Part shown: positions 1-64,000 of the stretch, in pieces
Position numbering within the stretch: the stretch's first letter is position 1
How the letters are laid out: each line of letters begins with the position of its first letter
IMG/VR virus record: IMGVR_UViG_3300024308_000188
Location: 62,001-126,000 of that record
Length of the DNA: 64,000 nucleotides
Direction: 5' to 3' (one strand)
Translations under genes and position numbers: made by a program
The notes under the pieces: generated by a model
Databases searched by the model: none
What the model saw: only the letters and a program-made list of their open reading frames with translations
Told to the model about the DNA's origin: nothing

Positions 1-370
1 TAACTGCCTTTCCTTGTTGCGGAACCAAATAGTTCGGATTGATAGATAAACGATCTTGGTTTTCACCTAAAAATTCCAATGGAGTTTCTGTGGTAAAAAC
101 TAAGCCGCTTTCATACTCAAGCCAAGCTTCTTTGGTTTCATCCAGATAATAAATGATCCCTGGAGTTTCCATAACACCACAGAGCATCATTTTCTTACGA
201 GCATCAAATTGTTCAATACCAAAACTTTTAGATGCAGCGTCAACCAAAAATTGATCACGATCAGCAATTGTAGCAAAAACTCTGTAGCCACCCTTGAGGA
301 AATTATCCTCAAGGATGAACGGAACAAAGTTTGTCGCTGGCTGATAAAAATCTGTAGCTGCCAACGGCAT
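1..370 (-). CDS. Partial gene (runs off window start), probable virion structural/fibre protein
   Basis: Not in ORF track. ATG at 370 with AGGAG SD; reads MPLAATDFYQPATNFVPFILEDNFLKGGYRVFATIADRDQ... with no stop to position 1. The GGYRVxATIADRD motif is typical of phage fibre/structural proteins. Confidence 0.6.
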   Translation of the reverse strand, partial: MPLAATDFYQPATNFVPFILEDNFLKGGYRVFATIADRDQFLVDAASKSFGIEQFDARKKMMLCGVMETPGIIYYLDETKEAWLEYESGLVFTTETPLEFLGENQDRLSINPNYLVPQQGKAV

Positions 371-387
371 AAAACTAACTCCTAGTC

Positions 388-3003
388 TTATGGAATACTT
401 GAATCTGGAACACTGGAGCCATAACTAATGCGCCAAGTGATCGCAGGGCCATAAGGGAATGTAACACGATAAACATAATACTGCTTGCCATTAACAGTGA
501 CTTCTTCAGCACTATTAAATGTACCATCGCTTGCAGTTGTTCCAGCGCCATCCCAAGAACCAGCAACATTATTACCAGTGTTGACAATATAAATGTAACC
601 CCAAGATTTAGGATACATAATATAAGCCAACGATTGCATGTTAGTGCTTGCACCAGTAGTGAATGTTTCGTTGTTTACTCCAGTTAAAGTTCCTGTCAAC
701 AAATCATAGAATGCAGATGTTGCGTAATCTGCTTTTAAGTTTTGCTGTGGAGCCATACCAAAACGTGGAGAAATGTCAGTGCTAATTGCTTTTGCGTTAA
801 TTGTGTAACTGGCGTTAGCGGTGCCACCGTCATTCACATAACTTGCAATTAATTGCACTGTGCGGTTTTGATCTAAACTCAATGGAACTGAAACAAGAAT
901 ATTGTTACTGTTATTTGGATCAACAACAGCAGTTATTCCATAGTTTGGTGACGCAATTGAGAACGTAACTTGTCCACTGTTTGCTGCTATAGCTGTCCAC
1001 TGTGTTGGAGTGAATGACATTTTTGCAGCAAGTTTGAAATCTTCTGTTGTTCCTGCATTCACGTTAATGCTGGTAACAGCACCATCATAGTTTGCTGGAG
1101 CAACACTGGCTTCAAATATTTTCAGTGTGTTTGGTGTATTTAAACGAGCGCGAATAGTTAAGTTTTGCTCAACCGCATAATCAACACCGTTATAAGTTAC
1201 AACAACACGAATACGAACTGTTTGGTTCGCAGTTATATTGTTTGGAACTAAAGTTGCAGATCCGTCAGTTGGATGTTCTGTGATAGAGGCATGAGCGCCA
1301 CCATTCACAATACTCCAGACTGTACGTGTACTATCTGTAACCGCAAGTGTTGTGTTATTATCAAAACGAATACGACTACGGAAAACTTGAGGCTGATCTT
1401 CAAAGAAGTCAGTTAATCCGTTATAAATTTCGGCACCTGTTGGAACAGCAACATCAGTAACAGTAATATTCATACTGTCATTTAAAGTTACTCCACCTTC
1501 AATATAGCTGGCGTTTAATCGTACCGTTGTATTTGTTGTAACACTTCCAGCAGTACCAGTTGCTACACCACCATTTTGATTTACAGCAAGTACAGCTGTA
1601 TTCTCGCTTGCGAAAATATTAGTTGTGTTATAAACAACTATACTTCCATCGCTGTATGTAACACGGAAAGTAAATACAAAACTTTCACCTTCCATTAATG
1701 TAGCCGGACTTGGGCCAATAATTGCAAGCGATTGTGGGACAACAGGAGCTTCAATAACTGTAACTTGTTTTGTTGCTGTAGCAGTAGCGCCACCAAAACT
1801 ATAGGTTGCAGTAAGAATTGTTGGAGTAGCTGCGTTAACTTCACCAACAGTTAGACTTCTGTTTGGATTTATCGACACAAGTGCCGGAGAGTTTGTAACA
1901 AAAGTAAGTGGAGTTACAATTGACTGCGAGTTATCGCTGAAAGTTGCACGTACACTATAAACACTTGACGTTGTGTTTTCAGTTACTTCATCAGCACCTA
2001 AAATTTCTAAAGCAATTACTTCTATACCAGCAACTATATTCACGTTCAAAGTAGCGGAGCGAGTAATACCTAAATGAGTATAACTTGCGGCCAATCTAAT
2101 CGGAGTATTTACGCTGATGTTATTTGTTGTCAACAAACCACTAATGTTTATGCTGGCGGCAGAAGTGTTTAACTCGTTTTCAAATATTGATGGGACAACT
2201 GCACGACTTGAACCATCAGCGAAATGAGCAATAACTTCATACTGCTCAGTTGATTGTTCTTGTACAACAGTAGGGCCAACAATTTCAATACTTAACAAGC
2301 TTCTGTCAACAAATGCAATATCTTCAGAGCGAGGATAACGCCATACAGCTAAAAATTCATTAGCATTATCTGGATTAATCGCATCTAAAAATAAAAGCAT
2401 TCCATCTTCAGGAGGAAAACTTGTATCAACACGCGCATATTGCGTAGCATTGATCTTTATCATTGTTCTTGCGTAATCGGGATGCGTGTGCAGATTTGGG
2501 TAACGATCATTGCTCATACGCAAATCGTCTTTTTCTACACCGATTGGTAAAACTGGCTCTATATTATTTTCCGAATCCGGCAGATTAGGTTCTAAATAAG
2601 CAAGACCTAAAATCGATGTTGTTGCTGGCCCAATATTTTCATTAGGTGTTTCAATACCTAACAAATTTGGATCGGTAACAACTGGAATCCAATACTGAGG
2701 TTCGTCCCACAACATATCGTAATCGGTGATTTCAATCCAAGCACTTTTGTATGGAGCGGTTGAAGTTTCATGATCCGTTCTACGCAAAACTTTTCTGTAG
2801 TTAGGATCAATCGGATTCAATGGCATCCATAAGATATTGTAGGCAACGCGAGAAAACGTAGGTTCACTAACGCTACATAATAATGTCCAAGTTTCATCAA
2901 CACCTTCAACTGGTTGAATAATGAAATCAATTGGGTTGAGCGGATCTATGCCACGATATGAACAAAGCTGGTAATGCTTTTCAATAAATTCAGCTAAAGT
3001 CAT
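388..3003 (-). CDS. Virion protein with N-terminal shared paralog domain and ~5 tandem Ig-like (BIG-type) repeats
   Basis: Repeating ~95-aa beta-rich units (LSIEIVGPTVV...YEVIAHFADGS; ALEILGADEV...YSVRATFSDNS; SLAIIGPSPATL...FRVTYSDGS); T/V/N/S-rich; downstream of sheath gene. Confidence 0.7.
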   Translation of the reverse strand: MTLAEFIEKHYQLCSYRGIDPLNPIDFIIQPVEGVDETWTLLCSVSEPTFSRVAYNILWMPLNPIDPNYRKVLRRTDHETSTAPYKSAWIEITDYDMLWDEPQYWIPVVTDPNLLGIETPNENIGPATTSILGLAYLEPNLPDSENNIEPVLPIGVEKDDLRMSNDRYPNLHTHPDYARTMIKINATQYARVDTSFPPEDGMLLFLDAINPDNANEFLAVWRYPRSEDIAFVDRSLLSIEIVGPTVVQEQSTEQYEVIAHFADGSSRAVVPSIFENELNTSAASINISGLLTTNNISVNTPIRLAASYTHLGITRSATLNVNIVAGIEVIALEILGADEVTENTTSSVYSVRATFSDNSQSIVTPLTFVTNSPALVSINPNRSLTVGEVNAATPTILTATYSFGGATATATKQVTVIEAPVVPQSLAIIGPSPATLMEGESFVFTFRVTYSDGSIVVYNTTNIFASENTAVLAVNQNGGVATGTAGSVTTNTTVRLNASYIEGGVTLNDSMNITVTDVAVPTGAEIYNGLTDFFEDQPQVFRSRIRFDNNTTLAVTDSTRTVWSIVNGGAHASITEHPTDGSATLVPNNITANQTVRIRVVVTYNGVDYAVEQNLTIRARLNTPNTLKIFEASVAPANYDGAVTSINVNAGTTEDFKLAAKMSFTPTQWTAIAANSGQVTFSIASPNYGITAVVDPNNSNNILVSVPLSLDQNRTVQLIASYVNDGGTANASYTINAKAISTDISPRFGMAPQQNLKADYATSAFYDLLTGTLTGVNNETFTTGASTNMQSLAYIMYPKSWGYIYIVNTGNNVAGSWDGAGTTASDGTFNSAEEVTVNGKQYYVYRVTFPYGPAITWRISYGSSVPDSSIP

Positions 3004-3006
3004 CGT

Positions 3007-4014
3007 TTATTCCTCCACCACAACAACAGCACCTTCAACCTGAATGCTGCTCATTCCGTTGATGTCAACCAGCGTTGCTTGTATTGTGTATTTACCAACT
3101 TGGTTAGCCACAAAAGTGTTTCCAGAAATGGATTGAATAACACCTTCATGACGTAAAACAATAACACTTGGAACAAATGTGCCTAAATAAGTTCTAAATT
3201 TTGTTTCAGGATCTGATTCACCAAATGCTTTGATGTTAATTGTGAATGTACGTGCTTCTGTAACAATCACACCATTAGCACGATCAAATACAGTTAACTC
3301 TGGAATAAAAAGTTCACCAGAGTAAGGAGGAACATTTAGTGCTGAAGGATTTAATGCAGGAGCAGTTGGAGAAGTTTCGTGAACTTCAGACAGCAACAAT
3401 TTTCTGTAACTACTATCGCCTGATACATTTGCGATCACAGAGAAATTTGCTTCCGCATTTCCGTTGTCAATCACAACAGTTCTTCCAGTTGTTTTTAACA
3501 TACGCGCTGGAATTTCAGGGTGCATTCCATCGTGAGGCAATGGATTCCGAGGATTTGTATTGCGTGGATCTTCAGCAGAAACAACTGTTGGAGTTTCACG
3601 TTCAGCCACATGAGTAGGAGTACGAGTTAACGTAACGATACCGATACGATCTACAGTAGCTAATTCAATTTCACCATTAGGTTCTTCACCTGGTAAGTAA
3701 AAATGATCATACCACATATCATCGAAATTAGTTATAGCCACCCAAGTATGCTGAGTGCCATACAGCGGATCAGGATCTTTACTTACGCGAGCAAGAACAC
3801 GTTTGTAACGTAAACTTGTTCGGTTGTAATCAATCCACATCACATTAAGTGGTAAAACATATTCATGCGGTTCAATTTTAGAGCAAGCAAAAATATTAGT
3901 TTTACCCAACACGCTGTTAGTGCGCTTTGCAATTATTGGAGTGTTGGTACTTAAATTTTCAATCTGAGTAAATTCGGTTAATGCAGCGACGAATGCTGTT
4001 TGACGACTATCCAT
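3007..4014 (-). CDS. Virion protein, paralog of 388-3003 and 4014-4676
   Basis: Shared motifs CSxxEP, LPxNVxWI, Y+.VL.R, W..I..xD, ATxDRIGIVTLT, HPExPARMLKT. Confidence 0.6.
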   Translation of the reverse strand: MDSRQTAFVAALTEFTQIENLSTNTPIIAKRTNSVLGKTNIFACSKIEPHEYVLPLNVMWIDYNRTSLRYKRVLARVSKDPDPLYGTQHTWVAITNFDDMWYDHFYLPGEEPNGEIELATVDRIGIVTLTRTPTHVAERETPTVVSAEDPRNTNPRNPLPHDGMHPEIPARMLKTTGRTVVIDNGNAEANFSVIANVSGDSSYRKLLLSEVHETSPTAPALNPSALNVPPYSGELFIPELTVFDRANGVIVTEARTFTINIKAFGESDPETKFRTYLGTFVPSVIVLRHEGVIQSISGNTFVANQVGKYTIQATLVDINGMSSIQVEGAVVVVEE

Positions 4015-4676
4015 TACGCTGCTCCCATATTTACATCAGCTTCTGTTAATCTGCGCCAAATTGCAGTTGTGTGACTGTCACAGACCAAAGCCATTCCAAT
4101 AGCTGGAGCATTTTGATTTTGAACAGTAACAAAGGCGCTGACTGTCTTTAACATCGTTGCAGGTTTTTCTGGATGATCGTGTGCAGTTGGATCTCGATCA
4201 TTTGTAAGAGTATAATGCCCTTCACTTATGATACGTGGAGCAAGTGCAATAGTAGGTTGAGTAGTCAGTTTAAAAATACCGGCTTCTAATGTTGTTGCAT
4301 AAGAAACTGGTTCATCATCCATGCCTTCTAAGTCTGAAGGATCATAGTATTGCTGATCAAAAACTTCGTCATAGAAATACAGAAGTTCCCAACTGTGTTC
4401 AAATTCACTGTGGGAACCGCTTGTTTTACTTGTACGTTGTAGTGCTTGCTTATAAAATTTGCTATTGCGATCAAAGTTGATCCAAATTACGTTAGCAGGT
4501 AGAACCATACGAGTTGGTTCTACCTGACTGCACACAAAAGTTGTGGTACGTAAACTTGTTGGATCTTGATGACGCAAAGCAACAGGTGTTTCGTTATTAA
4601 GATCACCCATGTTACTGATTATTTCAGCAGCATCAATGAATTTCTGTAAACGAAGTTCCATTGCCGGACTTGCCAT
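4014..4676 (-). CDS. Virion protein, shortest paralog of the three-gene family
   Basis: CSQVEPTRMVLPANVIWINF, ATTLEAGIFKLT and HDHPEKPATMLKT match the two neighbours. Confidence 0.6.
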   Translation of the reverse strand: MASPAMELRLQKFIDAAEIISNMGDLNNETPVALRHQDPTSLRTTTFVCSQVEPTRMVLPANVIWINFDRNSKFYKQALQRTSKTSGSHSEFEHSWELLYFYDEVFDQQYYDPSDLEGMDDEPVSYATTLEAGIFKLTTQPTIALAPRIISEGHYTLTNDRDPTAHDHPEKPATMLKTVSAFVTVQNQNAPAIGMALVCDSHTTAIWRRLTEADVNMGAA

Positions 4677-4687
4677 CAGGATTCTCC

Positions 4688-6382
4688 TTATGCTTCAATG
4701 CCTGTAAAAGTGCTGCCCTTCGGATTCAAATTGAAACGAACGTGTACACGTTTTGTTGCAATAGTCGGATCATAAAGCATGTCCAATACTAAATCGCCGT
4801 TTGCAATTAAATCTTTAGTGTTATTTCTTTCATCACATTGGTTATTGAAATATTCAACACCACGGCCAGCTTTAATTGGACGCATAAAATCATCAGCACT
4901 TGTTTTGATACTTGCACGTAAGAAAGCATCGTTTGGATCAAACAATTTATTCTCTGTGTAAGTTTTGCTGGCTTTCAAAATGTGAAGTGAAAGTGCAACT
5001 ACGTTAGCATCACGGAAAGCACTTGCACGAGCAAGCAATGTATTCTGTGACCATAAGCAGTAACCTAAACCATCTGGAAGTTTACGCACGTAGTTAACTT
5101 GAGCTTGTTCCAGAGCATCACGAGCACCTTGATCATATTCATGGCGAACACCAAGAATATTTTGCAGAGTACCATTCTCCATACCAGCAGCGGCAAACCA
5201 AAGAGCACGATTACTTGCGGTAAATGCCATACGTTGTGCAACGTCACCACTGATAGGAATATAAAGCTGGCGATCAGTGAATGTATCGTAAATCAAAATA
5301 TCAGGGCCGTACATGCCACCCCAAAAGGTATTAGCATTTAATGTTTGACGACGATAAGCAACACTGTTTGAAACTTCTTGCATATTACTTGGTGTATCAA
5401 GAATTGCATAAGCATCACCGCGCTGTTCAGCCAATTGCAACATTTTGTGTTGAATCAAATGGTGAGTGTAACCAGCGTTTACTAACAAGCTGATGTCAAT
5501 TTGTTCAGGATCTGAGTAAGCATCCCAAGCATTAACTATTTGAGTTACTGTGGCGCGTTGGCCATCATCACCGCCAGCCAAAGTTTCGTGGGCAGAAGTA
5601 ACGAATTCGTATTGAGCGCCAAACAATTCGTTGTGTTTGAAATCAATGTATTTACTGTTGACGTTAATAACATCTTCAATATACATTTGCTCGCCGTTCT
5701 CGTTAACTTCTTGAGTTAAACTAACAGTAAACTTTTCAATCGGTGCTATACCAGCAGCAAATGCTCCGTAATAAACATAAACATTCAAATGTTTTGGGTT
5801 GTGGCCATTTGAACGTAATGGAACACCAGCTGGATTTGATGGGCCAACAGCAACAGTTATTTGATTATTCCAAGCACCTGGATCTTTGGCGCTAAAGAAA
5901 CCAGTTACGTTTTGAATTCCAGGAGTTGTTGCAAGAAATCCAATATTTTTCATTGGATCTTCATTGCCTTCAGGAACATTAGATCCGGCAACAGAATTAT
6001 TTGTTAAGCGCATTACAGGATTAACAGCAGCCGGATCATCAACAGTCAACCAAGCAAAAGCAGTTTTAGCCTGATTGACAACACGCACGAAAAACGCACG
6101 GTTAGTATTTCTTAAGTTACGATCTAAACAGTAACCAGCAAATCCATATTTTTGTGGATTCAGATCGCCAAGCTTAGCACGACGATCTTCATTGTCGGTT
6201 ACGAAAATAGGTGTATTCGGTTTACCACGTTGAGCTTCGCCAACATAAGCCGGAATACTTGAGGAAACGAGTGGAAATCTTTCAGAAGCGTCTTTAATAT
6301 ATCCGTAGACACCAGGTGCCGGATTTGAAGGGTTAATCATAGCGTTTTTGCTCCATTGACAATACTTTTTCAGTATAGACAT
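4688..6382 (-). CDS. Contractile tail sheath protein (start may be ATG of MINPSN at ~6340)
   Basis: N-terminal PGVYGYIKDAS...SIPAYVGEAQRGKPNTPIFVT, middle GAWNNQITV and LAGGDDG, C-terminal DLIANGDLVLDMLYDP are sheath-family motifs. Confidence 0.9.
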   Translation of the reverse strand: MSILKKYCQWSKNAMINPSNPAPGVYGYIKDASERFPLVSSSIPAYVGEAQRGKPNTPIFVTDNEDRRAKLGDLNPQKYGFAGYCLDRNLRNTNRAFFVRVVNQAKTAFAWLTVDDPAAVNPVMRLTNNSVAGSNVPEGNEDPMKNIGFLATTPGIQNVTGFFSAKDPGAWNNQITVAVGPSNPAGVPLRSNGHNPKHLNVYVYYGAFAAGIAPIEKFTVSLTQEVNENGEQMYIEDVINVNSKYIDFKHNELFGAQYEFVTSAHETLAGGDDGQRATVTQIVNAWDAYSDPEQIDISLLVNAGYTHHLIQHKMLQLAEQRGDAYAILDTPSNMQEVSNSVAYRRQTLNANTFWGGMYGPDILIYDTFTDRQLYIPISGDVAQRMAFTASNRALWFAAAGMENGTLQNILGVRHEYDQGARDALEQAQVNYVRKLPDGLGYCLWSQNTLLARASAFRDANVVALSLHILKASKTYTENKLFDPNDAFLRASIKTSADDFMRPIKAGRGVEYFNNQCDERNNTKDLIANGDLVLDMLYDPTIATKRVHVRFNLNPKGSTFTGIEA

Positions 6383-6420
6383 AAATTATGGAGTTTTGAC
6401 AATGATTAAATTTTGAGGTA

Positions 6421-6450
6421 GAAAAAGAAAAGGGATCGCAAGATCCCTTT
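6421..6450 (-). terminator. Intrinsic terminator
   Basis: AAAGGGATC-GCAA-GATCCCTTT hairpin followed by a U-tract on the minus strand, just after the J-domain gene stop. Confidence 0.8.
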
Positions 6451-6455
6451 GTTGG

Positions 6456-7364
6456 CTAGTCGAATTCAGTTTGTTTGAATCTAAACTTTTCGGCTTTAGC
6501 CATTCTGATTTGTTCTGAAATTAAATTAATCGCAGTACGCATCAAAGCATAGCTATCACCAAATTGTTCATAAGCAGCGCACAGCATTCCACGAGGACTC
6601 AGTAAAATTGATTTTACTTCTTCCTGAATTTGTATTGCCTGTGCCTTCAATTCTTCAACTCTGCGCTTCAATTTTTCGGCAGCAGCTTTCTTAGAGAATT
6701 TGCTGGCTTTTTTATTCTTGGTTATTTTTAATTCATCGAGTAATGTACGAAGTTCATCAAAAGCATGTGCTTCTAATAAAGTTTTCGCATGATCGTACAT
6801 TGCTTTGCTGAAATCACTTCCCAATTTATCTGGATGCAGAACTCTATTAAGTTCTTTCTTGAGAGCTTTATACAACTTTTGAATTTGCTTATCCGACAAT
6901 TTAGGTTTTTCATTAGCACTAATTGTCTGACTTTCATTTAAAGCTCGAAGTCTTTCAAGAATTTCTTTACCAGCAGCTCCTTCCTGTTTCATACGAAGCA
7001 TTTCCTGCTTTAAATTTTCTTCGTATTTTTCGCGCTCAATCATGTTTTCTGCTATAAGCATATTTAATTCATGAAAGAGTTCCATATAGGTCGGATATTT
7101 AGAAAGTGTTTTATTAACCTGTTCCTCAAGAGATTCAACATGAGCCTTGATTATCTTGTTTTCATCGATCTTGCGCTGCCAGTATTGAATTTGATTTTCG
7201 ATACTGGTCAGATCTATATTTGATTCGTCAAATAATACAGGCAAATATACTTCTGTTCGGACATCAGGTTCCGATGTTTTTTCTTCAAACTGTTCTGGAA
7301 TATCTGGACGGGCTTTATCCCATCCTATCCATCTAGGTCGCATATCGTTACTTGAGCCGAACAT
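6456..7364 (-). CDS. J-domain (DnaJ-like) protein with long coiled coil
   Basis: IQKLYKALKKELNRVLHPDKLG: helix II plus HPD motif of J-domains. Confidence 0.65.
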   Translation of the reverse strand: MFGSSNDMRPRWIGWDKARPDIPEQFEEKTSEPDVRTEVYLPVLFDESNIDLTSIENQIQYWQRKIDENKIIKAHVESLEEQVNKTLSKYPTYMELFHELNMLIAENMIEREKYEENLKQEMLRMKQEGAAGKEILERLRALNESQTISANEKPKLSDKQIQKLYKALKKELNRVLHPDKLGSDFSKAMYDHAKTLLEAHAFDELRTLLDELKITKNKKASKFSKKAAAEKLKRRVEELKAQAIQIQEEVKSILLSPRGMLCAAYEQFGDSYALMRTAINLISEQIRMAKAEKFRFKQTEFD

Positions 7365-7369
7365 AAGTT

Positions 7370-7558
7370 TTAACCTTTCACAAGATTTTGAATTGGAGTA
7401 TCGAGCAATGAGCGCAATTCTGGACTAATCTCATTCTTGTCCTCGATATGATCTTTTAACCACTTTAAATTCGAGCCGCCTTCACTAACGCTTCTGCGGT
7501 GTTTTGGAAGATTTAATTTGGGATCGGCTAATAATCTGTTAAGAACATCTAATGACAT
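7370..7558 (-). CDS. Small hypothetical protein
   Basis: Fits the operon packing and has phage-like codon usage. Confidence 0.6.
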   Translation of the reverse strand: MSLDVLNRLLADPKLNLPKHRRSVSEGGSNLKWLKDHIEDKNEISPELRSLLDTPIQNLVKG

Positions 7559-7560
7559 TT

Positions 7561-8310
7561 TTAATCCTTCTTAGGTGCTGCAACACTTACACTGATTTCA
7601 ACTTGAGTAAGGCGACTGTTCATCAAATTTATTCCGGTAACAACATTTTTAGGATTGTATGTGAAACAAATTCGTTTATCAGAAAGCATTTTCTGCAAAT
7701 AATCGTACTGTGCGTAAATAGGATTATTTGCAAAATATTTAGATTCCATCAACAAACTGAGTAAAGAATCAGAAGTGTGGCCTTCAGGAAGCTCTAAAGT
7801 TTTACCATGCTGCTTCATTAAAGTTGGAACATGAGGATTCCAAGCACGAGCAAGCAGATTAAACTTGAACTGTTCAAAACTCAAGCCCGAACTTTTCTCC
7901 ACAACTTCTTCACCACTTATTCCAGTATTTAAGAATTCTGGAATAAGTATATCCAGTTGAGTAGTCAGCATGTTGTGCGTTTGAAGAGTGTCAGCAGCTT
8001 CTTCGATTGAACGATCCATGTAACACTTGATAAAAGTTTCTTGATCTAAAGCATCTACTGAACCAGAAGGTAATCTTCTGTACACAAATGGAATAGTTGC
8101 TTCCAACCAAAACTTCAAGTAATCTTCGGTTGTAAGAACCTGAGTTTTTAAACTACGATCTTGACGAGATACAATTGTACGACTCCAATAATCTTCAAGC
8201 CAAATTGTTGTTGTCGTCAAGTCGTTACCTTCCGCACGATTGTCAGTAACAGGAAACCATGCGAATTTTTTGTGCCAAATACCTAAAACTGATTTACTTA
8301 ATATTTTCAT
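7561..8310 (-). CDS. Hypothetical protein
   Basis: 249-aa ORF in a tightly packed operon. Confidence 0.7.
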   Translation of the reverse strand: MKILSKSVLGIWHKKFAWFPVTDNRAEGNDLTTTTIWLEDYWSRTIVSRQDRSLKTQVLTTEDYLKFWLEATIPFVYRRLPSGSVDALDQETFIKCYMDRSIEEAADTLQTHNMLTTQLDILIPEFLNTGISGEEVVEKSSGLSFEQFKFNLLARAWNPHVPTLMKQHGKTLELPEGHTSDSLLSLLMESKYFANNPIYAQYDYLQKMLSDKRICFTYNPKNVVTGINLMNSRLTQVEISVSVAAPKKD

Positions 8311-8813
8311 TTATTTATCCGAACTTTGAATGGATGATTTATTCTATACAGAGGCATGTCATGTATAGATCCTGAAGGAAATTTTTTCATAAATATTTCA
8401 AATGGATGATAAGTTCCGGCCAAAAGACTTTCAGCGAAATCAGCATCCACAATATGAGGTAAATCTGCAAGCATATCCGATCTATCTTCAATGCTAACAT
8501 GCCTTTCCACATACCAACTGGCCAGTAGTGTTACGGCCTGACAAGCACAATCTGCATACTGCTTTGGATCTACATAGTAGCCATTTAATAAATAGTAGAA
8601 TCCAGTTGCGGGTTCTTCCCTTACTACATAGTTAAGAGGGATCAATAAATCTCTCGACTTTCTTCCGTAAAAGCTTCTGTTTTCTTTCCACTCGGCAAAC
8701 TTATCCTGAAAATTTATACCATCAAAAGTAACATTGAATACAGGTTTTTGAAAAATAAATTTCATAGGTAAATGTTGTTTACCTTGAAACAACCAATAAA
8801 GCAGTGAGTCCAT
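8307..8813 (-). CDS. Hypothetical protein
   Basis: 168-aa ORF with stop/start overlaps on both sides. Confidence 0.7.
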   Translation of the reverse strand: MDSLLYWLFQGKQHLPMKFIFQKPVFNVTFDGINFQDKFAEWKENRSFYGRKSRDLLIPLNYVVREEPATGFYYLLNGYYVDPKQYADCACQAVTLLASWYVERHVSIEDRSDMLADLPHIVDADFAESLLAGTYHPFEIFMKKFPSGSIHDMPLYRINHPFKVRINK

Positions 8814-9484
8814 TAAAGCATATCCAGAATATGTGTTATTTTTTGATCGGAACCAATTCTTATTGCGGCAGTGACAGGATAATACAGCTTACGCGCAAAA
8901 AATGTAAGTGGGTCTTGTCCAGCTGTCACAACAAGTTTTGGAATGCTATCGAATACATCGAGAATGTCTCGAAGTTTTTCTATTTTGTACGGAGTTGATT
9001 CATCATTTATATTTGTTATGACCAACATGCAAGGATTTGTCTCACGGATTTGTTTAATAACATCATGAGAACTGTAGCCAGTTAACTTAATCCACATTGG
9101 AGCGGATCTTCCAGCGCGATGTCTGCTATCGAAATCGCTGTAAATATCCATAGCTCTATTCATAACAACAGCGGCCAATTGCTTGGCCCTTAGATCAGTT
9201 GGAAAACTATTTATAACAAAAGTGCCACTTCCTTTCAATGGATTTGCCATTAATTTTTGATAGCATTCTATTTGCTTTTGCTCACCCACGTTTCTTGTTT
9301 TGACCTCAGAAATTTTAGGCTTAAAACTTGATACGCAATTTAACAAGTCGAATGTTAATCTACGATTTGCAATAACGAGGCGATCCATGCCACACGAGAG
9401 CAAGAATTTCTCACGGTCTTTAGGAAAGATACAAGACACTAATGTCGATATGTCTTTTTGGGTTTTGGGTTTTGGTTTATTCAT
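8813..9484 (-). CDS. Possible degenerate DnaC/IstB-like AAA+ fold protein
   Basis: The order of elements fits a DnaC-like ATPase (beta strand FVIN, loop, helix RAKQLAAVVM, later CMLVITNI and PKLVVTAGQDP), but no GxxGxGKT Walker A and no acidic Walker B are present. Confidence 0.35.
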   Translation of the reverse strand: MNKPKPKTQKDISTLVSCIFPKDREKFLLSCGMDRLVIANRRLTFDLLNCVSSFKPKISEVKTRNVGEQKQIECYQKLMANPLKGSGTFVINSFPTDLRAKQLAAVVMNRAMDIYSDFDSRHRAGRSAPMWIKLTGYSSHDVIKQIRETNPCMLVITNINDESTPYKIEKLRDILDVFDSIPKLVVTAGQDPLTFFARKLYYPVTAAIRIGSDQKITHILDML

Positions 9485-11142
9485 TTTTTAGCCATATTTC
9501 CAAACATAGAAAACAAACCACGTTCAATATTGGGGCCAGATTTTTTCTTCTTGTTAGATTTGCGTTCGGAGTACGCATCACGTTCTTCACTGTCGTACAT
9601 TCCAGAATCGTTATCAGGACGTTGTAGCTTTTTATCAAGCAAACTTCCATAAACTCTGTTTGCTTTTTTGCTTAAACGATAGCCAAGTTCTATACTATGT
9701 CCCAAGGTATTTTTAAAACAACCAAAACTAATGGGCATGTCAATATCAACAAACATACGAATAAGTGGTTGCTTCTTTCCTTCCATTGGAGTACAGATAC
9801 GGCGAGACTCTTGTTCCCAGTTAGGCTTGTTGCTAATTGGAGAAACCATATAAAGAGTGTCCCAACGTGGAACATTCAAACCCAATTGCATTAAACGTCT
9901 GATACCTACAACAACCCGAACTTTTCCAGCACGAGCATCTTGAATTATTTGAATACGTTCACGTTTGTTCTTTTCGCCGCCACCGCCAGTAAAGCCAATT
10001 GCAATTTTTTCACCAAAAGCATTATTGATTCCATCGACCAATTCTTTAACATGCTCCTTGAACATAACAGCCATAACAATTGAGCGTCCTGCTCTTAAAT
10101 CATGCACAACTCCTTCAATGATTTTTTTATTACGTGCTGGATGTTTGGATAAAAATCTGTTTGCGTATGTCCAAGCAGCTGGCCCACGAGTATAACTATT
10201 TCTGTTCTTTGGCGCACAGTCTGTTGCGTGAACTGTAACAACAGGTTTCATGCTGTCTACAGTAGTTTCAGCAACAACTGGGCCAACTAAATTTTCAATA
10301 ATTATGTGCCGTCCGTCCTTTCTAACGTCCGTCGCGGTGCAGCCGCCTTTATAAAGTGCCGGAAGCTTACTGATAAATTTTGCGTAAAGTGTTGCGTTAG
10401 CACGGTGAATTTCATCACACCATACCATACCAAAATTGTCTTTAAGCCACTTTAACCGCTTCTCACTCATACCACTATCTTTGATGAAACTTTGGTAGGT
10501 AGCTAAGCCTATTTGAAAATTCTCAAAGTCCTCTTTTTTCTTGAGAAATCCGTAGATCTTTTTACCAGCCAATTCCTGAATTTGTTTGATGTTTGTATGT
10601 GCTTCCATTTCCTCTAAAAAGTTGTCAAGGAAATCTTTTTGGTCAGCAATAATAACTGTGCGCTGGCCCATCTTTATTGCAATAGCTAATGTTGTTATTG
10701 TTTTACCAGATCTTGGTGGAGCTTTTAACAAGCCATGTTTGGCTTTACTCCAATCACCAAGAATTTCTATTTGATAATCTCTCAATTCACTAACAAACTT
10801 TATGCGTTTGTCCATTGGAACACGCTTACGCTTATCAATGATTTTAAAATCATCAAAATCAATATCAATTTTATCTTCAAGGTTTAAGCGATCACCTATT
10901 GGAAATCCAACGTAGTTTGTGCCACCAACCATTTTACGTTTTAATAAATTAACGCCACCTTTATAACCGCCAAGTTCGCAGTTAGCGCAGAACTCTGAGA
11001 AACGATCTCGTTTATAAGGGCAACGACGACAAACTTTTTCTTCGTAAAAATGTTTAATATAATGCTTTTCCGCAAGATCCATATCAACAACCTTCACTGG
11101 TATATAGATATGTTCTCGTAGCACCAATGGTGGCTTACTCAT
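9481..11142 (-). CDS. SF2 DNA helicase, UvsW-like, with N-terminal Cys cluster
   Basis: Q-motif ELRDYQ, Walker A APPRSGKT, DEIH, motif III TAT, GLNVPRWD, QESRRI; CxxC...CxxC at the N-terminus. Confidence 0.85.
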   Translation of the reverse strand: MSKPPLVLREHIYIPVKVVDMDLAEKHYIKHFYEEKVCRRCPYKRDRFSEFCANCELGGYKGGVNLLKRKMVGGTNYVGFPIGDRLNLEDKIDIDFDDFKIIDKRKRVPMDKRIKFVSELRDYQIEILGDWSKAKHGLLKAPPRSGKTITTLAIAIKMGQRTVIIADQKDFLDNFLEEMEAHTNIKQIQELAGKKIYGFLKKKEDFENFQIGLATYQSFIKDSGMSEKRLKWLKDNFGMVWCDEIHRANATLYAKFISKLPALYKGGCTATDVRKDGRHIIIENLVGPVVAETTVDSMKPVVTVHATDCAPKNRNSYTRGPAAWTYANRFLSKHPARNKKIIEGVVHDLRAGRSIVMAVMFKEHVKELVDGINNAFGEKIAIGFTGGGGEKNKRERIQIIQDARAGKVRVVVGIRRLMQLGLNVPRWDTLYMVSPISNKPNWEQESRRICTPMEGKKQPLIRMFVDIDMPISFGCFKNTLGHSIELGYRLSKKANRVYGSLLDKKLQRPDNDSGMYDSEERDAYSERKSNKKKKSGPNIERGLFSMFGNMAKK

Positions 11143-11678
11143 TAAGTGTTACCTTCAAATTTACGGATAACCTGATGCGCGTTAACTAACTGCGTTATCA
11201 TGAATCCGCCTTTATCAATGTTGTCAATGTAAGATTTACAGATTTGAAGCAACTGCTCAGCATCAATCAAATATTCATAGTAAGGTTCCATGATACCAAC
11301 TACGAATTGTTTTCTTTCTTCTTTTGTACGCAACTTTGCAAGATCATTGGCATATTCATTAACCAAATAATCGACCATACTGTTCAGAGTTTTGGATAAA
11401 AGAGTTGTTGCCTCTAAACCCATAACCTGAATTTCGGTGAGGCGTGTACGAAAGCTATGATCTAAAATAGCTGCCTTACTTAAGTTGCGAACGAAGTTAG
11501 GGCTATTAACTTCGAGTGAATGAAGTTTGCGACTTGAATGCAAGTGCTTCATTTCCTGCTTTAATTCATCAAAGTCCAAATTGTATTGAGGCAAATCTTG
11601 AAACGTCTGTTTCAAACGTAAAAGCTTTGCGTCTTTTTTAAGGATTCTCTTTACTCTTTCGCGTGTTTGCTTATCCAC
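11142..11678 (-). CDS. UvsY-like recombination mediator (putative)
   Basis: C-terminus LLQICKSYIDNIDKGGFMITQLV...RKFEG resembles the T4 UvsY C-terminus as I recall it (LLDFCSGALDAIKSRGFAIKH...RAFEAG); helical; next to the UvsW-like gene. Confidence 0.5.
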   Translation of the reverse strand: MDKQTRERVKRILKKDAKLLRLKQTFQDLPQYNLDFDELKQEMKHLHSSRKLHSLEVNSPNFVRNLSKAAILDHSFRTRLTEIQVMGLEATTLLSKTLNSMVDYLVNEYANDLAKLRTKEERKQFVVGIMEPYYEYLIDAEQLLQICKSYIDNIDKGGFMITQLVNAHQVIRKFEGNT

Positions 11679-11688
11679 TATATCACCT

Positions 11689-12102
11689 TTAATCAGTTAC
11701 AGTGAGTTTGCTGTTAGTTGGATCATAAGGAACAATCAATACGTTGTCGTATTCATCAATAAAAGTCATGAGTCCACCAACACCTTCAGCCTGTTTAAGC
11801 GTGTAAGATCCTATTTCAGACTTTCGCGTTACCATAACGTGCGATGTTTTAAATTCAAGATAGTGAGTATCGATTAAAAGGAGAGATCCCACTATAGCAT
11901 TTGTTGCGCTGACTATGGGATAACATTTGCAATGAGGCCCATATTCAAGAACACTGTCTCTGTCGATTGAAACAGTGCTTTTTTCATTTGATGTAACATA
12001 AAGCAATTGAGTTTTATTTTTAGAATCAACGCCGAGAACAATAAAAGTGTTCAACGGCATTTTTCTAATACTGAAGGGTAATCTAGGATCTCGAATAATC
12101 AT
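11689..12102 (-). CDS. Hypothetical protein
   Basis: 137-aa ORF inside the replication operon. Confidence 0.65.
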   Translation of the reverse strand: MIIRDPRLPFSIRKMPLNTFIVLGVDSKNKTQLLYVTSNEKSTVSIDRDSVLEYGPHCKCYPIVSATNAIVGSLLLIDTHYLEFKTSHVMVTRKSEIGSYTLKQAEGVGGLMTFIDEYDNVLIVPYDPTNSKLTVTD

Positions 12103-13220
12103 TCTTTGAAATATCCGTAAGCTACCAAGACTCCATCAGAAAATTCAGTTTCCATTTTATAACAGGCAGGATCTCCTTGCTTGTTAGGATAAACAGAAAA
12201 CTCGATTTTCTTACAGCCTCGAATGTTTTTATAACTGTCCTCAAAGATAACTGGATCTATTTGAGCGCTAAATTCTGATCCTTTTGCGTCCTTGACTTTT
12301 ACAACATCTTCAATTGAACCACCATCATTTTGATAGTGTAACTGGATTCGATCTTTGTTGGTTTTAATTAAAAGGGAAGAAACCCCCTTCTTAAAATAAC
12401 CAGCAATGTTCTGAAAAGCAGTTGCGAAATCAGAACCTATTGTAAAAGATTTGATTGGTTTTTTAAGTCCAGCCAAGAAATTTTCTATTTGCTCCAAGTT
12501 TACTTCAGTATCTATTGGGGGCAAAGAAACAGTTATGTTTTTACCACGAATAAACAAACGCTCGTCCGTAATAAAGAATTTAGCATCATCTTTGATAATG
12601 CGATCTAAAATAGAAAAAATACCTATAGGTATTGTGAGTTTCAAAGGCGCAGTCTTAGACTTGATTTTTCGCTTGTATATATGCAAGTGATAATCATCAT
12701 TACCCATTACCGTTAAATACTTACCATCATAAACAATTGTTGCCGATGGAATGTAATTATCGTTATATGGATCTTTTAAACGTGCAACTTTAACGCCATC
12801 ACCCAATGAACCGAAAAAATCTTTATCGATTGCTATACTTGAATCAGTGTCAATACTTGATCCAAGTTTTAAATCTGCAAGAGCTGAAGCTCCGGGTTCG
12901 CTACGTTTTAAATCGCCTTTGAATCGGCCAGCAGAAAACACTATTTTATCATGGGTGAATTCAATAGTAACTTCATCACGACCATTAACAGCTGTTTTCA
13001 ATGTAACAGCATCGGCAAAGAAGAATTCTCCTTCGCCTTTAAATCTTTTCGGGGTAAGAACAACTGAAGCAACACGGTCTGAATCCATAGCAACCAACTT
13101 AACGGCTTTTTTACCAAAAACAAAACCGTAGTGAGTGAGTTCACCAACAGGAACTGTTAGTACAACTCGATCAAGTGCTTCCTTTAATTCTTTCCCATCA
13201 ACAACAAATACATTACTCAA
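12099..13220 (-). CDS. Sliding clamp, DNA polymerase III beta-like
   Basis: 373 aa (beta-clamp size); three repeats of helix-pair plus beta sheet (KELKEALDRV; LVAMDSDRVA; LTVMGNDDYHL; FSAQIDPVIFEDSYKNI); immediately downstream of polA. Confidence 0.7.
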   Translation of the reverse strand: MSNVFVVDGKELKEALDRVVLTVPVGELTHYGFVFGKKAVKLVAMDSDRVASVVLTPKRFKGEGEFFFADAVTLKTAVNGRDEVTIEFTHDKIVFSAGRFKGDLKRSEPGASALADLKLGSSIDTDSSIAIDKDFFGSLGDGVKVARLKDPYNDNYIPSATIVYDGKYLTVMGNDDYHLHIYKRKIKSKTAPLKLTIPIGIFSILDRIIKDDAKFFITDERLFIRGKNITVSLPPIDTEVNLEQIENFLAGLKKPIKSFTIGSDFATAFQNIAGYFKKGVSSLLIKTNKDRIQLHYQNDGGSIEDVVKVKDAKGSEFSAQIDPVIFEDSYKNIRGCKKIEFSVYPNKQGDPACYKMETEFSDGVLVAYGYFKE

Positions 13221-13591
13221 GATGTTTGCTCCGTATTAGGTTGTATTGTAAAATAACGAACAACTGAAACGGTATTCAAGCCAACTACGTCATGTGGGAT
13301 AGCGCGAATTATATTTTCGCTACCAATAACTCCCTGAAGTAGTCCAAGAATTCCTAAACTGCAAAGATCTTGATTAAGTTGGGTAGCGAAAACATCTGTA
13401 TCTGCAATAGCAAGACTGCAAATGAAATTTGTGGATAATAAAGCGGAGACAGCGCGAGGATCTTTTTCCAGCATATGATTCAAAAGATTTGCTGCATCCG
13501 TAGCCTGTTGTTTTTTAATCTCTGACGTAACTTCGGCCAAAGTTTCAGCAGTAATATCGGGGAAATGTTTTTTGAGAATTTGCTCTAACAT
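13217..13591 (-). CDS. Hypothetical protein
   Basis: 124-aa ORF between polA and the clamp gene. Confidence 0.65.
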   Translation of the reverse strand: MLEQILKKHFPDITAETLAEVTSEIKKQQATDAANLLNHMLEKDPRAVSALLSTNFICSLAIADTDVFATQLNQDLCSLGILGLLQGVIGSENIIRAIPHDVVGLNTVSVVRYFTIQPNTEQTS

Positions 13592-13612
13592 AAAAGAACC
13601 ATAGCGGCCTAA

Positions 13613-14917
13613 TTAGGCCGCTTCCTTAAGTTTCTTCTTGGCCGCAGCAACTGTCTCACTTCTAGTTGATTCTGTTTTAGCAGCTTTTTTCTTGCTTGCT
13701 TCAATTTCAGCAATCGCCTTGTCAAGTAAAACTTTGTTACTACGAGTTTCTTTTGCGTAAACAGCAGCCAATTTGATTTCCTCTTTAGTCAAAGGATTTT
13801 TCTTTGGCATACTTCTGATTTTGATGTTATTAGCCCACAATTGTTTTTGTAACCACTCAGGCATATCAGCATACTGATCTTGCATGATAGTATCTACAAC
13901 TTTATCAATGTTTACTTTGTGGCCCAATTCTTTACTTTGGAACTCAAGACTCTTACGAACTAAAGCTTCCATACTTAAGAAACTAAAGTTCCACGCCTTA
14001 ACATCCCGCTCGTTTCCACCAATATCAAAATCCATTTCAGGTGCGCTAGTAAATTTATAATCAAACTTTTCTTCTACCAGAGTTTTAGCTCCAGTAGTCA
14101 TAGCACGTTCGATAAATTTAACTGCTAACCAGAACCACTCGTAACCAACTTCAACAGTTAAACTGTCGTGTACGGAAACATTAAGGTTCATTAATGGATA
14201 TTTACCAGTGTCCAAGAAATGTTGATATTTGTATTTATCAATCAAACGTATTGCCAACATCATAAGGTCACTACCAAAACCTTGAACTGGACTGTTAACC
14301 GCTTGACGTAAACAACGATTGATAATACTGTTTAAATGTTTGTCCTTGCTTCTGTAATCAGTTTGACGATCAACAAGTTTCTTGAACATCAGTGGCCATA
14401 ATGTACGACGACGACCAACAGGACTTTCAACAAACAAATTGTCAATCGCATCTTTCTTACAGGTATCAAACCAACCGTAACCAACAGGGAATCTTTCAAG
14501 AAACTTCGCTTTAAGTTCACGAATTTTCTCAACAGTCTGACCAGTAGATAAGGATAAACCATCATCACCTTGTTGATAAATCAAACCGAAGATAACTGTT
14601 TTTACTGCGTTACGAATAGGCTTACTTACTTCATGGATTGGAAGTCCAAAGAAGTAACTAGCGTTGATACGGTGAACGTCACCTTCAATTTCTATTCGGT
14701 GAGCAATCCAAGGATCTGGAACAAACTTATAGCGATTACGTAAATCAGCACCAACTTGGAAAACATCAGCAACATTTTTATCGCCACTAATAATAGACCA
14801 ACCACGTACTTCGTGAGCCGAGTAGTCAACCTTGATCAATAATGTTCCAGGTTGAGAAATAAGCAGACGTTTAATATGGTAGCCTAATTCATCACGGCTA
14901 GGTACTTGCTGGAGATT
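13613..14917 (-). CDS. polA: Family A DNA polymerase, exon 2 (434 aa)
   Basis: Frame stays open 26 codons upstream of the tracked TTG: NLQQVPSRDELGYHIKRLLISQPGTLLIKVDYSAHEVR (motif A); RNAVKTVIFGLIY (motif B); VHDS (motif C). Confidence 0.92.
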   Translation of the reverse strand, partial: NLQQVPSRDELGYHIKRLLISQPGTLLIKVDYSAHEVRGWSIISGDKNVADVFQVGADLRNRYKFVPDPWIAHRIEIEGDVHRINASYFFGLPIHEVSKPIRNAVKTVIFGLIYQQGDDGLSLSTGQTVEKIRELKAKFLERFPVGYGWFDTCKKDAIDNLFVESPVGRRRTLWPLMFKKLVDRQTDYRSKDKHLNSIINRCLRQAVNSPVQGFGSDLMMLAIRLIDKYKYQHFLDTGKYPLMNLNVSVHDSLTVEVGYEWFWLAVKFIERAMTTGAKTLVEEKFDYKFTSAPEMDFDIGGNERDVKAWNFSFLSMEALVRKSLEFQSKELGHKVNIDKVVDTIMQDQYADMPEWLQKQLWANNIKIRSMPKKNPLTKEEIKLAAVYAKETRSNKVLLDKAIAEIEASKKKAAKTESTRSETVAAAKKKLKEAA

Positions 14918-15240
14918 CTTTATTCTTTCTTAAGATATGTTCGCAAAACATATCCCGATGATGCGAGTTTCAGCAATCCTCGTCTTACACATCGCTCCAT
15001 TCTTTACAAATGGAAGTTGAGACTATATCAAGGCCATATTTATTTATAATAAACTTAGGCCGCTACCATTTTGAGTGATCATTTGCTTATCACCCTACTC
15101 GCATTTCAGCGATAGTCGTTAGGCATTTACAAACTTTCGTTTGATTTAGCACGGTAGGTTCTTCCCATGTATTCTCTACACAGGACTCTTCCCCGTTTAG
15201 GTAGCTTTCGACATGCAGTTTCCTACATGAAGCCCAATCT
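14918..15240 (-). ncRNA. Group I self-splicing intron (subgroup IA2-like), 323 nt, no homing-endonuclease ORF
   Basis: 5' exon ends in U (CCU) and the intron ends in G. P10 AGAUU/AAUCU; P2 CAUGUAG-GAAA-CUGCAUG; P3 GCUACC/GGUAGC; P7 GACUAU/AUAGUC within R (AACGACUAUC) and S (GAUAUAGUCU); P7.1, P7.2, P8 and P9 hairpins. Removal restores TGRTSASNP-NLQQVP in frame. Confidence 0.92.
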
Positions 15241-17205
15241 AGGATTTGATGCACTCGTCCGACCAGTAACAACAGCTTGGTAACTATAGTTAGGTCTTAA
15301 TCTACGTGTGTGCTTGAAGTCTTTATCAGTAGCAAACAATTTAATAAAACTATTCACATAACTGTTTCGTAACTTCTGAGCTTTTTGTAAATCCGTGAAG
15401 TTCTTAACGATTTTAACGTCTTTGTGCTTGGCCTGAAATTGTTTATCAATCTGAGGCATTGGCTGGTCAGTACCTTTACGCTTTTTCTTGGTAGAAAAGT
15501 TTACTGGTTCCAATTTACAAACGTCAAAGAACAATATTTGTTTGTGTTCTTCCTTGCTTAAATCGAAGTTATTCAGTTCAACAGTACCGAACAATCCGCG
15601 TTGAGGCGCACCACGATTTTTAGCAAGTATCTTATTGGCTTTACGAACTTCATCACTGTTTTTGATATTTAGTTCACGTTCTTTGATGATTTGATTCACT
15701 GGACTATCTTTTGTTTTTAGATAGAACAAGTAATCAACATCACAAAGCGCACCAGTAGATTCCAAAATAGAGAACGAATGTATCTGATCTCCAACAATGG
15801 TTGAAACTGTTTTCTGGTACTTTTTAAATCCAATATCTTTCGCTCTGCGTAATTGCTGATGAAAGATCAACCAAGGAACAACAACGTCGAGACTACAATA
15901 TTGAAGTACAGGTTCAGTCAATGGAGTTTGTGCAATGTGTGCTCGGTTTTCTTTACCAAATGGATTGTCAAGGAAAGCAGTGCATCCATATTGCATAGAA
16001 AGATTACCTAAATTAAAGTAACCTTTACCTGTGGCAGTAGATAACACTTTCATGTTTTCATCTAAGATGAATTCACCAGCAGCAATATCCCACATATCAG
16101 CTTTGAAATGTCTGATGTCAAAGTTTGCTCTCATTACATTAAGGTCAAACTTTCCGTTGGTGGTAATATGCAACTTGTTTTTATTCTTTCTCTCAAAAAA
16201 CATTCGCATAAGCACTTTGATTCGATCAAGCTCCTTACGACTAAATGGAGTATCAAAGTGATAAATTGGAATTACATAAGCGTTCTTAGCATCACAACAT
16301 AATTGCACAGTCTGAACTTTATTAAGAACCTTACTAAGATCCTCGGTTTCAGTATCGACTGCTACGTATTCAGCAGCAGCCATCTTTTTCAGAATGCGCT
16401 CTACTTCGGAAACTTTTGTCACATAATGAGTTTTATACTTTGGAACGAATTTGTTCCGTTTCATTATGTGTACAGGTTGAATGTTGTAGCGATTAATACC
16501 GCCATCAAGAGCTGTTACAAGATTTCTGGCTGAATAACCACTAAGATAATAATTCTCTTTTGTTTTGGTGCTAAACACTGTGTTAAATGAAAGAGAAGGA
16601 ACTACAACAAAATCATGCTCTATTGTTTTTCCATCTTTATTCTTTATACTTACGTTAGCATCAACAGCTTGACCTAAGTAGTTGACAAAGTTCTGCTTAG
16701 ATTTTTGATAAGCAAGTGGACACAAATAAGTAAAAGGATCTTGTCCAAATGTAACAACAATGTCAGGCTTGTACTCACAAATAGTTTGCTTTAAATGCCG
16801 TGCAAAATCCTGATTGCTTTCATCAAGCGTATCTGCGTAAGCTTTACCATAAGTTTTAAACTGATTAAAGTTTGTTGCTACCCAATCATAGTCACTTTCA
16901 GCACATTCCGATCTATAATACTCGTGTGCAAGTTTACAAAGCAATAAAAACTTTTCACCTGTCGCACCAGAAAGCAAACGATTGCTCTCAAGATCTTCTG
17001 TAGGTACATGATCGAGTACAAATAATATTCTTTTCTTAGCATCTGGATTTTTATACCGGACTGCTTTCACGTTGTACAGATTTCCATCTGAAAAGCGTGA
17101 CTTAAGAGCCTCCCTTATGGATTTTTTAGGTTTATAGCCTAAGTCTATCCAACGAAGTGGAATCTCTTGTTTAGCATGTTTTTTCTTTGCTGAAACAACT
17201 GCCAT
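15241..17205 (-). CDS. polA: Family A DNA polymerase, exon 1 (UDG-like domain + 3'-5' exonuclease + thumb); spliced product ~1089 aa
   Basis: ExoI VAVDTET, ExoII NGKFD, ExoIII YCSLD; ends YQAVVTGRTSASNP; N-terminal ~200 aa align with a family-4 UDG fold. Confidence 0.92.
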
Positions 17206-17234
17206 GTGATTAACCTCTTAGTTTACACATATTG

Positions 17235-17244
17235 ATTTACAGTT
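17235..17244 (-). promoter_or_regulatory. AACTGTAAAT promoter-like motif upstream of polA
   Basis: About 30 nt before the ATG; the same motif recurs before other replication genes. Confidence 0.7.
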
Positions 17245-17254
17245 TTGTACAAGC

Positions 17255-17286
17255 AAAGAAAAAGGGCAACCGTTAGGCTGCCCTTT
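17255..17286 (-). terminator. Intrinsic terminator
   Basis: AAAGGGCA...TGCCCTTT hairpin plus U-tract on the minus strand. Confidence 0.75.
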
Positions 17287-17290
17287 GAGT

Positions 17291-17875
17291 TTAACGCGGT
17301 CTGTGGTTTTGATTAGGATGCTTGTGATGCCGATTTTGATCACGGTTAGCATTCAGCTGTTCAGCTGTTTTTACCTGTGAATTATCGGTAGCTCCAGCAT
17401 CTTTATTTTGCTCAGGCGGTTGTTCAACATTTTCAGTCACAACCGCTTCAGCAGTTTTAATAACTTCTACTGGTTCAACTTTCTGTCTACGGGGTTCGAC
17501 AGTTTGAGATCTTACCGTATCAGCCATTAATGGATCGTAAGCGGCTTTTATGTTTTGGGTTGGATCAAAAACCTGATCTACTTTAACAAGTTCAGCAGCC
17601 AACTTTTCGTAGTAACCAGTTGGTATATCTACGTGAGTAAGCAATCCACTTTTCGGTTTCGTATAATCAAGCATTATGCCAGAAGGAAGTTTTGAGGTAA
17701 AGTCAAAAGGCATACCATGATTCGGATATGCCGGACTGAATTTACCGCTAACTTCAAAAGCACGTTTGGCGGCAATGGTCTTTTCAGACCAAATGCCGTC
17801 ACACGCTCCGGTATAATACCCAAGAAACTTCAAAATCATTTGCTGACGTTGCAAGCGTTGGATATTGGTTTCCAT
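17291..17875 (-). CDS. Peptidoglycan-binding-domain protein with disordered C-terminus
   Basis: IQRLQRQQMILKFLGYYTGACDGIWSEKTIAAKRAFE is a PG_binding_1-type motif. Confidence 0.75.
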   Translation of the reverse strand: METNIQRLQRQQMILKFLGYYTGACDGIWSEKTIAAKRAFEVSGKFSPAYPNHGMPFDFTSKLPSGIMLDYTKPKSGLLTHVDIPTGYYEKLAAELVKVDQVFDPTQNIKAAYDPLMADTVRSQTVEPRRQKVEPVEVIKTAEAVVTENVEQPPEQNKDAGATDNSQVKTAEQLNANRDQNRHHKHPNQNHRPR

Positions 17876-17884
17876 TTAATTTCC

Positions 17885-20800
17885 TTACATGCGTAAATCA
17901 TCAATTTTTGCAACAAGTTGATCTTGGTTAGTGATAACGTAACCAGCTTCTTTCAACTCTTTAAGTTTGCTCATGAATTCGCGTTTACCAGCTGCGAAAT
18001 AAATGTGCATACCAGGATGAAGCTTCCAAGTTCCACCTACACCGCCACCAGGAATTGCTTTTCCTTCAAGACGTTTCGCAAATGGGTTAGTTGCTTTGTC
18101 CACAACAATACGTAAACGGTCGTGCATCGTTACCGGATACATTTTAACCATTTTAGTATTCTTGCTTTCACGCAAACGCGCACGGAAAAAATCTTGAACA
18201 TCATTCATGATTTTCTTAGCATGACGTTGGTTAAAGAGTTGTTTAGGATCGATCTTCTTGTCACTAAACATATCGTAAACAGCAACCAAACGATTATAAG
18301 TTGGGCCATCAATTTCCAACTGTCCTTTGTCTGATTTTTCTTCAATCCAATTTAAGAAAGCGTAGTACGCAGGGAACGCTTTAAAGTCTACGTATACGAA
18401 ATCTTCAAAGTTTTTGAAGCCAAACTTCAACAAGCCATCTGCATCTGCGTCATTATTTGTAACGTGCATACACAAGAAGCCGTTATAGAAAGAAGGAATT
18501 AATTTAATCTTCTTAGGTTTAATCGCTGGAGCCGCAGGTGCAACAGGACGTTTAGGTGGAACACGACCTGAAAGTGTACCAGCAGGAACTACGCTAACGG
18601 TTGGCCGTACACGCGGAACTTTTGGAACAACTTCTACACCTTGATTTACTGGGCGTTTTTTCTCAATGTTGTCTTTGCGGATATTTGCACGTTCGCGTTC
18701 GCGTGTCTGACGACGAGCATCTTCACGTTCTTGCTTGATGCGTTGTTCCTCAGCCTGTTCTCTCTGAGCGCGAATACGATCAGCTTCTGCCTGTTGTTTA
18801 GCTGCCGCACGTTCCATCTGAAGTTTTTCAGTTTTCGTTCCCCACATTTCTGTAGGTTTAAAGAACTGATCATAAACTTTTCCGGAAACTTTTGTTGCAA
18901 TATAAACCATACTGATAGGCATCAGAACAGGAGGTATATTTTCCAGCATGTTACGTTCATGATATTTAATACGAACACTATGAATCGGTCTGCGTGGATC
19001 AGAAATCATTTCTCCTGGATTATCAGGATCAGGAATTTTCCGAGTACGTTGCAAACCAACAATTGTACCAGTACCAAAACCAGTACGAACTGGACTACCT
19101 TTCAACACTGCTTCTGCATCTTCTAAAATTTCTTCGATGCGCGTTGGAATATATTCTGACAATTTAACCAAACCAAATCCTTCTGGATCAGGAATATTTT
19201 GATTCGGCATTGTTGGAATTTGTGGCATCGTTTTGAAATCTTTTGGAATAGGTGGAATATCAAGATCCAACATTTCCGCACGAGTTGTTTTACGCATTTC
19301 CGTAAATTCGCTTGCTTCGATGTTTGCTAATAAAGCTTTTGCACCAAAGTAATCGTTTACAATACGAGTTTCACCATTTTCCGTTTCTTCTAACGTACCA
19401 CGGTAATCCTCTAATTCACAGCGTTCAAACAACAAATCCAAAGACATCTTGATTGGTTTCAAGACGTATTCGTTTAAAGGTTCATAACGTCTGTTGCCTT
19501 TTTCGTTGAAGCGAATACTGTCAACAGTTTTCCACATCAAACGAGCAACTTTACCAACTTCCAATGTACCGCCAGTCATAATCCAATCGACGTAAATAAC
19601 TTCACGCGCCATATCTCCAGGTTGACCATCAGTAAATTTTGCTGCGGCCGGATCTGGACGGAAAATACGTGCTGTACTTTGTTCGTAATCACCAGGTGAC
19701 CACGGAGTATCAACACGAATAATACGACTTGCCATTTGAAGGTTGTAACCTTCTGTAATAGCTTGCTCGTTAGCTACGAAAATTTCTACATCTTTTGATT
19801 TCATGAAGTCTTGTAAGTTTTGCTTACGTTGATCTTCTGGAATCTGACCGTGGAACATACGCGCTTTGCGTTTATACTCAGGAGGTAACGAATCGAAAAT
19901 ATATTTCGTGTTACCTGTGTAGCGGCAGAAAATAAGTACCTTACCTTTAATCTCCGGTTTCCAGTTATCCAAATCTTGATCTGGTGGCGTAGAAGTTTTC
20001 GGAGTCAATCGACGTTTTATAGTCGGTAATTCGTCTGGCCCAAGTGGAATTGGACGACGCATATACAGTTGACCTTTATATTCAACTATATCGTACTCTT
20101 TCGCTTGCATTTCACGATCCCACTGAATAATACGTCCAGTTTGATCTGCGTTTGCATCATACTTAACACTTTCAAAATGTTCACGTAAGCGTTCTATTAC
20201 CATCGAAACTTTTGATGGAACAAAATCGCCTTGTCTTACACCAGCAATAGCTGCCAACTCTTTGAAGTAAGAATCACCCCAAGGATTTGTAATTAGCTGC
20301 TCAACACGTTGGAAGTATTTTTTGTCGATAGTAGGTAACATAGAAGCATTGATAACACCACTGGCATCAACAACTTTTCCACGACCACCACCGCCACCTT
20401 CTTCGTCATCATTTTCTTCCAATTCATCATCGAAAGAGTTTTCATCATCGTCATCTTCGTCGTCATCTGCTTTGCCGATGTCGCCAGAAAGAATGATAGA
20501 TTTAACTTCGTTGATAACGTGTTCGTAAGCTTCTTGGTGTAACTTGTTACCAAGTTTATTCATTGTTTCGTCTGTAGGATCGAACAAACGAATTTGAATA
20601 AATGTATCAATTGGATTAGGTAACATGAATGCCCACTCTTTACGTTTCAGAGTGATCATGCTGCAATACTTACCAAGTTTGGTACGCATTTTACCTGGAC
20701 CATCTTCAGCAGAAAGATTGATTCCAAGTTTATCCATTTCATCAGGAGTTTTAAGTGCGTAAGCATTCATTAAGGCAGCTTGGCCAATAACATCAGCAAG

Positions 20801-23800
20801 AATACCGTGAACCAAAGTACCTGTGGCTAAACGCGCATAAGCAACGCCAGTCATAGTAAATACTTCTTTGATTACAGTATGAATTGTTGAGGTCTTGCCA
20901 CTACGCATAAATGTTTTTGCTTTATGACTTTCATCAAGCAACACATAGTTAGGATTGAATTGTTTTAAGAATTCAACACCACCACTGATTTTAATTTTGC
21001 GCGTACCAAAAGTCAAATCGAATGTATTTGTTTTACTAAGGAAGTGAATACCAGCAACAATAATTGTGTTACGTGGAGCATCCTTAATAATCTTGGTCAG
21101 TAAATCCAGACCCCAAATTTTAACGATTTTGGTTGTGATTGGAATAGTATTCCAGTTACCGTTAGTAAACTTGGCAGTATCTTCACACCAGTTTGCACAC
21201 AATCCATCTGGAGCAAGTACGAGTGGAACGAAGTGATCTGCTTTGTGTTTCTCGGCCAAACATAAAATGTCTGTAATACCAATTAATGTTTTACCGCCAC
21301 CTGGACTTACGTCGAGAATTGCATACTTCGGCGCTTTTCGTAAAAACTGGTGAGCTTTTACTTGGTGAGGAAACATTTGAGGTTTTTTGCCGTTAACAGC
21401 AACAATACCTGGAGCAACAATATCTTCAACATCAACATCAGAATCTTGTTGATAGCGGTCAAACATTTCTTCAGCACGTTCAAAATAATCCAACGCTTTT
21501 GGAACATACTTTGAAAATATGTAAGCAAGCGGTAGAACATCCGTACTGATATAGTTGAACGAAGGCAAGTTTTTGTTGTTTAAATCTTTTTCGTCACGCT
21601 TAGGATATAACAGCTCTTTCTTCGGAATCAAAGTAATATGCTTACACATATTCTTGAATAAACAACCACCAAAGTAAGTATAGATGTTATTAAACTTGGC
21701 CATAGTAGTATCAGCACTACGGAAGTTTAAATGAGCAGGATGGTCAGGCAATTCAGTTTTGACATTACTAAAGCCGACTTCATCTGCAATCATGGCGTGA
21801 AGATTTGTTCCGGGAGTACCTTCGGCATCAGCCAATGCTTTCAACAGGAAAGCAAGTACAACGTAGCCTTGACCATATAAATGGTCAGCAAGCAAAGAAC
21901 TTCCATCAATTGTATCAGGAATTAAATTGCTATACAGATCGAAGTCTAACGGTGTCCCTTCCAAGGTAAAAGAAGTGTAATTCTTTTCTTTCTTGGTTTC
22001 TTCGATCAATTGAACAATGTTTGGAACCACACCTTCTTTTGCATAAAAGCTGTAGGTTTCAAATAACTTGATAAGACGCTGGTTCAAGAAAACACGCAAA
22101 TAAATTGGAGCATCTACCAACTTTTTACGTTCTTCAGGAATGTTCAAATCTGGTGCAAGTTTTCTGATTTGCAAAATACTGTTCAAGTTTGTCAGTGTAT
22201 GCAGTGCATCAGGATCATGGCGGAACTCAGAAAGAGAAGTTAAAATATGTTTCTTCTGAGATTTTTCTCCTGGTTCTTTAAAATCAAAACCAAGGAAATC
22301 TGCCATAATCAGATCGTCCGGTGGAGTACAACCGTTCAGATCTTTTGGAACTAAGTTATCGGTTTCACTTGCGTAAAGCAGAGTGTTGTAATCCCAGTTA
22401 AATGCAATCAGCGCACCGCGCATTGATTTTAACTTAGAGTTTTTATCTGCCATTAAACCGTTTGTGCCAGCGATATTTAATTTCTCAGGATTACTTGCGG
22501 TAACAGATGCACCAGCAGGACTACCAGCAGGTAAACCTAATTCGTAAGAAAGTGACAGCATTTCTTCATATGCTTGCTCATAAGCAAGTGCATTATCATT
22601 TGAAGAATCGGCAGGACTTGGAATGTAACCGAAACGTCCATCAGGCATAATCACAAGACCATCATCATCTGATTTACTTTCAGAAACATGATAGCCAAAT
22701 TTCTCACGATAACCAGCAAGTTCTTGAATACGACTTGGTGGAATAACATACTGTGCAGTACGACGAGGATCGTAGTTAATGCCTTTAGCATGTTTTGGTT
22801 TTAAGAAAGCACCAGCCCACTGAGTAACCCAAGAGCTTAAACAATAAAGTGCTTTATCGCCAGTTTCGCTCTGACACATAAAGTTTACGATAGCGCGTTC
22901 AAAACTTAATGAAATAGATCCACCAACGCGAGGAGTAAATACAACTGTTGGTGTAATTAAAGTTTCGTTTTTCGGACGAGGAACTTCAATAGATTCTGTT
23001 CCAGAAATTTGTGCGCGAGTTTGACTTGAATTCCAAGAAGCCCAAGGCTGCATTAACTCTGGCTCTTGTTCGATAATAACCAGTACGTTCAGGAAACTCT
23101 TATACAAAGTAACTGAACCATCTAAGTTATTAAAGAAGTTTAGTGGAAAGCCAATCAGTTTACTTAATTCGTTGTTCCAACTTTTAAAATTGTAATCAAC
23201 TGGAAATTGACAAAGACGACGTTGGTGCGCGTTATCTAAAGTCAACACACCTTTATCACTACGCATAGAAACCAGTTCACAGATTTTCTGTGCAGCCGCC
23301 ATAATGCGTTGGGCAATTGGTGTTGAATAGTTTGTTTGCATCATACCTAAATGACGCGCATCATTCGGACGAGTCGGTAAAGCAGGGAATGGTTTGATGT
23401 GAAGTTTTAAACCGCCACGACCATATTGTCCACTAAACAGAATATCGTAACCGCCTTTATAACGTGAGGAAGGTTTGATAATAGTGTTTGCGGTTGGACG
23501 ATCTTCAAAAGGCATATCTTTTGGAAAGCGACTATCTTCAGCATCTTCGCTCTGTGTATCGCGCTGTGTACTCAAAGCAATTAACAAATGGCGAACCATA
23601 TCTTCGCTTGGTTCATCGTTCATTTGAATAATATTAGATGCCAATGCTTGAAGCTCAGCAGTTACTTGGCTGTCAGGCATATCGTCTAAAATATTTGCTT
23701 GCTCTAAAGCTTTACGACAGAAAGCAAAGAAATTGTTAAGGCCCATGCTGACAGAAAGTGTTTTACTTGCAGCCTCACGGAAACCGTCCATTTTGAAACC

Positions 23801-23953
23801 AGCTTCAGTAGGTCTGTTATTAACAGTGTAAAATGCTTCTGTATACAGCTTTTTTAATTTCGGATCTAACTCAACAGGAGCAACAGCTTTAGTCAACAAC
23901 TCTTCCGCTGTAGCACTCGTCGAAGTAAATTCTCCGTCGATTGTAATTGCCAT
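17885..23953 (-). CDS. Giant SNF2-family helicase/ATPase (2022 aa)
   Basis: MFPHQ, VSPGGGKT, LLDESH, ATGT, KVLIFCRY, FHGQ, EGYNLQMASRII, PWSP..EQSTARIFR; ~860-aa unrecognised N-terminal region. Confidence 0.85.
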   Translation of the reverse strand: MAITIDGEFTSTSATAEELLTKAVAPVELDPKLKKLYTEAFYTVNNRPTEAGFKMDGFREAASKTLSVSMGLNNFFAFCRKALEQANILDDMPDSQVTAELQALASNIIQMNDEPSEDMVRHLLIALSTQRDTQSEDAEDSRFPKDMPFEDRPTANTIIKPSSRYKGGYDILFSGQYGRGGLKLHIKPFPALPTRPNDARHLGMMQTNYSTPIAQRIMAAAQKICELVSMRSDKGVLTLDNAHQRRLCQFPVDYNFKSWNNELSKLIGFPLNFFNNLDGSVTLYKSFLNVLVIIEQEPELMQPWASWNSSQTRAQISGTESIEVPRPKNETLITPTVVFTPRVGGSISLSFERAIVNFMCQSETGDKALYCLSSWVTQWAGAFLKPKHAKGINYDPRRTAQYVIPPSRIQELAGYREKFGYHVSESKSDDDGLVIMPDGRFGYIPSPADSSNDNALAYEQAYEEMLSLSYELGLPAGSPAGASVTASNPEKLNIAGTNGLMADKNSKLKSMRGALIAFNWDYNTLLYASETDNLVPKDLNGCTPPDDLIMADFLGFDFKEPGEKSQKKHILTSLSEFRHDPDALHTLTNLNSILQIRKLAPDLNIPEERKKLVDAPIYLRVFLNQRLIKLFETYSFYAKEGVVPNIVQLIEETKKEKNYTSFTLEGTPLDFDLYSNLIPDTIDGSSLLADHLYGQGYVVLAFLLKALADAEGTPGTNLHAMIADEVGFSNVKTELPDHPAHLNFRSADTTMAKFNNIYTYFGGCLFKNMCKHITLIPKKELLYPKRDEKDLNNKNLPSFNYISTDVLPLAYIFSKYVPKALDYFERAEEMFDRYQQDSDVDVEDIVAPGIVAVNGKKPQMFPHQVKAHQFLRKAPKYAILDVSPGGGKTLIGITDILCLAEKHKADHFVPLVLAPDGLCANWCEDTAKFTNGNWNTIPITTKIVKIWGLDLLTKIIKDAPRNTIIVAGIHFLSKTNTFDLTFGTRKIKISGGVEFLKQFNPNYVLLDESHKAKTFMRSGKTSTIHTVIKEVFTMTGVAYARLATGTLVHGILADVIGQAALMNAYALKTPDEMDKLGINLSAEDGPGKMRTKLGKYCSMITLKRKEWAFMLPNPIDTFIQIRLFDPTDETMNKLGNKLHQEAYEHVINEVKSIILSGDIGKADDDEDDDDENSFDDELEENDDEEGGGGGRGKVVDASGVINASMLPTIDKKYFQRVEQLITNPWGDSYFKELAAIAGVRQGDFVPSKVSMVIERLREHFESVKYDANADQTGRIIQWDREMQAKEYDIVEYKGQLYMRRPIPLGPDELPTIKRRLTPKTSTPPDQDLDNWKPEIKGKVLIFCRYTGNTKYIFDSLPPEYKRKARMFHGQIPEDQRKQNLQDFMKSKDVEIFVANEQAITEGYNLQMASRIIRVDTPWSPGDYEQSTARIFRPDPAAAKFTDGQPGDMAREVIYVDWIMTGGTLEVGKVARLMWKTVDSIRFNEKGNRRYEPLNEYVLKPIKMSLDLLFERCELEDYRGTLEETENGETRIVNDYFGAKALLANIEASEFTEMRKTTRAEMLDLDIPPIPKDFKTMPQIPTMPNQNIPDPEGFGLVKLSEYIPTRIEEILEDAEAVLKGSPVRTGFGTGTIVGLQRTRKIPDPDNPGEMISDPRRPIHSVRIKYHERNMLENIPPVLMPISMVYIATKVSGKVYDQFFKPTEMWGTKTEKLQMERAAAKQQAEADRIRAQREQAEEQRIKQEREDARRQTRERERANIRKDNIEKKRPVNQGVEVVPKVPRVRPTVSVVPAGTLSGRVPPKRPVAPAAPAIKPKKIKLIPSFYNGFLCMHVTNNDADADGLLKFGFKNFEDFVYVDFKAFPAYYAFLNWIEEKSDKGQLEIDGPTYNRLVAVYDMFSDKKIDPKQLFNQRHAKKIMNDVQDFFRARLRESKNTKMVKMYPVTMHDRLRIVVDKATNPFAKRLEGKAIPGGGVGGTWKLHPGMHIYFAAGKREFMSKLKELKEAGYVITNQDQLVAKIDDLRM

Positions 23954-23968
23954 TTGTTTTTCCTTACA

Positions 23969-24397
23969 CTAAATAAATAAATTCCAAAGAGGATTAGCTG
24001 CAATTTTTTCTTGTGAACAGCGTTGAATCAAAGCTGTAGCATAAAGTTTGGCATCCAAAGAACTTAAAGTGTCCCAAGTTGCCTTGTTATTGTAAATCAA
24101 AAACATATTCTCTGAAGTAAGATTGTCTATCTCTGCCTGAATATGCTCTCGACGTTGAGCAAGTTTGTCATCCTCTTCAGGAGTTTCAAGAACATCACCG
24201 CCCTGAAGATCTTCTGGAAGTTCCTCAGTTTGCGTATAGAAGGCAAGACGTTCTTCAAGCAAAGCAACTTGTCTGCGTAATTCCGCTATAGTTTGCTTGT
24301 CATCATTTGATTCATCTTCTGAAGATCTTGAAAAAATTGCTTTGGGGTAATCTCTTGCCACCAAAGGAAGAACAATGGAAGTGCTTTTCATATTCAA
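23969..24397 (-). CDS. Hypothetical protein (acidic, coiled coil)
   Basis: Operon packing. Confidence 0.6.
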   Translation of the reverse strand: MNMKSTSIVLPLVARDYPKAIFSRSSEDESNDDKQTIAELRRQVALLEERLAFYTQTEELPEDLQGGDVLETPEEDDKLAQRREHIQAEIDNLTSENMFLIYNNKATWDTLSSLDAKLYATALIQRCSQEKIAANPLWNLFI

Positions 24398-25137
24398 TAT
24401 CCCGCGTTAAATGAATTGAGTGATCTTATTAGTAAATTATGGAAAGATTGCTTTGTATATTTTCCCATAGGTAAAACGTAAGGAAAGTCAAAAGATATTT
24501 TTAAACAAAGAATATCTTTGTTCAATCTTTTCAAATGCACCTTAATTCCACTAACATCACCAACAAAAAACCAGCTGTAAATATTTTGCTTTTTAATCGA
24601 ATCTAAAGTGAAGTCTCGGTCAACACTTAAAGGTTTTGGAAAATCTCTGTAAAGAAATCCCTTAAGTGAATGCAAAGCCGCATCCATATTACCTTTTGGA
24701 ATTATCAGATTCTGATAGATGCTTACGTTTGGTAAGGCAGAAGCATGTAGAAAAGAATTGTAATTCAATCCAACATCTATAGATCTAGTGCCTTGGCGAA
24801 AGACTAATAAGTTTTTTCGGCGAAACAATTCATTCAATTTAATATTTACAGTTTTCAACAAAGTTGTTATAAGATTCAAACTAAATTGACTTGCTTCGTA
24901 TTTTTTACCACCAACAAAAGCATTAGTGGTAATATTGTTCAGATAGTTTATGAAAAGAATACTAACTAGAATATCAGCATTGGTTTCATACAAAGTTCTT
25001 ACATCTTTTATGGTTTGAGTATCATTAAATTTTTCCCAAAGAGCGTCACCTTCATGCTGTTTAACCATAGAAGGGTAGGAATCTGATTTGTGCCCTATAC
25101 GCAAACCATGTTTTTTGAGTGTAGAGGCAAAACTCAT
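24394..25137 (-). CDS. Hypothetical protein
   Basis: 247-aa ORF, operon packing. Confidence 0.65.
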   Translation of the reverse strand: MSFASTLKKHGLRIGHKSDSYPSMVKQHEGDALWEKFNDTQTIKDVRTLYETNADILVSILFINYLNNITTNAFVGGKKYEASQFSLNLITTLLKTVNIKLNELFRRKNLLVFRQGTRSIDVGLNYNSFLHASALPNVSIYQNLIIPKGNMDAALHSLKGFLYRDFPKPLSVDRDFTLDSIKKQNIYSWFFVGDVSGIKVHLKRLNKDILCLKISFDFPYVLPMGKYTKQSFHNLLIRSLNSFNAGY

Positions 25138-25140
25138 TGG

Positions 25141-25506
25141 TTAACCTCCAAATAGACGTTTGTTCTTTCTTGTTTGTAAAGCTTTCAACAGATGTTTACC
25201 TGCCTCATTTGCCTTACCTCGTTTTTTAGAATGACAGGTAGCGCATAAAGTTTCAAGATTTGAAAGAATATTCAAACCTCCTCTTGCAACAGGAACAATG
25301 TGATCAACAGTCAGTTGAACAGCACTAGGATTATTAGGATTATCCTCAGCACCACAACAAACACAAGTATAATCATCACGTTCTTTTACAATAGCTTTTA
25401 CTCTTTCCCATTCAGGGCCAGATCTTAAATCGGATTTTGGTTTAAGTGGGCCGGAAAGTCTATTGCCGGATTTTTTAAATCCTCGGTTTCTCTGAGCAAT
25501 TCCCAT
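25141..25506 (-). CDS. HNH endonuclease
   Basis: RDDYTCVCCG...LTVDHIVPVARGG...SNLETLCATCHSKK. Confidence 0.9.
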   Translation of the reverse strand: MGIAQRNRGFKKSGNRLSGPLKPKSDLRSGPEWERVKAIVKERDDYTCVCCGAEDNPNNPSAVQLTVDHIVPVARGGLNILSNLETLCATCHSKKRGKANEAGKHLLKALQTRKNKRLFGG

Positions 25507-25512
25507 ATGCGT

Positions 25513-26253
25513 TTAACCTGTCAGTATACGTTTTGTATTTTCTATGGAGGCTAAATAGCTTTCTTTCATTTTAACAGCTGAAGCTTTTGCCTGAGTTTTA
25601 CAATACTTAATGACTTCATCTTGCAAATCAGTTGGGATGTTTTTTCGTACATAAGAATTAAGATGATTTACAAAATCCAAAATTGATTGAGAAGTAGTCA
25701 TAGCGAACGGGTTCAAAACATCTTGAACAAGAGCATCAATGTATTCGCCAACATTTTGTAAACTTTTCATATCCGCAATAACATCGCGCATCTGATCATA
25801 AACTTTCATAAGAGCATAAATGTCTCGACTATCCTTGCTCTTGAAATACTTTTTTTCAGCCATGTCTGAGATAGTGATCAACTGTTTGAACATTGTTTCG
25901 TATTGATTAACGTATCTACGATTATCATCGAATACGTTGTCGCCCATTTGCTCAATAAGTCCGTTAGCCTCAGCAACCAAAGCCGCTTTATGTTTTTGAA
26001 GATCTTGCAAAGACTTTGAAGATTTGCCAGTCAATTTAGATGGAAGATCTTTTTTATCTTTAACCAAAGATTTAGTTTTTAACTTAGGCTTCGGAACTTC
26101 TTTGGTTTTTAACTTTGGTTTACCTTGTGTAGTAACTTTAGGTTTGGTTTTAGTAGGCTTTTCCTGTTTAACAACTACCTTAGCTTTTTTCTTTTCCGAA
26201 GTGGCTTTTCGTTTGGTAGTCATTTCTGACAATTCTATTTTCTTACCTGCCAT
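25513..26253 (-). CDS. Hypothetical protein with Lys-rich N-terminus and helical C-terminus
   Basis: First ~80 aa are K/P/T-rich low complexity. Confidence 0.65.
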   Translation of the reverse strand: MAGKKIELSEMTTKRKATSEKKKAKVVVKQEKPTKTKPKVTTQGKPKLKTKEVPKPKLKTKSLVKDKKDLPSKLTGKSSKSLQDLQKHKAALVAEANGLIEQMGDNVFDDNRRYVNQYETMFKQLITISDMAEKKYFKSKDSRDIYALMKVYDQMRDVIADMKSLQNVGEYIDALVQDVLNPFAMTTSQSILDFVNHLNSYVRKNIPTDLQDEVIKYCKTQAKASAVKMKESYLASIENTKRILTG

Positions 26254-26267
26254 CTTTTTCCCCTAGA

Positions 26268-26297
26268 AACAAATAGTGGGGCTATTAAAGCCCCACT
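26268..26297 (-). terminator. Intrinsic terminator
   Basis: AGTGGGGCT-ATTAA-AGCCCCACT hairpin followed by a U-rich run on the minus strand. Confidence 0.7.
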
Positions 26298-26317
26298 TGT
26301 TTTGTCTTATCTTGAGA

Positions 26318-27130
26318 TTATGCCCAAGCATGGCCGCGAATGATAGCTTCGTATTTATCCCAGTAAGTACGGTTGAAGCCGTAAACTTTTTGGTAGAAAC
26401 TTACTAACTTATCTACTGTATTTTCTGAACCAGCTTCAACAGTTAAGTGTTCTGGAACAGTTAATTTCAGACCACTTAAATCTGGAGCAGCACTTAAACT
26501 TGAATATGTCATTACCTGATCTGGATCGATAATGTCCAACTCTTCTTCTTTCGGAGCAAGAACTGCCAAAGCATCAGCACCATCAGCGCTCACGCTGGCT
26601 AAAACAACACCAGCACGTAACTCGCCTTTTTGTAAGTAAAGTGCGAAGTCACCGCTTTGAACATTGTCTTTTGCATTGTCAGCAGAAGCAACAGCAGAGA
26701 AATAAGCATTATCAGAACCAGGAACCGGTGAACTACATAAACTTGCCATAAGTTCATTGATTTCAGTAGCGTTGTCAACATTGTTGGCACGTACTAAATA
26801 TTTACCATCGGCATTTGTAGTCAGTGACCACATATTGTCGTTTTCATCTTCGTAAATAGATTTACTCAGACTGCGGAAACCAGCCATACCTTCTTGATAG
26901 CGAATGATGTCTTTTGTCGGAATAGCTGCACCACGTACTAAAGTGCGGTAAGGGCTTTTTTCAATAACTTGAAAACTTCCAGCAACAGCCATCATGTTGC
27001 TTTTAGTTAATTGTTGAAAACCGTTGTGAAAATCAGAAGCAGACACAACTTGATTTAAGCCGTGAGATACGTCAGCGATGATCATTGCGCCGCCAGCTAA
27101 AGCTTTAAAACTTGTGATCTTTACTTGCAT
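26318..27130 (-). CDS. Hypothetical protein, possibly virion
   Basis: Strong GGAG SD and highly biased codons. Confidence 0.6.
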   Translation of the reverse strand: MQVKITSFKALAGGAMIIADVSHGLNQVVSASDFHNGFQQLTKSNMMAVAGSFQVIEKSPYRTLVRGAAIPTKDIIRYQEGMAGFRSLSKSIYEDENDNMWSLTTNADGKYLVRANNVDNATEINELMASLCSSPVPGSDNAYFSAVASADNAKDNVQSGDFALYLQKGELRAGVVLASVSADGADALAVLAPKEEELDIIDPDQVMTYSSLSAAPDLSGLKLTVPEHLTVEAGSENTVDKLVSFYQKVYGFNRTYWDKYEAIIRGHAWA

Positions 27131-27165
27131 GGTTATTCTCCATAGTACATTTATTTTGAAATCAA

Positions 27166-28326
27166 TTAACGCTTTATCGAAGAACGCATCCAGAATCCCG
27201 GACCTCTTCTCAGTTTTGTGGTAGCACTATTAATAACGCTTGTTCTTCCTAAGCTACGCGCTATAGCACTTGCTAAGTTAGATGATCCGATAGATCCATC
27301 GTTATCAGTTATACTAGCCTTGCCTAACAATTTCTTGTAAGGCTTTACTTCGTTTTCAATCTGAGATTCAAGTCTGCCTATAGCAGCCTCTAAGCTCGGA
27401 GTTCTGTCTACATTAAGATTAACAGTTTGTCCACTGAAATCAAAAGCACTTGCACCTTCAGCTAAAGTTTGAGCTTTCAAACATTCCAACGAAGAACACA
27501 CAATCCACAAATGCAATAAAATACCTTGCATGTTTGTTCCGCGTATAGATGTCACTAAAGGCGGGTAACTATTAAACATTTGAAGTCCACGATACAGATA
27601 GTTAACGTAATCTGCCGTAGTATATTCAAGTTCCGGTATAATGTTTTCAAGCTTTGCTTTATCAATAGCTTTTTGCATCATACCAACAGCTACCATTATT
27701 TGGTTTGTAATGACCCACAAATTTGACTGGTGCATGTTTGGAACCATTCTGGCATCAGTGTGATTAACAACAACGCTTATAGGTTCCAGTCTTAGCAAAC
27801 TAACGTCCATATCAAAAGGAACCTCGAATACAGCACGAGTTTTTGTTATGGTACGTGTCACATTTGGATCAGTCATCAAATCAAGATCTTCAAGAACAGA
27901 TTCATTATTTATAGAAATATCCATCAATACAGAATCTGTTTGTTTCACAGGAGCTTCAAGTACAAAAGTAAATTTGCTTCCAGATGCTCTGTGTAAACAA
28001 ACAATATCACCGTAACGCTTATTAGTGGCAGGTTCTACAGTTACTTTGAGTTCATAACTGACACGGTTGCAACCGTCATCAGTCATTTCCCATAAAACAC
28101 GCAAATCAACTTCATCAGTTAAATTCATGTTAGGGAAAACAAAATCAACTTGCCATTCACCAACAACTGTTGTGGGGGTAGCTTCTCTGCGATCAATGAT
28201 ACTGTTATCAAGATCAAAAAGTGTTACAGTTGGGCCTCCGGTTCCCTCATACGGATATATGGGAGTTCCGTCAGGCTCCAACATTTTTTGTGTTAAATTT
28301 TGCTGACTTCCCTCAACTACACGCAT
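27166..28326 (-). CDS. Hypothetical protein, possibly neck/adaptor-type virion protein
   Basis: Beta-rich N-terminal half and helical C-terminal half; no firm family assignment. Confidence 0.5.
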   Translation of the reverse strand: MRVVEGSQQNLTQKMLEPDGTPIYPYEGTGGPTVTLFDLDNSIIDRREATPTTVVGEWQVDFVFPNMNLTDEVDLRVLWEMTDDGCNRVSYELKVTVEPATNKRYGDIVCLHRASGSKFTFVLEAPVKQTDSVLMDISINNESVLEDLDLMTDPNVTRTITKTRAVFEVPFDMDVSLLRLEPISVVVNHTDARMVPNMHQSNLWVITNQIMVAVGMMQKAIDKAKLENIIPELEYTTADYVNYLYRGLQMFNSYPPLVTSIRGTNMQGILLHLWIVCSSLECLKAQTLAEGASAFDFSGQTVNLNVDRTPSLEAAIGRLESQIENEVKPYKKLLGKASITDNDGSIGSSNLASAIARSLGRTSVINSATTKLRRGPGFWMRSSIKR

Positions 28327-28329
28327 TTC

Positions 28330-29487
28330 TTATTCCTCGAAAAGTTGGTCGCTGAGTTTTTTGAATTCAACATCTTGATCTATAAGTGAGTAAGCTGCTT
28401 TATCTTGAACAGCAAACAATTTTCTCATAAGACCATAAGCTTCTTCGCTATACATGCCATCGCCTTTTGTTACCTTGCGAAGAATTTTAGTATAAAGAGA
28501 AGCAACAAGTTGATCATCAAGACCCACACCTAAAGTTTCATGATAACGATAAAGCAAGTGAATAACGCAATGAACACTGTCATCGATTATGTTCATGTCA
28601 ATATCGTTAGGTGTTAGTTGTCGCTGAATGCTTGAATGAATTTCTGACATAAGTTTTCTAATGCCAGATTCAATAAAAGCAGTAAGTGAGGAAGTTGGGC
28701 CATAGATCCAGTTAAATGCTTCAGCATCCAAATTTTGACCTATGTAAATACTATCCAAAATAAAAACAGTAAAGTATTTATAAAACCCTTCATCGATAAG
28801 TTTTGGAACAAGCAAATGTGAGTAATCTTGCCAAAACTTTTTGTTGTAATGCCAATAGCCAATTGGTACTTCTTTGAAAAGATACTCAGGTTGCTTTTCG
28901 TAAAATTGGTTATACAAACTTCTTAAAAAATGTGTGGAATATACAGAAGAATCCCACCAACCACGAGGATGAACAACAAAACTTTTTGAGACAAGTCCAA
29001 CAGTGTTATAAAGAAATTCAAGTTGCTTGTGAATATTGAAATCAATTCCGTATTTACGAGCTGTACTTTGATCCACAGTAATGGTTAAGTAGTTTAAATT
29101 TCTTAGGTCGGGGCCAAAAAGAAAATCATTACTAATCAAGTCGATTGTTGTTAACTGTTCAATCTTTTTCAAAGGTCGGCCAGTCAAACAAAAGGTGAAG
29201 GTTATAAGATTAGAAGGCAATGTGCTTCTTTTCTTAAAATTAACTTCAGAGTAACCGAAGCTTTTGCCAAGCGAAGTAGATACATTCACTAAAGAAAAGC
29301 TATTTGCTCGAACAAGAACAAATGGGTAACTCTCTAATCGATTCAAAATAAAAGTGAACAAAGAACCTAAGTGTCTACCTAGATCCTCTGTTCCATTGTT
29401 TTCTCTGACCACCAATGCACGTTTGACTTGTCGGCTTAAACCATTAACTGGGTTAAGCTTAAATGTAGAGGCAGCAGACAAGTGCAT
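28330..29487 (-). CDS. Hypothetical protein
   Basis: 385-aa ORF, operon packing. Confidence 0.7.
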   Translation of the reverse strand: MHLSAASTFKLNPVNGLSRQVKRALVVRENNGTEDLGRHLGSLFTFILNRLESYPFVLVRANSFSLVNVSTSLGKSFGYSEVNFKKRSTLPSNLITFTFCLTGRPLKKIEQLTTIDLISNDFLFGPDLRNLNYLTITVDQSTARKYGIDFNIHKQLEFLYNTVGLVSKSFVVHPRGWWDSSVYSTHFLRSLYNQFYEKQPEYLFKEVPIGYWHYNKKFWQDYSHLLVPKLIDEGFYKYFTVFILDSIYIGQNLDAEAFNWIYGPTSSLTAFIESGIRKLMSEIHSSIQRQLTPNDIDMNIIDDSVHCVIHLLYRYHETLGVGLDDQLVASLYTKILRKVTKGDGMYSEEAYGLMRKLFAVQDKAAYSLIDQDVEFKKLSDQLFEE

Positions 29488-30905
29488 TATTGAATCGTCC
29501 GAAGCATTTCATTCACGACTTCAGGTTTTAAGTGAAGTTCTGTTCCAAGTTTTTTGATCTTATCGCGTGTCAAATCGTGTTTGGTTTTAGAAACCATTGC
29601 AACACGAATGTACTTGCGACGAGAATTGCGGCCGACTTCTTCACGCATGTTTGGTCGTGTACGTGTTTGAATTTGAGAAGTAATCTTTTTCAGATCGGCA
29701 ATCTTGTTGTAGTAAACACGATCTACTGCCGCAGCAATTTGTGTTTTTGCTTCCAACTCTTCTTCTTTGCTTAAGCCTTTGACCAAACGGAAAATCAAGA
29801 AATCATCGACTTGACGTAACTGGTCAACATATTCAATTGATGCAAATTCAGGAATACGTTTCATTTGGCTGGTTGTTAAGCCAACGGCTACGCGATCACG
29901 AGTTGGATTACCCATATCCTGAGTTAACATTGCACCAATTAAGCGTTTCATTTCAGCTGTGTTAGATAAAGGTTTACCGATTGGGAAAGAACCAGGAATC
30001 TTATCACTTGTTAAACTAATAACATGGTAAGAAAGTTCACCAGTTCCAATATCAATTGAACCAGTAACAACAATTGAATAATCATCACGCACATGACCGC
30101 CAACAGTTACCAAATCTTTTATATGAATAAAAGTCTGGTAGTTGATTTTGCTACGGTCAATACTCTTGCCTTCAGGACGGCCAGATTTACCGACATAAGC
30201 TGTTGTGTCAGGAGAAGTTGTTTTGTAGACAAAAGTGTTCTGAGTAATTGCACTGTAAAGGCGCTTGTCAATAACATCAGTTAAATATTCGACGACACCT
30301 TTGATCATTGCATTATGATGTTTAGGTCTTGTTTCACGCGCAATTTTGGACATAGCCTTCAGCTGATCTTCAACAGCTGTCTTAGCCAAGTTAATTGAGG
30401 CACGTAAATTCTGACGAAGCAGACGATTGTTTTCCATCTTTGTAAAAGTGGAACTCATTAAAACTTGTTCTGCTATCTCAAGCTCGGCAATGTGCTGCTC
30501 AAGTTTGTGCAGAGTTTCATTTTCTTTCGCAATTTCTTTTAAATCAGGAGCAGTGAAAGAAGTCAATTTTGTCGTAACGCTAGGAAGCTTTACATCTGAA
30601 GCAGGAATTGGAGTACCAGCTTCGCGTTTCTTTTTGACTTTCTTTGCTTCGTATTCTTCGATTCTATCTTGTTGATCATCTAGATCGCCAAGTTCGATTC
30701 TGTTGGTTTTAGAACTGGCTATTGCAATCGTGTACACTGAAGGTTTAGTTTTTTTAGATGATACAGATTGCAGAAAATGTTCCGTATCTTCACTCAAGAT
30801 TTTAACTTCATCGCTCAGTGTACTTATAATAGCAGCTAATTCTTTTACAGAACGTGCTGAGCGAATTGATTCCGCTCTTTCTGATAAGCGATTTACCTTA
30901 AACAT
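29487..30905 (-). CDS. Hypothetical protein
   Basis: 472-aa ORF, operon packing. Confidence 0.7.
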   Translation of the reverse strand: MFKVNRLSERAESIRSARSVKELAAIISTLSDEVKILSEDTEHFLQSVSSKKTKPSVYTIAIASSKTNRIELGDLDDQQDRIEEYEAKKVKKKREAGTPIPASDVKLPSVTTKLTSFTAPDLKEIAKENETLHKLEQHIAELEIAEQVLMSSTFTKMENNRLLRQNLRASINLAKTAVEDQLKAMSKIARETRPKHHNAMIKGVVEYLTDVIDKRLYSAITQNTFVYKTTSPDTTAYVGKSGRPEGKSIDRSKINYQTFIHIKDLVTVGGHVRDDYSIVVTGSIDIGTGELSYHVISLTSDKIPGSFPIGKPLSNTAEMKRLIGAMLTQDMGNPTRDRVAVGLTTSQMKRIPEFASIEYVDQLRQVDDFLIFRLVKGLSKEEELEAKTQIAAAVDRVYYNKIADLKKITSQIQTRTRPNMREEVGRNSRRKYIRVAMVSKTKHDLTRDKIKKLGTELHLKPEVVNEMLRTIQ

Positions 30906-30970
30906 AATTGGCCTTAACGGTTGCTATGGATATACACTAAAATTATATATCAGAGTGTTTTTAACGACAG

Positions 30971-31013
30971 AAACGAAAAAAGGCCAAGAAATTAATCTCG
31001 GCCTTTTCTTTTT
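30971..31013. terminator. Terminator hairpin (possibly bidirectional)
   Basis: AAAAGGCC...GGCCTTTT with A-tract on the left and T-tract on the right, just after the H1-like gene stop. Confidence 0.65.
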
Positions 31014-31022
31014 AACTAAGAA

Positions 31023-31793
31023 TTACTTCTTAGGGAACTTCGAAGTTCCTGGTTTCTTACCAGCTGGTGCAGCAGGTTTTTTGCCAGCAGGTTTTTTGCC
31101 AGCAGGTTTTTTGCCAGCAGGTTTTTTGCCAGCAGGAGCAGCAGGTTTTTTGCCAGCAGGAGCACTTGGCTTTTTACCAGCAGGAGCAGCAGGTTTTTTA
31201 CCGGCTGGAGCACTTGGCTTTTTGCCAGCAGGAGCTGTTGATGGCTTTTTGCCAGCAGGAGCAGCAGGTTTCTTACCAGCTGGAGCTGGAGCCTTAGTAC
31301 CAGGTTTACGAGCTTCGTACTTTTTCAGCTGATCAGCATGGCGTTGTTTCATACCTTCACGAGCAGCTTTCTGTTTTTCAGCACGTAACTTGTTGCTGGC
31401 TTTTTGACGTTCAGTTAAAGCTTTGAATTGCTCTTTTTGTTTAGTACGGATAGTACCACCACGAGCTTTCCAAGCGGCCAAACGCTCTTTTAAAGTTGTA
31501 GAAGCTTTAGGGGCTTTAGCTGGAGCTTTGCCTTCTTTAGCTTTACGTTTTTCAGCTAACAGTTTAGCGCGTTCTTTTTCAAACTTACGCTCAGCAGGAG
31601 TTTTCTTGCGGTCACGTAATTCAGCTTGCTTTTTAGCTTTTGCTTTTTCAGCAGCAGTCATTTTTTTACCATGACCAGCAGCAGCAGCTTTCTGAGCGGG
31701 AGTTTGTTTTTTAACTGGAGCGTTTACGTTACCGCCCAAGCGAGAACCAGCGCCTTTGCCGTCCTTGCCTTTACCTTTACCTTTAACAGCCAT
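31023..31793 (-). CDS. Histone H1-like basic protein (K/A/P/G-rich)
   Basis: Tandem (A)PAGKKP repeats; extreme Lys/Ala content; GAGGT SD and a long AT-rich upstream leader. Confidence 0.8.
   Translation of the reverse strand: MAVKGKGKGKDGKGAGSRLGGNVNAPVKKQTPAQKAAAAGHGKKMTAAEKAKAKKQAELRDRKKTPAERKFEKERAKLLAEKRKAKEGKAPAKAPKASTTLKERLAAWKARGGTIRTKQKEQFKALTERQKASNKLRAEKQKAAREGMKQRHADQLKKYEARKPGTKAPAPAGKKPAAPAGKKPSTAPAGKKPSAPAGKKPAAPAGKKPSAPAGKKPAAPAGKKPAGKKPAGKKPAGKKPAAPAGKKPGTSKFPKK
31051..31290 (-). repeat. Coding tandem repeat of PAGKK units (15- to 27-nt periods)
   Basis: About 11 copies of CCTGCTGGCAAAAAA-like units. Confidence 0.9.
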
Positions 31794-31906
31794 AATAGAC
31801 CTCTACTTTTGAAATTAAATTAATTACTCTCCACGAGAATCTCTCACAATCCTCTTACCTTAAAATTACTATTATAAAAATAAAAATAAAATATTTAAAA
31901 TATTTT

Positions 31907-32968
31907 TTAATAGCCTAAAGTGCGGAGTGCTTCAGTAACTGCTTTCTTTCCAAAAAGAAAATCTTCTTTTTTTAGTTTATTAGTTTTATAAAAATCTTTC
32001 AGGCCAAGCATGGGATCTATCTTTGGAAGTTCGCTAACTTCTTTTAAAAAGTTTTGGTCGTAGTCCAAATCAGCTTCAAGCTTTTTACCTTTAACTCCCC
32101 AAAGCTGGTCAATGTTTGGAACATCTTGTCTTAGTTTTGCAGGAACAACAATACCGTCAGCAACATAAAGCCTATAGCGTATGTTTGGATCTACGCGCAA
32201 AGCTGCGAATTCTTTCTGATTTGCTATGTGAACAGTTTCCAATCTAAATTTAGGAATATTATCTACGTATTCCCAATCAGCTTTCATCACTCCATTCTTG
32301 ACCTTGTATTTTACAACAGCAAAACCTTTAGGTAGTGTTTCGCCAAAGGTTTTTTGAAACAAAGCGCCTGGATAAAGGACTCTGAGTTTTTTAAGATACT
32401 GTCTCAGATGTATATGGCCGCTAACAGTGAAGTCACGTTGGCTATTGACCTTTAGTGCCTCTTTTACTTTTAATTCGCGGCCATTGTCACCAACAGCACC
32501 TTGAACATCACGGTGTATTATGTTCACAACTGGTTTATCAGAAGGCAGCAGTTCAGTAAATGGAAATGGGCAGAAATTAAAATCTATTCCACCAATTTTG
32601 CGGATTTCTCTTTGGTCTACAACCACAAAGTTCTTAAGCATTTTAAACTCAACCATAGTCTGAAAGATACTAAGGCTAGAAGTTTTGTTATCACCGTAAT
32701 CGTGATTGCCCATCAAGTAAAATGTTGTTACATGGTTGTCATACTTACTCAAGACAGCAATAAGTTTTTGAATACTTTCGGCAGTCATTTTATAACTGTC
32801 GCTTATGTCACCAGCAACAATAATATAAGGAATTGCCTTTTTAACAGCGTACTTGTAAACTTTTTCTACTTCAAATCCTATGCGGTCAGCGTGGTCGGAA
32901 GGGAAATGATTTTTCAGACCATCAAAATGCCAATCACCTGTATGAATTACCTGAACTTCCCGTGACAT
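31907..32968 (-). CDS. SbcD/Mre11 (gp47-like) nuclease subunit
   Basis: HTGDWH, AGDISD, MGNHD, SGHIH calcineurin-like motifs; YPGALFQKTFGE. Confidence 0.85.
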   Translation of the reverse strand: MSREVQVIHTGDWHFDGLKNHFPSDHADRIGFEVEKVYKYAVKKAIPYIIVAGDISDSYKMTAESIQKLIAVLSKYDNHVTTFYLMGNHDYGDNKTSSLSIFQTMVEFKMLKNFVVVDQREIRKIGGIDFNFCPFPFTELLPSDKPVVNIIHRDVQGAVGDNGRELKVKEALKVNSQRDFTVSGHIHLRQYLKKLRVLYPGALFQKTFGETLPKGFAVVKYKVKNGVMKADWEYVDNIPKFRLETVHIANQKEFAALRVDPNIRYRLYVADGIVVPAKLRQDVPNIDQLWGVKGKKLEADLDYDQNFLKEVSELPKIDPMLGLKDFYKTNKLKKEDFLFGKKAVTEALRTLGY

Positions 32969-33275
32969 AACTGCCTTCTTTTGTATGGATGATTAAATAT
33001 TTGTCTATGAATTTCAAATACTGCTTGTGCGCCAACTTTAAGATCTTTTCATCAAGTTGAAATTCTTTAAGATTACTTGGATGACCAACAGCACTATAGT
33101 TTTGAGTTACTTTCCATTTTCCGTCAATGAGTTTTAAATATTCATAGTCAGTAAAGGTAATGCTAGGTGAAGGATAAGAGTGAGTGGTAACAGAGAAATA
33201 ATAAATCTTTTTCTTATTACCACACGGAGAAGTACGTTCGACCTTTAACTGAGGAACCTTAGACTTCGACTTCAT
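32934..33275 (-). CDS. Hypothetical protein
   Basis: 113-aa ORF, operon packing. Confidence 0.55.
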   Translation of the reverse strand: MKSKSKVPQLKVERTSPCGNKKKIYYFSVTTHSYPSPSITFTDYEYLKLIDGKWKVTQNYSAVGHPSNLKEFQLDEKILKLAHKQYLKFIDKYLIIHTKEGSYVTGSSGNSYR

Positions 33276-33720
33276 CTAAAAATACCTTGAAGATATTTTC
33301 TGGAACAAACAAAATGTGTTGAGTGCTATCAATAGAATATCCAGCGTAGTTTACAAAATCTGTTACTTGTTTCATAAACAAAGTGATGTCTACGACAGGA
33401 AGCATTGGAGCATCAGGACAAAGCTTATGGTAGTAAGTTTTGAAATCTTGCTGAAGTGAACCAACTTGAATTTTATTAGGCTCTAAATTTTTCTTAAGAT
33501 TTTGCGTGATATTTTGTGCAATAGCAAGAGTGAATGCTAATGATTCTAAAGAGACAGCATCAGGATCGTCTGAAAAATCACGCATGGTTACTTTCGCAAA
33601 ATATTTGCAGTTACAATCAGAGAAAGATATGTCTGCAATATCACGCAGAAATAGATCAGCAAGTTCCGCCATACACAGTCGATGCCAATCTAAATGAGAT
33701 CCAACAGTATCAGGATTCAT
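33259..33720 (-). CDS. Hypothetical protein
   Basis: 153-aa ORF with SD. Confidence 0.65.
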   Translation of the reverse strand: MNPDTVGSHLDWHRLCMAELADLFLRDIADISFSDCNCKYFAKVTMRDFSDDPDAVSLESLAFTLAIAQNITQNLKKNLEPNKIQVGSLQQDFKTYYHKLCPDAPMLPVVDITLFMKQVTDFVNYAGYSIDSTQHILFVPENIFKVFLDEVEV

Positions 33721-33729
33721 AAAATATCC

Positions 33730-34626
33730 TTAAGGAAGAAGAAACATAAACTTATTGCGGTTAGAAATAACCCAATGTGAAGGATCTACCCAACCTTGTG
33801 GTGTATTTCGGACAGTATCTGAAAATGGTGTGTAGTACGTTAGCAAATAAATGCAACAACCTTTCTCGAAAGAAATTCCCCATTTTTCCCAAGTGTCACG
33901 ATACTGATAACACTTATCACCGTGAGCAGCACCAGCACCAGCAGCCAAGTCAGGATTAAGACCAAGCTTTTCTAAAAACGTAGCAAAATGTTCATCTATA
34001 TATTTATAGTGATTCACTTCAGCTGTTTTCTTCATTGGACGAATGTAATGCTTGCAGAAAAAATCATCAATGAACTGAGGATCTACCTGAACTGTTTTTA
34101 CGAAACTTGTACCAGCTTGATTGCCAAACTTTTTGCTGTACAAGATTATTCCGTTGTTCTGAATTCTTTCCAAAGTAGTTCTGAATTTAACTTTGTCCGT
34201 GAACTTGTAACCAGTGCTGATAAAATCAAACAAATCCAGATCGTTATACTCAACATCGAAAACTGATATATCGATTTCACCACCAGACACGTAAGCAAAA
34301 GTCTGATCATAAATCTGACTAGAGTAGCCACAGAACATAGCGCAAAGTACAGCACGATCTGCTGAAGGAAGCTCAACAAGATCAGAGTCTGTTATATTCA
34401 ATAGCTCTTTATATAAGTTTACTGGGTTTATTTCGTAGCAATCATTTGCATTTGTTTTTGCTTGATCGCTTTGCGTAGCAGCATACATCAAATGAGTAAG
34501 ATGTCGTAAGATCAATGCGGCATTGCGTTGATAGGTTTCAGCTAAACCGTCTGGATGAAGATTAAGTTTGGTTAAATCCAAATTCAATTTATTTCCCCTT
34601 CTTTTCATTTGCAAGATAAGTATCAA
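33730..34626 (-). CDS. Hypothetical protein
   Basis: 298-aa ORF; Trp/Tyr-rich C-terminal domain (GAAHGDKCYQYRDTWEKWG...GWVDPSHWV). Confidence 0.65.
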   Translation of the reverse strand: MILILQMKRRGNKLNLDLTKLNLHPDGLAETYQRNAALILRHLTHLMYAATQSDQAKTNANDCYEINPVNLYKELLNITDSDLVELPSADRAVLCAMFCGYSSQIYDQTFAYVSGGEIDISVFDVEYNDLDLFDFISTGYKFTDKVKFRTTLERIQNNGIILYSKKFGNQAGTSFVKTVQVDPQFIDDFFCKHYIRPMKKTAEVNHYKYIDEHFATFLEKLGLNPDLAAGAGAAHGDKCYQYRDTWEKWGISFEKGCCIYLLTYYTPFSDTVRNTPQGWVDPSHWVISNRNKFMFLLP

Positions 34627-35395
34627 TACTGACCTTGCTTTTATCTGTTATTTGTTTATCGCTTTCAAGCATTTTTAAAATGTACATGAATTCATAAGGA
34701 TTCAAATCGTAAGCTGTTGATACGTCAGCTACATCAGGAACACCATTTATTTCTTTGAAAGCAATTTGATAGCGTCGTGCAATATCGGAAAAAAGAATAT
34801 CACTTATGTCAGACACTATTGCCGAGCTAAGTTTTATTTGAGTGCCAAGTCTTTTGAGTTCTTCTATAAGCTTTTCTTTAGACCAATCATTGCGTAAAAA
34901 CTGACAGCAGATTTTTTTAACAGGTTTTTGGTGAGTCTTGGCAGGTAACTTATAAATGTAAGTCATTAGCTTGTCAAAGACAGATCCAGATTTGGCTTTT
35001 TGAATAACAATGTCCAAATAAGTTACTTTCTTTTTCTGTATAGGTTTTTCAACAGGGTTAGAAAGAACCTCTAAATCTATTTCATCAAAAACAACTATTC
35101 GAGTTTTATTTTCAGAATCAATTCCGTAATCAAGTCTATTAAAGCCTTTGTACTCAAGCAAGAATAATGGTGAAGCAAATACAAAAACTTTTTGCTTTAA
35201 CCCACACAAAATCTTGTAATTGCGTACAAAATCTTCTCGACTTAGACAAATGATATATTTGGTTTTACGCAAACCTTCTGCCGTAAATACGGATTTGGGT
35301 TTTATGATCTTAAAAGTTGGGTTGGAATCAAAAGACAATAAAGCTTTAATAACTTCGTCTGGTGAATGTCCAGCTACTCCATAAAATACAGGCAT
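34589..35395 (-). CDS. Hypothetical protein under the replication-type promoter motif
   Basis: AACTGTAAAT 26 nt upstream and AAGGAG SD. Confidence 0.65.
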   Translation of the reverse strand: MPVFYGVAGHSPDEVIKALLSFDSNPTFKIIKPKSVFTAEGLRKTKYIICLSREDFVRNYKILCGLKQKVFVFASPLFLLEYKGFNRLDYGIDSENKTRIVVFDEIDLEVLSNPVEKPIQKKKVTYLDIVIQKAKSGSVFDKLMTYIYKLPAKTHQKPVKKICCQFLRNDWSKEKLIEELKRLGTQIKLSSAIVSDISDILFSDIARRYQIAFKEINGVPDVADVSTAYDLNPYEFMYILKMLESDKQITDKSKVSIDTYLANEKKGK

Positions 35396-35420
35396 GGTTT
35401 AGGTATCTCCTTTGTAGTAG

Positions 35421-35430
35421 ATTTACAGTT
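35421..35430 (-). promoter_or_regulatory. AACTGTAAAT motif
   Basis: Exact motif match; its TAA is the stop codon of the upstream DHH-like gene. Confidence 0.7.
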
Positions 35431-36325
35431 TAGCGTTTATATACTGAACTATTTCACTACAAATATCGTTTTCGCGTAAATTTAAAGAGCTGACAAATCC
35501 TGCAAAACTTTGAGTACCATAGCCGTCAAAAATATTTGCTATTAATGAAGCGTCATAATCAAGTCCAGATCTGCATCCTACTGACCAACTGCGATACACG
35601 TAACCACTTACTCTGCAATCAGAATACAAAAACACATAATCGTATTTTCCTAAACTAAGTAAATGTTTGATTATGTGATATGAGAAAAGTTTGGGCGCGT
35701 TAATGAAAGCACATTTGTAATCCAATAAATTTGAATAGCCGCAATTGGATGCAAGATAAGAAGCAGTGGTTTGAAAAAACGAACCAACTTGCATACCTTC
35801 AACCGCAAGTTCTGACAAATTAGGGCTTATAAAATGTTGGGTGTTTAATAAAAACGCATCTTCCTCACACTGCAACATTTTATAACGCAATCCATCATAA
35901 ATAAAACGGCTATTAGATATTTCATTTTTATGTAGTACAACATCCTCTATAATAAGTAATGTTTCTGGAACCATGTCGCTCGGTAAAAAATATGACCACG
36001 CAGATACGCAAGTGCTTCGCTCAGGAATGGAAAACTGAGTTATTTTGGTTTTGCTTGATTCTGATAGCTCAACAGGCATATGATCTATGTATGTCACGTT
36101 TTTACCATAAGATGATATACGTGCAAGATCTTGCGGTGTAAGATGTAAGCCGAGAATATAAATGTGATCGGCTATATCACCTTTTGTGAAATATTCAAAA
36201 ATGCTGAGCTTTCCATAATCAAATGCTAAATAAATAGCATCATTTTTGAATCTAAAATATGCGGCCAACGCAGAAGCTTGGCCGTCCATTGTGTGAGCGT
36301 TATACACAACATAAGTTTTAGACAT
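35423..36325 (-). CDS. DHH/DHHA1-family phosphoesterase-like protein with degenerate motifs
   Basis: VVYNAHTMDG, IYILG, VTYIDHM, and C-terminal IANIFDGYG..SFAGF; DHH is changed to DHM. Confidence 0.6.
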   Translation of the reverse strand: MSKTYVVYNAHTMDGQASALAAYFRFKNDAIYLAFDYGKLSIFEYFTKGDIADHIYILGLHLTPQDLARISSYGKNVTYIDHMPVELSESSKTKITQFSIPERSTCVSAWSYFLPSDMVPETLLIIEDVVLHKNEISNSRFIYDGLRYKMLQCEEDAFLLNTQHFISPNLSELAVEGMQVGSFFQTTASYLASNCGYSNLLDYKCAFINAPKLFSYHIIKHLLSLGKYDYVFLYSDCRVSGYVYRSWSVGCRSGLDYDASLIANIFDGYGTQSFAGFVSSLNLRENDICSEIVQYINAKL

Positions 36326-36334
36326 AAAATACCT

Positions 36335-38755
36335 TTAAGATACTTCTAGGTATGATGATCCTTTTTCTTTAACTACTGTTAGTAGCGTATAATCTTGGAA
36401 ATCATCTATACTCTTAGGTGTTATCCAGAATATATGCGGAACTATTTGCCGAAGTTTTGGTAAAAATTCTCTAATCAAATGTTCGCGCACGGCTGTACTG
36501 CATCGACTATCAGGTTCGTCAAGTATCAAGAAATTGGTTCGCTTTTCTTCTGGAATCAATGGCAATAAACTAACTGCGAATAATAAACGGAAACAGTTGG
36601 CTTCTGCACCACTCAAGTAAACTATGTCGCTTGATTCTCCGTTATTACGGATGGCAACTGCACTTATGCCATTCGCTTGAGTGCGAATTTGAAATTTCAT
36701 AGGTTCAAGAAAAACTAAACTACTATAGCGATTTAAGCTATCTTCTAATTGACGAACTATTGCCTCAGCTGCTTGTAGCTTTAAATTATTCGGAGAGTAT
36801 GCAGTCTGCAATATCTTATACTGCTCACGCATTTTTAATAATGGCTCTACAACCTTCAATTTATTAGAAAGATCTTCAGCAGTCTTACTTAAATTCTTAA
36901 ATTCAATTTTGGCAAGATTTAATTTACGCCAAAGTTTTTCAAGCTGATCGTTTTCCTGAGTCAGTTCCTTTAATTCTTTTTGAACGCGAGAGTGGGCTTT
37001 TTCATCGTAATGTTCGCTGCCAAGATCTTTAATGCGATCTTTGTTTTGAAGTAACAGTGAAAGCGCTTCGATTTTACGTTCGATAGATTCGCTGGATTCT
37101 TTAACAATAACTTTTGGTTTGACTGGTTTCTTAAGTGAATCCATTTGAGCAATCAACTTATCGTACTGCTCAGATTGTTTACCTTGTTCACGAATTTGTT
37201 TGAGCTTTTTACGAGCCGACTCTAACTTGGTTTCAAGCTTAGTATCTATGGTTACTTTAGAAATACTTTCAACAGAAGAACCTAATTCTTCATACTCTGA
37301 ATATATTTCATAATCCTCTAAATACTGTTGCGCTTTTTTAACTCGATTTTCAAGGTCTTTGTATTTAACTTTTTCAGATCCACACACAGGACATCCTGCT
37401 AAATGTTCATGATCTTGAAGTTGATCCCAAAGTGCAACAGTAGTTTTAAGCAAATCTACCTGACTGGAAATAGCGTCAGTTTTCTTGCCAAGATTTTTTT
37501 CGGTAAGGTCAAGACTTTTTGCAAATTTTGTTTTTAGAAAAGTGGACTTCAAAGCTGAAGCCTTGGCTGTTGCTTTAGAGTTTTGTTTTTTGATCTCTAT
37601 ATAAGCCTGATATTTTTCTGTTTGGTTTTCAAGATCGCGTTCAAGTTTTGAAATAAGGCTAACGTATTTTTCATACTGTTCAGCTAATTCGTCTGTGCTT
37701 AATTCGGGTTTGGTTATGGAATCCAAAGATTTTTGAATGACAGAAGATTTACTTTTATACTCGGAGCTGGCTTCCACATAAAATTCAAACTGCTGTGAAA
37801 GTTTTAGGTTGCTTCTTAATTTGGCAAGATCTTCTTTGGTGCTTAACTTACCCAAAGCTTTTTGTAATTCTTTTTGTTTGGTAACAAGCTTCTTTAAACG
37901 ATCAGCATTGTTTTTTGCTGTTGTTAGTTTGCCAGATAACTCATAAAGTTTTTTTAGTTTGGCTTTGACACCATCCAGTTTTTCATGGACACGTTTTAAC
38001 TTGGAATTTTTATCAGAAGTCCACTCAAGTTCCTCTATTCTTTTTTGAGCAGCTTTAAGTTCTTGAGCTAAAGTTTGATATTCAATCTCTGCTTTAGCAA
38101 CTTCACCCAGTTTTTTAGTAAAATATTTACGTAGTTCATCGTAAACATCAAGGCCAAACAATTTTGTTATAAAGGCCAATCTATTCTGTGGACTAGCATT
38201 TATAAAGTTGCAACTACGTTGATCGCTAACATAAGAAGTTGCGTAAAACATTTCTTCGGAAATAGGAAAAGCCCGATCCAAATGGGTACGGGCAATTTCA
38301 AGTTTCACTGGTTTTCCAGCTTCGTTTACGTTAACATATTCACCAGATTTATTTTTGATGAATACACTGTAAGCAGAAGCTGTTTGCTCAAAACGATAAC
38401 ATTCACCTAAATGATTTTCTACCTCAAGGATGTGAGTGCTCTTTTTACCTTTAAGCACATCTTTCTTGTTTCGACTTTTGATGGCTAAAGGGTCTGTTTC
38501 AAAAGCGACAGTAGGAATACTTGAAAACAAGCGACTTTTGCCAACAGCATTTTTGTTAGCTGGATTTCTACTGTCTAAATTTTTACCGTGGATTACATAC
38601 AACCCATGTTCGCTACCAACCTCAAGAAGCGTATCTTCAAAGGTCAATACGTTTTTCAGGCCAAACCCGTTTAGCTTAATCATAGTTCTACTCTTCTTTT
38701 GTTTCAGTGGTTTCTTCAGATTCTTTTTGTTCACCAAATATCTTTTGGAACTCAC
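36335..38755 (-). CDS. SbcC/Rad50 (gp46-like) ATPase
   Basis: Walker A NAVGKS, coiled coils with CPVC zinc hook, signature LSGAE, Walker B LILDEPD. Confidence 0.9.
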   Translation of the reverse strand: MSSKRYLVNKKNLKKPLKQKKSRTMIKLNGFGLKNVLTFEDTLLEVGSEHGLYVIHGKNLDSRNPANKNAVGKSRLFSSIPTVAFETDPLAIKSRNKKDVLKGKKSTHILEVENHLGECYRFEQTASAYSVFIKNKSGEYVNVNEAGKPVKLEIARTHLDRAFPISEEMFYATSYVSDQRSCNFINASPQNRLAFITKLFGLDVYDELRKYFTKKLGEVAKAEIEYQTLAQELKAAQKRIEELEWTSDKNSKLKRVHEKLDGVKAKLKKLYELSGKLTTAKNNADRLKKLVTKQKELQKALGKLSTKEDLAKLRSNLKLSQQFEFYVEASSEYKSKSSVIQKSLDSITKPELSTDELAEQYEKYVSLISKLERDLENQTEKYQAYIEIKKQNSKATAKASALKSTFLKTKFAKSLDLTEKNLGKKTDAISSQVDLLKTTVALWDQLQDHEHLAGCPVCGSEKVKYKDLENRVKKAQQYLEDYEIYSEYEELGSSVESISKVTIDTKLETKLESARKKLKQIREQGKQSEQYDKLIAQMDSLKKPVKPKVIVKESSESIERKIEALSLLLQNKDRIKDLGSEHYDEKAHSRVQKELKELTQENDQLEKLWRKLNLAKIEFKNLSKTAEDLSNKLKVVEPLLKMREQYKILQTAYSPNNLKLQAAEAIVRQLEDSLNRYSSLVFLEPMKFQIRTQANGISAVAIRNNGESSDIVYLSGAEANCFRLLFAVSLLPLIPEEKRTNFLILDEPDSRCSTAVREHLIREFLPKLRQIVPHIFWITPKSIDDFQDYTLLTVVKEKGSSYLEVS

Positions 38756-38791
38756 TTAACATGCGTGGATCGTCAAACATTGTACTACCTT

Positions 38792-38801
38792 ATTTACAGT
38801 A
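38792..38801 (-). promoter_or_regulatory. TACTGTAAAT motif upstream of the sbcC-like gene
   Basis: 37 nt before the GTG start; overlaps the stop of the upstream gene. Confidence 0.65.
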
Positions 38802-39333
38802 ACTTCAGACTCTGCTTGTATGTTTCACAGAGCTTTCCAGAAGAAATTCTTTCAGAAAAAATTTCACGAATATGATCCAAGCTAAGTGCATGATAGTTTG
38901 TTTGTTCAAGACTAACATTCAAATAACGAGGATCGTCAATAACTTTATCATGCAAGTGGCCATGAACATTTAATTTACCACGTAAATGTTCTGGATGCAG
39001 TGGCATATGACTTAAAGTAAAACCATATTTGTTTTGATAAAAATAAACCGCTGAGTAGACTTCGCACAGTCTCTTCAATGGAATTTTATCTGTACAGTGG
39101 TTGCCACCTATCAAAATAACGGTGGCCCCAGTTTCACGAAATTGCTCGATATACTTTAACGATTCCTCACTGAAGCAAATATCTCCATGAAGATAAAGGG
39201 TAGATCTTTTGTTAAGTTGTCTTAAAATATTTTCAAAAATAACAGTGTCATGTTCTTGCACAGAAGAGAAATGAGTTCTGTATTTACAAACATTCGACTG
39301 ACCGAAATGCAAATCAGCTGCGTGAAAATTCAT
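38794..39333 (-). CDS. Calcineurin-like metallophosphoesterase
   Basis: ADLHFG, GDI, GGNH, SHMP, NVHGHLH. Confidence 0.85.
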   Translation of the reverse strand: MNFHAADLHFGQSNVCKYRTHFSSVQEHDTVIFENILRQLNKRSTLYLHGDICFSEESLKYIEQFRETGATVILIGGNHCTDKIPLKRLCEVYSAVYFYQNKYGFTLSHMPLHPEHLRGKLNVHGHLHDKVIDDPRYLNVSLEQTNYHALSLDHIREIFSERISSGKLCETYKQSLKLL

Positions 39334-39335
39334 TG

Positions 39336-40148
39336 TTAGTCTTTCACCTCAGAAGGTGCTATAAAAACAAGCACAGGTTTTTTAATCAGTAAATCTGGAC
39401 GTATTTGGAAAACAATTTGATCTGTATCAAGATCACTCGCATAACTTGCCTTGAAGATTTTATAAAGATCTTCGTAGATACTAGCTAAACGTACAACCTG
39501 AGAAGAATTAAGCATGTAGTCAGTGCGGCCAAGCGGAGGTAAAGTAGAACTTTGATCTCCGAGTTCTGTACTAATAGTTCCATTGCGAACATTATCTATG
39601 AAAGCAAAGAAATCTGTAACATACTTAAAATATGTTTCACGTTGAAGCGCAGAACACATGACAATTGTGTGACTTATACGTTTTGAAATATCGTACATAG
39701 GATTAACTACAACACTATTTTCAATACGCTTTTGATCAATATCAGTTTCTGCAAGTCTTACTCTGTACTTACCGGAAAATCTTTTGCGGCCAGCATTGTT
39801 GTAGTATTCATTAAAACGAGTGTGAAGTACAAGGTTGGTAAGAAACCGAGTTGTTCTCAAACGAGAAAGAACACCAATTTTAGAAAATGGAGAATGCACA
39901 TCAACACGCTTAGATACAGATAAAAGATTAATAGAGTCTTTATCAAGAACATTAGCAAACTGAATAAGCATTAATTCTTTAATGCCGTCAGTGAACTGAG
40001 TATCAGGTTGATCAAAAAATAAGTTGCAGATTTCTTTTGAAGGCATACCGGAAACGCAAATACGCTGCATATCACTACCGAAAGATTTTTGTACAGTTTG
40101 AATTGTTTGCATTTTAAATTTCTCCATTGGTTTCAGTGTTAATCTCAA
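39336..40148 (-). CDS. Hypothetical protein
   Basis: 270-aa ORF. Confidence 0.65.
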   Translation of the reverse strand: MRLTLKPMEKFKMQTIQTVQKSFGSDMQRICVSGMPSKEICNLFFDQPDTQFTDGIKELMLIQFANVLDKDSINLLSVSKRVDVHSPFSKIGVLSRLRTTRFLTNLVLHTRFNEYYNNAGRKRFSGKYRVRLAETDIDQKRIENSVVVNPMYDISKRISHTIVMCSALQRETYFKYVTDFFAFIDNVRNGTISTELGDQSSTLPPLGRTDYMLNSSQVVRLASIYEDLYKIFKASYASDLDTDQIVFQIRPDLLIKKPVLVFIAPSEVKD

Positions 40149-40956
40149 CTGAAACTTTATTCATTGGTTTTTGTTCGGTCGGATCAATATCATACGGATT
40201 TACATAATCAAGAACAGCTGTTGCTATCAATGAACTATTTCCAATAGTGCCATCAGTAAGCTGTAGCTCAGTAGATCCGTGATAAATACTTTTTACATTA
40301 CCAAACTTCAAAGTATGAAGCAAGACAAAGTTATCAATCAAGTCAGGTTTGGTGTATGCTAAACCGTTTTTCTCAAATTTTTCTGTAATCGCATAACAAT
40401 AACGAGCTTTAACTTTTTTACCTGCAAGAAAAGACAAACGAGCTGACAATTGTTTATCTATACAGTGGATTATTTCAAATTTCTGAGCCTTAACAACAGG
40501 AATATAAACTACAATAGTTCCTGATTCGTACTCACGTAAAAATTTACTATCGGGAATACCATAGCTCCAATGTTCAAGCTCTGTTATTTCACAAGTAAAT
40601 ACTTTATTTACTTCAAAATTGTGTTGCTGAATTTCGTTAACAGCTTTGAGTGCTCTCGGACGAAATTCAGCAAGAGGATCTTTATAAATTGGCTGATCAT
40701 ACATTAATTCAGCCCACTTAGAAAAAATATCTCGTATTGCACCGACTGAAGGCTTCTCTTCTTCAAAAGTACAATCAAAGCAACCTTCAGTCGGTAAAGG
40801 TGAACTGAATGCCTTTTCATGAAAAGACTCAGGAACATCAATTGTTAACTTTGGCCTTTTATCGCTTGGGAAGAATCCAGAAAAATCTATTGTAAATGTT
40901 TTATCCATCATTCTTATCTCCTTGCTTAGATTTTTCGGCATGTGAAATAATGTCAT
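40114..40956 (-). CDS. Hypothetical protein (start probably at MMDKTF)
   Basis: 280-aa ORF; SD lies before the internal ATG. Confidence 0.65.
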   Translation of the reverse strand: MTLFHMPKNLSKEIRMMDKTFTIDFSGFFPSDKRPKLTIDVPESFHEKAFSSPLPTEGCFDCTFEEEKPSVGAIRDIFSKWAELMYDQPIYKDPLAEFRPRALKAVNEIQQHNFEVNKVFTCEITELEHWSYGIPDSKFLREYESGTIVVYIPVVKAQKFEIIHCIDKQLSARLSFLAGKKVKARYCYAITEKFEKNGLAYTKPDLIDNFVLLHTLKFGNVKSIYHGSTELQLTDGTIGNSSLIATAVLDYVNPYDIDPTEQKPMNKVSVEINTETNGEI

Positions 40957-41143
40957 TCATTTCTGCGCCAGTATCACGATGATCGTATTCAACACCATTA
41001 TCAAATTCATGATAGCTGATTTTGTGATCAGGATTACTAAAGAAAATCTTGTAGACAGCAAAGGCTAGTACAGCAACCGCAGAAAATAAGCATAGTAAAA
41101 ATAAAGCTATTGAAATGGATGCTTCGTTTTGAACTTCAATCAT
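40901..41143 (-). CDS. Small membrane protein
   Basis: Hydrophobic stretch ISIALFLLCLFSAVAVLAFAVY. Confidence 0.6.
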   Translation of the reverse strand: MIEVQNEASISIALFLLCLFSAVAVLAFAVYKIFFSNPDHKISYHEFDNGVEYDHRDTGAEMNDIISHAEKSKQGDKNDG

Positions 41144-42318
41144 TTTTTCACCTTGTTAAAATAGTCATCAACACTTAAATCAGCTAATGCAGTATAAAGT
41201 GCAACAGCCGCAGGATAAGCCGGAACCGTTAAGATTTTGTGATCGACATCAAGTAAAACAGATTGAACTTTTAACAAAGCGGGCAACGAAACTTTTACCT
41301 TGTTTTTATTAACGGACGAAACAAAAAGTTTGCCAATGGCTGGAACATATTTTGCAATGCCAGTAATACTTTCAATTTGCCAGTCAATAAGATAACGCAG
41401 TTGTGAAATAAGTTTACGAGGTTCTTTGCAACCTTTGCAGTTTTTAACGATACCCAACAAATTGTTACCAAGAACTGCAACGAGTATTTCAGCGGAAACC
41501 GAATTCAATTCTTCTTCAGTTGCTTGCATACCAAGATCGCTGACAACACTTTCATCATATTTGTTACCACTTGAAACAATGCTGATCAATGTGTCCAACA
41601 TACTTATTGCATTACGCATCTGGCCTTCACAAAGTTCGGCAATACGCTTAAGGCATTTTTTGAATAAGTCTTTATCTTTAATCTTAAGACCTTCTTCTTT
41701 CACAATGATCTCTAAACGAGCATAAACTTCTTTGGCTGATATTGGATTAAGCGTTATGTGTGTGCAGCGATTGCGAATTGTGTTCTTAAGTTTTTCTGGA
41801 TTAGTAGTACATAAAATCCAGATGCAGTTTTTGCTCGGCTTTTCTAGTGGAACCAGCAAAGTGCTTTCAGCTTTATCACTAAGTAAATGGGCTTCGTCAA
41901 TCAAAATGATTTGTTTGTTAAAACGGGGTGTACGTTTTGCGCGTTGTAACAGATTGCGAATGTCATCTATGTTACCAGCTTCACCTGCATTGATTTCAAT
42001 TAAATCTGGAATCTGATCATCAGAAAACTTACAGGCATCACATTTACCGCAAGCTGTATTCTTTTCACAGTTTACGTAACGCGCTATCATTTTGGCAAGC
42101 GTGGTCTTTCCACTACCAGTTAAGCCGCTGATTAAAATTGTTGAGGGAAAGCGTTTACGCTCAAGCCAACCACTCATTGTATTTTGAGCGCTAGTTTGAC
42201 CAATATAATCAGAAAGTTTTGTTGGACGGTATTTTTCAGGAAGGTTGTAACTTTCGAGTGTTTTGGGTTTCTTACTGACAAGTTTTTTAGACATGGTAAA
42301 TCCTCTAGGTTTATACAC
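41140..42318 (-). CDS. Clamp-loader ATPase, DnaX (gamma/tau)-like; likely start ATG at 42294
   Basis: EKYRPTKLSDYIGQ, GLTGSGKTT, CxxxxxCGxCxxC zinc motif, IDEAHLL, TIRNRC. Confidence 0.9.
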   Translation of the reverse strand: MYKPRGFTMSKKLVSKKPKTLESYNLPEKYRPTKLSDYIGQTSAQNTMSGWLERKRFPSTILISGLTGSGKTTLAKMIARYVNCEKNTACGKCDACKFSDDQIPDLIEINAGEAGNIDDIRNLLQRAKRTPRFNKQIILIDEAHLLSDKAESTLLVPLEKPSKNCIWILCTTNPEKLKNTIRNRCTHITLNPISAKEVYARLEIIVKEEGLKIKDKDLFKKCLKRIAELCEGQMRNAISMLDTLISIVSSGNKYDESVVSDLGMQATEEELNSVSAEILVAVLGNNLLGIVKNCKGCKEPRKLISQLRYLIDWQIESITGIAKYVPAIGKLFVSSVNKNKVKVSLPALLKVQSVLLDVDHKILTVPAYPAAVALYTALADLSVDDYFNKVKK

Positions 42319-42322
42319 TAGG

Positions 42323-42332
42323 ATTTACAGTA
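42323..42332 (-). promoter_or_regulatory. TACTGTAAAT motif upstream of the clamp loader
   Basis: 29 nt before ATG 42294, just downstream of a terminator. Confidence 0.7.
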
Positions 42333-42342
42333 TTGACAGGAC

Positions 42343-42384
42343 AAAAAAATGGCTGGCACGACATTAGCGTATCGTAACCAGCCA
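42343..42384 (-). terminator. Intrinsic terminator
   Basis: TGGCTGG..ACGA...TCGT.CCAGCCA followed by T7 on the minus strand. Confidence 0.8.
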
Positions 42385-42396
42385 GTAAATCTAATA

Positions 42397-42529
42397 GGAG
42401 TTAAGGGGAAACTCACTCCATTTTCGATTCAAATCAACAGCGTCAAATCCATTGACTTTAATCCACCAGGAAGATAGCGAACTATCTAAATACAAATTAT
42501 AGTGCTGTTGATTTTTAACATTGAATCGA
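42397..42529 (-). ncRNA. Candidate structured RNA (long basal stem with two internal hairpins)
   Basis: TCGATTCAA/TTGAATCGA and AATCAACAGC/GCTGTTGATT arms; inner AGAUAG-UUCG-CUAUCU and GUCAA/UUGAC hairpins; followed by a terminator. Confidence 0.5.
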
Positions 42530-42574
42530 GTAAAAAGTTTGATTTGTAAATGCGAGTAAATGCGTTCAAATCAA

Positions 42575-43300
42575 TTAAGCAAATATTGGATCAGGACTGC
42601 AAGTAAGATCAATTGTATAGTCTGTCCAATGATCTTTATTCCAAGGTCGCAGATTTTTAACAGTTTGAATACCAGCCTGAGTAAAATCATTTAAGATCTT
42701 AGGCTGATCTTCTATAATCAGTTGTACGTTATCGCCAAATAAATCATCGAGAATATCCAACTTTGAATGCCCTACCGGACAAACAATTAACATATCTGGA
42801 ATTAATCCACTCTCAACTAAAACATCATGAGTTAGTTTAAAGCCATCAGAGCGGAATCCTCTGTGTGTAATAAATGCAAGGTAAACAGGTTGGTCATTAC
42901 GTAAATTGAATTGCTCGTTTAATTCTCCATCACGCAATTTGCGTATGAATTCTTTTGTATGTTCAAATGGTTTTGTCATACTCAAATAGTTAGAGTTATG
43001 TAGAATATCCAAAAACATTTGAAGATCGAGGCCAAGAGTTTCAACCATATCATAGCGAACTACATCAGACAACGTGTATTTTGTTCCGCATCTTTCATTG
43101 ACCATGTTAAGAAGAACTTCTACGGTAGCCAGAATAGATTCATCGAGATCAATACCTATTACTTGATGACCTTCAGTGTATTCAGTCCAAACTTTTGATC
43201 TTAGTTCGGAGTTTTTGTCGTAGTCGGACGGGTTTATTGTGTTATGAACTTTCATTTTGTTATATTCCGTTGATAAAAGGTGCAGAGTTTTTGTCTGCAC
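42575..43300 (-). CDS. HAD-family 5'(3')-deoxyribonucleotidase-like phosphatase
   Basis: VIGIDLDESI (DxD), FITHRG, K...IIEDQP. Confidence 0.8.
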   Translation of the reverse strand: MQTKTLHLLSTEYNKMKVHNTINPSDYDKNSELRSKVWTEYTEGHQVIGIDLDESILATVEVLLNMVNERCGTKYTLSDVVRYDMVETLGLDLQMFLDILHNSNYLSMTKPFEHTKEFIRKLRDGELNEQFNLRNDQPVYLAFITHRGFRSDGFKLTHDVLVESGLIPDMLIVCPVGHSKLDILDDLFGDNVQLIIEDQPKILNDFTQAGIQTVKNLRPWNKDHWTDYTIDLTCSPDPIFA

Positions 43301-43309
43301 CTGATCTGT

Positions 43310-44539
43310 TTAACGAATCAACTTTTGTATTGTGGATTCGCAAGCCTTAGTTACATCGCTTGGCAATTTTTTACCTTGCAGATGCGCTGTCATTGTTTCA
43401 GCGAAGAATTCACGTACATTGGTAAGGGCATATTCAGAACCAACATCGTTTACTTGATCGCTAATATCTTGATGCTCAGGCCACAACTCTTCGAGTGCAT
43501 CACGATTGTTCTGAACCAGCATGTCAACGTCATTACGATCAAGACGATGAACACGCTTCATATAAGAATAAATTTCTTTAATCAAGGTTACTTGATTTTC
43601 GTCAGCCATTTCTTTCATGAACGCATTAATTGCGCCATCGTAGCCTTGAATATCTTTTAACAGTGTTTTCAGATCATCCGAATCGAATGACTGGCGTTTA
43701 ATACGCTTACCATAAACTCCGGCCCATTTAGATTTTAAATGATCTGGAACTTGTCGGAACCAAACACCGTGGCAGAATTCGTGGGTAAGTACGTATTCCA
43801 GATATTGACGATCATCGAAATTAATTCCGTTGATAACAATGAAATCTGTTTTGCCACCTTCTTTTGTACGCTTGTAAGTAAATGTTCCGGCATACTTACT
43901 TACTTTAGTTCGTAACTCTATATGGCTAAAGTTATCTAACCAAGAAGTCATGCGGTGTTTTTTGAACAATTTGAAAACTGTTTCAGAACAACTTTTAAGA
44001 AGATCAAAATGTTGTTTAGTAAACTTTTCACGGTATAAACGAACTTCACCAATATCAGGCAAAGTCAACTTTTTAATAAAAGGTTCTATCTTAACCCCGA
44101 ACACGCTGCCGATAGCTGGCTTTTTGCCTAAGTTAGCAATAACATCTTCAGGTTTAAATTCTTTTTGGTTGTCAGAGTCATCACGTTCAACCCCATCTTC
44201 TAAAAGAATTCGGTTACGGCCTATATAAAGACCAAGAACATTTTTAGTGCCAATCTTTACAATCAAGTGATCGTCACTTTCGTAAGCAACTTGGCTGGAC
44301 TCAACAACTGTTTTAGAATCAGAGTCAGATTTTCTTGAAGATTTTTTGGCCTTATCAATAGCGCCTTCAGCTATCTTCTTTGCCATTTTCTTTTTGGTCT
44401 TTTCAATGTCACCTAATTCCACTTTGGTAACAGCAACCTTCTTTTTCTTTACCACAATTTCTTCTACTTTACCTTTATTGGCCTTAATCTTAGTTTTAGG
44501 TTTCTTTCCGGCTTTTAATCCACAAATTACACTTGTCAT
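43310..44539 (-). CDS. Zincin-type metallopeptidase-like protein with Lys-rich N-terminus
   Basis: LTHEFCHGVW (HExxH) and distal YALTNVREFFAE supplying the likely third ligand. Confidence 0.65.
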   Translation of the reverse strand: MTSVICGLKAGKKPKTKIKANKGKVEEIVVKKKKVAVTKVELGDIEKTKKKMAKKIAEGAIDKAKKSSRKSDSDSKTVVESSQVAYESDDHLIVKIGTKNVLGLYIGRNRILLEDGVERDDSDNQKEFKPEDVIANLGKKPAIGSVFGVKIEPFIKKLTLPDIGEVRLYREKFTKQHFDLLKSCSETVFKLFKKHRMTSWLDNFSHIELRTKVSKYAGTFTYKRTKEGGKTDFIVINGINFDDRQYLEYVLTHEFCHGVWFRQVPDHLKSKWAGVYGKRIKRQSFDSDDLKTLLKDIQGYDGAINAFMKEMADENQVTLIKEIYSYMKRVHRLDRNDVDMLVQNNRDALEELWPEHQDISDQVNDVGSEYALTNVREFFAETMTAHLQGKKLPSDVTKACESTIQKLIR

Positions 44540-44582
44540 ATATTTCTCCTGATTGGAATTTAAAAATTATGGGCATTACGGC

Positions 44583-45017
44583 CTAAATTTGGTTTTTAAG
44601 AAAAGAGACTTTAATGGACTGTATCTTATCCATCATTTCTTTTGAAACCATAGCAAATTCTGTGTTCAATCCAAAAACATACCAGCCACTATCTTTAATT
44701 GGATGCTCAGTAAATACTACAAATTGAAATTTACCTCGTTTCTCAGAAGCTGTTCTATATTGGAATTTTTTCTTTAGTGGTATTCGTTTGGAATGTGACT
44801 GATTTACGTATTCTATAAAACTATCTTGAACTTGCCTATCAAGATATTTACAGTATAGGTATATCCTATTAGTCAATCCAATGCAAAATAATTCTGGATG
44901 ATCATTAAAAAGTTGGTTGAATTCTTCAAATTCAACACGTTTTTTACCTTTTGGTCTGGCATCATGGACAAGCTTTTGAAGCTCGATTAATTGCTTACAG
45001 GTTTCGTCATTGTACAT
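44583..45017 (-). CDS. Hypothetical protein
   Basis: 144-aa ORF with AAGGA SD. Confidence 0.65.
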   Translation of the reverse strand: MYNDETCKQLIELQKLVHDARPKGKKRVEFEEFNQLFNDHPELFCIGLTNRIYLYCKYLDRQVQDSFIEYVNQSHSKRIPLKKKFQYRTASEKRGKFQFVVFTEHPIKDSGWYVFGLNTEFAMVSKEMMDKIQSIKVSFLKNQI

Positions 45018-45039
45018 AAGTTTTCCTTATTGAAGAAGC

Positions 45040-45660
45040 TGCGAAGGCATGGCTGCGGGTTGTCGGTGTCCGCGAAAGTGGGGGGGGTGGCGCGGCGGAA
45101 CCGGAAAAAGGATCCTGGAAAAGATCAATAACCCAGTTAGTGTGTTAGCTTTTTCTTTTGATTTTAAGGTTGTACGAAGCGGAGCGAAGTACAGCTCTTA
45201 ATCTACGTAGTAGATTTAAGATCTTGATCCAATTTCCCCATGCCCAGATCCCCAACAAACAATTAATAAACAGATCTTTGCTTTTCTACTGATCTCATTT
45301 TCCCCCCCAAAAAAAAAAAAAAAAAAAAAAGATCTGGCCTGTTAATTTGACGAAGGCAAATTTTAGGCAGACCTCCGCCTTTTTATGATCTGTTCCACTG
45401 ATCGCTGTGGGCTAATTCAAATGCCTTGAGATCTTTTTGATCTTTTAATTTATTCTAGTGGCCTGTTGTCTGTTGGGGCATTTAGTAATTTTTAAAGAAT
45501 TTTAGGAATCCATGATTCCAAAGTTGGTGTTCACTTCGCTCACACCAACTATAAACCTTCTTTAATTACTAACTGATCAACTAACGATCCTAAGCAATTA
45601 ACTCATTTCCAAAAGCCCAATTGATCCAGCTGTTTTTATTTAATTTACAGTATTACTTTA
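45040..45660. other. Putative replication-origin-like non-coding region
   Basis: 15 GATC sites in 45111-45626; oriC 13-mer-like words; AT-rich blocks; G8, C7 and A22 tracts; several hairpins; no ORF. Confidence 0.55.
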
Positions 45661-45854
45661 GCAGACCCTACTTTCTGACTACCAGACTTTAGTACACTTA
45701 GAAGCGTTAAAACCCTATTTAGATGCAACGACAAAAAATGGTGTTTTTACCCAAAATAGCTAAAACATAAATTTAGCCTTTTTCTTTAAAATGGGGACAG
45801 AATTTCAGTAAAATACATCAAAAATTGGTAGGAAAATTCACGAATTTTGGACGT

Positions 45855-45883
45855 AAAAAAGGGCAGCTTTTTAAGGCCGCCCT
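45855..45883 (-). terminator. Intrinsic terminator
   Basis: AGGGCGGC...GCTGCCCT plus T6 on the minus strand. Confidence 0.7.
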
Positions 45884-45890
45884 ACAAAAC

Positions 45891-46100
45891 TTATTTAGTG
45901 CTTTCAAATTTAGCGCGAAGTTTAGCACCTACTTGTTTCATTAGTGCCTCTACTTTCTCACCTTCTTCTTTTTCAACAGCAGTCTGAATCTGTTCACCTA
46001 AATCACCGGAAAGAAACGGCATGATTGTACTCAACATAAGACTGCGGCCAGTTTTCTTCTTACCACCTTTCTTTTTACTTACCGAAACAAAGACTTTCAT
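45891..46100 (-). CDS. Small hypothetical protein
   Basis: GAGGT SD, biased codons, followed by a terminator. Confidence 0.65.
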   Translation of the reverse strand: MKVFVSVSKKKGGKKKTGRSLMLSTIMPFLSGDLGEQIQTAVEKEEGEKVEALMKQVGAKLRAKFESTK

Positions 46101-46108
46101 TAGTCACC

Positions 46109-47266
46109 TCAATAAAGTTTATAGCTTTTAAAAATGTTGTAAGCAGCTTCAGATCTTTGAACAGCACGAGTAGTTGCCATCCATTCCCAAACCTGACGAT
46201 CTGCCGTTGACTTGCGCGGTACATCATTTACTTTCAAGACTAAATTACGTTCGGGAACAATAATAAAATCTTCTGATCTGAATAAACCTATACGCGCAGG
46301 AAGAACAACAGTAATATCACCTATTGTTATTTCCTGTTCGTAGTTTACCATTTCATTTTCTTGGCTAATATTAGCCTGAATGCTATCCTCACTTAATTTA
46401 AACATTACTATCGCATGAGTAAAATTTGCTACATCACGCACACTTACTTGAATACTTCTTCCGCGATGCTGATCCAAATCGCTATACTTTAAAGGAGTTT
46501 TTGATGTTCCTACGTATAAACGATTATTGGACGGCAACACATCTGTATTAGCACGAACGCTATACGAAGCGCTGATAAAATATTTTGGAACCAGTATTTC
46601 AAAAAGTACATAGCCATCAGATTCTTGTTGAATAAAGTTTACTGGAGTGCTGTTATCAAAAGCGTAACCTTTGATAGCAAGTGCATCATAACTTGTCATC
46701 AATGATTGACGGAAATTCGTGAATTCAAAAGCTGGTTGGCGTCCTTCACGATAACAGATACCACAATCAACACCTGTTCCAGATGTCATAGCATCTTGGA
46801 AGGTAAACACATCATCTGGATTTTCAGCTTTTATTTCCTCATGTTCTTCACGCAACATATCACCAATTTCAACACGTTTGTTATTGAGTGGTTTTGGAGC
46901 ATGACGCTCTACCTCACTTTCTCCAAACAAACTTGATGAACCAAGATCCAAAACCATAGTTGCTTTTTTACCTTCTGGCTGTGAATCTGGAATTGGAGTC
47001 TGCGTGTATTCATCTGACTCTATATCAACCAAACTTGTATCAAGTGCGGCCACACTATCTTCAGCAATATGTTTGCTGCAAGTACAATAACGGCCAGCTC
47101 GAACACGCTTAGCCACAATAGCCACAACTTTATCTACGTTAAGCGCGTTCTCAATTTGATTTTGGAATACAGGCAAAGTTTCATTTAAGCGCTTTTGAGC
47201 GCGTTCATGTGTAAAGTTTTTGGCTCTACGTTTGCCCTTCTTTTGTGCTGTATTAAGCCAACTCAT
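46109..47266 (-). CDS. Hypothetical protein with CxC...CxxC motif, possibly head-completion/neck type
   Basis: RYCTC...DCGICYREG; beta-rich C-terminus. Confidence 0.5.
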   Translation of the reverse strand: MSWLNTAQKKGKRRAKNFTHERAQKRLNETLPVFQNQIENALNVDKVVAIVAKRVRAGRYCTCSKHIAEDSVAALDTSLVDIESDEYTQTPIPDSQPEGKKATMVLDLGSSSLFGESEVERHAPKPLNNKRVEIGDMLREEHEEIKAENPDDVFTFQDAMTSGTGVDCGICYREGRQPAFEFTNFRQSLMTSYDALAIKGYAFDNSTPVNFIQQESDGYVLFEILVPKYFISASYSVRANTDVLPSNNRLYVGTSKTPLKYSDLDQHRGRSIQVSVRDVANFTHAIVMFKLSEDSIQANISQENEMVNYEQEITIGDITVVLPARIGLFRSEDFIIVPERNLVLKVNDVPRKSTADRQVWEWMATTRAVQRSEAAYNIFKSYKLY

Positions 47267-47345
47267 ATGAAAAATTCCTTTCCATTATTCTCGGATCTAA
47301 ATTATCGGTTATTAATTTTAGAACATACTGCAAAGGGAATAAAAT

Positions 47346-47951
47346 ATGCAAAAGCTACGCATTCTATCTTTTGATCCTGGAACATCAAATTTTGCTTATA
47401 GCATACAAGAGTATTCTTACGATGGATCAAAATTAAAGGCAAAGATTTTAGGAACTGGTATGTTTACTAAGTGCGTTACCCAACTTACAGGTAATCACAT
47501 GAATAAACAAATAAGAAAGTTTCAGAAGGCTATGTTAAAGATAAAACGCAAATACAATCCTGATCGAGTTTTCATTGAACGCTTTCAAAGTCGTGGACTT
47601 ACAGGAACAACAATAGAGTGCATTAACATAATGCTTGGACTCATGTTGAACATATTTGCGGATAAGCAGCCAAATATTTACTTGGCCAGTACATGGAAAA
47701 ACAGAATCAATAAAAAGTTGGAAGGTTTATTTGAAAATCCGACATCTAAAAAAGCAAGTCAGTTGGATTTAACTTATAAAGCTTATGGTATGAGTAAAGT
47801 TGCGTCACCTAAAACGCCTCATGAACTAGATGCCACTCTTATTGGTTTCTATTCTGCGACACGTATATTAGGTATGCAGGACTTTGAAAACTTTAATACA
47901 AACAATTGGGAAAAGTTTATTTCTTGGTTTCTAACAACACCCAAACTGTAA
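47346..47951 (+). CDS. RuvC-like Holliday junction resolvase
   Basis: ILSFDPGTSNFAY, VFIERFQ, HELDA: RNase H-fold D/E/D triad. Confidence 0.85.
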   Translation: MQKLRILSFDPGTSNFAYSIQEYSYDGSKLKAKILGTGMFTKCVTQLTGNHMNKQIRKFQKAMLKIKRKYNPDRVFIERFQSRGLTGTTIECINIMLGLMLNIFADKQPNIYLASTWKNRINKKLEGLFENPTSKKASQLDLTYKAYGMSKVASPKTPHELDATLIGFYSATRILGMQDFENFNTNNWEKFISWFLTTPKL

Positions 47952-47953
47952 AT
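47944..47953 (+). promoter_or_regulatory. AACTGTAAAT motif
   Basis: Overlaps the RuvC stop; ~33 nt before ATG 47986. Confidence 0.65.
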
Positions 47954-47973
47954 GCAGTAGTATGTAATAAAAT

Positions 47974-48603
47974 TTGAGAATTAACATGCAACAAAAGATT
48001 GCCGTTTGTCCTTGCAACAAAACTTTTCAATTTACAGGCAAGTGCATTGTTACAACTTGTCAATATCACAATGTTAAAACCAAATCAGGTTGTTTGGAAC
48101 TTGATATTGCGGCCACAAGCACAAAATTAAGTGACACGCAAATTCTACATTTTAAAATTTTACCTAACCAAGATAAGTTTGAATCGAAGTCTTATGATGG
48201 TAAGTTTGCATTCTATGCTCGTAAAAAAGCTGTTGTCGCAGCTAAAGCAAACATGCTTTTATATTTATACTGCGGCTGGATTAAAAGCAAACTCAAACCT
48301 AGTGATAAGTTCAAATATGAATTGGGTATTTCAAATGTATTGGATGAAATGCTGAGAAACTTTCCATTCAATCAACCGGAATTAAATTTTGAACCTTGGA
48401 TGCTTTACTACGCGGCCAACCCAAAAGTTTATCAAAGTTTTATTGATGAACAAAATCGTGGCGGTGAAGAAAGTGTCTTTTTAATAAACGTGTTATGCTT
48501 AACTCCCGGCAAGCATAAAAATTTAGTGTATGCACTTAAAAATTTCAACAACGCGAAAAAGACTTTTGAAAAACAGAAGTCTAAACATGGAGCAATACAA
48601 TGA
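47974..48603 (+). CDS. Hypothetical protein with N-terminal Cys/His cluster
   Basis: CPCN..C...CQYH...GCL; likely start ATG 47986. Confidence 0.6.
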   Translation: MRINMQQKIAVCPCNKTFQFTGKCIVTTCQYHNVKTKSGCLELDIAATSTKLSDTQILHFKILPNQDKFESKSYDGKFAFYARKKAVVAAKANMLLYLYCGWIKSKLKPSDKFKYELGISNVLDEMLRNFPFNQPELNFEPWMLYYAANPKVYQSFIDEQNRGGEESVFLINVLCLTPGKHKNLVYALKNFNNAKKTFEKQKSKHGAIQ

Positions 48604-49247
48604 GTACAAAAGTAAAAACAATTACACTGGCCGCTTGGAATGAAAAGTATGGTTCTAACATTGCTAACGGCATTTATGTTGTTAACAATATGGCTGTACC
48701 TGCCGAAGTTATTTTCAACGTGGTAGGTGCTAACGGTCAACCTTCTGCGGTTAGTGTTCCAAATACTAACGCACCTTTAGATTTGACAGCTATCACAACT
48801 CGTGAAGCTATCTTGAATTCACATGAATTCAAGCGTTTACTGAGTATGCAATATTTGGTTCTGATTGACAACCTTGATGCTGAGCGTATTCTGAGTGAAA
48901 ATTCTGAGTTACGTGAAGCTGCTGCTGTTGCACTGAAAAATAACGGTGGCAAATATGTTGCACGTTCTGTTACCGAAACTTTTGAAATCGGTGGCGCAAA
49001 GGCTCAGCCTTCTGAAAGTCTGCAAGGTAAAATGCAAAGTGCAAACCTTGATATAGAAGATGACGGTGACGATTTAACTGCTGTCGAAGAAATTCTTGGC
49101 GTGTCTGAAGATCCAGAAGCGACTGATGATCAAGTTGTGAAGATTTTCAACAAGTTCTCTTCTCAACTGAACAGTTCTGATTTAGAAGAACTGATGGATA
49201 AAAGCAAAAACAGCAAACTTCAAGATCTGATCGCTGAAAAGATCTAA
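48600..49247 (+). CDS. Hypothetical protein
   Basis: Strongly biased codons; acidic C-terminus; terminator follows. Confidence 0.7.
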   Translation: MSTKVKTITLAAWNEKYGSNIANGIYVVNNMAVPAEVIFNVVGANGQPSAVSVPNTNAPLDLTAITTREAILNSHEFKRLLSMQYLVLIDNLDAERILSENSELREAAAVALKNNGGKYVARSVTETFEIGGAKAQPSESLQGKMQSANLDIEDDGDDLTAVEEILGVSEDPEATDDQVVKIFNKFSSQLNSSDLEELMDKSKNSKLQDLIAEKI

Positions 49248-49258
49248 AGTACAGACGT

Positions 49259-49296
49259 AAAAAAAGGGGAGCCATTAAGGTTCCCCTTTTATTTTT
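49259..49296. terminator. Bidirectional terminator between convergent genes
   Basis: A7-GGGGAGCC...GGTTCCCC-TTTTATTTTT. Confidence 0.8.
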
Positions 49297-50362
49297 GTTC
49301 AATCATTCGTAAATTTTCAGGCTTTATAAATTTCCCACCATATTCCTTTATTTCATCTTTCAAAGCACGTAACATTTTCTTAGGCATTACGTCAGGATCT
49401 AATTTTACAATCTTACCATCCTTTCCTTTCTTACGTGGTAACTTAAATCCTCGATACTCAAAAGAAATCTGCATGTTGTTGCACATCCATTCAAGCTTTT
49501 CTGCCATTGCTTTACCTGCCGCATCATTATCCGGTAGCCAACAAAGTAATTCAATATCAAGCCTTTCTACCAAACGTAATTTCTTTCCATTTATATTTTG
49601 AGAACCTAATACCGCAAGTGCAGGAATACCAGCCATTATTAAACGCAGTGCATCCCTTGGGCCTTCAACCAAAACTACATAACGATATTTCATTTTGGCA
49701 AGCATTGCTTTAACAAAGTTGAAAGGAAATAATCCACTTTCTTTAACCCAATCACCTGCACTACTCACATAACTTAATTTACCTTCTTTCTTTTCTTCAA
49801 GTGCCTCTATTACACCTTTAATTTCTTTACCTACTTTTACAGGCAATATACATTTGAACTCGCTATATTTATTTACGGCAGCAAGTCCATTCAAATTTTT
49901 AATTAGCCATCCCGGATAACCACGCCATTCATTATAAATAGGCCAATCAATTGTTGAAGGATCTCCCAAACTTTTTAACATTCCTTCCATGTCAGTATTT
50001 TTGTTGGTCAGCATTCCTCCTTCCATTTCACGAAGTTTCTTATTCAGGCCGTTCGTGTCAACACTTCCGGTTTTTGGAATAAGATTTGATATTTTCCTTA
50101 ATCCAGCTTTTTCAGCAAACTTGTTCCAATCTCCACTTTCAGGACAACCAAAACAGTTGAATGTTCCCATTGGGTAGCGAGATCCTTCACTTACTACAAC
50201 ACCGCAACTTGGAGTCCTTTCATCGTGAAATGGACAACATACCATTATGCGATCTTGTGTTGTTTTTTGCGGCCCATCTAATTTTTGTAATTCAGTTGTT
50301 ATGATCGACTGCATATCTTCTGCAACAGCCGATGTTTTCTTTGGTGATTTCTTAACCGCCAT
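49289..50362 (-). CDS. DnaG-type DNA primase
   Basis: CHC2 zinc finger CCPFHDERTPSC...FNCFGC; TOPRIM LVEGPRD and PDNDAAG. Confidence 0.9.
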   Translation of the reverse strand: MAVKKSPKKTSAVAEDMQSIITTELQKLDGPQKTTQDRIMVCCPFHDERTPSCGVVVSEGSRYPMGTFNCFGCPESGDWNKFAEKAGLRKISNLIPKTGSVDTNGLNKKLREMEGGMLTNKNTDMEGMLKSLGDPSTIDWPIYNEWRGYPGWLIKNLNGLAAVNKYSEFKCILPVKVGKEIKGVIEALEEKKEGKLSYVSSAGDWVKESGLFPFNFVKAMLAKMKYRYVVLVEGPRDALRLIMAGIPALAVLGSQNINGKKLRLVERLDIELLCWLPDNDAAGKAMAEKLEWMCNNMQISFEYRGFKLPRKKGKDGKIVKLDPDVMPKKMLRALKDEIKEYGGKFIKPENLRMIEQK

Positions 50363-50405
50363 AATATTAACCTTGTACAGTAAGTACCATAATTTCTACT
50401 CATGG

Positions 50406-50415
50406 ATTTACAGTT
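50406..50415 (-). promoter_or_regulatory. AACTGTAAAT motif upstream of primase
   Basis: 44 nt before the ATG. Confidence 0.7.
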
Positions 50416-50439
50416 TAGTACAGGTCAAGGAACCAACGT

Positions 50440-50742
50440 ATGATGAACGTAACTAAAGGCAGAGTTCTGTGTTATAGTCCAGAAATGCTTGAACTAAGAG
50501 ATTTATTAAGATCTTATTTTTCTGAAGATCGATTGCAAATTTGTGGTGAAACGAATAATGTAAATGCTTTCTATATACACATAGAAAGCTGCAATATCCA
50601 AAAGCTTGCATCTAAACTTGCGCTGCAAGGACACAAGATGGAACCTAGTGATCTTGCTGGCATCTATTGCCTTCAACTTAAATCTGGCGCTAAATTCCAC
50701 GTTATTGTGTCTGAGAAATTTAGTGTCTTGGTAACATTATGA
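50440..50742 (+). CDS. Hypothetical protein
   Basis: 100-aa ORF, AAGGA SD. Confidence 0.6.
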   Translation: MMNVTKGRVLCYSPEMLELRDLLRSYFSEDRLQICGETNNVNAFYIHIESCNIQKLASKLALQGHKMEPSDLAGIYCLQLKSGAKFHVIVSEKFSVLVTL

Positions 50743-51881
50743 GTTTTTCTTCGCTGGCAACTACTCACCATTATAAAGGCAAGTCATCCAATTCTGGTGA
50801 AGAATCTACGCCATACTCTTTAGATTTTCAAAAAACTAATCCAAATCGTTTAAGTCCGATCAGTAAACTTGTTGCCCAAGCAATGGAAGCAAGTGTTGTT
50901 CTTCCTCGTGGCCGTGCTCCACAATTCAGACCTAGTAGCTTTCCATGTTGCTCAATTTTAAATTGGATGCAACTTCTGCGCTTTAAAAAGCTAGGCAACA
51001 ATGAAGAACACAAATACTTTGGTATGCAATACTATACCGGAGTCGGCACAACAGTTCACGAAAAAATCCAATACTTTGCTGGATTCACTGGTAAATTTTG
51101 GGGTAACTGGAAATGTATAAATCCAGTTTGTAAAGAAAGTAAGAAAGCTAGAAATCTTTACGATCATTTGGGTAATATTGTTAAAGAAGGAAAGCCAACA
51201 AGAACGCATACAACTAAAAGCACTTGCCCTAAATGCCATGAACCTATGGATTACGTAGAGTTCGCAATAAAATATCGTGGTATCGATGGTCACATTGATG
51301 CGATCATAAAGTTGGATAACGGTGAATGGTGGGTAATGGATTACAAAACCACCAGCATGAAAAAAGTTGTTGCCTACAAATTTCCAGAGAAAAAACATTT
51401 GCATCAACTTCCGTTTTATGTTTATGCACTTGAAAAGAAATATGCTAAAAAGTTTGGCATGAAATTAAAAGGCTTCTCACTTATTTATATTCCACGAGAT
51501 AATCCTCGTGCCTTTGTTGAGTATAAAGAAAGGTGGACAGATAAATGGCGTGTTCGTTGCCATAATCAATTTGAAGCAGAATATGAAAAATGGGAAGCAA
51601 TCAACAGCGATGTCGAAACCGAAACTTTTGATGAAGTCATTAGAACCAAGCCTTGCAAGAGTCAATCCGAATATCGTAGTTTAATGCACGTATACGAAGA
51701 TTGTCCATTGCTGAGTATTTGCTTTACTCAGAAAAAGCTTCGCAATTTCTTAGATACTTGGGTTGAATATCATTCTGACGATCCAAAACGTCTAATACCT
51801 TTTAAGCAGGTAATTGAAATTGTAACTGACTTGGAATACAAAAGTAAAAAGACACCAACAGTTAAACGAATTCGTTTATAA
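50739..51881 (+). CDS. Cas4-like PD-(D/E)XK exonuclease (stand-alone)
   Basis: FPCC, GTTVHE, GHIDA, MDYKT, QLPFY and C-terminal C...C..C for an Fe-S cluster. Confidence 0.8.
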   Translation: MSFSSLATTHHYKGKSSNSGEESTPYSLDFQKTNPNRLSPISKLVAQAMEASVVLPRGRAPQFRPSSFPCCSILNWMQLLRFKKLGNNEEHKYFGMQYYTGVGTTVHEKIQYFAGFTGKFWGNWKCINPVCKESKKARNLYDHLGNIVKEGKPTRTHTTKSTCPKCHEPMDYVEFAIKYRGIDGHIDAIIKLDNGEWWVMDYKTTSMKKVVAYKFPEKKHLHQLPFYVYALEKKYAKKFGMKLKGFSLIYIPRDNPRAFVEYKERWTDKWRVRCHNQFEAEYEKWEAINSDVETETFDEVIRTKPCKSQSEYRSLMHVYEDCPLLSICFTQKKLRNFLDTWVEYHSDDPKRLIPFKQVIEIVTDLEYKSKKTPTVKRIRL

Positions 51882-51890
51882 GATTTAAAA

Positions 51891-52235
51891 ATGGCTAAAC
51901 CGCATCTGCATGACGACAATGTTAAAGTTTTAGCAAAATACAAGAATCTGCTTGGCTATGAGCTTATAGAAGATCTTGAATTTGCAAGTCCTTTGATTAC
52001 AAACCTTGCTGTTAATACTTATTTATTAAAAATAAATGTTCAGCTTCTTGATGAAGAACTAAGTCGTGAACGACAACTAGCTTTCAATCTTAACAAAGCT
52101 TTAAAGTTGTCTAATCGCCAATCATCTGTTGTTCAAAAACTTCGCACTAGAATAACACAGTGCAAAAAGGATTTACGTACAAGACGAATAATCGTCAACC
52201 GTATTGTTAAAGAACTAAAAGGTATTTTACGATGA
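51891..52235 (+). CDS. Hypothetical coiled-coil protein
   Basis: 114-aa ORF. Confidence 0.6.
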   Translation: MAKPHLHDDNVKVLAKYKNLLGYELIEDLEFASPLITNLAVNTYLLKINVQLLDEELSRERQLAFNLNKALKLSNRQSSVVQKLRTRITQCKKDLRTRRIIVNRIVKELKGILR

Positions 52236-52738
52236 AGCGTGTAACAATTCATTTGCCTGATTTTTCTTCTGAATCTAAGTCGCGGGGCGATCAAGCTTAT
52301 CTTCGCTTGGCCGAACAAGGCACAAGTCAATTAGATATTGATGGGAGAGAAGAACTTCGTAAACTTGAAAGAAAGAGATCAAAGAAACGCTTGCAACAAC
52401 TAAATGAAGATATTGAGTTGGAAATTCTTGAAGATCAGGTTGCGGCCAACAAAGTCACTACTAAAAAAGAAAAGACTGAAGCAACTGTTGCTGCTTGGGC
52501 TTTACGACAGACTGGCGATAAAAATCCGAAACCTACAAAGTTTCCTAAAAAAGAAGAAAAAGAATCTGAGGAGAAATCTGAAGAAGATTCTGAGGAGAAA
52601 TCTGAAGAAGATTCTGACGTTGATTCAGCATTAACTGAAGAATTGGAAACCGAAGAAAACACTGAAGAGTCGGAAGAACCAAAAGAAGGAGAAGAACAAG
52701 ATGAAAGTTCTGATACAGATGCCTTCGAGGAAGTCTGA
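52232..52738 (+). CDS. Low-complexity protein with acidic tail
   Basis: E/S/K-rich; 24-nt tandem duplication (SEEKSEED x2). Confidence 0.6.
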   Translation: MKRVTIHLPDFSSESKSRGDQAYLRLAEQGTSQLDIDGREELRKLERKRSKKRLQQLNEDIELEILEDQVAANKVTTKKEKTEATVAAWALRQTGDKNPKPTKFPKKEEKESEEKSEEDSEEKSEEDSDVDSALTEELETEENTEESEEPKEGEEQDESSDTDAFEEV

Positions 52739-53411
52739 TGTGGCTTACAAACCTATAAAATCTAGTGTGCGAAAAGTAAAATCTGTTGCTAGAAGAATGC
52801 ACGAAGAAAGACAACGTAAAATCAAAGAGTTCCAATCTCACAGTGCTAATAAAACAGCACAAAAGAAACTTACTTCAGCTGACAAAGCTAAAACAAAAAG
52901 AATTGAACTTAAAGATCGAGTTGTCCGTGTTGTTCCATTAAAGCAAAATGCTGGCATTGTTCAACAATTACCTGACACAGTTCTTACACGTAAAGGCAAA
53001 AGCTTGAAAGAATTGTTGCGCGGTACTCCCCCACTTTTCAAGCATAACGCCAAGCACGTTATTATAAGCAAATTGGTTCGTAAGAAAACTAAAAGTGGAT
53101 TACCTGCTGTTGAAGCAGTTGCCTATTCCGTAGATCCTTATCGTCCGAATAAAACAAGAAGAGATCACAAGCTTTATATAATTGGACTTGATAGTCAAAC
53201 AGATCCGATTAATAAACAGCGTCGAGTTCTTGTAAGTTGTCCGTGCGAAAACTATGTTTTTACTTGGGAATACGCAAACGCTTTACATGGCGCAAGTAAA
53301 TTGGTTTATGGTAATGGTGATCCACCGACTTTTACCAATCCTGGAAATGCAGTTGGTTTATGCAAACACTGTGTTGCGTTGGCCGAAGAATTAGTTAAGA
53401 AAAATTGGTAG
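52701..53411 (+). CDS. SWIM zinc-finger protein with basic N-terminus
   Basis: VSCPCENY...GLCKHCVAL (CxC...CxH); true start probably 52719 or 52740. Confidence 0.7.
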   Translation: MKVLIQMPSRKSDVAYKPIKSSVRKVKSVARRMHEERQRKIKEFQSHSANKTAQKKLTSADKAKTKRIELKDRVVRVVPLKQNAGIVQQLPDTVLTRKGKSLKELLRGTPPLFKHNAKHVIISKLVRKKTKSGLPAVEAVAYSVDPYRPNKTRRDHKLYIIGLDSQTDPINKQRRVLVSCPCENYVFTWEYANALHGASKLVYGNGDPPTFTNPGNAVGLCKHCVALAEELVKKNW

Positions 53412-53421
53412 GTGACATAAA

Positions 53422-53703
53422 ATGGCTTGTTCAGGTTGCGCTAGACGTAGGGCAGCAATTAAATCTTTTGCAATAAACATTACAGACAAAATAGCTAGTG
53501 GTGCAAAAAAGTTGGTTACTTCTATTGGTAGTGATTCTACTGCACAAGCTAAACCCTTAACTGGGCCGACAGGTCAATCAGCTTGTGTTAATTGCACTAC
53601 ATCAGTTACGGCAGATGGTTGGATCAATAAATGCACAATATGCGGAGCAGTTAGCGAAGCGAAACCAATACCTCACAAATTAAAACCAAAATGTGATTGC
53701 TAG
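53422..53703 (+). CDS. Small Cys-rich zinc-binding protein
   Basis: CSGC, CVNC, CTIC, CDC. Confidence 0.6.
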   Translation: MACSGCARRRAAIKSFAINITDKIASGAKKLVTSIGSDSTAQAKPLTGPTGQSACVNCTTSVTADGWINKCTICGAVSEAKPIPHKLKPKCDC

Positions 53704-54401
53704 GAGAAATACAAGTGGAAGAAACTAAAGGCGTGACACAAGAAATGAAATTGATCTCTGATCTTTCAGGTCAAGTGAGCAAATTGGAAACTCTTGTTAA
53801 TGATAAAAATGTCATTATTCAAAAACAAAGTAATGACCTTGCTATCAGTGGCAACAAAGTTTCGGTTCTACAAGAAATGTTATTCGCGGCAAACAATCGA
53901 TTAGTTGAAGAACTTACAATTCTTAAAACAACGCAACAACTTGCAATGAGTCTTACTGAACGAGTAAAAACTTTAGAATATGAGGCTAAGGTCAATGCAG
54001 AACAAAGCAAAAAAGATCTTGAACTTGCGCGAAGTCAAGCCAACGTAAGTTCACAGCAAGTTGTGCAAAGAGCTGAGCGTCAACGCGAAAGTGATGCGAT
54101 TAACGATTGGGTGTGCAATTTCTTTACCTCTTGTTTTACTGATGTTGATGCAACCAAACGTATTCGTGAATATGCGAATGGTAAGCGAACTTTGTGCTGG
54201 TTATTAAGCACGTTCTTTCTTTCTACCGATGAAACATTCAAAAGTTGCGGTATAAAAGAATCCGCTGAAAACTATGACAAGTCGCAAAAAGAATCTTTGA
54301 ATAATGCAGATACACGCATGTATATTTTGCGTACACACATTACATTGTACGCAAAGAAAGCACGACTGCTTATTCCAGCCAAGTCAGAAAGTAATCAATA
54401 G
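53697..54401 (+). CDS. Hypothetical coiled-coil protein
   Basis: Heptad-rich N-terminal half. Confidence 0.65.
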   Translation: MLGEIQVEETKGVTQEMKLISDLSGQVSKLETLVNDKNVIIQKQSNDLAISGNKVSVLQEMLFAANNRLVEELTILKTTQQLAMSLTERVKTLEYEAKVNAEQSKKDLELARSQANVSSQQVVQRAERQRESDAINDWVCNFFTSCFTDVDATKRIREYANGKRTLCWLLSTFFLSTDETFKSCGIKESAENYDKSQKESLNNADTRMYILRTHITLYAKKARLLIPAKSESNQ

Positions 54402-54408
54402 CAATGTT

Positions 54409-54440
54409 AAAGGCGGCCCTAAAAAGCTGCCTTTTTTATT
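54409..54440 (+). terminator. Intrinsic terminator
   Basis: AAGGCGGC...GCTGCCTT followed by TTTT. Confidence 0.8.
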
Positions 54441-54456
54441 GCCTCTGCTTTTGTAA

Positions 54457-54466
54457 AACTGTAAAT
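54457..54466 (+). promoter_or_regulatory. AACTGTAAAT motif upstream of the sigma gene
   Basis: 35 nt before the GTG start, right after a terminator. Confidence 0.7.
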
Positions 54467-54500
54467 ACTAGGGTAAGGGCTTAATGTTAAAGGATTCTAT

Positions 54501-55520
54501 GTGAGTAAAGAAAATTTAACAGGCGGTCAAATACAAGAAATAATGGACACGCTTTTATATAAAGCACTTGAACCAATAGTGATCCATACAAATGTCTTTG
54601 ACAGTCAACTTATCTATTTACTAACCGCTGTTATAAAAAACAAAAAACGAAAGTTTTGTGCTCTTGAAAGATCTCAGACCATAGACATTTTGGCACAAGC
54701 CATAGTTTGTCCTGACCGCATTCGTAAGTTCGAGCTGATCAAAAAACTTAAGATCGAAAGATCTTTTGTTCATGTTTTCATAAAGAAATTTTTAGCAGAA
54801 TACAAAGACGTATATATGGAACTTTATTTCCATTATATGAGCGAACCGAAGCGAAGAAATTTTTATCGGGATCGGATGGTTCCGTACAAAGCTCTTTTAG
54901 GTGCAGATAGTATACAAGATGTTTTTGTGGCTATCACCCAACCTTCTGAGTATCTGGCCTTATTCTACAAATATTTCAACAGTGTTGTTGAGCAGTATCA
55001 TAAGTTTTGTTATACACATGCAAAACATTTGATTGATACAAACACTGGAAATAACTACGACTACAAAGATGTGGTGCAAAACTTTTTGCGTAATGTTGTG
55101 GTAGCACTAAACAAATATGACAGCAGCAAAGGCGCTTTAACGTCATATATAAAGTATTGGATTCTCAACAGTCTTACTTGTGCAAGTTCTGAACATGAAT
55201 ATGGAATAGCTTATGTTATCCCACAGAACCACAAGAAAACTTTGAGTGGTGGTCATAGTTCAAATGTAAACTTTTCAACTTCAATGGACACCTTACTTTC
55301 TCAGGGTGAAGATGAAGATGGAAATTTACATGAATTACTTACGGCAGAAACAGAAGATCTTTCTGATGAACATGCTGTCGATCATGAACTAAGGCGATTA
55401 TATCTCATGGCAAAAAGAGCAGATCCTTTTGGATTGGCCAGACTTACGCTTGAGATACCAGAGGTATTTACTGAGGCAGAGCTAGAGTTAATGGAACGGC
55501 ATACTCTGTCTAAACTGTAA
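54501..55520 (+). CDS. Phage RNA polymerase sigma factor (sigma70 family, region 2)
   Basis: DVVQNFLRNVVVALNKYDSSKGALTSYIKYWI parallels region 2.2-2.3 (DLIQ..N.GL..A..KFD..KG..FSTYA.WWI). Confidence 0.7.
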   Translation: MSKENLTGGQIQEIMDTLLYKALEPIVIHTNVFDSQLIYLLTAVIKNKKRKFCALERSQTIDILAQAIVCPDRIRKFELIKKLKIERSFVHVFIKKFLAEYKDVYMELYFHYMSEPKRRNFYRDRMVPYKALLGADSIQDVFVAITQPSEYLALFYKYFNSVVEQYHKFCYTHAKHLIDTNTGNNYDYKDVVQNFLRNVVVALNKYDSSKGALTSYIKYWILNSLTCASSEHEYGIAYVIPQNHKKTLSGGHSSNVNFSTSMDTLLSQGEDEDGNLHELLTAETEDLSDEHAVDHELRRLYLMAKRADPFGLARLTLEIPEVFTEAELELMERHTLSKL

Positions 55521-55522
55521 AT
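55513..55522 (+). promoter_or_regulatory. AACTGTAAAT motif upstream of SSB
   Basis: 39 nt before the ATG; overlaps the sigma gene stop. Confidence 0.7.
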
Positions 55523-55560
55523 AATAAGATGAAGCTTCATACAATTCTCGGAGAAAAATA

Positions 55561-56592
55561 ATGGCAAGTGGTTTTGGTAGTATAGACCCAAAAGCAGGAA
55601 ACAGTAAGTACAAAGACGAGGCTCGAATTGACGAAGTATTGGGTATGCACAAATTTGTGTCCAATCAAGACTTTTCAGAATTTCGTTTTTTACAAACTCC
55701 TATCCTGCCGTTAAAACAGCACTGGATTAAAATCATTGCTGGTAAAGACAACAAAGAAATCAAGGTAAGTCGTTGGTGTATTGCATTTGATCCGACAGAC
55801 GAAAAAGTTCCACGCAAAGGTGTAACGTGTCCATATTGTTCACTGTCTCAAGGTGAAGATGGAGCTTGTCAAACCAGCGTTAAGTATTATGCGAACGCTA
55901 TTGTTCGTGACTTGCAAGCTGACATGCCTCGCGCTGCAATGAAACAAAAACTTTCGGCAGAAGAAAAGAAAACTGGATTTATTCAACAAGGCAGTAAAAC
56001 TTGGACACCTGTTCGAGTTCTTGCACTTCCTGGTTCTTTAGCTGAAAAAATTCAGAAGGCCGAAAAGCGCAATATCCATAAAAACAAGAAAACTGGTGAG
56101 AAAGAATCTTTCCCAATCACCCATCCTAAGTACGGTATTGATCTTGCAATCAACTTTGATAACGACAAAGCTGGCGGTGATAAATACAGCATTGACCGTG
56201 GTGAACTTAGTCCAATCACAGAAGAAGAATCAAAATACCTTGTTTGGTGTTTGGATGCTTCACTGGTAGAAAAGCTTGGCATTAAATCACAGGAAGAAGC
56301 CGACGAAGATTTCAAACGCATGAAAGTTGTTGGTGGTACTGACATCGATGACGAAGATGAAGAAGAGGATGAAGATTCTCTTGGCAGCAAGAAAAAATCC
56401 GGCAAGAAGCCACTTAAAAAGTCTGGTAAAAAATCTTCAAAATTCGATGAAGATGAAGATGACAAACCGACCAAGAAAAAGAAACCTGTCAAGAAAACTT
56501 CAAAGTTTGATGACGAAGATGACAAACCTGCTAAAAAGTCCGGCAAGAAGCCTGTTAAGAAAACAACTTCAAAACTGAAGAAAAAGAAATAG
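55561..56592 (+). CDS. Single-stranded DNA-binding protein, gp32-like, with mixed acidic/basic tail
   Basis: FRFLQ...KQHW...CPYC...YYANAIVRD...ITHPKYGIDLAI..D...DKYS pattern; lies directly before recA. Confidence 0.7.
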   Translation: MASGFGSIDPKAGNSKYKDEARIDEVLGMHKFVSNQDFSEFRFLQTPILPLKQHWIKIIAGKDNKEIKVSRWCIAFDPTDEKVPRKGVTCPYCSLSQGEDGACQTSVKYYANAIVRDLQADMPRAAMKQKLSAEEKKTGFIQQGSKTWTPVRVLALPGSLAEKIQKAEKRNIHKNKKTGEKESFPITHPKYGIDLAINFDNDKAGGDKYSIDRGELSPITEEESKYLVWCLDASLVEKLGIKSQEEADEDFKRMKVVGGTDIDDEDEEEDEDSLGSKKKSGKKPLKKSGKKSSKFDEDEDDKPTKKKKPVKKTSKFDDEDDKPAKKSGKKPVKKTTSKLKKKK

Positions 56593-56673
56593 TTGTTTGA
56601 CTATTAAATTTAGTTAACTGCATTTTGTTTTAATGAGCGGCCAGTTTATTGGCCGCTAACTTGGATTCTTAAA

Positions 56674-59556
56674 ATGGCTAAAAAGAAAAAGTTAGACATT
56701 GATGACGACGTTGTTGTAGAAGAACCAAAGAAAAAGGGTAAATCAAAAGGCAAGTCTGCTAAAGAAATTGTAGACTCTGCTATTGAAGATGCTCGCGGTT
56801 ATTCTCCAGCTGACGACATTGATGATTTGCTTGATAGTGTTGAAAAGAAATATGGCCTTTCCAGCAGTTTGGTTGACCGTGATGAAAAAAGATTATCCAC
56901 AGGGCTGTTGGCTCTTGATCTATTGCTTAACGGCGGTATTGTTGGTGGCGGTTGGTACACTATTTATGGCGGTGAGCAAAGCTGTAAATCGACATTAACA
57001 ATGACTCTTCTCTGCATGATTCAGAATGCTATTGATGAATTAAACAGAAAAATTGCTGCCAGTATTTTTGATTACGAAGGATCTACTGATATTGAATATA
57101 TTGGTAACATGATGGAAGCACTTGGATTAAAATCTGATGCTACTACAATATTCGGAATCAAAGATGACGACACTGGTTCTTGGTTGATTAAACCAAAAAT
57201 TCGTTATTACATGCCTGATGTTGGTGAAGATTTTTATCGTTACCAAGCAAAACTTCGTCGCGCACTTCCTGATGTACAAAAAATCGGTGACAAGTATTGG
57301 TATGTTTACGAACATACTCAAGAAAATAAGAAAAAGTTTGCTGGAAAATACGATGTTAAGTATTTGACTAAAACAAATAAAATTCGTATTCCTGCTCCAG
57401 ATGGCTTTATGCAAGCAGTATCAATCGTTGATAGTTATCCGGCCATGTTGCCTGAAGGCTTAGATGATGATGATCGTAATGAAGCTATGGCAGAACAAGC
57501 ACGTATGCACGCTGCTGGTATTAAAAAAGTACGAAGCGGTATGCGTAAAAAACGTATGACTGTTTTTGGTGTAAACCAATTACGTTTACGTCCTGCTGTT
57601 ATGCACGGTAATCCTGAGTATGAGCCTTCCGGGGAAGCGCTCAAATTTTTCTGTATGACTGGAGATACTTTCATTCATTCAGAGAAAGGTATGCTAACTG
57701 CCTTTGAATATTATCAAGAATGCAGCAAAGCTAAAAAGCTTCCAAAACTTCTTGGTTATCAAGGCATCGAACGTCCTACAATATTCGACACTACTGGTCG
57801 TAGTTCTATACTTGAGTTAAAAACTGAATACGGATTTTCAATAGCTGGAAAGCCAAGTCATCGAACAATGATGATTAAGTCTGGCGGCTGGAAATACGAC
57901 TGGAAGAAATTGAATCAAGTTGTAGGCGCTACAGATTATTATGTTCCAGTGAAAGTTGGCTCTGATGTTTGGGCTAAAAATCCTGCAACATTTGATTATG
58001 AGCATTATTCAAAACAGAGTAATGAGCAACAAGTAGTTAGCATTCCAAATGTTCTCACACAAGATCTTGCATTCGTTCTTGGAGCTTTATCTGGTGATGG
58101 ACACGTTACTGGTGAAAACGGTCTTGTTCAGTTTATTTCTGGTGATGTAGATTTCTTTGCTGAGTATTGTGATCGTATCTACGATGTGTTTGGAATTGAA
58201 CCTACTATTAAGACTATAGGTAACGCACAAGAGGCTCGAATTTATTCGACTGAGGTTGCGGGATTCCTTTCATATCTAGGTGCTACTGGTTATTCTCGAA
58301 GCAAAGAAGTTCCACGTTGCATTCGTATTTCACCTAAGAAATTCTTTGTTGAATTCTTACGTGGATATTTGAATGCAGATGGAAATGTTTCTTCAAAAGA
58401 AGTAAGTGCTAATAGTAATTCAAAAGCCTTACTTAATGTAATACAACAGCTTTGCTTGAATGCCGGAATTATTACAAAGCTTTCAATGAGCGAAACTAAG
58501 TATCATAAAGAGTCTAAGTTGAATGAACTGCATCGCATTAGCTTTGTTTCTTCATCAGTGAACGACTTGAACTTAATGATGTCTGAGTTCGGCGGCTTAT
58601 GTGAACGCAAACAGAAGCTGTTAGATGACACTATTACCAAAGTAAATAATGGTAATCAGTTTTATAACATTGATGTATTGCCATTTGATTTGATTAGCTA
58701 TGATTCTGTCCGTAGTGACTTTAAACTTAAGTCACATATTGAATCTGCAAAAGGCAGACGCAAACTATATCGTTTGTCTGACTTCGATTCATCTTGGGTA
58801 GATGAAGCAAATCAGATCATTGCTTCTTGTCGTACAGAACAAGAACGTAGTCGGAATAGTCGGATATTAGCTGACTTGATTGAGTTCTTGAACTATACAA
58901 CAAAAAACAATTTGCTTTGGACTAAAGTTGTCGATGTTGATCGTAACCGATCTGAAGAAATGACTTACGATGCAAACATGCCAGACACCCATACAATTAT
59001 CACTAACGGAATTGTTAGCCATAACTCCGATGTGAGGATAAAATCTACTTCTCGTGGATCTGCTCCATACGGTTTTGTTCTTGACAAAGGCATCATGGAA
59101 GAAAATTCTGTGACTGTTGAAGGCGGTAAAGATATTTATCGTTTCATCTGTTTGCGTACTGTCAAAAACAAACTCGGTGGTATTCCTAACCGTGAAGTTT
59201 GGGCGCGTGTTTGGGTTACTGATGGTGATGGTCGTGCTCGTGGATTCGATCCAGTTTTTGATACCTTCGAGTATTTAAAGCAACTTGGTTATGTTGATGG
59301 AACACGGAACAATCTAAAGTTCCATCCAGATGTTCCACTGCATGGTGCTAAAAAATTAAGCTTTGAAGATTTCAAAGTTCTTGTTCTTGGTAGTAAAAAA
59401 CAAATCACCGAAGTTTGTGAGCGAGTTGGTTTGAAGAAAGCTGGAAACATTCGTACATGGTGTTCTAAACATTGTGCAAGTGGAAAAGGCCCGAAACGCT
59501 ACAAAGATCAAATCGTCAAACGCAGTAAAGAAAAAATCGATACTGATGACGAATAA
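56674..59556 (+). CDS. recA: RecA/UvsX-like recombinase interrupted by an intein (~502 aa after splicing)
   Basis: LSTGLLALDLLLNGG, YGGEQSCKST, IVDSYPAM, AEQARM, NQLR, GEALKFF|SDVR, TVKNK. Confidence 0.9.
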   Translation: MAKKKKLDIDDDVVVEEPKKKGKSKGKSAKEIVDSAIEDARGYSPADDIDDLLDSVEKKYGLSSSLVDRDEKRLSTGLLALDLLLNGGIVGGGWYTIYGGEQSCKSTLTMTLLCMIQNAIDELNRKIAASIFDYEGSTDIEYIGNMMEALGLKSDATTIFGIKDDDTGSWLIKPKIRYYMPDVGEDFYRYQAKLRRALPDVQKIGDKYWYVYEHTQENKKKFAGKYDVKYLTKTNKIRIPAPDGFMQAVSIVDSYPAMLPEGLDDDDRNEAMAEQARMHAAGIKKVRSGMRKKRMTVFGVNQLRLRPAVMHGNPEYEPSGEALKFFCMTGDTFIHSEKGMLTAFEYYQECSKAKKLPKLLGYQGIERPTIFDTTGRSSILELKTEYGFSIAGKPSHRTMMIKSGGWKYDWKKLNQVVGATDYYVPVKVGSDVWAKNPATFDYEHYSKQSNEQQVVSIPNVLTQDLAFVLGALSGDGHVTGENGLVQFISGDVDFFAEYCDRIYDVFGIEPTIKTIGNAQEARIYSTEVAGFLSYLGATGYSRSKEVPRCIRISPKKFFVEFLRGYLNADGNVSSKEVSANSNSKALLNVIQQLCLNAGIITKLSMSETKYHKESKLNELHRISFVSSSVNDLNLMMSEFGGLCERKQKLLDDTITKVNNGNQFYNIDVLPFDLISYDSVRSDFKLKSHIESAKGRRKLYRLSDFDSSWVDEANQIIASCRTEQERSRNSRILADLIEFLNYTTKNNLLWTKVVDVDRNRSEEMTYDANMPDTHTIITNGIVSHNSDVRIKSTSRGSAPYGFVLDKGIMEENSVTVEGGKDIYRFICLRTVKNKLGGIPNREVWARVWVTDGDGRARGFDPVFDTFEYLKQLGYVDGTRNNLKFHPDVPLHGAKKLSFEDFKVLVLGSKKQITEVCERVGLKKAGNIRTWCSKHCASGKGPKRYKDQIVKRSKEKIDTDDE
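57652..59025 (+). mobile_element. Intein with LAGLIDADG homing endonuclease (458 aa)
   Basis: Starts CMTGDTFI, ends IITNGIVSHN followed by Ser; blocks LAFVLGALSGDGH and EFLRGYLNADG. Confidence 0.95.
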
Positions 59557-59608
59557 AAATAGGCGGTTAACAGCCGCCTATCCTAACAAATCGACTTGGA
59601 GATTTATT

Positions 59609-60340
59609 ATGTCCTACGAAAACACATCGTTTGCTTTTAGCAAAGCACTTGCTTTGGAAAGTGCTGATCGTGAAAATTTCTCACACGATAAACAAGTTTA
59701 TGAATTTACTTCAGATCAACTTGTTAATTATGCTGCAATAGTTGCATACAAAACCTTTCATAATGTGAAAGGTGGCGCTGAAATGGATGCAGAATCAGAT
59801 CCAATTACAGTTAATGACAAACCTGCTAAAGAAGTTTGGGCCAGTCATTACTATTCTGCACATTCTCCAGCGACACAATTTCCAAAACTTTTACCCAACT
59901 CAAATGGAACCTTTTCCTTGCAATCTGAAGGTACTCCACTTTCATTAGGTGAAGTAGTTTACAATGCTTATTGTGATGCAACAAACTGGAAGTCAGTTTA
60001 CTCTGGTGCTGATTTACCTGAATACAATCTTCAACGTCCTGAAGTTATTGCTGCGTGGGAAGCTGGTGCAATGGCACTGTTGAAAATGTTTTCAAATCTT
60101 CCTGTTCCTCCATCTACTTCTGTTGGTGGATCTGAAGGCCCAATTGGATCAGACGGTTGTTGCGGTGGCCCTCTTGGTGAAAGCGGCCCTGATGGTTACG
60201 ATCCAACAGCGGATCAAGTTGAAACAAAAGAATCTGTTGCAATTGATTCTTCTCAAGTAGGTTCTGTTGAAAACGCTTTAGGTCTTTCTTCAGAATCTGA
60301 CGAATCAGCTGGCGACGAAACTTACGCGCTGAAAGCTTAA
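59609..60340 (+). CDS. Hypothetical 243-aa protein ending in an SsrA-tag-like sequence
   Basis: ATG 59609 with GGAG SD (the tracked upstream start overlaps recA); flexible G/S/D/E tail ending AGDETYALKA*. Confidence 0.75.
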   Translation: MSYENTSFAFSKALALESADRENFSHDKQVYEFTSDQLVNYAAIVAYKTFHNVKGGAEMDAESDPITVNDKPAKEVWASHYYSAHSPATQFPKLLPNSNGTFSLQSEGTPLSLGEVVYNAYCDATNWKSVYSGADLPEYNLQRPEVIAAWEAGAMALLKMFSNLPVPPSTSVGGSEGPIGSDGCCGGPLGESGPDGYDPTADQVETKESVAIDSSQVGSVENALGLSSESDESAGDETYALKA

Positions 60341-60350
60341 GGAATTTGAA

Positions 60351-61139
60351 ATGCGTACAGAATTAATTTTAGGTACTTTAGATCCTAAGTTCGATGCTTA
60401 CCTTGATGAACACATGGCAGAGCATTCTGAAAACTTAGATCCTCGTTTGCCAAACTCTATCATTGTTACACAACACGCTGCTTCGTTTGCCGAACTTTTT
60501 AACCCGCTTTATTTATTTGGCGCTTCACGTGAATTGCTGGATGATACAGAAGATCGTTTCACTCCAATTAAGCACAGACACTTTATTCCATATATTCCTG
60601 TTGTACATGACGGAAAATTTGCTTTGTACGCACGTACACCAAAAGGAACTGAAGGTCAACTTCACGGCAAATTAAGTATTGGCTTTGGTGGCCATATTGA
60701 AATGGCTGAGTGTGCGTATTTTGGCGCTACAGTTAATGTTGATCGCCATGAATACAAAAAAGATTCTTTGGATCTTCCTTCTACTCTTGTGAGCAGTACG
60801 CTACGTGAACTTGACGAAGAGTTTGGAATAGATCAACACAACATTGTAGGTTATTCTGAAACCTTGGATCACGATACTTATATGGAGCGCACTTATGGTA
60901 CTCGTTTGCATACCATAATTACAAGTCGTGCTGTTCCAGTTGATTGTCGTCATCTTGCACTTGTTTATGTTGTTGAGGTTAAGGATGCCGATGTTCTTGA
61001 AATTGAAGAACAGTTAAACTTCCTTGGCTGGTTTACTCGTGAAGAACTTAACGAGAAATATTTTGACCAGCTTGAAATGTGGTCTAAAGCTTTAGTGGCC
61101 TGTGAAAATCTTTTGAATTTCCCTCGCCTTTTAGTTTAG
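60351..61139 (+). CDS. Nudix (MutT-family) hydrolase
   Basis: HFIPY...YAR..GTEGQLHGKLSIGFGGHIE...STLRELDEEFGI...HLALVY. Confidence 0.8.
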   Translation: MRTELILGTLDPKFDAYLDEHMAEHSENLDPRLPNSIIVTQHAASFAELFNPLYLFGASRELLDDTEDRFTPIKHRHFIPYIPVVHDGKFALYARTPKGTEGQLHGKLSIGFGGHIEMAECAYFGATVNVDRHEYKKDSLDLPSTLVSSTLRELDEEFGIDQHNIVGYSETLDHDTYMERTYGTRLHTIITSRAVPVDCRHLALVYVVEVKDADVLEIEEQLNFLGWFTREELNEKYFDQLEMWSKALVACENLLNFPRLLV

Positions 61140-61210
61140 TGTTGTCGTAGGTAAATCGGACGTCCCAACCGGAACAAGGAGAGTTCCACCTTTATTATAG
61201 GAATCTTAAA

Positions 61211-61552
61211 ATGTTGCAACAATTATCTGTTCAAATTGATCGTGCCTCTTTAAATGCAAAGCTGGTGTTGGCTCGTAAACAAGTTTCTGATCTCATTACT
61301 TTTGCCGAAGATCATTTTGATCTTAGTTACGATTCTACTATTTCAAATGTTAAAACACGTTTGAAAGAAAGTACGGCAAACTTAAAACTGGATCAATTGG
61401 TCGGCTACATTGAAGAGTTGATCCAGCACCGCGATAACATTCTTATCTGCATAGACGAGCGCTCAGAGGAAACTGTAAATCGTATATCAAAGCTGGATAG
61501 TTTGTTAGATAATTTCGGATTACCAAAACTGTCGGCTAAAAAGTCATCTTAA
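61211..61552 (+). CDS. Hypothetical helical protein
   Basis: AGGA SD; 113 aa. Confidence 0.65.
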   Translation: MLQQLSVQIDRASLNAKLVLARKQVSDLITFAEDHFDLSYDSTISNVKTRLKESTANLKLDQLVGYIEELIQHRDNILICIDERSEETVNRISKLDSLLDNFGLPKLSAKKSS

Positions 61553-61558
61553 AAGTTT

Positions 61559-61684
61559 TGCTGGTGCGGAAATGTTAGGTAATTTAAACATAACTTACTC
61601 AGTTTGTTATTACACTCACAAGGCTTTTGGTTTAGGGGTGAAAGTAGAACATTAAACCTGAACTTCTAGCTTTCCGCACCAGCA
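61559..61684 (+). ncRNA. Candidate structured RNA closed by a perfect 14-bp stem
   Basis: TGCTGGTGCGGAAA (61559-61572) / TTTCCGCACCAGCA (61671-61684); inner stems ATAAC/GTTAT and CACTC/GGGTG. Confidence 0.5.
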
Positions 61685-61704
61685 CTTTATTAAGGTACAC
61701 TCAA

Positions 61705-62127
61705 ATGAAACCTATAGTTTTAGTAAATAGTAAAAAGTTTTTAGAACAACTTGGTGACGTAAGTGCCAGTTTAAAAGTCAACAAAAATATTTTTACTCAC
61801 CATGTTCCATCTGATCCAACAAAAGATTTTATTTTGTTGGTTCCACAGAATTATTCATTTCTTACCGTGCAGGCTCACAGTATCAGTGGAGCAACAGATA
61901 TTTTCTACACAGCTTCTGATATAAAACTTGCAAATATTCCTGATCTTCCGGCTGATGGAGGAATACAGGAAAAATTTATTACAGCCGATTGGATGTTATC
62001 TGATCTGCTTACCGGAATTCCAGCTGGTGAAACTAAAATGGAATCCATTGAACATCTTGTAACAGCAGTTAAGATAGTCACAACTGGCGAAGCCCGTATA
62101 GTTCTGTCTATCAAAGACAGTATATAA
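61705..62127 (+). CDS. Hypothetical protein
   Basis: AAGG SD; 140 aa. Confidence 0.65.
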   Translation: MKPIVLVNSKKFLEQLGDVSASLKVNKNIFTHHVPSDPTKDFILLVPQNYSFLTVQAHSISGATDIFYTASDIKLANIPDLPADGGIQEKFITADWMLSDLLTGIPAGETKMESIEHLVTAVKIVTTGEARIVLSIKDSI

Positions 62128-62129
62128 AT

Positions 62130-62520
62130 TTCCCTGACCTGCCAAACTTTGCATGTATTTGTTTGGCAACTAAACTCAGGAACTGGATTGTGTCTGCGCT
62201 ACATCCTTTCCGATAGTTTGTGTAAGAATTTCTTACGGTCTTTTTTATTTCGGCACTCTAGCGTCCTCTAAGTGCTGTTTCTGGTCGCAAGACTGGTTTT
62301 ACAAAACAAGCTTATTCGTTTGCATCGACATGCGAGATACGTGAGTAGCTGTCATGAGAAATTCTTTGTTTTGTATTAGCGCCACCGAATCTGATTGGCG
62401 ATCTGATCACGTTTATCAAAGCATATAAGATAGATGGTTATAGTGTAATGCTTTCCACTAGAAGCTGTTTGTTGAAATTGCTTTTCAGTGACTTTCCATG
62501 TTTCAACAGGTAAACATGGT
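62130..62520 (+). ncRNA. Candidate large structured RNA immediately 5' of the tRNA
   Basis: 390 nt with no ORF over 25 aa, packed with stems; G-U pairs and a GCAA tetraloop are all consistent with the plus strand. Confidence 0.45.
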
Positions 62521-62524
62521 TAAT

Positions 62525-62599
<75 letters not shown>

Positions 62600-62618
62600 T
62601 TTTCAACAGGTAACAAAA

Positions 62619-62702
62619 ATGCTTCCAGATTATTCAGAATTAAAACCCTATCTGCTTTCTCTTGTTTTAGTTTTTGTTATTTTGATTGCGCTTAGTTTTT
62701 GA
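62619..62702 (+). CDS. 27-aa single-pass membrane peptide (not in track)
   Basis: MLPDYSELKPYLLSLVLVFVILIALSF*; CAGGT SD-like sequence upstream. Confidence 0.4.
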   Translation: MLPDYSELKPYLLSLVLVFVILIALSF

Positions 62703-62832
62703 TTCCAACACTAAACTTATTTCAGTTAGCTAAGTAACTTAAGATAGTCCTGCACTTAGCCGCGTAGGAGACTATGAAAAGTTTGTGGTTTAAGTGTATC
62801 ACTGAACAGGAATCTTTATTTGGTAATCATTT

Positions 62833-63165
62833 ATGGAACCAGAGTTTTTAAATTGCCCTGAATTTTATTCTAAACATTTTCTTGAACTTAACAATAAAGA
62901 AAAATTCTGCGCTTTTTATTGGAGTCAGATGCGAAGATTTACAACGCTTAAGCAAGCTTTAACTTCTTTACCTGCAAATAGAATACCTTACAGATGCGCT
63001 TTAATTGTTTTGCGCGAAAAGAAATGTCGTTGGCCTGAAGTAGAATTCTTGATAGCCCAAACTTCTTACTCAAAAGGTTTGTATTTGAATTACATGAAAA
63101 TTTTAGTTGAACGAAACCAATTGACTACAGAAGAATTTGAAGATATTTTGAATATGTTAAAGTAG
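62833..63165 (+). CDS. Hypothetical protein
   Basis: 110-aa ORF. Confidence 0.55.
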   Translation: MEPEFLNCPEFYSKHFLELNNKEKFCAFYWSQMRRFTTLKQALTSLPANRIPYRCALIVLREKKCRWPEVEFLIAQTSYSKGLYLNYMKILVERNQLTTEEFEDILNMLK

Positions 63166-63640
63166 ATTCCACTTTAGATCTGCAAGCAGAGACATTTTTT
63201 GTCTTAGGTCAGAACAGCCGTTGCTTGTGCGCTGGTATGCAGTGCAAAGTTTATTATGTCAAGCTAGATCCCTTGACTAGACTTTATACGAAGTAGCCTA
63301 ACTTCGAGATTTTTAGTGGAATCTCCTTTAACATCTTTGTCTGTTCGATCTCCTTTTAGGTACGTGGGGTTCCAAGCAAGTTGTGTCGAACAGGCATTCT
63401 AATTTTTCGCGGCATTAGTTTAAGCAGTCCTTGAAAAAGTTTTGTGTGAGGCGGATTCTTCCTTGCCGCTGTGCTGATGAACTTATAGAGGAAAAACAAC
63501 GAGACAATACTTGCGTCCCTCCAAGTCGGTTAGTATTGTGAGTATCTCACGCACTCATTCGTTATTTCAAAACATGAACGTGCTGACGCGAACTCCCGCT
63601 GAGAGTACAAACCTTAATCTAGCATTAAGCAATGTTTAGA
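63164..63640 (+). ncRNA. Candidate large multi-domain structured RNA
   Basis: Stems AGATTCCACT/AGTGGAATCT, GTCAAG/CTTGAC, CGAAG/CTTCG, TGTCTGTTCGA/TCGAACAGGCA, ACAATACT/AGTATTGT; no ORF over ~21 aa on the plus strand. Confidence 0.45.
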
Positions 63641-63850
63641 CTTTGAATTGTTGTAGGTTTTTGGACTTTTTTCCTTGCTCCAATTCTTGGGTCGTGTATT
63701 TGAAATGCCGCTATACAGGAATATTCATGGTAACTATATTCATCTTTTTTCTAACGATTTGTATTAACCGCGAAAACAATTTACGGCGGTCATCCGTAGA
63801 AAGTTTTCGTATAACAACTAACATTCAACGCATAACAGATTACTTTGACC

Positions 63851-64000
63851 TTAAAGGTTGGTTAACTGTTCGCGTTGTACAAGTTGAGCATAAACCTGCT
63901 CACTATAAGCACTCGTTGATATGATGCTTGGCGATTTGTTATTTACATGACTCCTTATCTTGTTGAGAGGGTAAGAACAAATCTCGGTAGCCGTAATACC
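63851..64000 (-). CDS. Possible 3' end of a gene starting beyond the window
   Basis: Frame open from 64000 to TAA at 63851 (...AYSEQVYAQLVQREQLTNL*). Confidence 0.3.
   Translation of the reverse strand, partial: GITATEICSYPLNKIRSHVNNKSPSIISTSAYSEQVYAQLVQREQLTNL

Follow-up and report, generated by a model that had tools for sequence, protein, structure and literature searches.

Jumbo-phage proteins ending in a conserved look-alike of the SsrA (tmRNA) degradation tag

The SsrA tag of beta/gamma-proteobacteria (AANDENYALAA in E. coli; ANDETYALAA in other species, including Salmonella Typhimurium and Neisseria meningitidis, PMC12493166) is added by trans-translation and addresses proteins to proteolysis. 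In E. coli, the last two Ala residues dominate recognition by ClpX, and Km rises sharply when they are mutated (PMC9035409). Terminal Ala-Ala occurs in 91% of the best 100 random degrons, whereas YALAD is non-functional, Arg is depleted and charged residues are disfavoured at the last two positions, and weak variants such as YALAS still give some ClpXP-dependent turnover (PMC10862746). The upstream portion of the tag, AANDENY, is the site read by the adaptor SspB. Replacing ALAA with ADAS keeps SspB binding nearly intact (KD 0.08 versus 0.33 uM; PMC8512704), and the engineered DAS and DAS+4 tags, in which the ClpX-contacting end is deliberately weakened, are degraded in an SspB-dependent manner (PMC8138137). 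Natural genome-encoded C-terminal ClpX degrons include MuA (RRKKAI) and cleaved RseA, which ends in VAA and is delivered with help from SspB (PMC8138137). Two further systems are relevant by architecture or by effect: the C-terminal tip of bacterial SSB, in which a disordered linker and an acidic-hydrophobic tip (DDDIPF) bind many partners, and phage inhibitors of host AAA+ proteases, such as T4 PinA against Lon.

Here we describe a jumbo-phage protein that ends in AGDETYALKA. Like the SsrA tag, this peptide occupies a free C-terminus after an unstructured stretch, has the same length and register with 7-8 of 10 residues identical, and, among its relatives and analogues, shows the same N/T alternation at the fifth residue that is seen between natural tags. 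It differs in being encoded by the phage ORF itself, without any tmRNA structure, and in lacking the tag's penultimate Ala and its Asn. DAS tags, which are man-made and experimentally validated, keep AANDENY intact, whereas the phage tips, which are natural and untested, change the Asn. Neither MuA nor cleaved RseA carries an in-register copy of the whole tag, and the SsrA-like degrons in that group end in Ala-Ala. The SSB tip shares the order of folded domain, long low-complexity linker, acidic run and short invariant tip, but its sequence is unrelated and the folded part of the phage protein shows no OB-fold likeness in fold searches. PinA and its like are folded inhibitor proteins and not copies of a degron; the parallel with them would hold only if the phage tip acts as a decoy.

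A tag-like C-terminus on a 243-residue phage protein

We analysed a 64,000-nucleotide stretch (hereafter, the window) of the IMG/VR record IMGVR_UViG_3300024308_000188. The features discussed below are as follows, all on the plus strand.

56674-59556 (+): UvsX/RecA-like recombinase gene interrupted by an intein with a LAGLIDADG endonuclease (Pfam, PHROG); the conserved upstream neighbour of the tip gene
59609-60340 (+): gene for the 243-aa tail-bearing protein; likely start ATG 59609, with GGAG 7 nt upstream (59598-59601), and TAA stop at 60338-60340
59624-59869 (+): mini-domain 1 (about aa 6-87), mostly helical in the predicted model, of unknown function; also found alone in many small proteins
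59936-60100 (+): mini-domain 2 (about aa 110-164), a predicted two-helix unit with the motif AYxAYC..T.WKS..G..LP......AWE; widespread as a stand-alone small protein
60104-60307 (+): predicted disordered G/S/D/E/P-rich linker (aa 166-233), strongly acidic just before the tip; its length and sequence vary freely among homologs
60155-60166 (+): Gly-Cys-Cys-Gly within the linker, invariant in 4 homologs and of unknown purpose; similar Cys clusters occur in distant relatives
60308-60337 (+): C-terminal tip AGDETYALKA, of the form A-x-D-E-N/T-Y-A-L/I-x-A
60351-61139 (+): conserved downstream neighbour (262 aa, phrog_8902, weak NUDIX likeness), starting 10 nt after the stop of the tail gene

The observation made in the sequence-only reading, that this protein ends in a flexible G/S/D/E tail followed by an SsrA-like peptide, is confirmed. 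A longer frame from GTG 59474 overlaps the UvsX gene, and the homolog P0003 starts at the position equivalent to ATG 59609. The product ends ...SSESDESAGDETYALKA. Its last 78 residues are S 17%, G 17%, E 10% and D 9%, and are predicted to be disordered (pLDDT 50-67). The tip matches ANDENYALAA at 7/10 and ANDETYALAA at 8/10; for a C-terminus in exact register, the chance per protein per tag is about 3e-7 and 9e-9, respectively. ANDETYALAA was also called or evident in about 20 of the tmRNA genes retrieved in this study (16 by ARAGORN, one by Rfam and three cut at contig ends), although we did not establish its proposed occurrence in Acinetobacter.

The tail is not a captured tmRNA fragment. 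Within the window ARAGORN found only a tRNA-Gly, Rfam found no tmRNA at the gathering score or, around the gene, at E<=10, and the tail is the in-frame end of a 243-codon ORF. This agrees with the earlier remark that no tRNA-like ends flank the codons. The accompanying claim that these codons are GC3-rich and resemble tmRNA tag frames was not confirmed, nor is GC3 content a sign of foreign origin: 5 of 10 codons are GC3, a value reached by 12% of all 10-codon windows of this phage, and homologs spell the same peptide with other synonymous codons and all three stop codons.

The gene lies in a plus-strand replication/recombination block that contains a primase (DnaG-type Pfam families are on record for the equivalent gene of the related contigs), a PD-(D/E)XK nuclease, a sigma-like factor and an SSB-position gene, followed by the intein-split UvsX gene, the tail-bearing gene and the weakly NUDIX-like gene. 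The window is 37% GC. Based on UvsX, DNA polymerase and a tail protein, the phage belongs to the 'Lupandier' group of jumbo myophages of Proteobacteria (Phage NCTB, Dickeya AD1, Erwinia Alexandra/Yoloswag, Pseudomonas Lu11/PaBG), with only 37-60% protein identity. No host was found, the host's tmRNA tag is not known, and sequencing reads were not examined. Near-identical or related contigs are 214-329 kb and come from JGI samples and a hospital-wastewater virome.

Similarity searches yielded little annotation. There was no DNA or tblastn hit for the gene in 50,697 phage records and no PHROG; Pfam gave only a sub-threshold low-complexity hit, and a word-index search found only 3 homologs. A profile search of 1.84 billion representatives returned 221 hits and showed that the folded part consists of two independent mini-domains, at profile positions 6-87 and 126-177. 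Each occurs alone in many proteins of 50-150 aa, and they occur in the opposite order in the homolog P0005. Domain 2 is fused to RyR, MazG or acyl-carrier (PP-binding) domains in other proteins. AlphaFold models are confident for both (pLDDT above 90 for domain 1 and 96-98 for domain 2), but neither has a significant PDB neighbour and the ESM Atlas gave only weak leads; BFVD was not searched. For domain 2 there is no Pfam hit, and Foldseek matches to RyR repeat structures were found only at E=4-10 (TM about 0.27), which does not settle whether it is RyR-like, even though some relatives carry a true RyR domain next to it. An SSB- or UvsY-like role suggested by synteny was rejected, because the gene after RecA/UvsX in Phage NCTB and Dickeya phage AD1 is unrelated.

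Conservation and reuse of the tip

Conservation of the tail among homologs had been proposed at the outset as a criterion on which the idea could fail, and the motif proved to be retained. P0001-P0003 (58-97% identity), which have both domains, end in AGDETYALKA or AGDITYAIKA. More telling are P0004, P0006, P0012 and L012 (L numbers denote loci recovered in the pattern scans described below), which have domain 2 only and unrelated linkers, yet end EAGDETYAIKA, SAPDETYAIKA, CAGDETYALEA and SASDETYAIKA. In all, six homologs keep the tip while the linker and even the domain content change, and their UvsX neighbours are 83-92% identical to one another. P0004, P0006 and P0012 sit directly after UvsX genes that are 83-92% identical to that of a relative of the window phage; UvsX precedes every tip gene of this family whose upstream neighbour could be read (L012 was not examined). 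The gene therefore evolves fast while its last ten residues do not, and the synonymous differences in the tail codons, together with the changes of stop codon, show that selection acts on the peptide.

To determine whether the tip occurs on other proteins, we scanned IMG/VR with degenerate DNA patterns for the peptide followed by a stop. The pattern DETYA[LIVMF][KE]A-stop gave 7 loci. Three belong to the window family, and four are copies of one 403-aa protein that has no detectable similarity to it, carries a long P/K/E-rich linker and ends EPMESAGDETYALEA (final residues ESAGDETYALEA). This protein is encoded by a 48% GC phiKZ-like jumbo phage, lies in a different gene context and spells its tail with different codons; its contigs come from the same JGI samples as the window phage, 3300024308 and 3300033997. 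The E. coli-type pattern, DENYA[LIVMF][KE]A-stop, gave exactly one locus: gp135 of the cultured Erwinia phage vB_EamM_RAY. This 438-aa protein is unrelated to both of the others and ends DKDDEPAADENYALKA, with the tip AADENYALKA. It is 99% conserved in Ea35-70, Simmy50, Deimos-Minion and others. The 64-69% identical homolog of Erwinia phage AH06 has insertions and deletions in its linker but ends AADENYALKS, whereas distant homologs in Proteus, Salmonella and other Erwinia phages lack the tail altogether.

When any penultimate residue was allowed, the scan for DETYA[LIVMF]xA-stop gave 29 loci: about 20 tmRNA genes with ANDETYALAA, the 7 loci of the two phage protein families, and L023 and L036. 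The corresponding DENYA...xA-stop scan gave at least 120 loci, among them 115 ANDENYALAA tmRNA-type hits, 2 LNADENYALAA hits that were not examined, and 3 ORFs ending ASDENYALGA, SDDENYALRA and GDENYAIIA. A codon-shuffled control pattern gave no hit. In the viral collection, the peptide is therefore essentially shared by true tmRNA tags and by these phage proteins. The ORF-encoded tips examined carry K, E, C, G, R or I, but not Ala, at the penultimate position, and AH06 ends in K-S; the Ala-Ala terminus of the direct ClpX degron class is thus absent. Y-A-L/I upstream of the last two residues is invariant and sits on a tail predicted to be disordered, as expected for that class.

Other searches were largely negative. 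A Pseudomonas-type tip (DDNYA..[KE]A) was absent from IMG/VR. A scan of 185,579 species genomes for DETYA[LIVMF][KE]A-stop, intended to find a bacterial protein that could have served as the model for the tip, gave 3 hits, of which two are not at a stop and the third is a Verrucomicrobiales MAG protein ending IDETYALKA; no evident host model emerged. A metagenome scan added only weak singletons, which, like those of the genome scan, we treat as possible chance matches. A general sorting signal used by many proteins of one phage was also rejected, because only one tip-bearing ORF exists in the whole RAY genome and only one in the window.

An SspB-like adaptor in Erwinia phages RAY and AH06

The RAY genome also contains gp39, annotated as SspB-like. 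Pfam SspB (PF04386) scores 29.3 bits against a gathering cut-off of 27, and a profile of four phage homologs (gp39 with its AH06 and metagenomic homologs) hits the SspB crystal structures 1OU9, 1OX9 and 8ET3 at E=5e-28 to 7e-25. All four proteins have an acidic linker and end L-[TS]-[VI]-V-K (...LTVVK in RAY and ...LSIVK in AH06), resembling the ClpX-binding tail of E. coli SspB (LRVVK); binding was not assayed, so the resemblance alone does not decide whether these tails contact ClpX. RAY additionally encodes a Clp/HslU-type AAA+ ATPase, gp116. We found no SspB-like gene in the 64-kb window or in its retrieved flanks, and a pattern-based search of IMG/VR found such genes only in RAY and three other jumbo contigs and in none of the DETY-type contigs, although most of those genomes, including most of that of the window phage, were not read. 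The co-occurrence of tip and adaptor thus rests on one phage genus, the one cultured genus that carries the tip, and its adaptor is of the very family that reads the tag.

Possible readers of the tip

The interpretation offered by the sequence-only reading, a genome-encoded SsrA mimic whose LAA-to-LKA change could keep SspB/ClpA binding while resisting ClpX, is partly supported. Its core, a copy of the tag with the ClpX-contacting end altered, is much strengthened by the comparative data: the tip is under protein-level selection, recurs on at least three unrelated jumbo-phage proteins, and co-occurs in one phage group with an SspB-like adaptor. The assumption that the SspB-binding part is intact is doubtful. 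A, D, E and Y are kept in register, but the Asn is replaced by G, P, S, A or E in every phage tip, and this Asn is reported to be a key SspB contact in E. coli (Flynn 2001); the sequence thus leaves it undecided whether the SspB-binding element is retained. By E. coli rules the tip would be a poor ligand for SspB, ClpX and ClpA alike, which is the main unexplained point. The proposed alternatives of a decoy or a tuned degron are not distinguished by sequence, neither binding, stability nor expression was measured, and no complex of the tips with SspB was predicted.

We consider it somewhat more likely than not that the tip engages the SsrA-tag machinery in some way. Within that, we tentatively favour a portable C-terminal motif, A-x-D-E-(N/T)-Y-A-(L/I)-x-(A/S)-COOH, read through an SspB-type adaptor, either the host's or a phage-encoded one as in RAY and AH06, with direct capture by ClpX deliberately weakened. 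The protein would then be tethered to, or degraded by, ClpXP only when an adaptor is present, a natural counterpart of the DAS-tag/SspB system. What our data demonstrate is the motif itself, its conservation at the protein level, its modular reuse on unrelated phage proteins, its near-exclusive sharing with true tmRNA tags and its co-occurrence with a phage SspB homolog in one lineage; that SspB and ClpX are the readers, and that the outcome is conditional turnover or tethering, is inference. We favour this view because each genome examined tags a single protein with conserved domains of its own, because engineered precedents show that weakened tags are still delivered by SspB, and because RAY supplies an adaptor. 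We did not confirm that Erwinia amylovora uses ANDENYALAA. A broader proposal, that jumbo phages of several unrelated lineages evolved a natural version of the weakened-tag-plus-SspB device on one chosen protein, with some encoding the adaptor themselves, is not excluded but appears doubtful; it would let the phage re-programme host ClpXP, either for timed removal or tethering of its own protein or to block the host's tag-dependent quality control.

A non-degradable decoy that occupies SspB and/or the tag-binding sites of ClpX or ClpA, and so slows degradation of SsrA-tagged or adaptor-delivered proteins during infection, is compatible with the same comparative facts: the ClpX-critical penultimate Ala is replaced in the tips examined, sometimes by Glu, AH06 also has a terminal Ser, and carriers differ between phages, as expected if only the tail matters. 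We regard it as unlikely, because a 1:1 binder must be abundant to jam a protease, SsrA-tagged proteins are degraded by ClpXP without SspB so that titrating SspB alone would do little, the Asn is missing, each genome examined has only one tip-bearing gene, and the conserved carrier domains suggest that the carrier's own fate or location matters. A docking peptide for a partner outside the Clp system, working like the SSB tip to recruit the protein to a host hub, possibly in DNA metabolism given the fixed position next to UvsX, is a serious rival, although likewise rated as unlikely; the resemblance to the tag would then be convergent or irrelevant. In its favour are the hub-binding architecture, the position after UvsX and an SSB-like gene in the window lineage, the alteration of both E. 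coli-defined contacts, and the alternation of conserved positions (Y, L and terminal A kept, penultimate free) as in peptides that bind as an added beta-strand. However, the other two carriers are not next to recombination genes (RAY gp135 sits at 100.8 kb and RAY UvsX at 111 kb), an 8-of-10 in-register match is not expected by chance, DENY appears in the Erwinia phages and DETY elsewhere, the same two variants seen in real tags, and RAY and AH06 carry an SspB homolog.

A plain self-degron read directly by ClpXP, ClpAP, FtsH or Lon, giving a short-lived early protein, would fit the free, unstructured C-terminus, the retained YAL and terminal Ala, and the residual turnover of variants such as YALAS. 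It seems very unlikely: LAA would be one mutation away if fast turnover were wanted, yet it was not seen in the ORF-encoded tips examined, and Ala-Ala is favoured and charged residues disfavoured in E. coli degrons. Chance resemblance is excluded for practical purposes. Many stretches of DNA were presumably screened, and some single hits in our scans (L023, L139, L148, L042 and L048) may well be chance, but the tip is conserved through linker turnover and domain loss, twelve-residue near-identity occurs between unrelated proteins, and the shuffled control found nothing.

Copying of host short linear motifs is established for viruses of eukaryotes. We know of no described case, and found none in our literature searches, of phage proteins carrying a genome-encoded copy of the bacterial SsrA degron. 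The question is directly testable because one carrier (gp135) and an SspB-like adaptor (gp39) belong to cultured Erwinia phages (RAY, Ea35-70, AH06). If the motif engages SspB/ClpXP, this would show that phages tap the tmRNA quality-control pathway at the protein level; it would also give a natural test of which tag residues matter in non-model hosts, and could supply ready-made orthogonal degron/adaptor pairs for synthetic biology.

Features in and around the gene for the tail-bearing protein

Beyond the C-terminal tip itself, the window contains the following features:

56674-59556 (+), UvsX/RecA-like recombinase gene interrupted by an intein with a LAGLIDADG homing endonuclease
59559-59581 (+), perfect 8-bp hairpin
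59624-59869 (+) and 59936-60100 (+), the two mini-domains of the tail-bearing protein
60155-60166 (+), invariant Gly-Cys-Cys-Gly in the disordered linker
62525-62599 (+), tRNA-Gly(UCC) gene

The intein-containing UvsX/RecA-like product is 960 aa. The orthologue in contig L006 has no intein (502 aa), and the one in contigs L001/L002 is intermediate (743 aa). The hairpin (ATAGGCGG ... CCGCCTAT) lies between the UvsX stop and the ribosome-binding site of the tail gene; it has no T-run, so it may be a processing or attenuation site rather than a terminator. The tRNA-Gly(UCC) gene was the only RNA gene found in the window.

The two mini-domains are widespread, independent modules (221 profile hits), most of which occur as stand-alone proteins of 50-150 aa. 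Domain 2 is fused to RyR, MazG or phosphopantetheine-binding domains in some relatives, and neither domain is in Pfam.

Further C-termini resembling the tag and RNA matches in other contigs

A further unrelated phage protein of 143 aa, encoded at 2282-2776 of L098 (a 172-kb IMG/VR contig), ends ...MHASDENYALGA, which has the same A-x-DENYAL-x-A frame. Two other loci, L148 (...ISDDENYALRA) and L023 (...HAEDETYALCA), are weaker candidates. A Verrucomicrobiales MAG protein (L039, 1166-1192) ends SIAAIDETYALKA, and an open frame in a 416-kb, 61% GC metagenome contig (L046, minus strand, 1893-1919) ends SIAAGDETYAFEA; the shared SIAA prefix suggests that these two may be related.

In a 30% GC, 76-kb viral contig (L036, 2903-2929), a 30-codon frame ends KKVTDETYALAA-stop. 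Neither ARAGORN nor Rfam calls it a tmRNA, and it could be either a divergent phage tmRNA or a short ORF with a full LAA tag. Another IMG/VR contig, L028 (6072-6267 and 9056-9426), holds both a bacterial tmRNA (Rfam, 160 bits) and a strong Cripavirus IRES match (106 bits); this contig is probably chimeric or mis-binned.

SspB-like and Clp-like genes of RAY, and cysteine clusters

Erwinia phage RAY encodes an SspB homolog with an acidic linker and a ...LTVVK end (gp39, L175 39467-39919), together with a Clp/HslU-type AAA+ ATPase (gp116, L180 36352-38061). Homologs of the SspB-like gene occur in phage AH06 and in three other jumbo-phage contigs (L177-L179).

The Gly-Cys-Cys-Gly at 60155-60166 is invariant within a disordered linker that is otherwise variable. 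Cys clusters also recur near the ends of distant relatives (GCCGGC, CCGKC, CECGPCEC and ECCGGGC) and just before the tip of the L098 protein (SCECPDC). These cysteines could serve in metal binding or mark a modification site.

What the first reader, a model, noticed from the sequence alone, without database searches (positions are those of the whole stretch)
62130..62520. ~390-nt ornate non-coding segment directly upstream of tRNA-Gly
Seen: nested or consecutive stems TTCC(C)TGA/TCAGGAA, TGCCAAAC/GTTTGGCA, GTAAGA/TCTTAC, GGCACT/AGTGCT, CTGGTC-GCAA-GACTGG, TACAAAACAA/TTGTTTTGTA, CGCCA/TGGCG, AGAAGC/GCTTTT and CCATGTTT/AAACATGG. All wobbles favour the plus strand. Large structured RNAs such as GOLLD are known to lie next to phage tRNA genes; I cannot assign this one to any family, so it may be a new class.
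Basis: partly seen in the sequence, partly recalled or inferred. Interest (0 to 1): 0.68.

Follow-up and report, generated by a model that had tools for sequence, protein, structure and literature searches.

The report
New structured RNA in jumbo phages
The ~390-base stretch just upstream of a phage tRNA-Gly gene is a real, conserved, folded non-coding RNA that matches no described RNA family and occurs only in a small clade of environmental jumbo phages; what it does is still unknown.

Summary
All nine stems exist at the stated places, there is no conserved ORF, and the plus strand folds better than shuffles (z -2.3) while the minus strand does not (z -1.0). The window is part of a 214-kb jumbo-phage contig. 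In an ~82%-identical relative the segment is 91.8% identical, like the tRNA (92.0%), against 73-84% for neighbouring genes. It differs by six 1-nt indels, three compensatory pairs and plus-strand G-U changes. More distant relatives carry a 255-320 nt RNA at the same place, right after the stop codon of the same 130-140 aa gene. It shares collinear blocks with the window RNA (P2, P3, CGAC, UGACUUU, terminal hairpin). In five such relatives 21 of 79 pairs changed on both sides (shuffles 5.8 +/- 2). Rfam 15 matches only tRNAs, so this is an undescribed family in about a dozen contigs. Adjacency to tRNA-Gly is specific to this lineage. Relatives put ORFs between RNA and tRNAs or lack tRNAs, and one complete relative lacks the RNA. 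My best reading is a stable RNA co-transcribed with tRNA-Gly and released by tRNA processing. Function is inferred only. A second conserved ~1.07-kb non-coding region lies downstream.

The parts
61705..62127 (+). Upstream 140-aa gene, the constant neighbour. In every lineage the RNA starts 0-3 nt after its stop codon.
   Evidence: The family has only 5 representatives among 1.84 billion proteins and 10 clusters. Synteny is shown. The predicted fold is beta-rich (pLDDT 70) with no significant PDB match.
62128..62280 (+). 5' domain found only in the window lineage ('type A'). It holds hairpins 62140-62168 (loop UUUGCAUGUAUUU), 62222-62236 and 62251-62277, plus a less certain stretch at 62169-62221.
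   Evidence: It is 94.2% identical to L004. C62167T and A62224G give G-U pairs. The distant relatives have no counterpart. Apart from the conservation and the two G-U changes, the helices here rest on thermodynamic prediction.
62281..62296 (+). P2 hairpin CUGGUC-GCAA-GACUGG with a GNRA loop.
   Evidence: The homologous hairpin in relatives is CCGGUAG...CUACUGG. Four pairs align in register across types and all are paired.
62300..62375 (+). P3 long-range helix (62300-62310 with 62365-62375, and 62315-62317 with 62358-62360). It encloses hairpins 62319-62336 (CGAC loop) and 62340-62356.
   Evidence: L004 has two compensatory pairs (A-U to C-G and A-U to G-C) and one mismatch. The homologous helix in relatives has 7 pairs changed on both sides. 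Across types there are 3 such pairs.
62380..62400 (+). P5 hairpin CGCCA...UGGCG.
   Evidence: L004 has a compensatory A-U to U-A change. The hairpin at the same position in relatives has 5 of 8 pairs changed on both sides.
62418..62490 (+). 3' domain with two hairpins: P7 (AAAGCAU 62418-24 with AUGCUUU 62448-54) and P8 (CACUAGAAGC 62456-65 with GCUUUUCAGUG 62480-90).
   Evidence: In this two-hairpin model every L004 and L002 substitution falls in a loop or gives G-U, and a 1-nt deletion at 62482 in the P8 stem only resizes a bulge. The RNAalifold alternative has broken pairs. The layout parallels the covarying hairpins of the relatives. The closing helix is unresolved.
62489..62519 (+). Invariant UGACUUU followed by terminal hairpin P9 (CCAUGUUU-CAACAGGU-AAACAUGG).
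   Evidence: UGACUUU and the GUUUCAA...AAAC core are identical in all 8 lineages. The outer stem covaries: U-A/A-U/G-C and A-U/G-C/C-G.
62525..62599 (+). tRNA-Gly (anticodon TCC), the only tRNA of the 214-kb contig.
   Evidence: ARAGORN and Rfam, 59.6 bits.
62601..62613 (+). Second copy of the 13-nt direct repeat TTTCAACAGGTAA. The first copy, 62501-62513, is the P9 loop and 3' stem. The two copies bracket the tRNA.
   Evidence: In L004/L005 both copies change in the same direction, to CAATAAGTAA and CAATAGGTAA. Relatives have CUUUUCAA 8-14 nt after P9 with no tRNA between.
62619..62702 (+). 27-aa hydrophobic ORF (MLPDYSELKPY...), so part of the apparent gap after the tRNA is coding.
   Evidence: It stays in frame in L005 with no indels. 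Its PDYSE.K motif recurs in the 41-aa ORF that follows tRNA-Gly in L019.
63166..64000 (+). Start of a second conserved non-coding region. It runs on to about window position 64231, 1066 nt in all, and ends in a terminator before thymidylate kinase.
   Evidence: It is homologous in all lineages, including those without the 390-nt RNA or without tRNAs. It has no Rfam hit.

Best explanation
Window 62128-62520 encodes a plus-strand structured non-coding RNA of a family that has not been described. Shown: it is conserved as strongly as the neighbouring tRNA. It is not coding. It has homologues in related jumbo phages at the same place, directly after the stop codon of the same 130-140 aa gene. Those homologues share a multi-helix architecture supported by covariation: P2, the long P3 helix around a CGAC-bearing insert, P5, a two-hairpin 3' domain, an invariant UGACUUU, and a terminal hairpin with a conserved CAA-rich loop. 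Inferred: in the window lineage the RNA is made as part of a longer plus-strand transcript that runs through the 140-aa gene into tRNA-Gly. RNase P cleavage at the tRNA 5' end, 5 nt after the last hairpin, would then set the RNA's 3' end and release a stable, compact RNA. This is how T4 makes the small RNAs of its tRNA cluster. I think it most likely acts in trans as a folded scaffold. It would bind a protein or another RNA through its invariant single-stranded motifs (UGACUUU, CGAC, and hairpin loops carrying UUGCAU/UGCAUG). It is an accessory rather than an essential function, because one complete relative lacks it.
For: Conservation: 91.8% identity to L004, against 92.0% for the tRNA and 73-84% for flanking genes, with six 1-nt indels.
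Substitution pattern against L004 and L002: 3 compensatory pairs, 3 G-U-compatible changes and 19 changes in unpaired positions. The 4 broken pairs are mostly at helix ends.
Strand: z -2.27 on plus against -1.01 on minus, and G-U-creating substitutions fit only the plus strand.
Family: relatives L017-L021 and L032 (type C) and L013 (type B) carry an RNA at the same syntenic position.
Covariation in type C: 79 pairs, 97.2% paired, 21 pairs changed on both sides against 5.8 +/- 2.0 in shuffles (0 of 500) and 2-4 when the partners are slid.
Cross-type helices P2 and P3: 94.9% paired, with 3 pairs (7 cells) changed on both sides.
P9 covaries among the three types.
No Rfam family matches.
Transcription: the over-represented promoter-like motif (A)AACTGTAAATA occurs 14 times in the genome against 1.6 expected. 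It sits immediately before the RNA in L013 and before the tRNA cluster in L019. In the window no copy lies between 55515 and the tRNA, which implies that the RNA and tRNA-Gly are co-transcribed.
Precedent: small RNAs of unknown role are made from the T4 tRNA region (PMC3014915), and GOLLD and ROOL lie near phage tRNA islands (bioRxiv 10.1101/2024.12.08.627333).
Against: Transcript ends, stability and processing are therefore all inferred. The window-type RNA has only two diverged lineages. Its 150-nt 5' domain rests on thermodynamics plus two G-U changes, and the closing helix of the molecule is unresolved, with three competing partners for 62485-62491. Homology between the window type and the distant types is not significant in a blind search: the covariance model of type C recovers only the terminal hairpin (E 1.1), and nhmmer gives E 0.13 for L004 and E 6 for the window copy. 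The homology case rests on synteny plus collinear blocks. The constant position right after a stop codon would also fit a cis-acting 3'-UTR element. A complete relative (286 kb) has no copy. No ligand, partner or activity can be read from the sequence.
Confidence: 0.55

Rival explanations
1. It is a cis-acting element of the upstream gene's mRNA. A large structured 3' UTR begins at the stop codon of the 140-aa gene and protects the transcript from 3' exonucleases, or controls its decay or translation. It would not be a free-standing RNA.
For: In all three structural types the RNA starts 0-3 nt after the stop codon of the same gene family, whereas what follows it differs (tRNA-Gly, a 98-aa ORF, or more non-coding sequence). 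In the window lineage and in type C no promoter-like motif separates gene and RNA.
Against: A 3' stabiliser needs a hairpin, not 255-390 nt with 8 or more covarying helices and invariant single-stranded motifs. In L013 a promoter-like motif sits between the gene and the RNA. The L011 phage keeps the gene without the RNA.
Confidence: 0.17
2. It is a cis-regulatory leader, riboswitch-like or attenuator-like. A large sensor domain would use its P1 helix and the adjacent terminal hairpin P9 to decide whether transcription continues into the downstream tRNA and small genes.
For: In the type C relatives the 3' strand of P1 abuts P9 directly, and U-rich sequence follows P9 within 2-8 nt. This is the usual layout of an aptamer followed by an expression platform.
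Against: The downstream genes are not conserved (tRNA-Gly; a 98-aa ORF; none before tmk in L013). P9 is AU-rich with a conserved loop, and in the window lineage no U tract follows it (GGUUAAUGCGGG). No riboswitch or T-box model matches, even weakly.
Confidence: 0.1
3. It is the variable 5' module of a much larger bipartite RNA locus. The conserved ~1.07-kb non-coding region before thymidylate kinase would be the 3' module. The tRNA(s) and small ORFs would be insertions in the linker, as in GOLLD, where tRNAs sometimes sit in the linker.
For: In L013 the two non-coding parts are contiguous (953 nt with no ORF or tRNA). The 3' region is homologous in all lineages and carries covarying long helices and a terminator. 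GOLLD has a variable 5' region and a conserved 3' region, with tRNAs sometimes in its linker.
Against: In the window lineage a 27-aa and a 110-aa ORF lie between the two parts. They show no frame-breaking indels and are less conserved than the RNA, as coding sequence would be. The L011 phage has the 3' region without the 5' RNA. No complementarity or joint covariation between the two parts was examined. No GOLLD or ROOL model hit was found.
Confidence: 0.13
4. It is not a functional RNA. It would be a DNA-level element (origin, packaging or recombination site) or a decaying remnant whose stems are incidental.
For: The single-sequence folding signal is modest (z -2.27). The region is a hot spot of rearrangement, with tRNA gain and loss, HNH endonuclease genes and a truncated tRNA.
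Against: Conservation exceeds that of the neighbouring genes. Compensatory and G-U substitutions are strand-specific. Covariation in relatives is far above both controls. A decaying remnant would not be as conserved as the adjacent tRNA.
Confidence: 0.05

Closest known systems
GOLLD RNA (Rfam RF01998)
   Same: It is a phage- or prophage-encoded, elaborately structured RNA of unknown function, often near tRNA islands. It has a variable 5' part and a conserved 3' part, and tRNAs are sometimes inside the locus. Here too a structured RNA lies in a phage tRNA region, with a second, more widely conserved non-coding region downstream.
   Different: No match to the GOLLD model even at E <= 10. GOLLD members often exceed 800 nt, whereas this RNA is 255-393 nt. 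No shared motif was seen. Multimer or nanocage formation was not tested here.
ROOL RNA (Rfam RF03087)
   Same: It is a large ornate RNA of phages and prophages, often near tRNA islands, with no known protein partner and no known function.
   Different: No model match. The size and helix layout differ. ROOL is widespread, whereas this family is confined to about a dozen contigs of one jumbo-phage clade.
Phage T4 RNAC and RNAD (small RNAs of the tRNA cluster)
   Same: They are small stable RNAs transcribed from the phage tRNA region, and their roles are still unknown (PMC3014915). From my own knowledge, they are co-transcribed with tRNAs and released by tRNA-processing nucleases, which is the processing route I infer here.
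   Different: From my own knowledge, the T4 RNAs are only about 120-140 nt. No sequence comparison was run. The RNA here is two to three times larger, has many more helices, and is tied in position to a protein gene rather than to the tRNAs.
Large cis-regulatory leaders (T-box, cobalamin and similar riboswitches)
   Same: They have a similar size range (200-300 nt), a multi-helix sensor closed by a P1 helix, and a following hairpin.
   Different: No Rfam match. The downstream genes are not conserved. The terminal hairpin is not a canonical terminator in the window lineage.

Membership tests
GOLLD (RF01998) | Match to the family covariance model at or above its gathering score | tested here: not met
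   cmscan of the window, the window-lineage locus L007 and relatives gives no GOLLD hit, at gathering score or at E <= 10.
GOLLD (RF01998) | Length often above 800 nt, with a conserved 3' region and a variable 5' region | tested here: not met
   The segment is 393 nt and its homologues are 255-320 nt. A variable-5'/conserved-3' pattern exists only if the separate 1.07-kb downstream region is counted.
GOLLD / ROOL | Location in phages or prophages near tRNA genes | tested here: met
   In the window it lies 5 nt upstream of tRNA-Gly. In L019 it lies about 0.9 kb upstream of tRNA-Met and tRNA-Gly. Two lineages with the RNA (L013, L020) have no tRNA nearby.
GOLLD / ROOL | Assembly into RNA-only homo-multimers (nanocages) | not testable with these tools
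   This needs cryo-EM or native gels. The only hint is palindromic tetranucleotides (UGCA, CAUG) in conserved hairpin loops.
ROOL (RF03087) | Match to the family covariance model | tested here: not met
   No hit at E <= 10.
T-box / riboswitch leaders | Match to a family model, and a conserved regulated gene downstream | tested here: not met
   No Rfam hit. The downstream neighbour differs between lineages.
tRNA-cluster small RNAs of T4 (RNAC, RNAD) | Co-transcription with tRNAs and release by tRNA-processing nucleases | not testable with these tools
   This is inferred only. No promoter-like motif lies between window position 55515 and the tRNA, and the spacer before the tRNA is 5 nt. No read data could be obtained.
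Protein-coding gene | An open frame conserved among relatives | tested here: not met
   The ORFs are at most 40 aa. Six 1-nt indels separate the window from L004.

The most novel reading that the evidence does not exclude
The 390-nt RNA is the lineage-variable 5' module of a bipartite giant RNA locus. The universally conserved ~1.07-1.3 kb non-coding region before thymidylate kinase would be the 3' module. The tRNA(s) and mini-ORFs would sit in the linker. This would be a GOLLD-like architecture evolved independently in jumbo phages, possibly assembling into a higher-order RNA particle through the palindromic loop motifs.
Probability: 0.13. Interest if true: 0.85.

Novelty: new variant of a known kind. 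Interest (0 to 1): 0.6.

Why it matters
Large, elaborately folded phage RNAs near tRNA genes (GOLLD, ROOL) remain without a known function even though their structures are solved. Each independent family with the same genomic setting helps show what that setting requires. This family is compact (255-390 nt). It comes in three structural versions that share one core. It has a fixed protein-gene neighbour, and one natural relative lacks it. These features give natural comparisons for genetics and probing. It also sits in a roughly 2.5-kb stretch where every intergenic piece is more conserved than the genes, including a second non-coding region of about 1.07 kb with clear covarying helices. This suggests that jumbo phages of this clade invest heavily in RNAs that annotation pipelines miss.

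Tried and rejected
1. Rfam: six searches, at gathering score and at E <= 10, on the window and on relatives gave only tRNAs and chance hits.
2. Exact and degenerate DNA pattern scans. The 30-nt core in IMG/VR found only the near-identical 319-kb contig. A degenerate two-gap pattern in IMG/VR gave 8 hits, all unrelated coding or other sequence on inspection. A strict pattern in JGI metagenomes found only the window's own contig. A pattern for the downstream region in IMG/VR found only the two known relatives.
3. A covariance model built from the type C relatives (R1) found in the window only the terminal hairpin (E 1.1). It found no further copy in the three whole phage records. nhmmer gave E 0.13 for L004 and E 6 for the window copy. 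Blind-search significance for homology between types was therefore not reached, and the homology case rests on synteny plus collinear blocks.
4. The upstream 140-aa protein was folded (pLDDT 70, beta-rich) and searched against the PDB. No match reached E <= 0.001, and the best hits were generic beta-sandwiches. This gives no hint of RNA binding and no functional lead. Pfam and PHROGs also found nothing.
No read data were therefore laid on the segment, and I did not try to get them another way.
6. Stop-codon read-through of the 140-aa gene into the in-frame 48 codons that follow was rejected, because a 1-nt insertion in L004 breaks that frame.
7. Reading the terminal hairpin as a genome-wide repeated signal was rejected. 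The genome has only a handful of loosely similar sites, on both strands; their context was not checked.
8. Reading the terminal hairpin as a tRNA-like T-loop or a CCA end was rejected on inspection. The UUU/AAA pairs are part of the stem, and CCA is present only in the window lineage.
9. MAFFT alignments of the terminal hairpin and of the downstream 3' domain were out of register, so those pairs were counted by script or read directly.

Full report
**Context.** The window is bases 62001-126000 of a 214,526-bp IMG/VR virus record (JGI contig Ga0247725_1000036), with CheckV completeness 85% and about 38% G+C. The genes around the finding are on the plus strand. They encode a sigma factor, an SSB, a UvsX recombinase split by a LAGLIDADG intein, a NUDIX-like protein and three small proteins without family. 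The sigma factor is about 45% identical to those of Erwinia, Dickeya and Pseudomonas jumbo phages. The contig has a single tRNA, tRNA-Gly(TCC), at window 62525-62599.

The plus strand folds to -104 kcal/mol against -92.4 +/- 5.1 for dinucleotide shuffles (z -2.27; 1 of 100 shuffles as good). The minus strand gives z -1.01. This signal alone is suggestive at best. The segment holds only ORFs of 40 aa or less.

**Close relatives.**
- A 319.5-kb complete relative (L002) is 98.5% identical over 3 kb and differs at 2 positions in the segment.
- A second lineage, assembled from run SRR18593711 (L004 and L005), is about 82% identical overall.
- Against that lineage the segment is 91.8% identical and the tRNA 92.0%. 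The flanking genes are 72.8% (140 aa), 76.3% (113 aa), 77.8% (110 aa) and 83.9% (NUDIX-like).
- The six gaps in the segment are all single bases, so no frame is kept.
- I placed the substitutions on a curated fold. Three pairs are compensated: two in the long helix 62300-62310/62365-62375 and one in hairpin 62380-62400. Two substitutions in L004 and one in L002 turn a Watson-Crick pair into G-U on the plus strand. Eighteen L004 substitutions lie in unpaired positions. Four pairs are broken.
- Three of the broken pairs lie at helix ends in 62169-62211. An alternative register there (GGA-N-UGUG with UACRUCC) turns one of them into a further plus-strand G-U. That stretch remains the least certain part.
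- The two-hairpin model for 62418-62490 fits the variation better than the RNAalifold model, which has broken pairs.

**Distant relatives.**
- A profile of the upstream 140-aa protein found only five cluster representatives among 1.84 billion proteins. A word-indexed search found ten clusters.
- Their contigs keep the gene order UvsX, small ORF, NUDIX-like gene, small ORF, 130-140 aa gene. In all but one lineage the last gene is followed at once by 255-400 nt of non-coding sequence.
- I call the three versions type A (window, L002, L004; 393 nt), type B (L013-L016; about 320 nt) and type C (L017-L022, L032; about 255 nt).
- The versions share collinear blocks:
  - a hairpin ending in CUGG, followed by UUUUACAA (UUCUAAAA in L018, UUUUAUAA in L032);
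  - AUUCG (AUCG in L018 and L032);
  - an unpaired CGAC (AGAC in L019);
  - UAGCU, then 4-5 nt, then UGAGAA (UAGUU...UGAGAU in L018, ...UGAGAU in L032);
  - the returning strand UUGUA (UUUUA in L018, UUAUA in L032);
  - a hairpin;
  - AUC-GAUCA;
  - two hairpins;
  - an invariant UGACUUU;
  - a terminal hairpin with the core GUUUCAA...AAAC.
- Type B shares clearly only the last two blocks and a few short motifs.
- In a blind search this similarity is weak. nhmmer gives E 0.13 for L004 and E 6 for the window copy in 0.49 Mb, although L004 is the top hit. The covariance model of type C aligns only the terminal hairpin (E 1.1).
- Homology between types therefore rests on identical genomic position plus the order of the blocks. 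I consider it likely, not proven.

**Covariation.**
- In five type C sequences the consensus fold has 79 pairs in 11 helices, and 97.2% of cells are paired.
- Twenty-one of these pairs changed on both sides. Shuffles give 5.8 +/- 2.0 (0 of 500 reach 21), and sliding the partners gives 2-4.
- On an alignment of type A with type C, the hairpin P2 and the outer part of helix P3 are in register. There are 13 pairs with 94.9% of cells paired, and 3 pairs (7 cells) changed on both sides. Sliding gives 0-1.
- The terminal hairpin keeps three U-A pairs and one G-C pair. The next positions read U-A, A-U and G-C, then A-U, G-C and C-G, in types A, C and B respectively.
- Together with the compensations inside type A, this supports P2, P3, P5 and P9 in the window RNA directly.
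- The type-A-specific 5' domain (62128-62280) is supported only by high conservation (94.2%), folding energy and two G-U changes.

**What it is not.** No Rfam 15 family matches the segment or its relatives, at gathering score or at E <= 10. GOLLD, ROOL, riboswitches, T-box, RNase P RNA, tmRNA and 6S RNA are in that library and are therefore not matched; introns and self-cleaving ribozymes, as far as Rfam holds them, are not matched either. Scans of IMG/VR and the JGI metagenomes returned only this clade. The family is thus rare, with about a dozen contigs, mostly Logan assemblies of single runs.

**Relation to the tRNA.**
- Direct adjacency is peculiar to the window lineage.
- In L019 the RNA is followed by a 135-nt non-coding piece, a 98-aa ORF, a 107-aa ORF, then tRNA-Met and tRNA-Gly.
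- In L020 and L021 an HNH endonuclease gene stands where L019 has the 107-aa ORF. L020 has no tRNA; in L021 a partial tRNA lies at the contig end just after the HNH gene.
- L013 has no tRNA and no ORF before thymidylate kinase.
- In the window the tRNA is bracketed by a 13-nt direct repeat, at 62501-62513 and 62601-62613. Relatives have a related CUUUUCAA motif 8-14 nt after the hairpin with nothing in between. The tRNA therefore looks like an insertion into that short spacer.
- The complete 286.6-kb relative (L011) keeps the upstream gene and the tRNAs but has only 160 nt where the RNA should be. It has no copy elsewhere.

**Transcription.** The motif (A)AACTGTAAATA occurs 14 times in the genome against 1.6 expected for its 9-base core CTGTAAATA. 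Many copies lie in intergenic sequence or at gene ends, for example before the sigma-factor and SSB genes in the window (54459, 55515). It also sits directly before the RNA in L013 and before the tRNA cluster in L019. I take it for a phage promoter, which is an inference. In the window no copy lies between 55515 and the tRNA. The RNA and tRNA-Gly are therefore probably parts of one transcript that also carries the upstream genes, and RNase P cleavage 5 nt after the last hairpin would free the RNA.

**Function.** Nothing in the sequence names a function. The upstream protein is a beta-rich protein with no informative structural match. Several features suggest recognition of the folded RNA by a partner. 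The invariant unpaired motifs are UGACUUU and, with one exception, CGAC. Hairpin loops carry UUGCAU or UGCAUG, though in different hairpins in types A and C. The type C P2 loops carry the palindrome CAUG, and the type C P5 loop carries UGCA. This last point is a post hoc observation. My preferred reading is a stable trans-acting scaffold RNA made from a tRNA-linked transcript, as with T4 RNAC and RNAD and in the genomic setting of GOLLD and ROOL. The rivals are a 3'-UTR element of the upstream gene, a leader controlling read-through, one half of a larger bipartite RNA, or no RNA function at all. Each is weighed in its own section of this report.

**Wider picture.**
- The segment is one of several conserved non-coding pieces. 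Against L004/L005, the intergenic stretches 61553-61704 (88.8%) and 62703-62832 (96.1% outside one insertion) are all more conserved than the small genes between them. So is the region from 63166 to about 64231 (about 85%).
- In that call the last interval was set 168 nt too long and so includes the start of thymidylate kinase.
- The last region is homologous in every lineage. It shares GGGGUUCC, GYAUUAGUUUA and GURCAUAUUACA.
- It contains a 20-bp helix (ATAGATTTTTGTTCTGACGG with CCGTCAGAACAAAAATCTAT). One pair of that helix is compensated in L005, and the whole helix is replaced by different complementary sequences in L019 and L013.
- It ends in a terminator whose stem also covaries.
- It has no Rfam match.
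- It deserves its own analysis.

**Verdict.** The interpretation as a new structured phage RNA is supported. The mechanism is inferred only.

Noticed in passing
window 63166-64000, continuing to about 64231 in the genome; L005 678-1745; L019 5680-6866; L011 12654-13940; L013 about 6246-6867: A second conserved non-coding region lies before thymidylate kinase. It is about 1.07 kb in the window lineage and up to 1.3 kb elsewhere, and it is homologous in all lineages. It shares the motifs GGGGTTCC, GYATTAGTTTA and GTRCATATTACA. It has a 20-bp helix with compensatory changes and a covarying terminator. It has no Rfam match. It may be a larger novel RNA than the one under review.
   Followed up: partly
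window 62703-62832; L005 about 290-340: This 130-nt intergenic piece is 96% identical between lineages. In L005 it carries a 49-nt insertion that looks like a tRNA minihelix: acceptor stem GCCTCTG/CAGAGGC, a T-arm-like hairpin and ACCA. ARAGORN does not call it.
   Followed up: no
window 61553-61704: This 152-nt intergenic stretch is closed by a perfect 13-bp stem (GCTGGTGCGGAAA with TTTCCGCACCAGC) around about 100 nt. It is 88.8% conserved against 73-76% for the flanking genes. It is another candidate structured element.
   Followed up: no
window 62501-62513 and 62601-62613: An exact 13-nt direct repeat, TTTCAACAGGTAA, brackets tRNA-Gly. Both copies change in the same direction in the 82% relative. 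This suggests that the tRNA was inserted into a short spacer, or that gene conversion acts between the copies.
   Followed up: partly
window 62619-62702: An unannotated 27-aa hydrophobic ORF (MLPDYSELKPYLLSLVLVFVILIALSF) lies right after the tRNA. It stays in frame in L005. Its PDYSE.K motif recurs in a 41-aa ORF after tRNA-Gly in L019.
   Followed up: partly
window 54459, 55515 and 12 other sites in the genome; L013 5918; L019 5157; L011 11905: The motif (A)AACTGTAAATA occurs 14 times against 1.6 expected, many copies lying in intergenic sequence or at gene ends. It is probably the promoter of a phage-directed transcription class, and the phage encodes its own sigma factor at 54501-55520.
   Followed up: partly
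window 56674-59556: The UvsX/RecA recombinase gene carries an intein with a LAGLIDADG endonuclease (960 aa). The intein is also present in the L013 lineage (973 aa). It is absent from L004, L011 and L017-L020 (497-515 aa).
   Followed up: no
L019 5181-5225 and 5231-5308; L020 4776-5528; L021 2344-3042: This region is a hot spot of tRNA turnover. L019 has a truncated 5' half of a tRNA-Met just before an intact tRNA-Met. L020 and L021 have an HNH endonuclease gene where L019 has the 107-aa ORF; L020 has no tRNA, and L021 has a partial tRNA at its contig end.
   Followed up: no
L017 4729-4785; L019 4735-4790; L011 11945-12000: A small conserved hairpin carries the tandem GGCACCTAGCTGGCACCTAAG inside an AT-rich stem. 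It is present in the type C phages and in the phage that lacks the main RNA.
   Followed up: no
L017 4276-4414; L019 4304-4438: In type C phages the RNA is followed by a further conserved non-coding module of about 135 nt. It has a long hairpin (CUGCCUGU...ACAGGCA) with CGAC in its loop in most members (L019 has GACGAAC), then a short hairpin followed by a run of U, before the 98-aa ORF.
   Followed up: no
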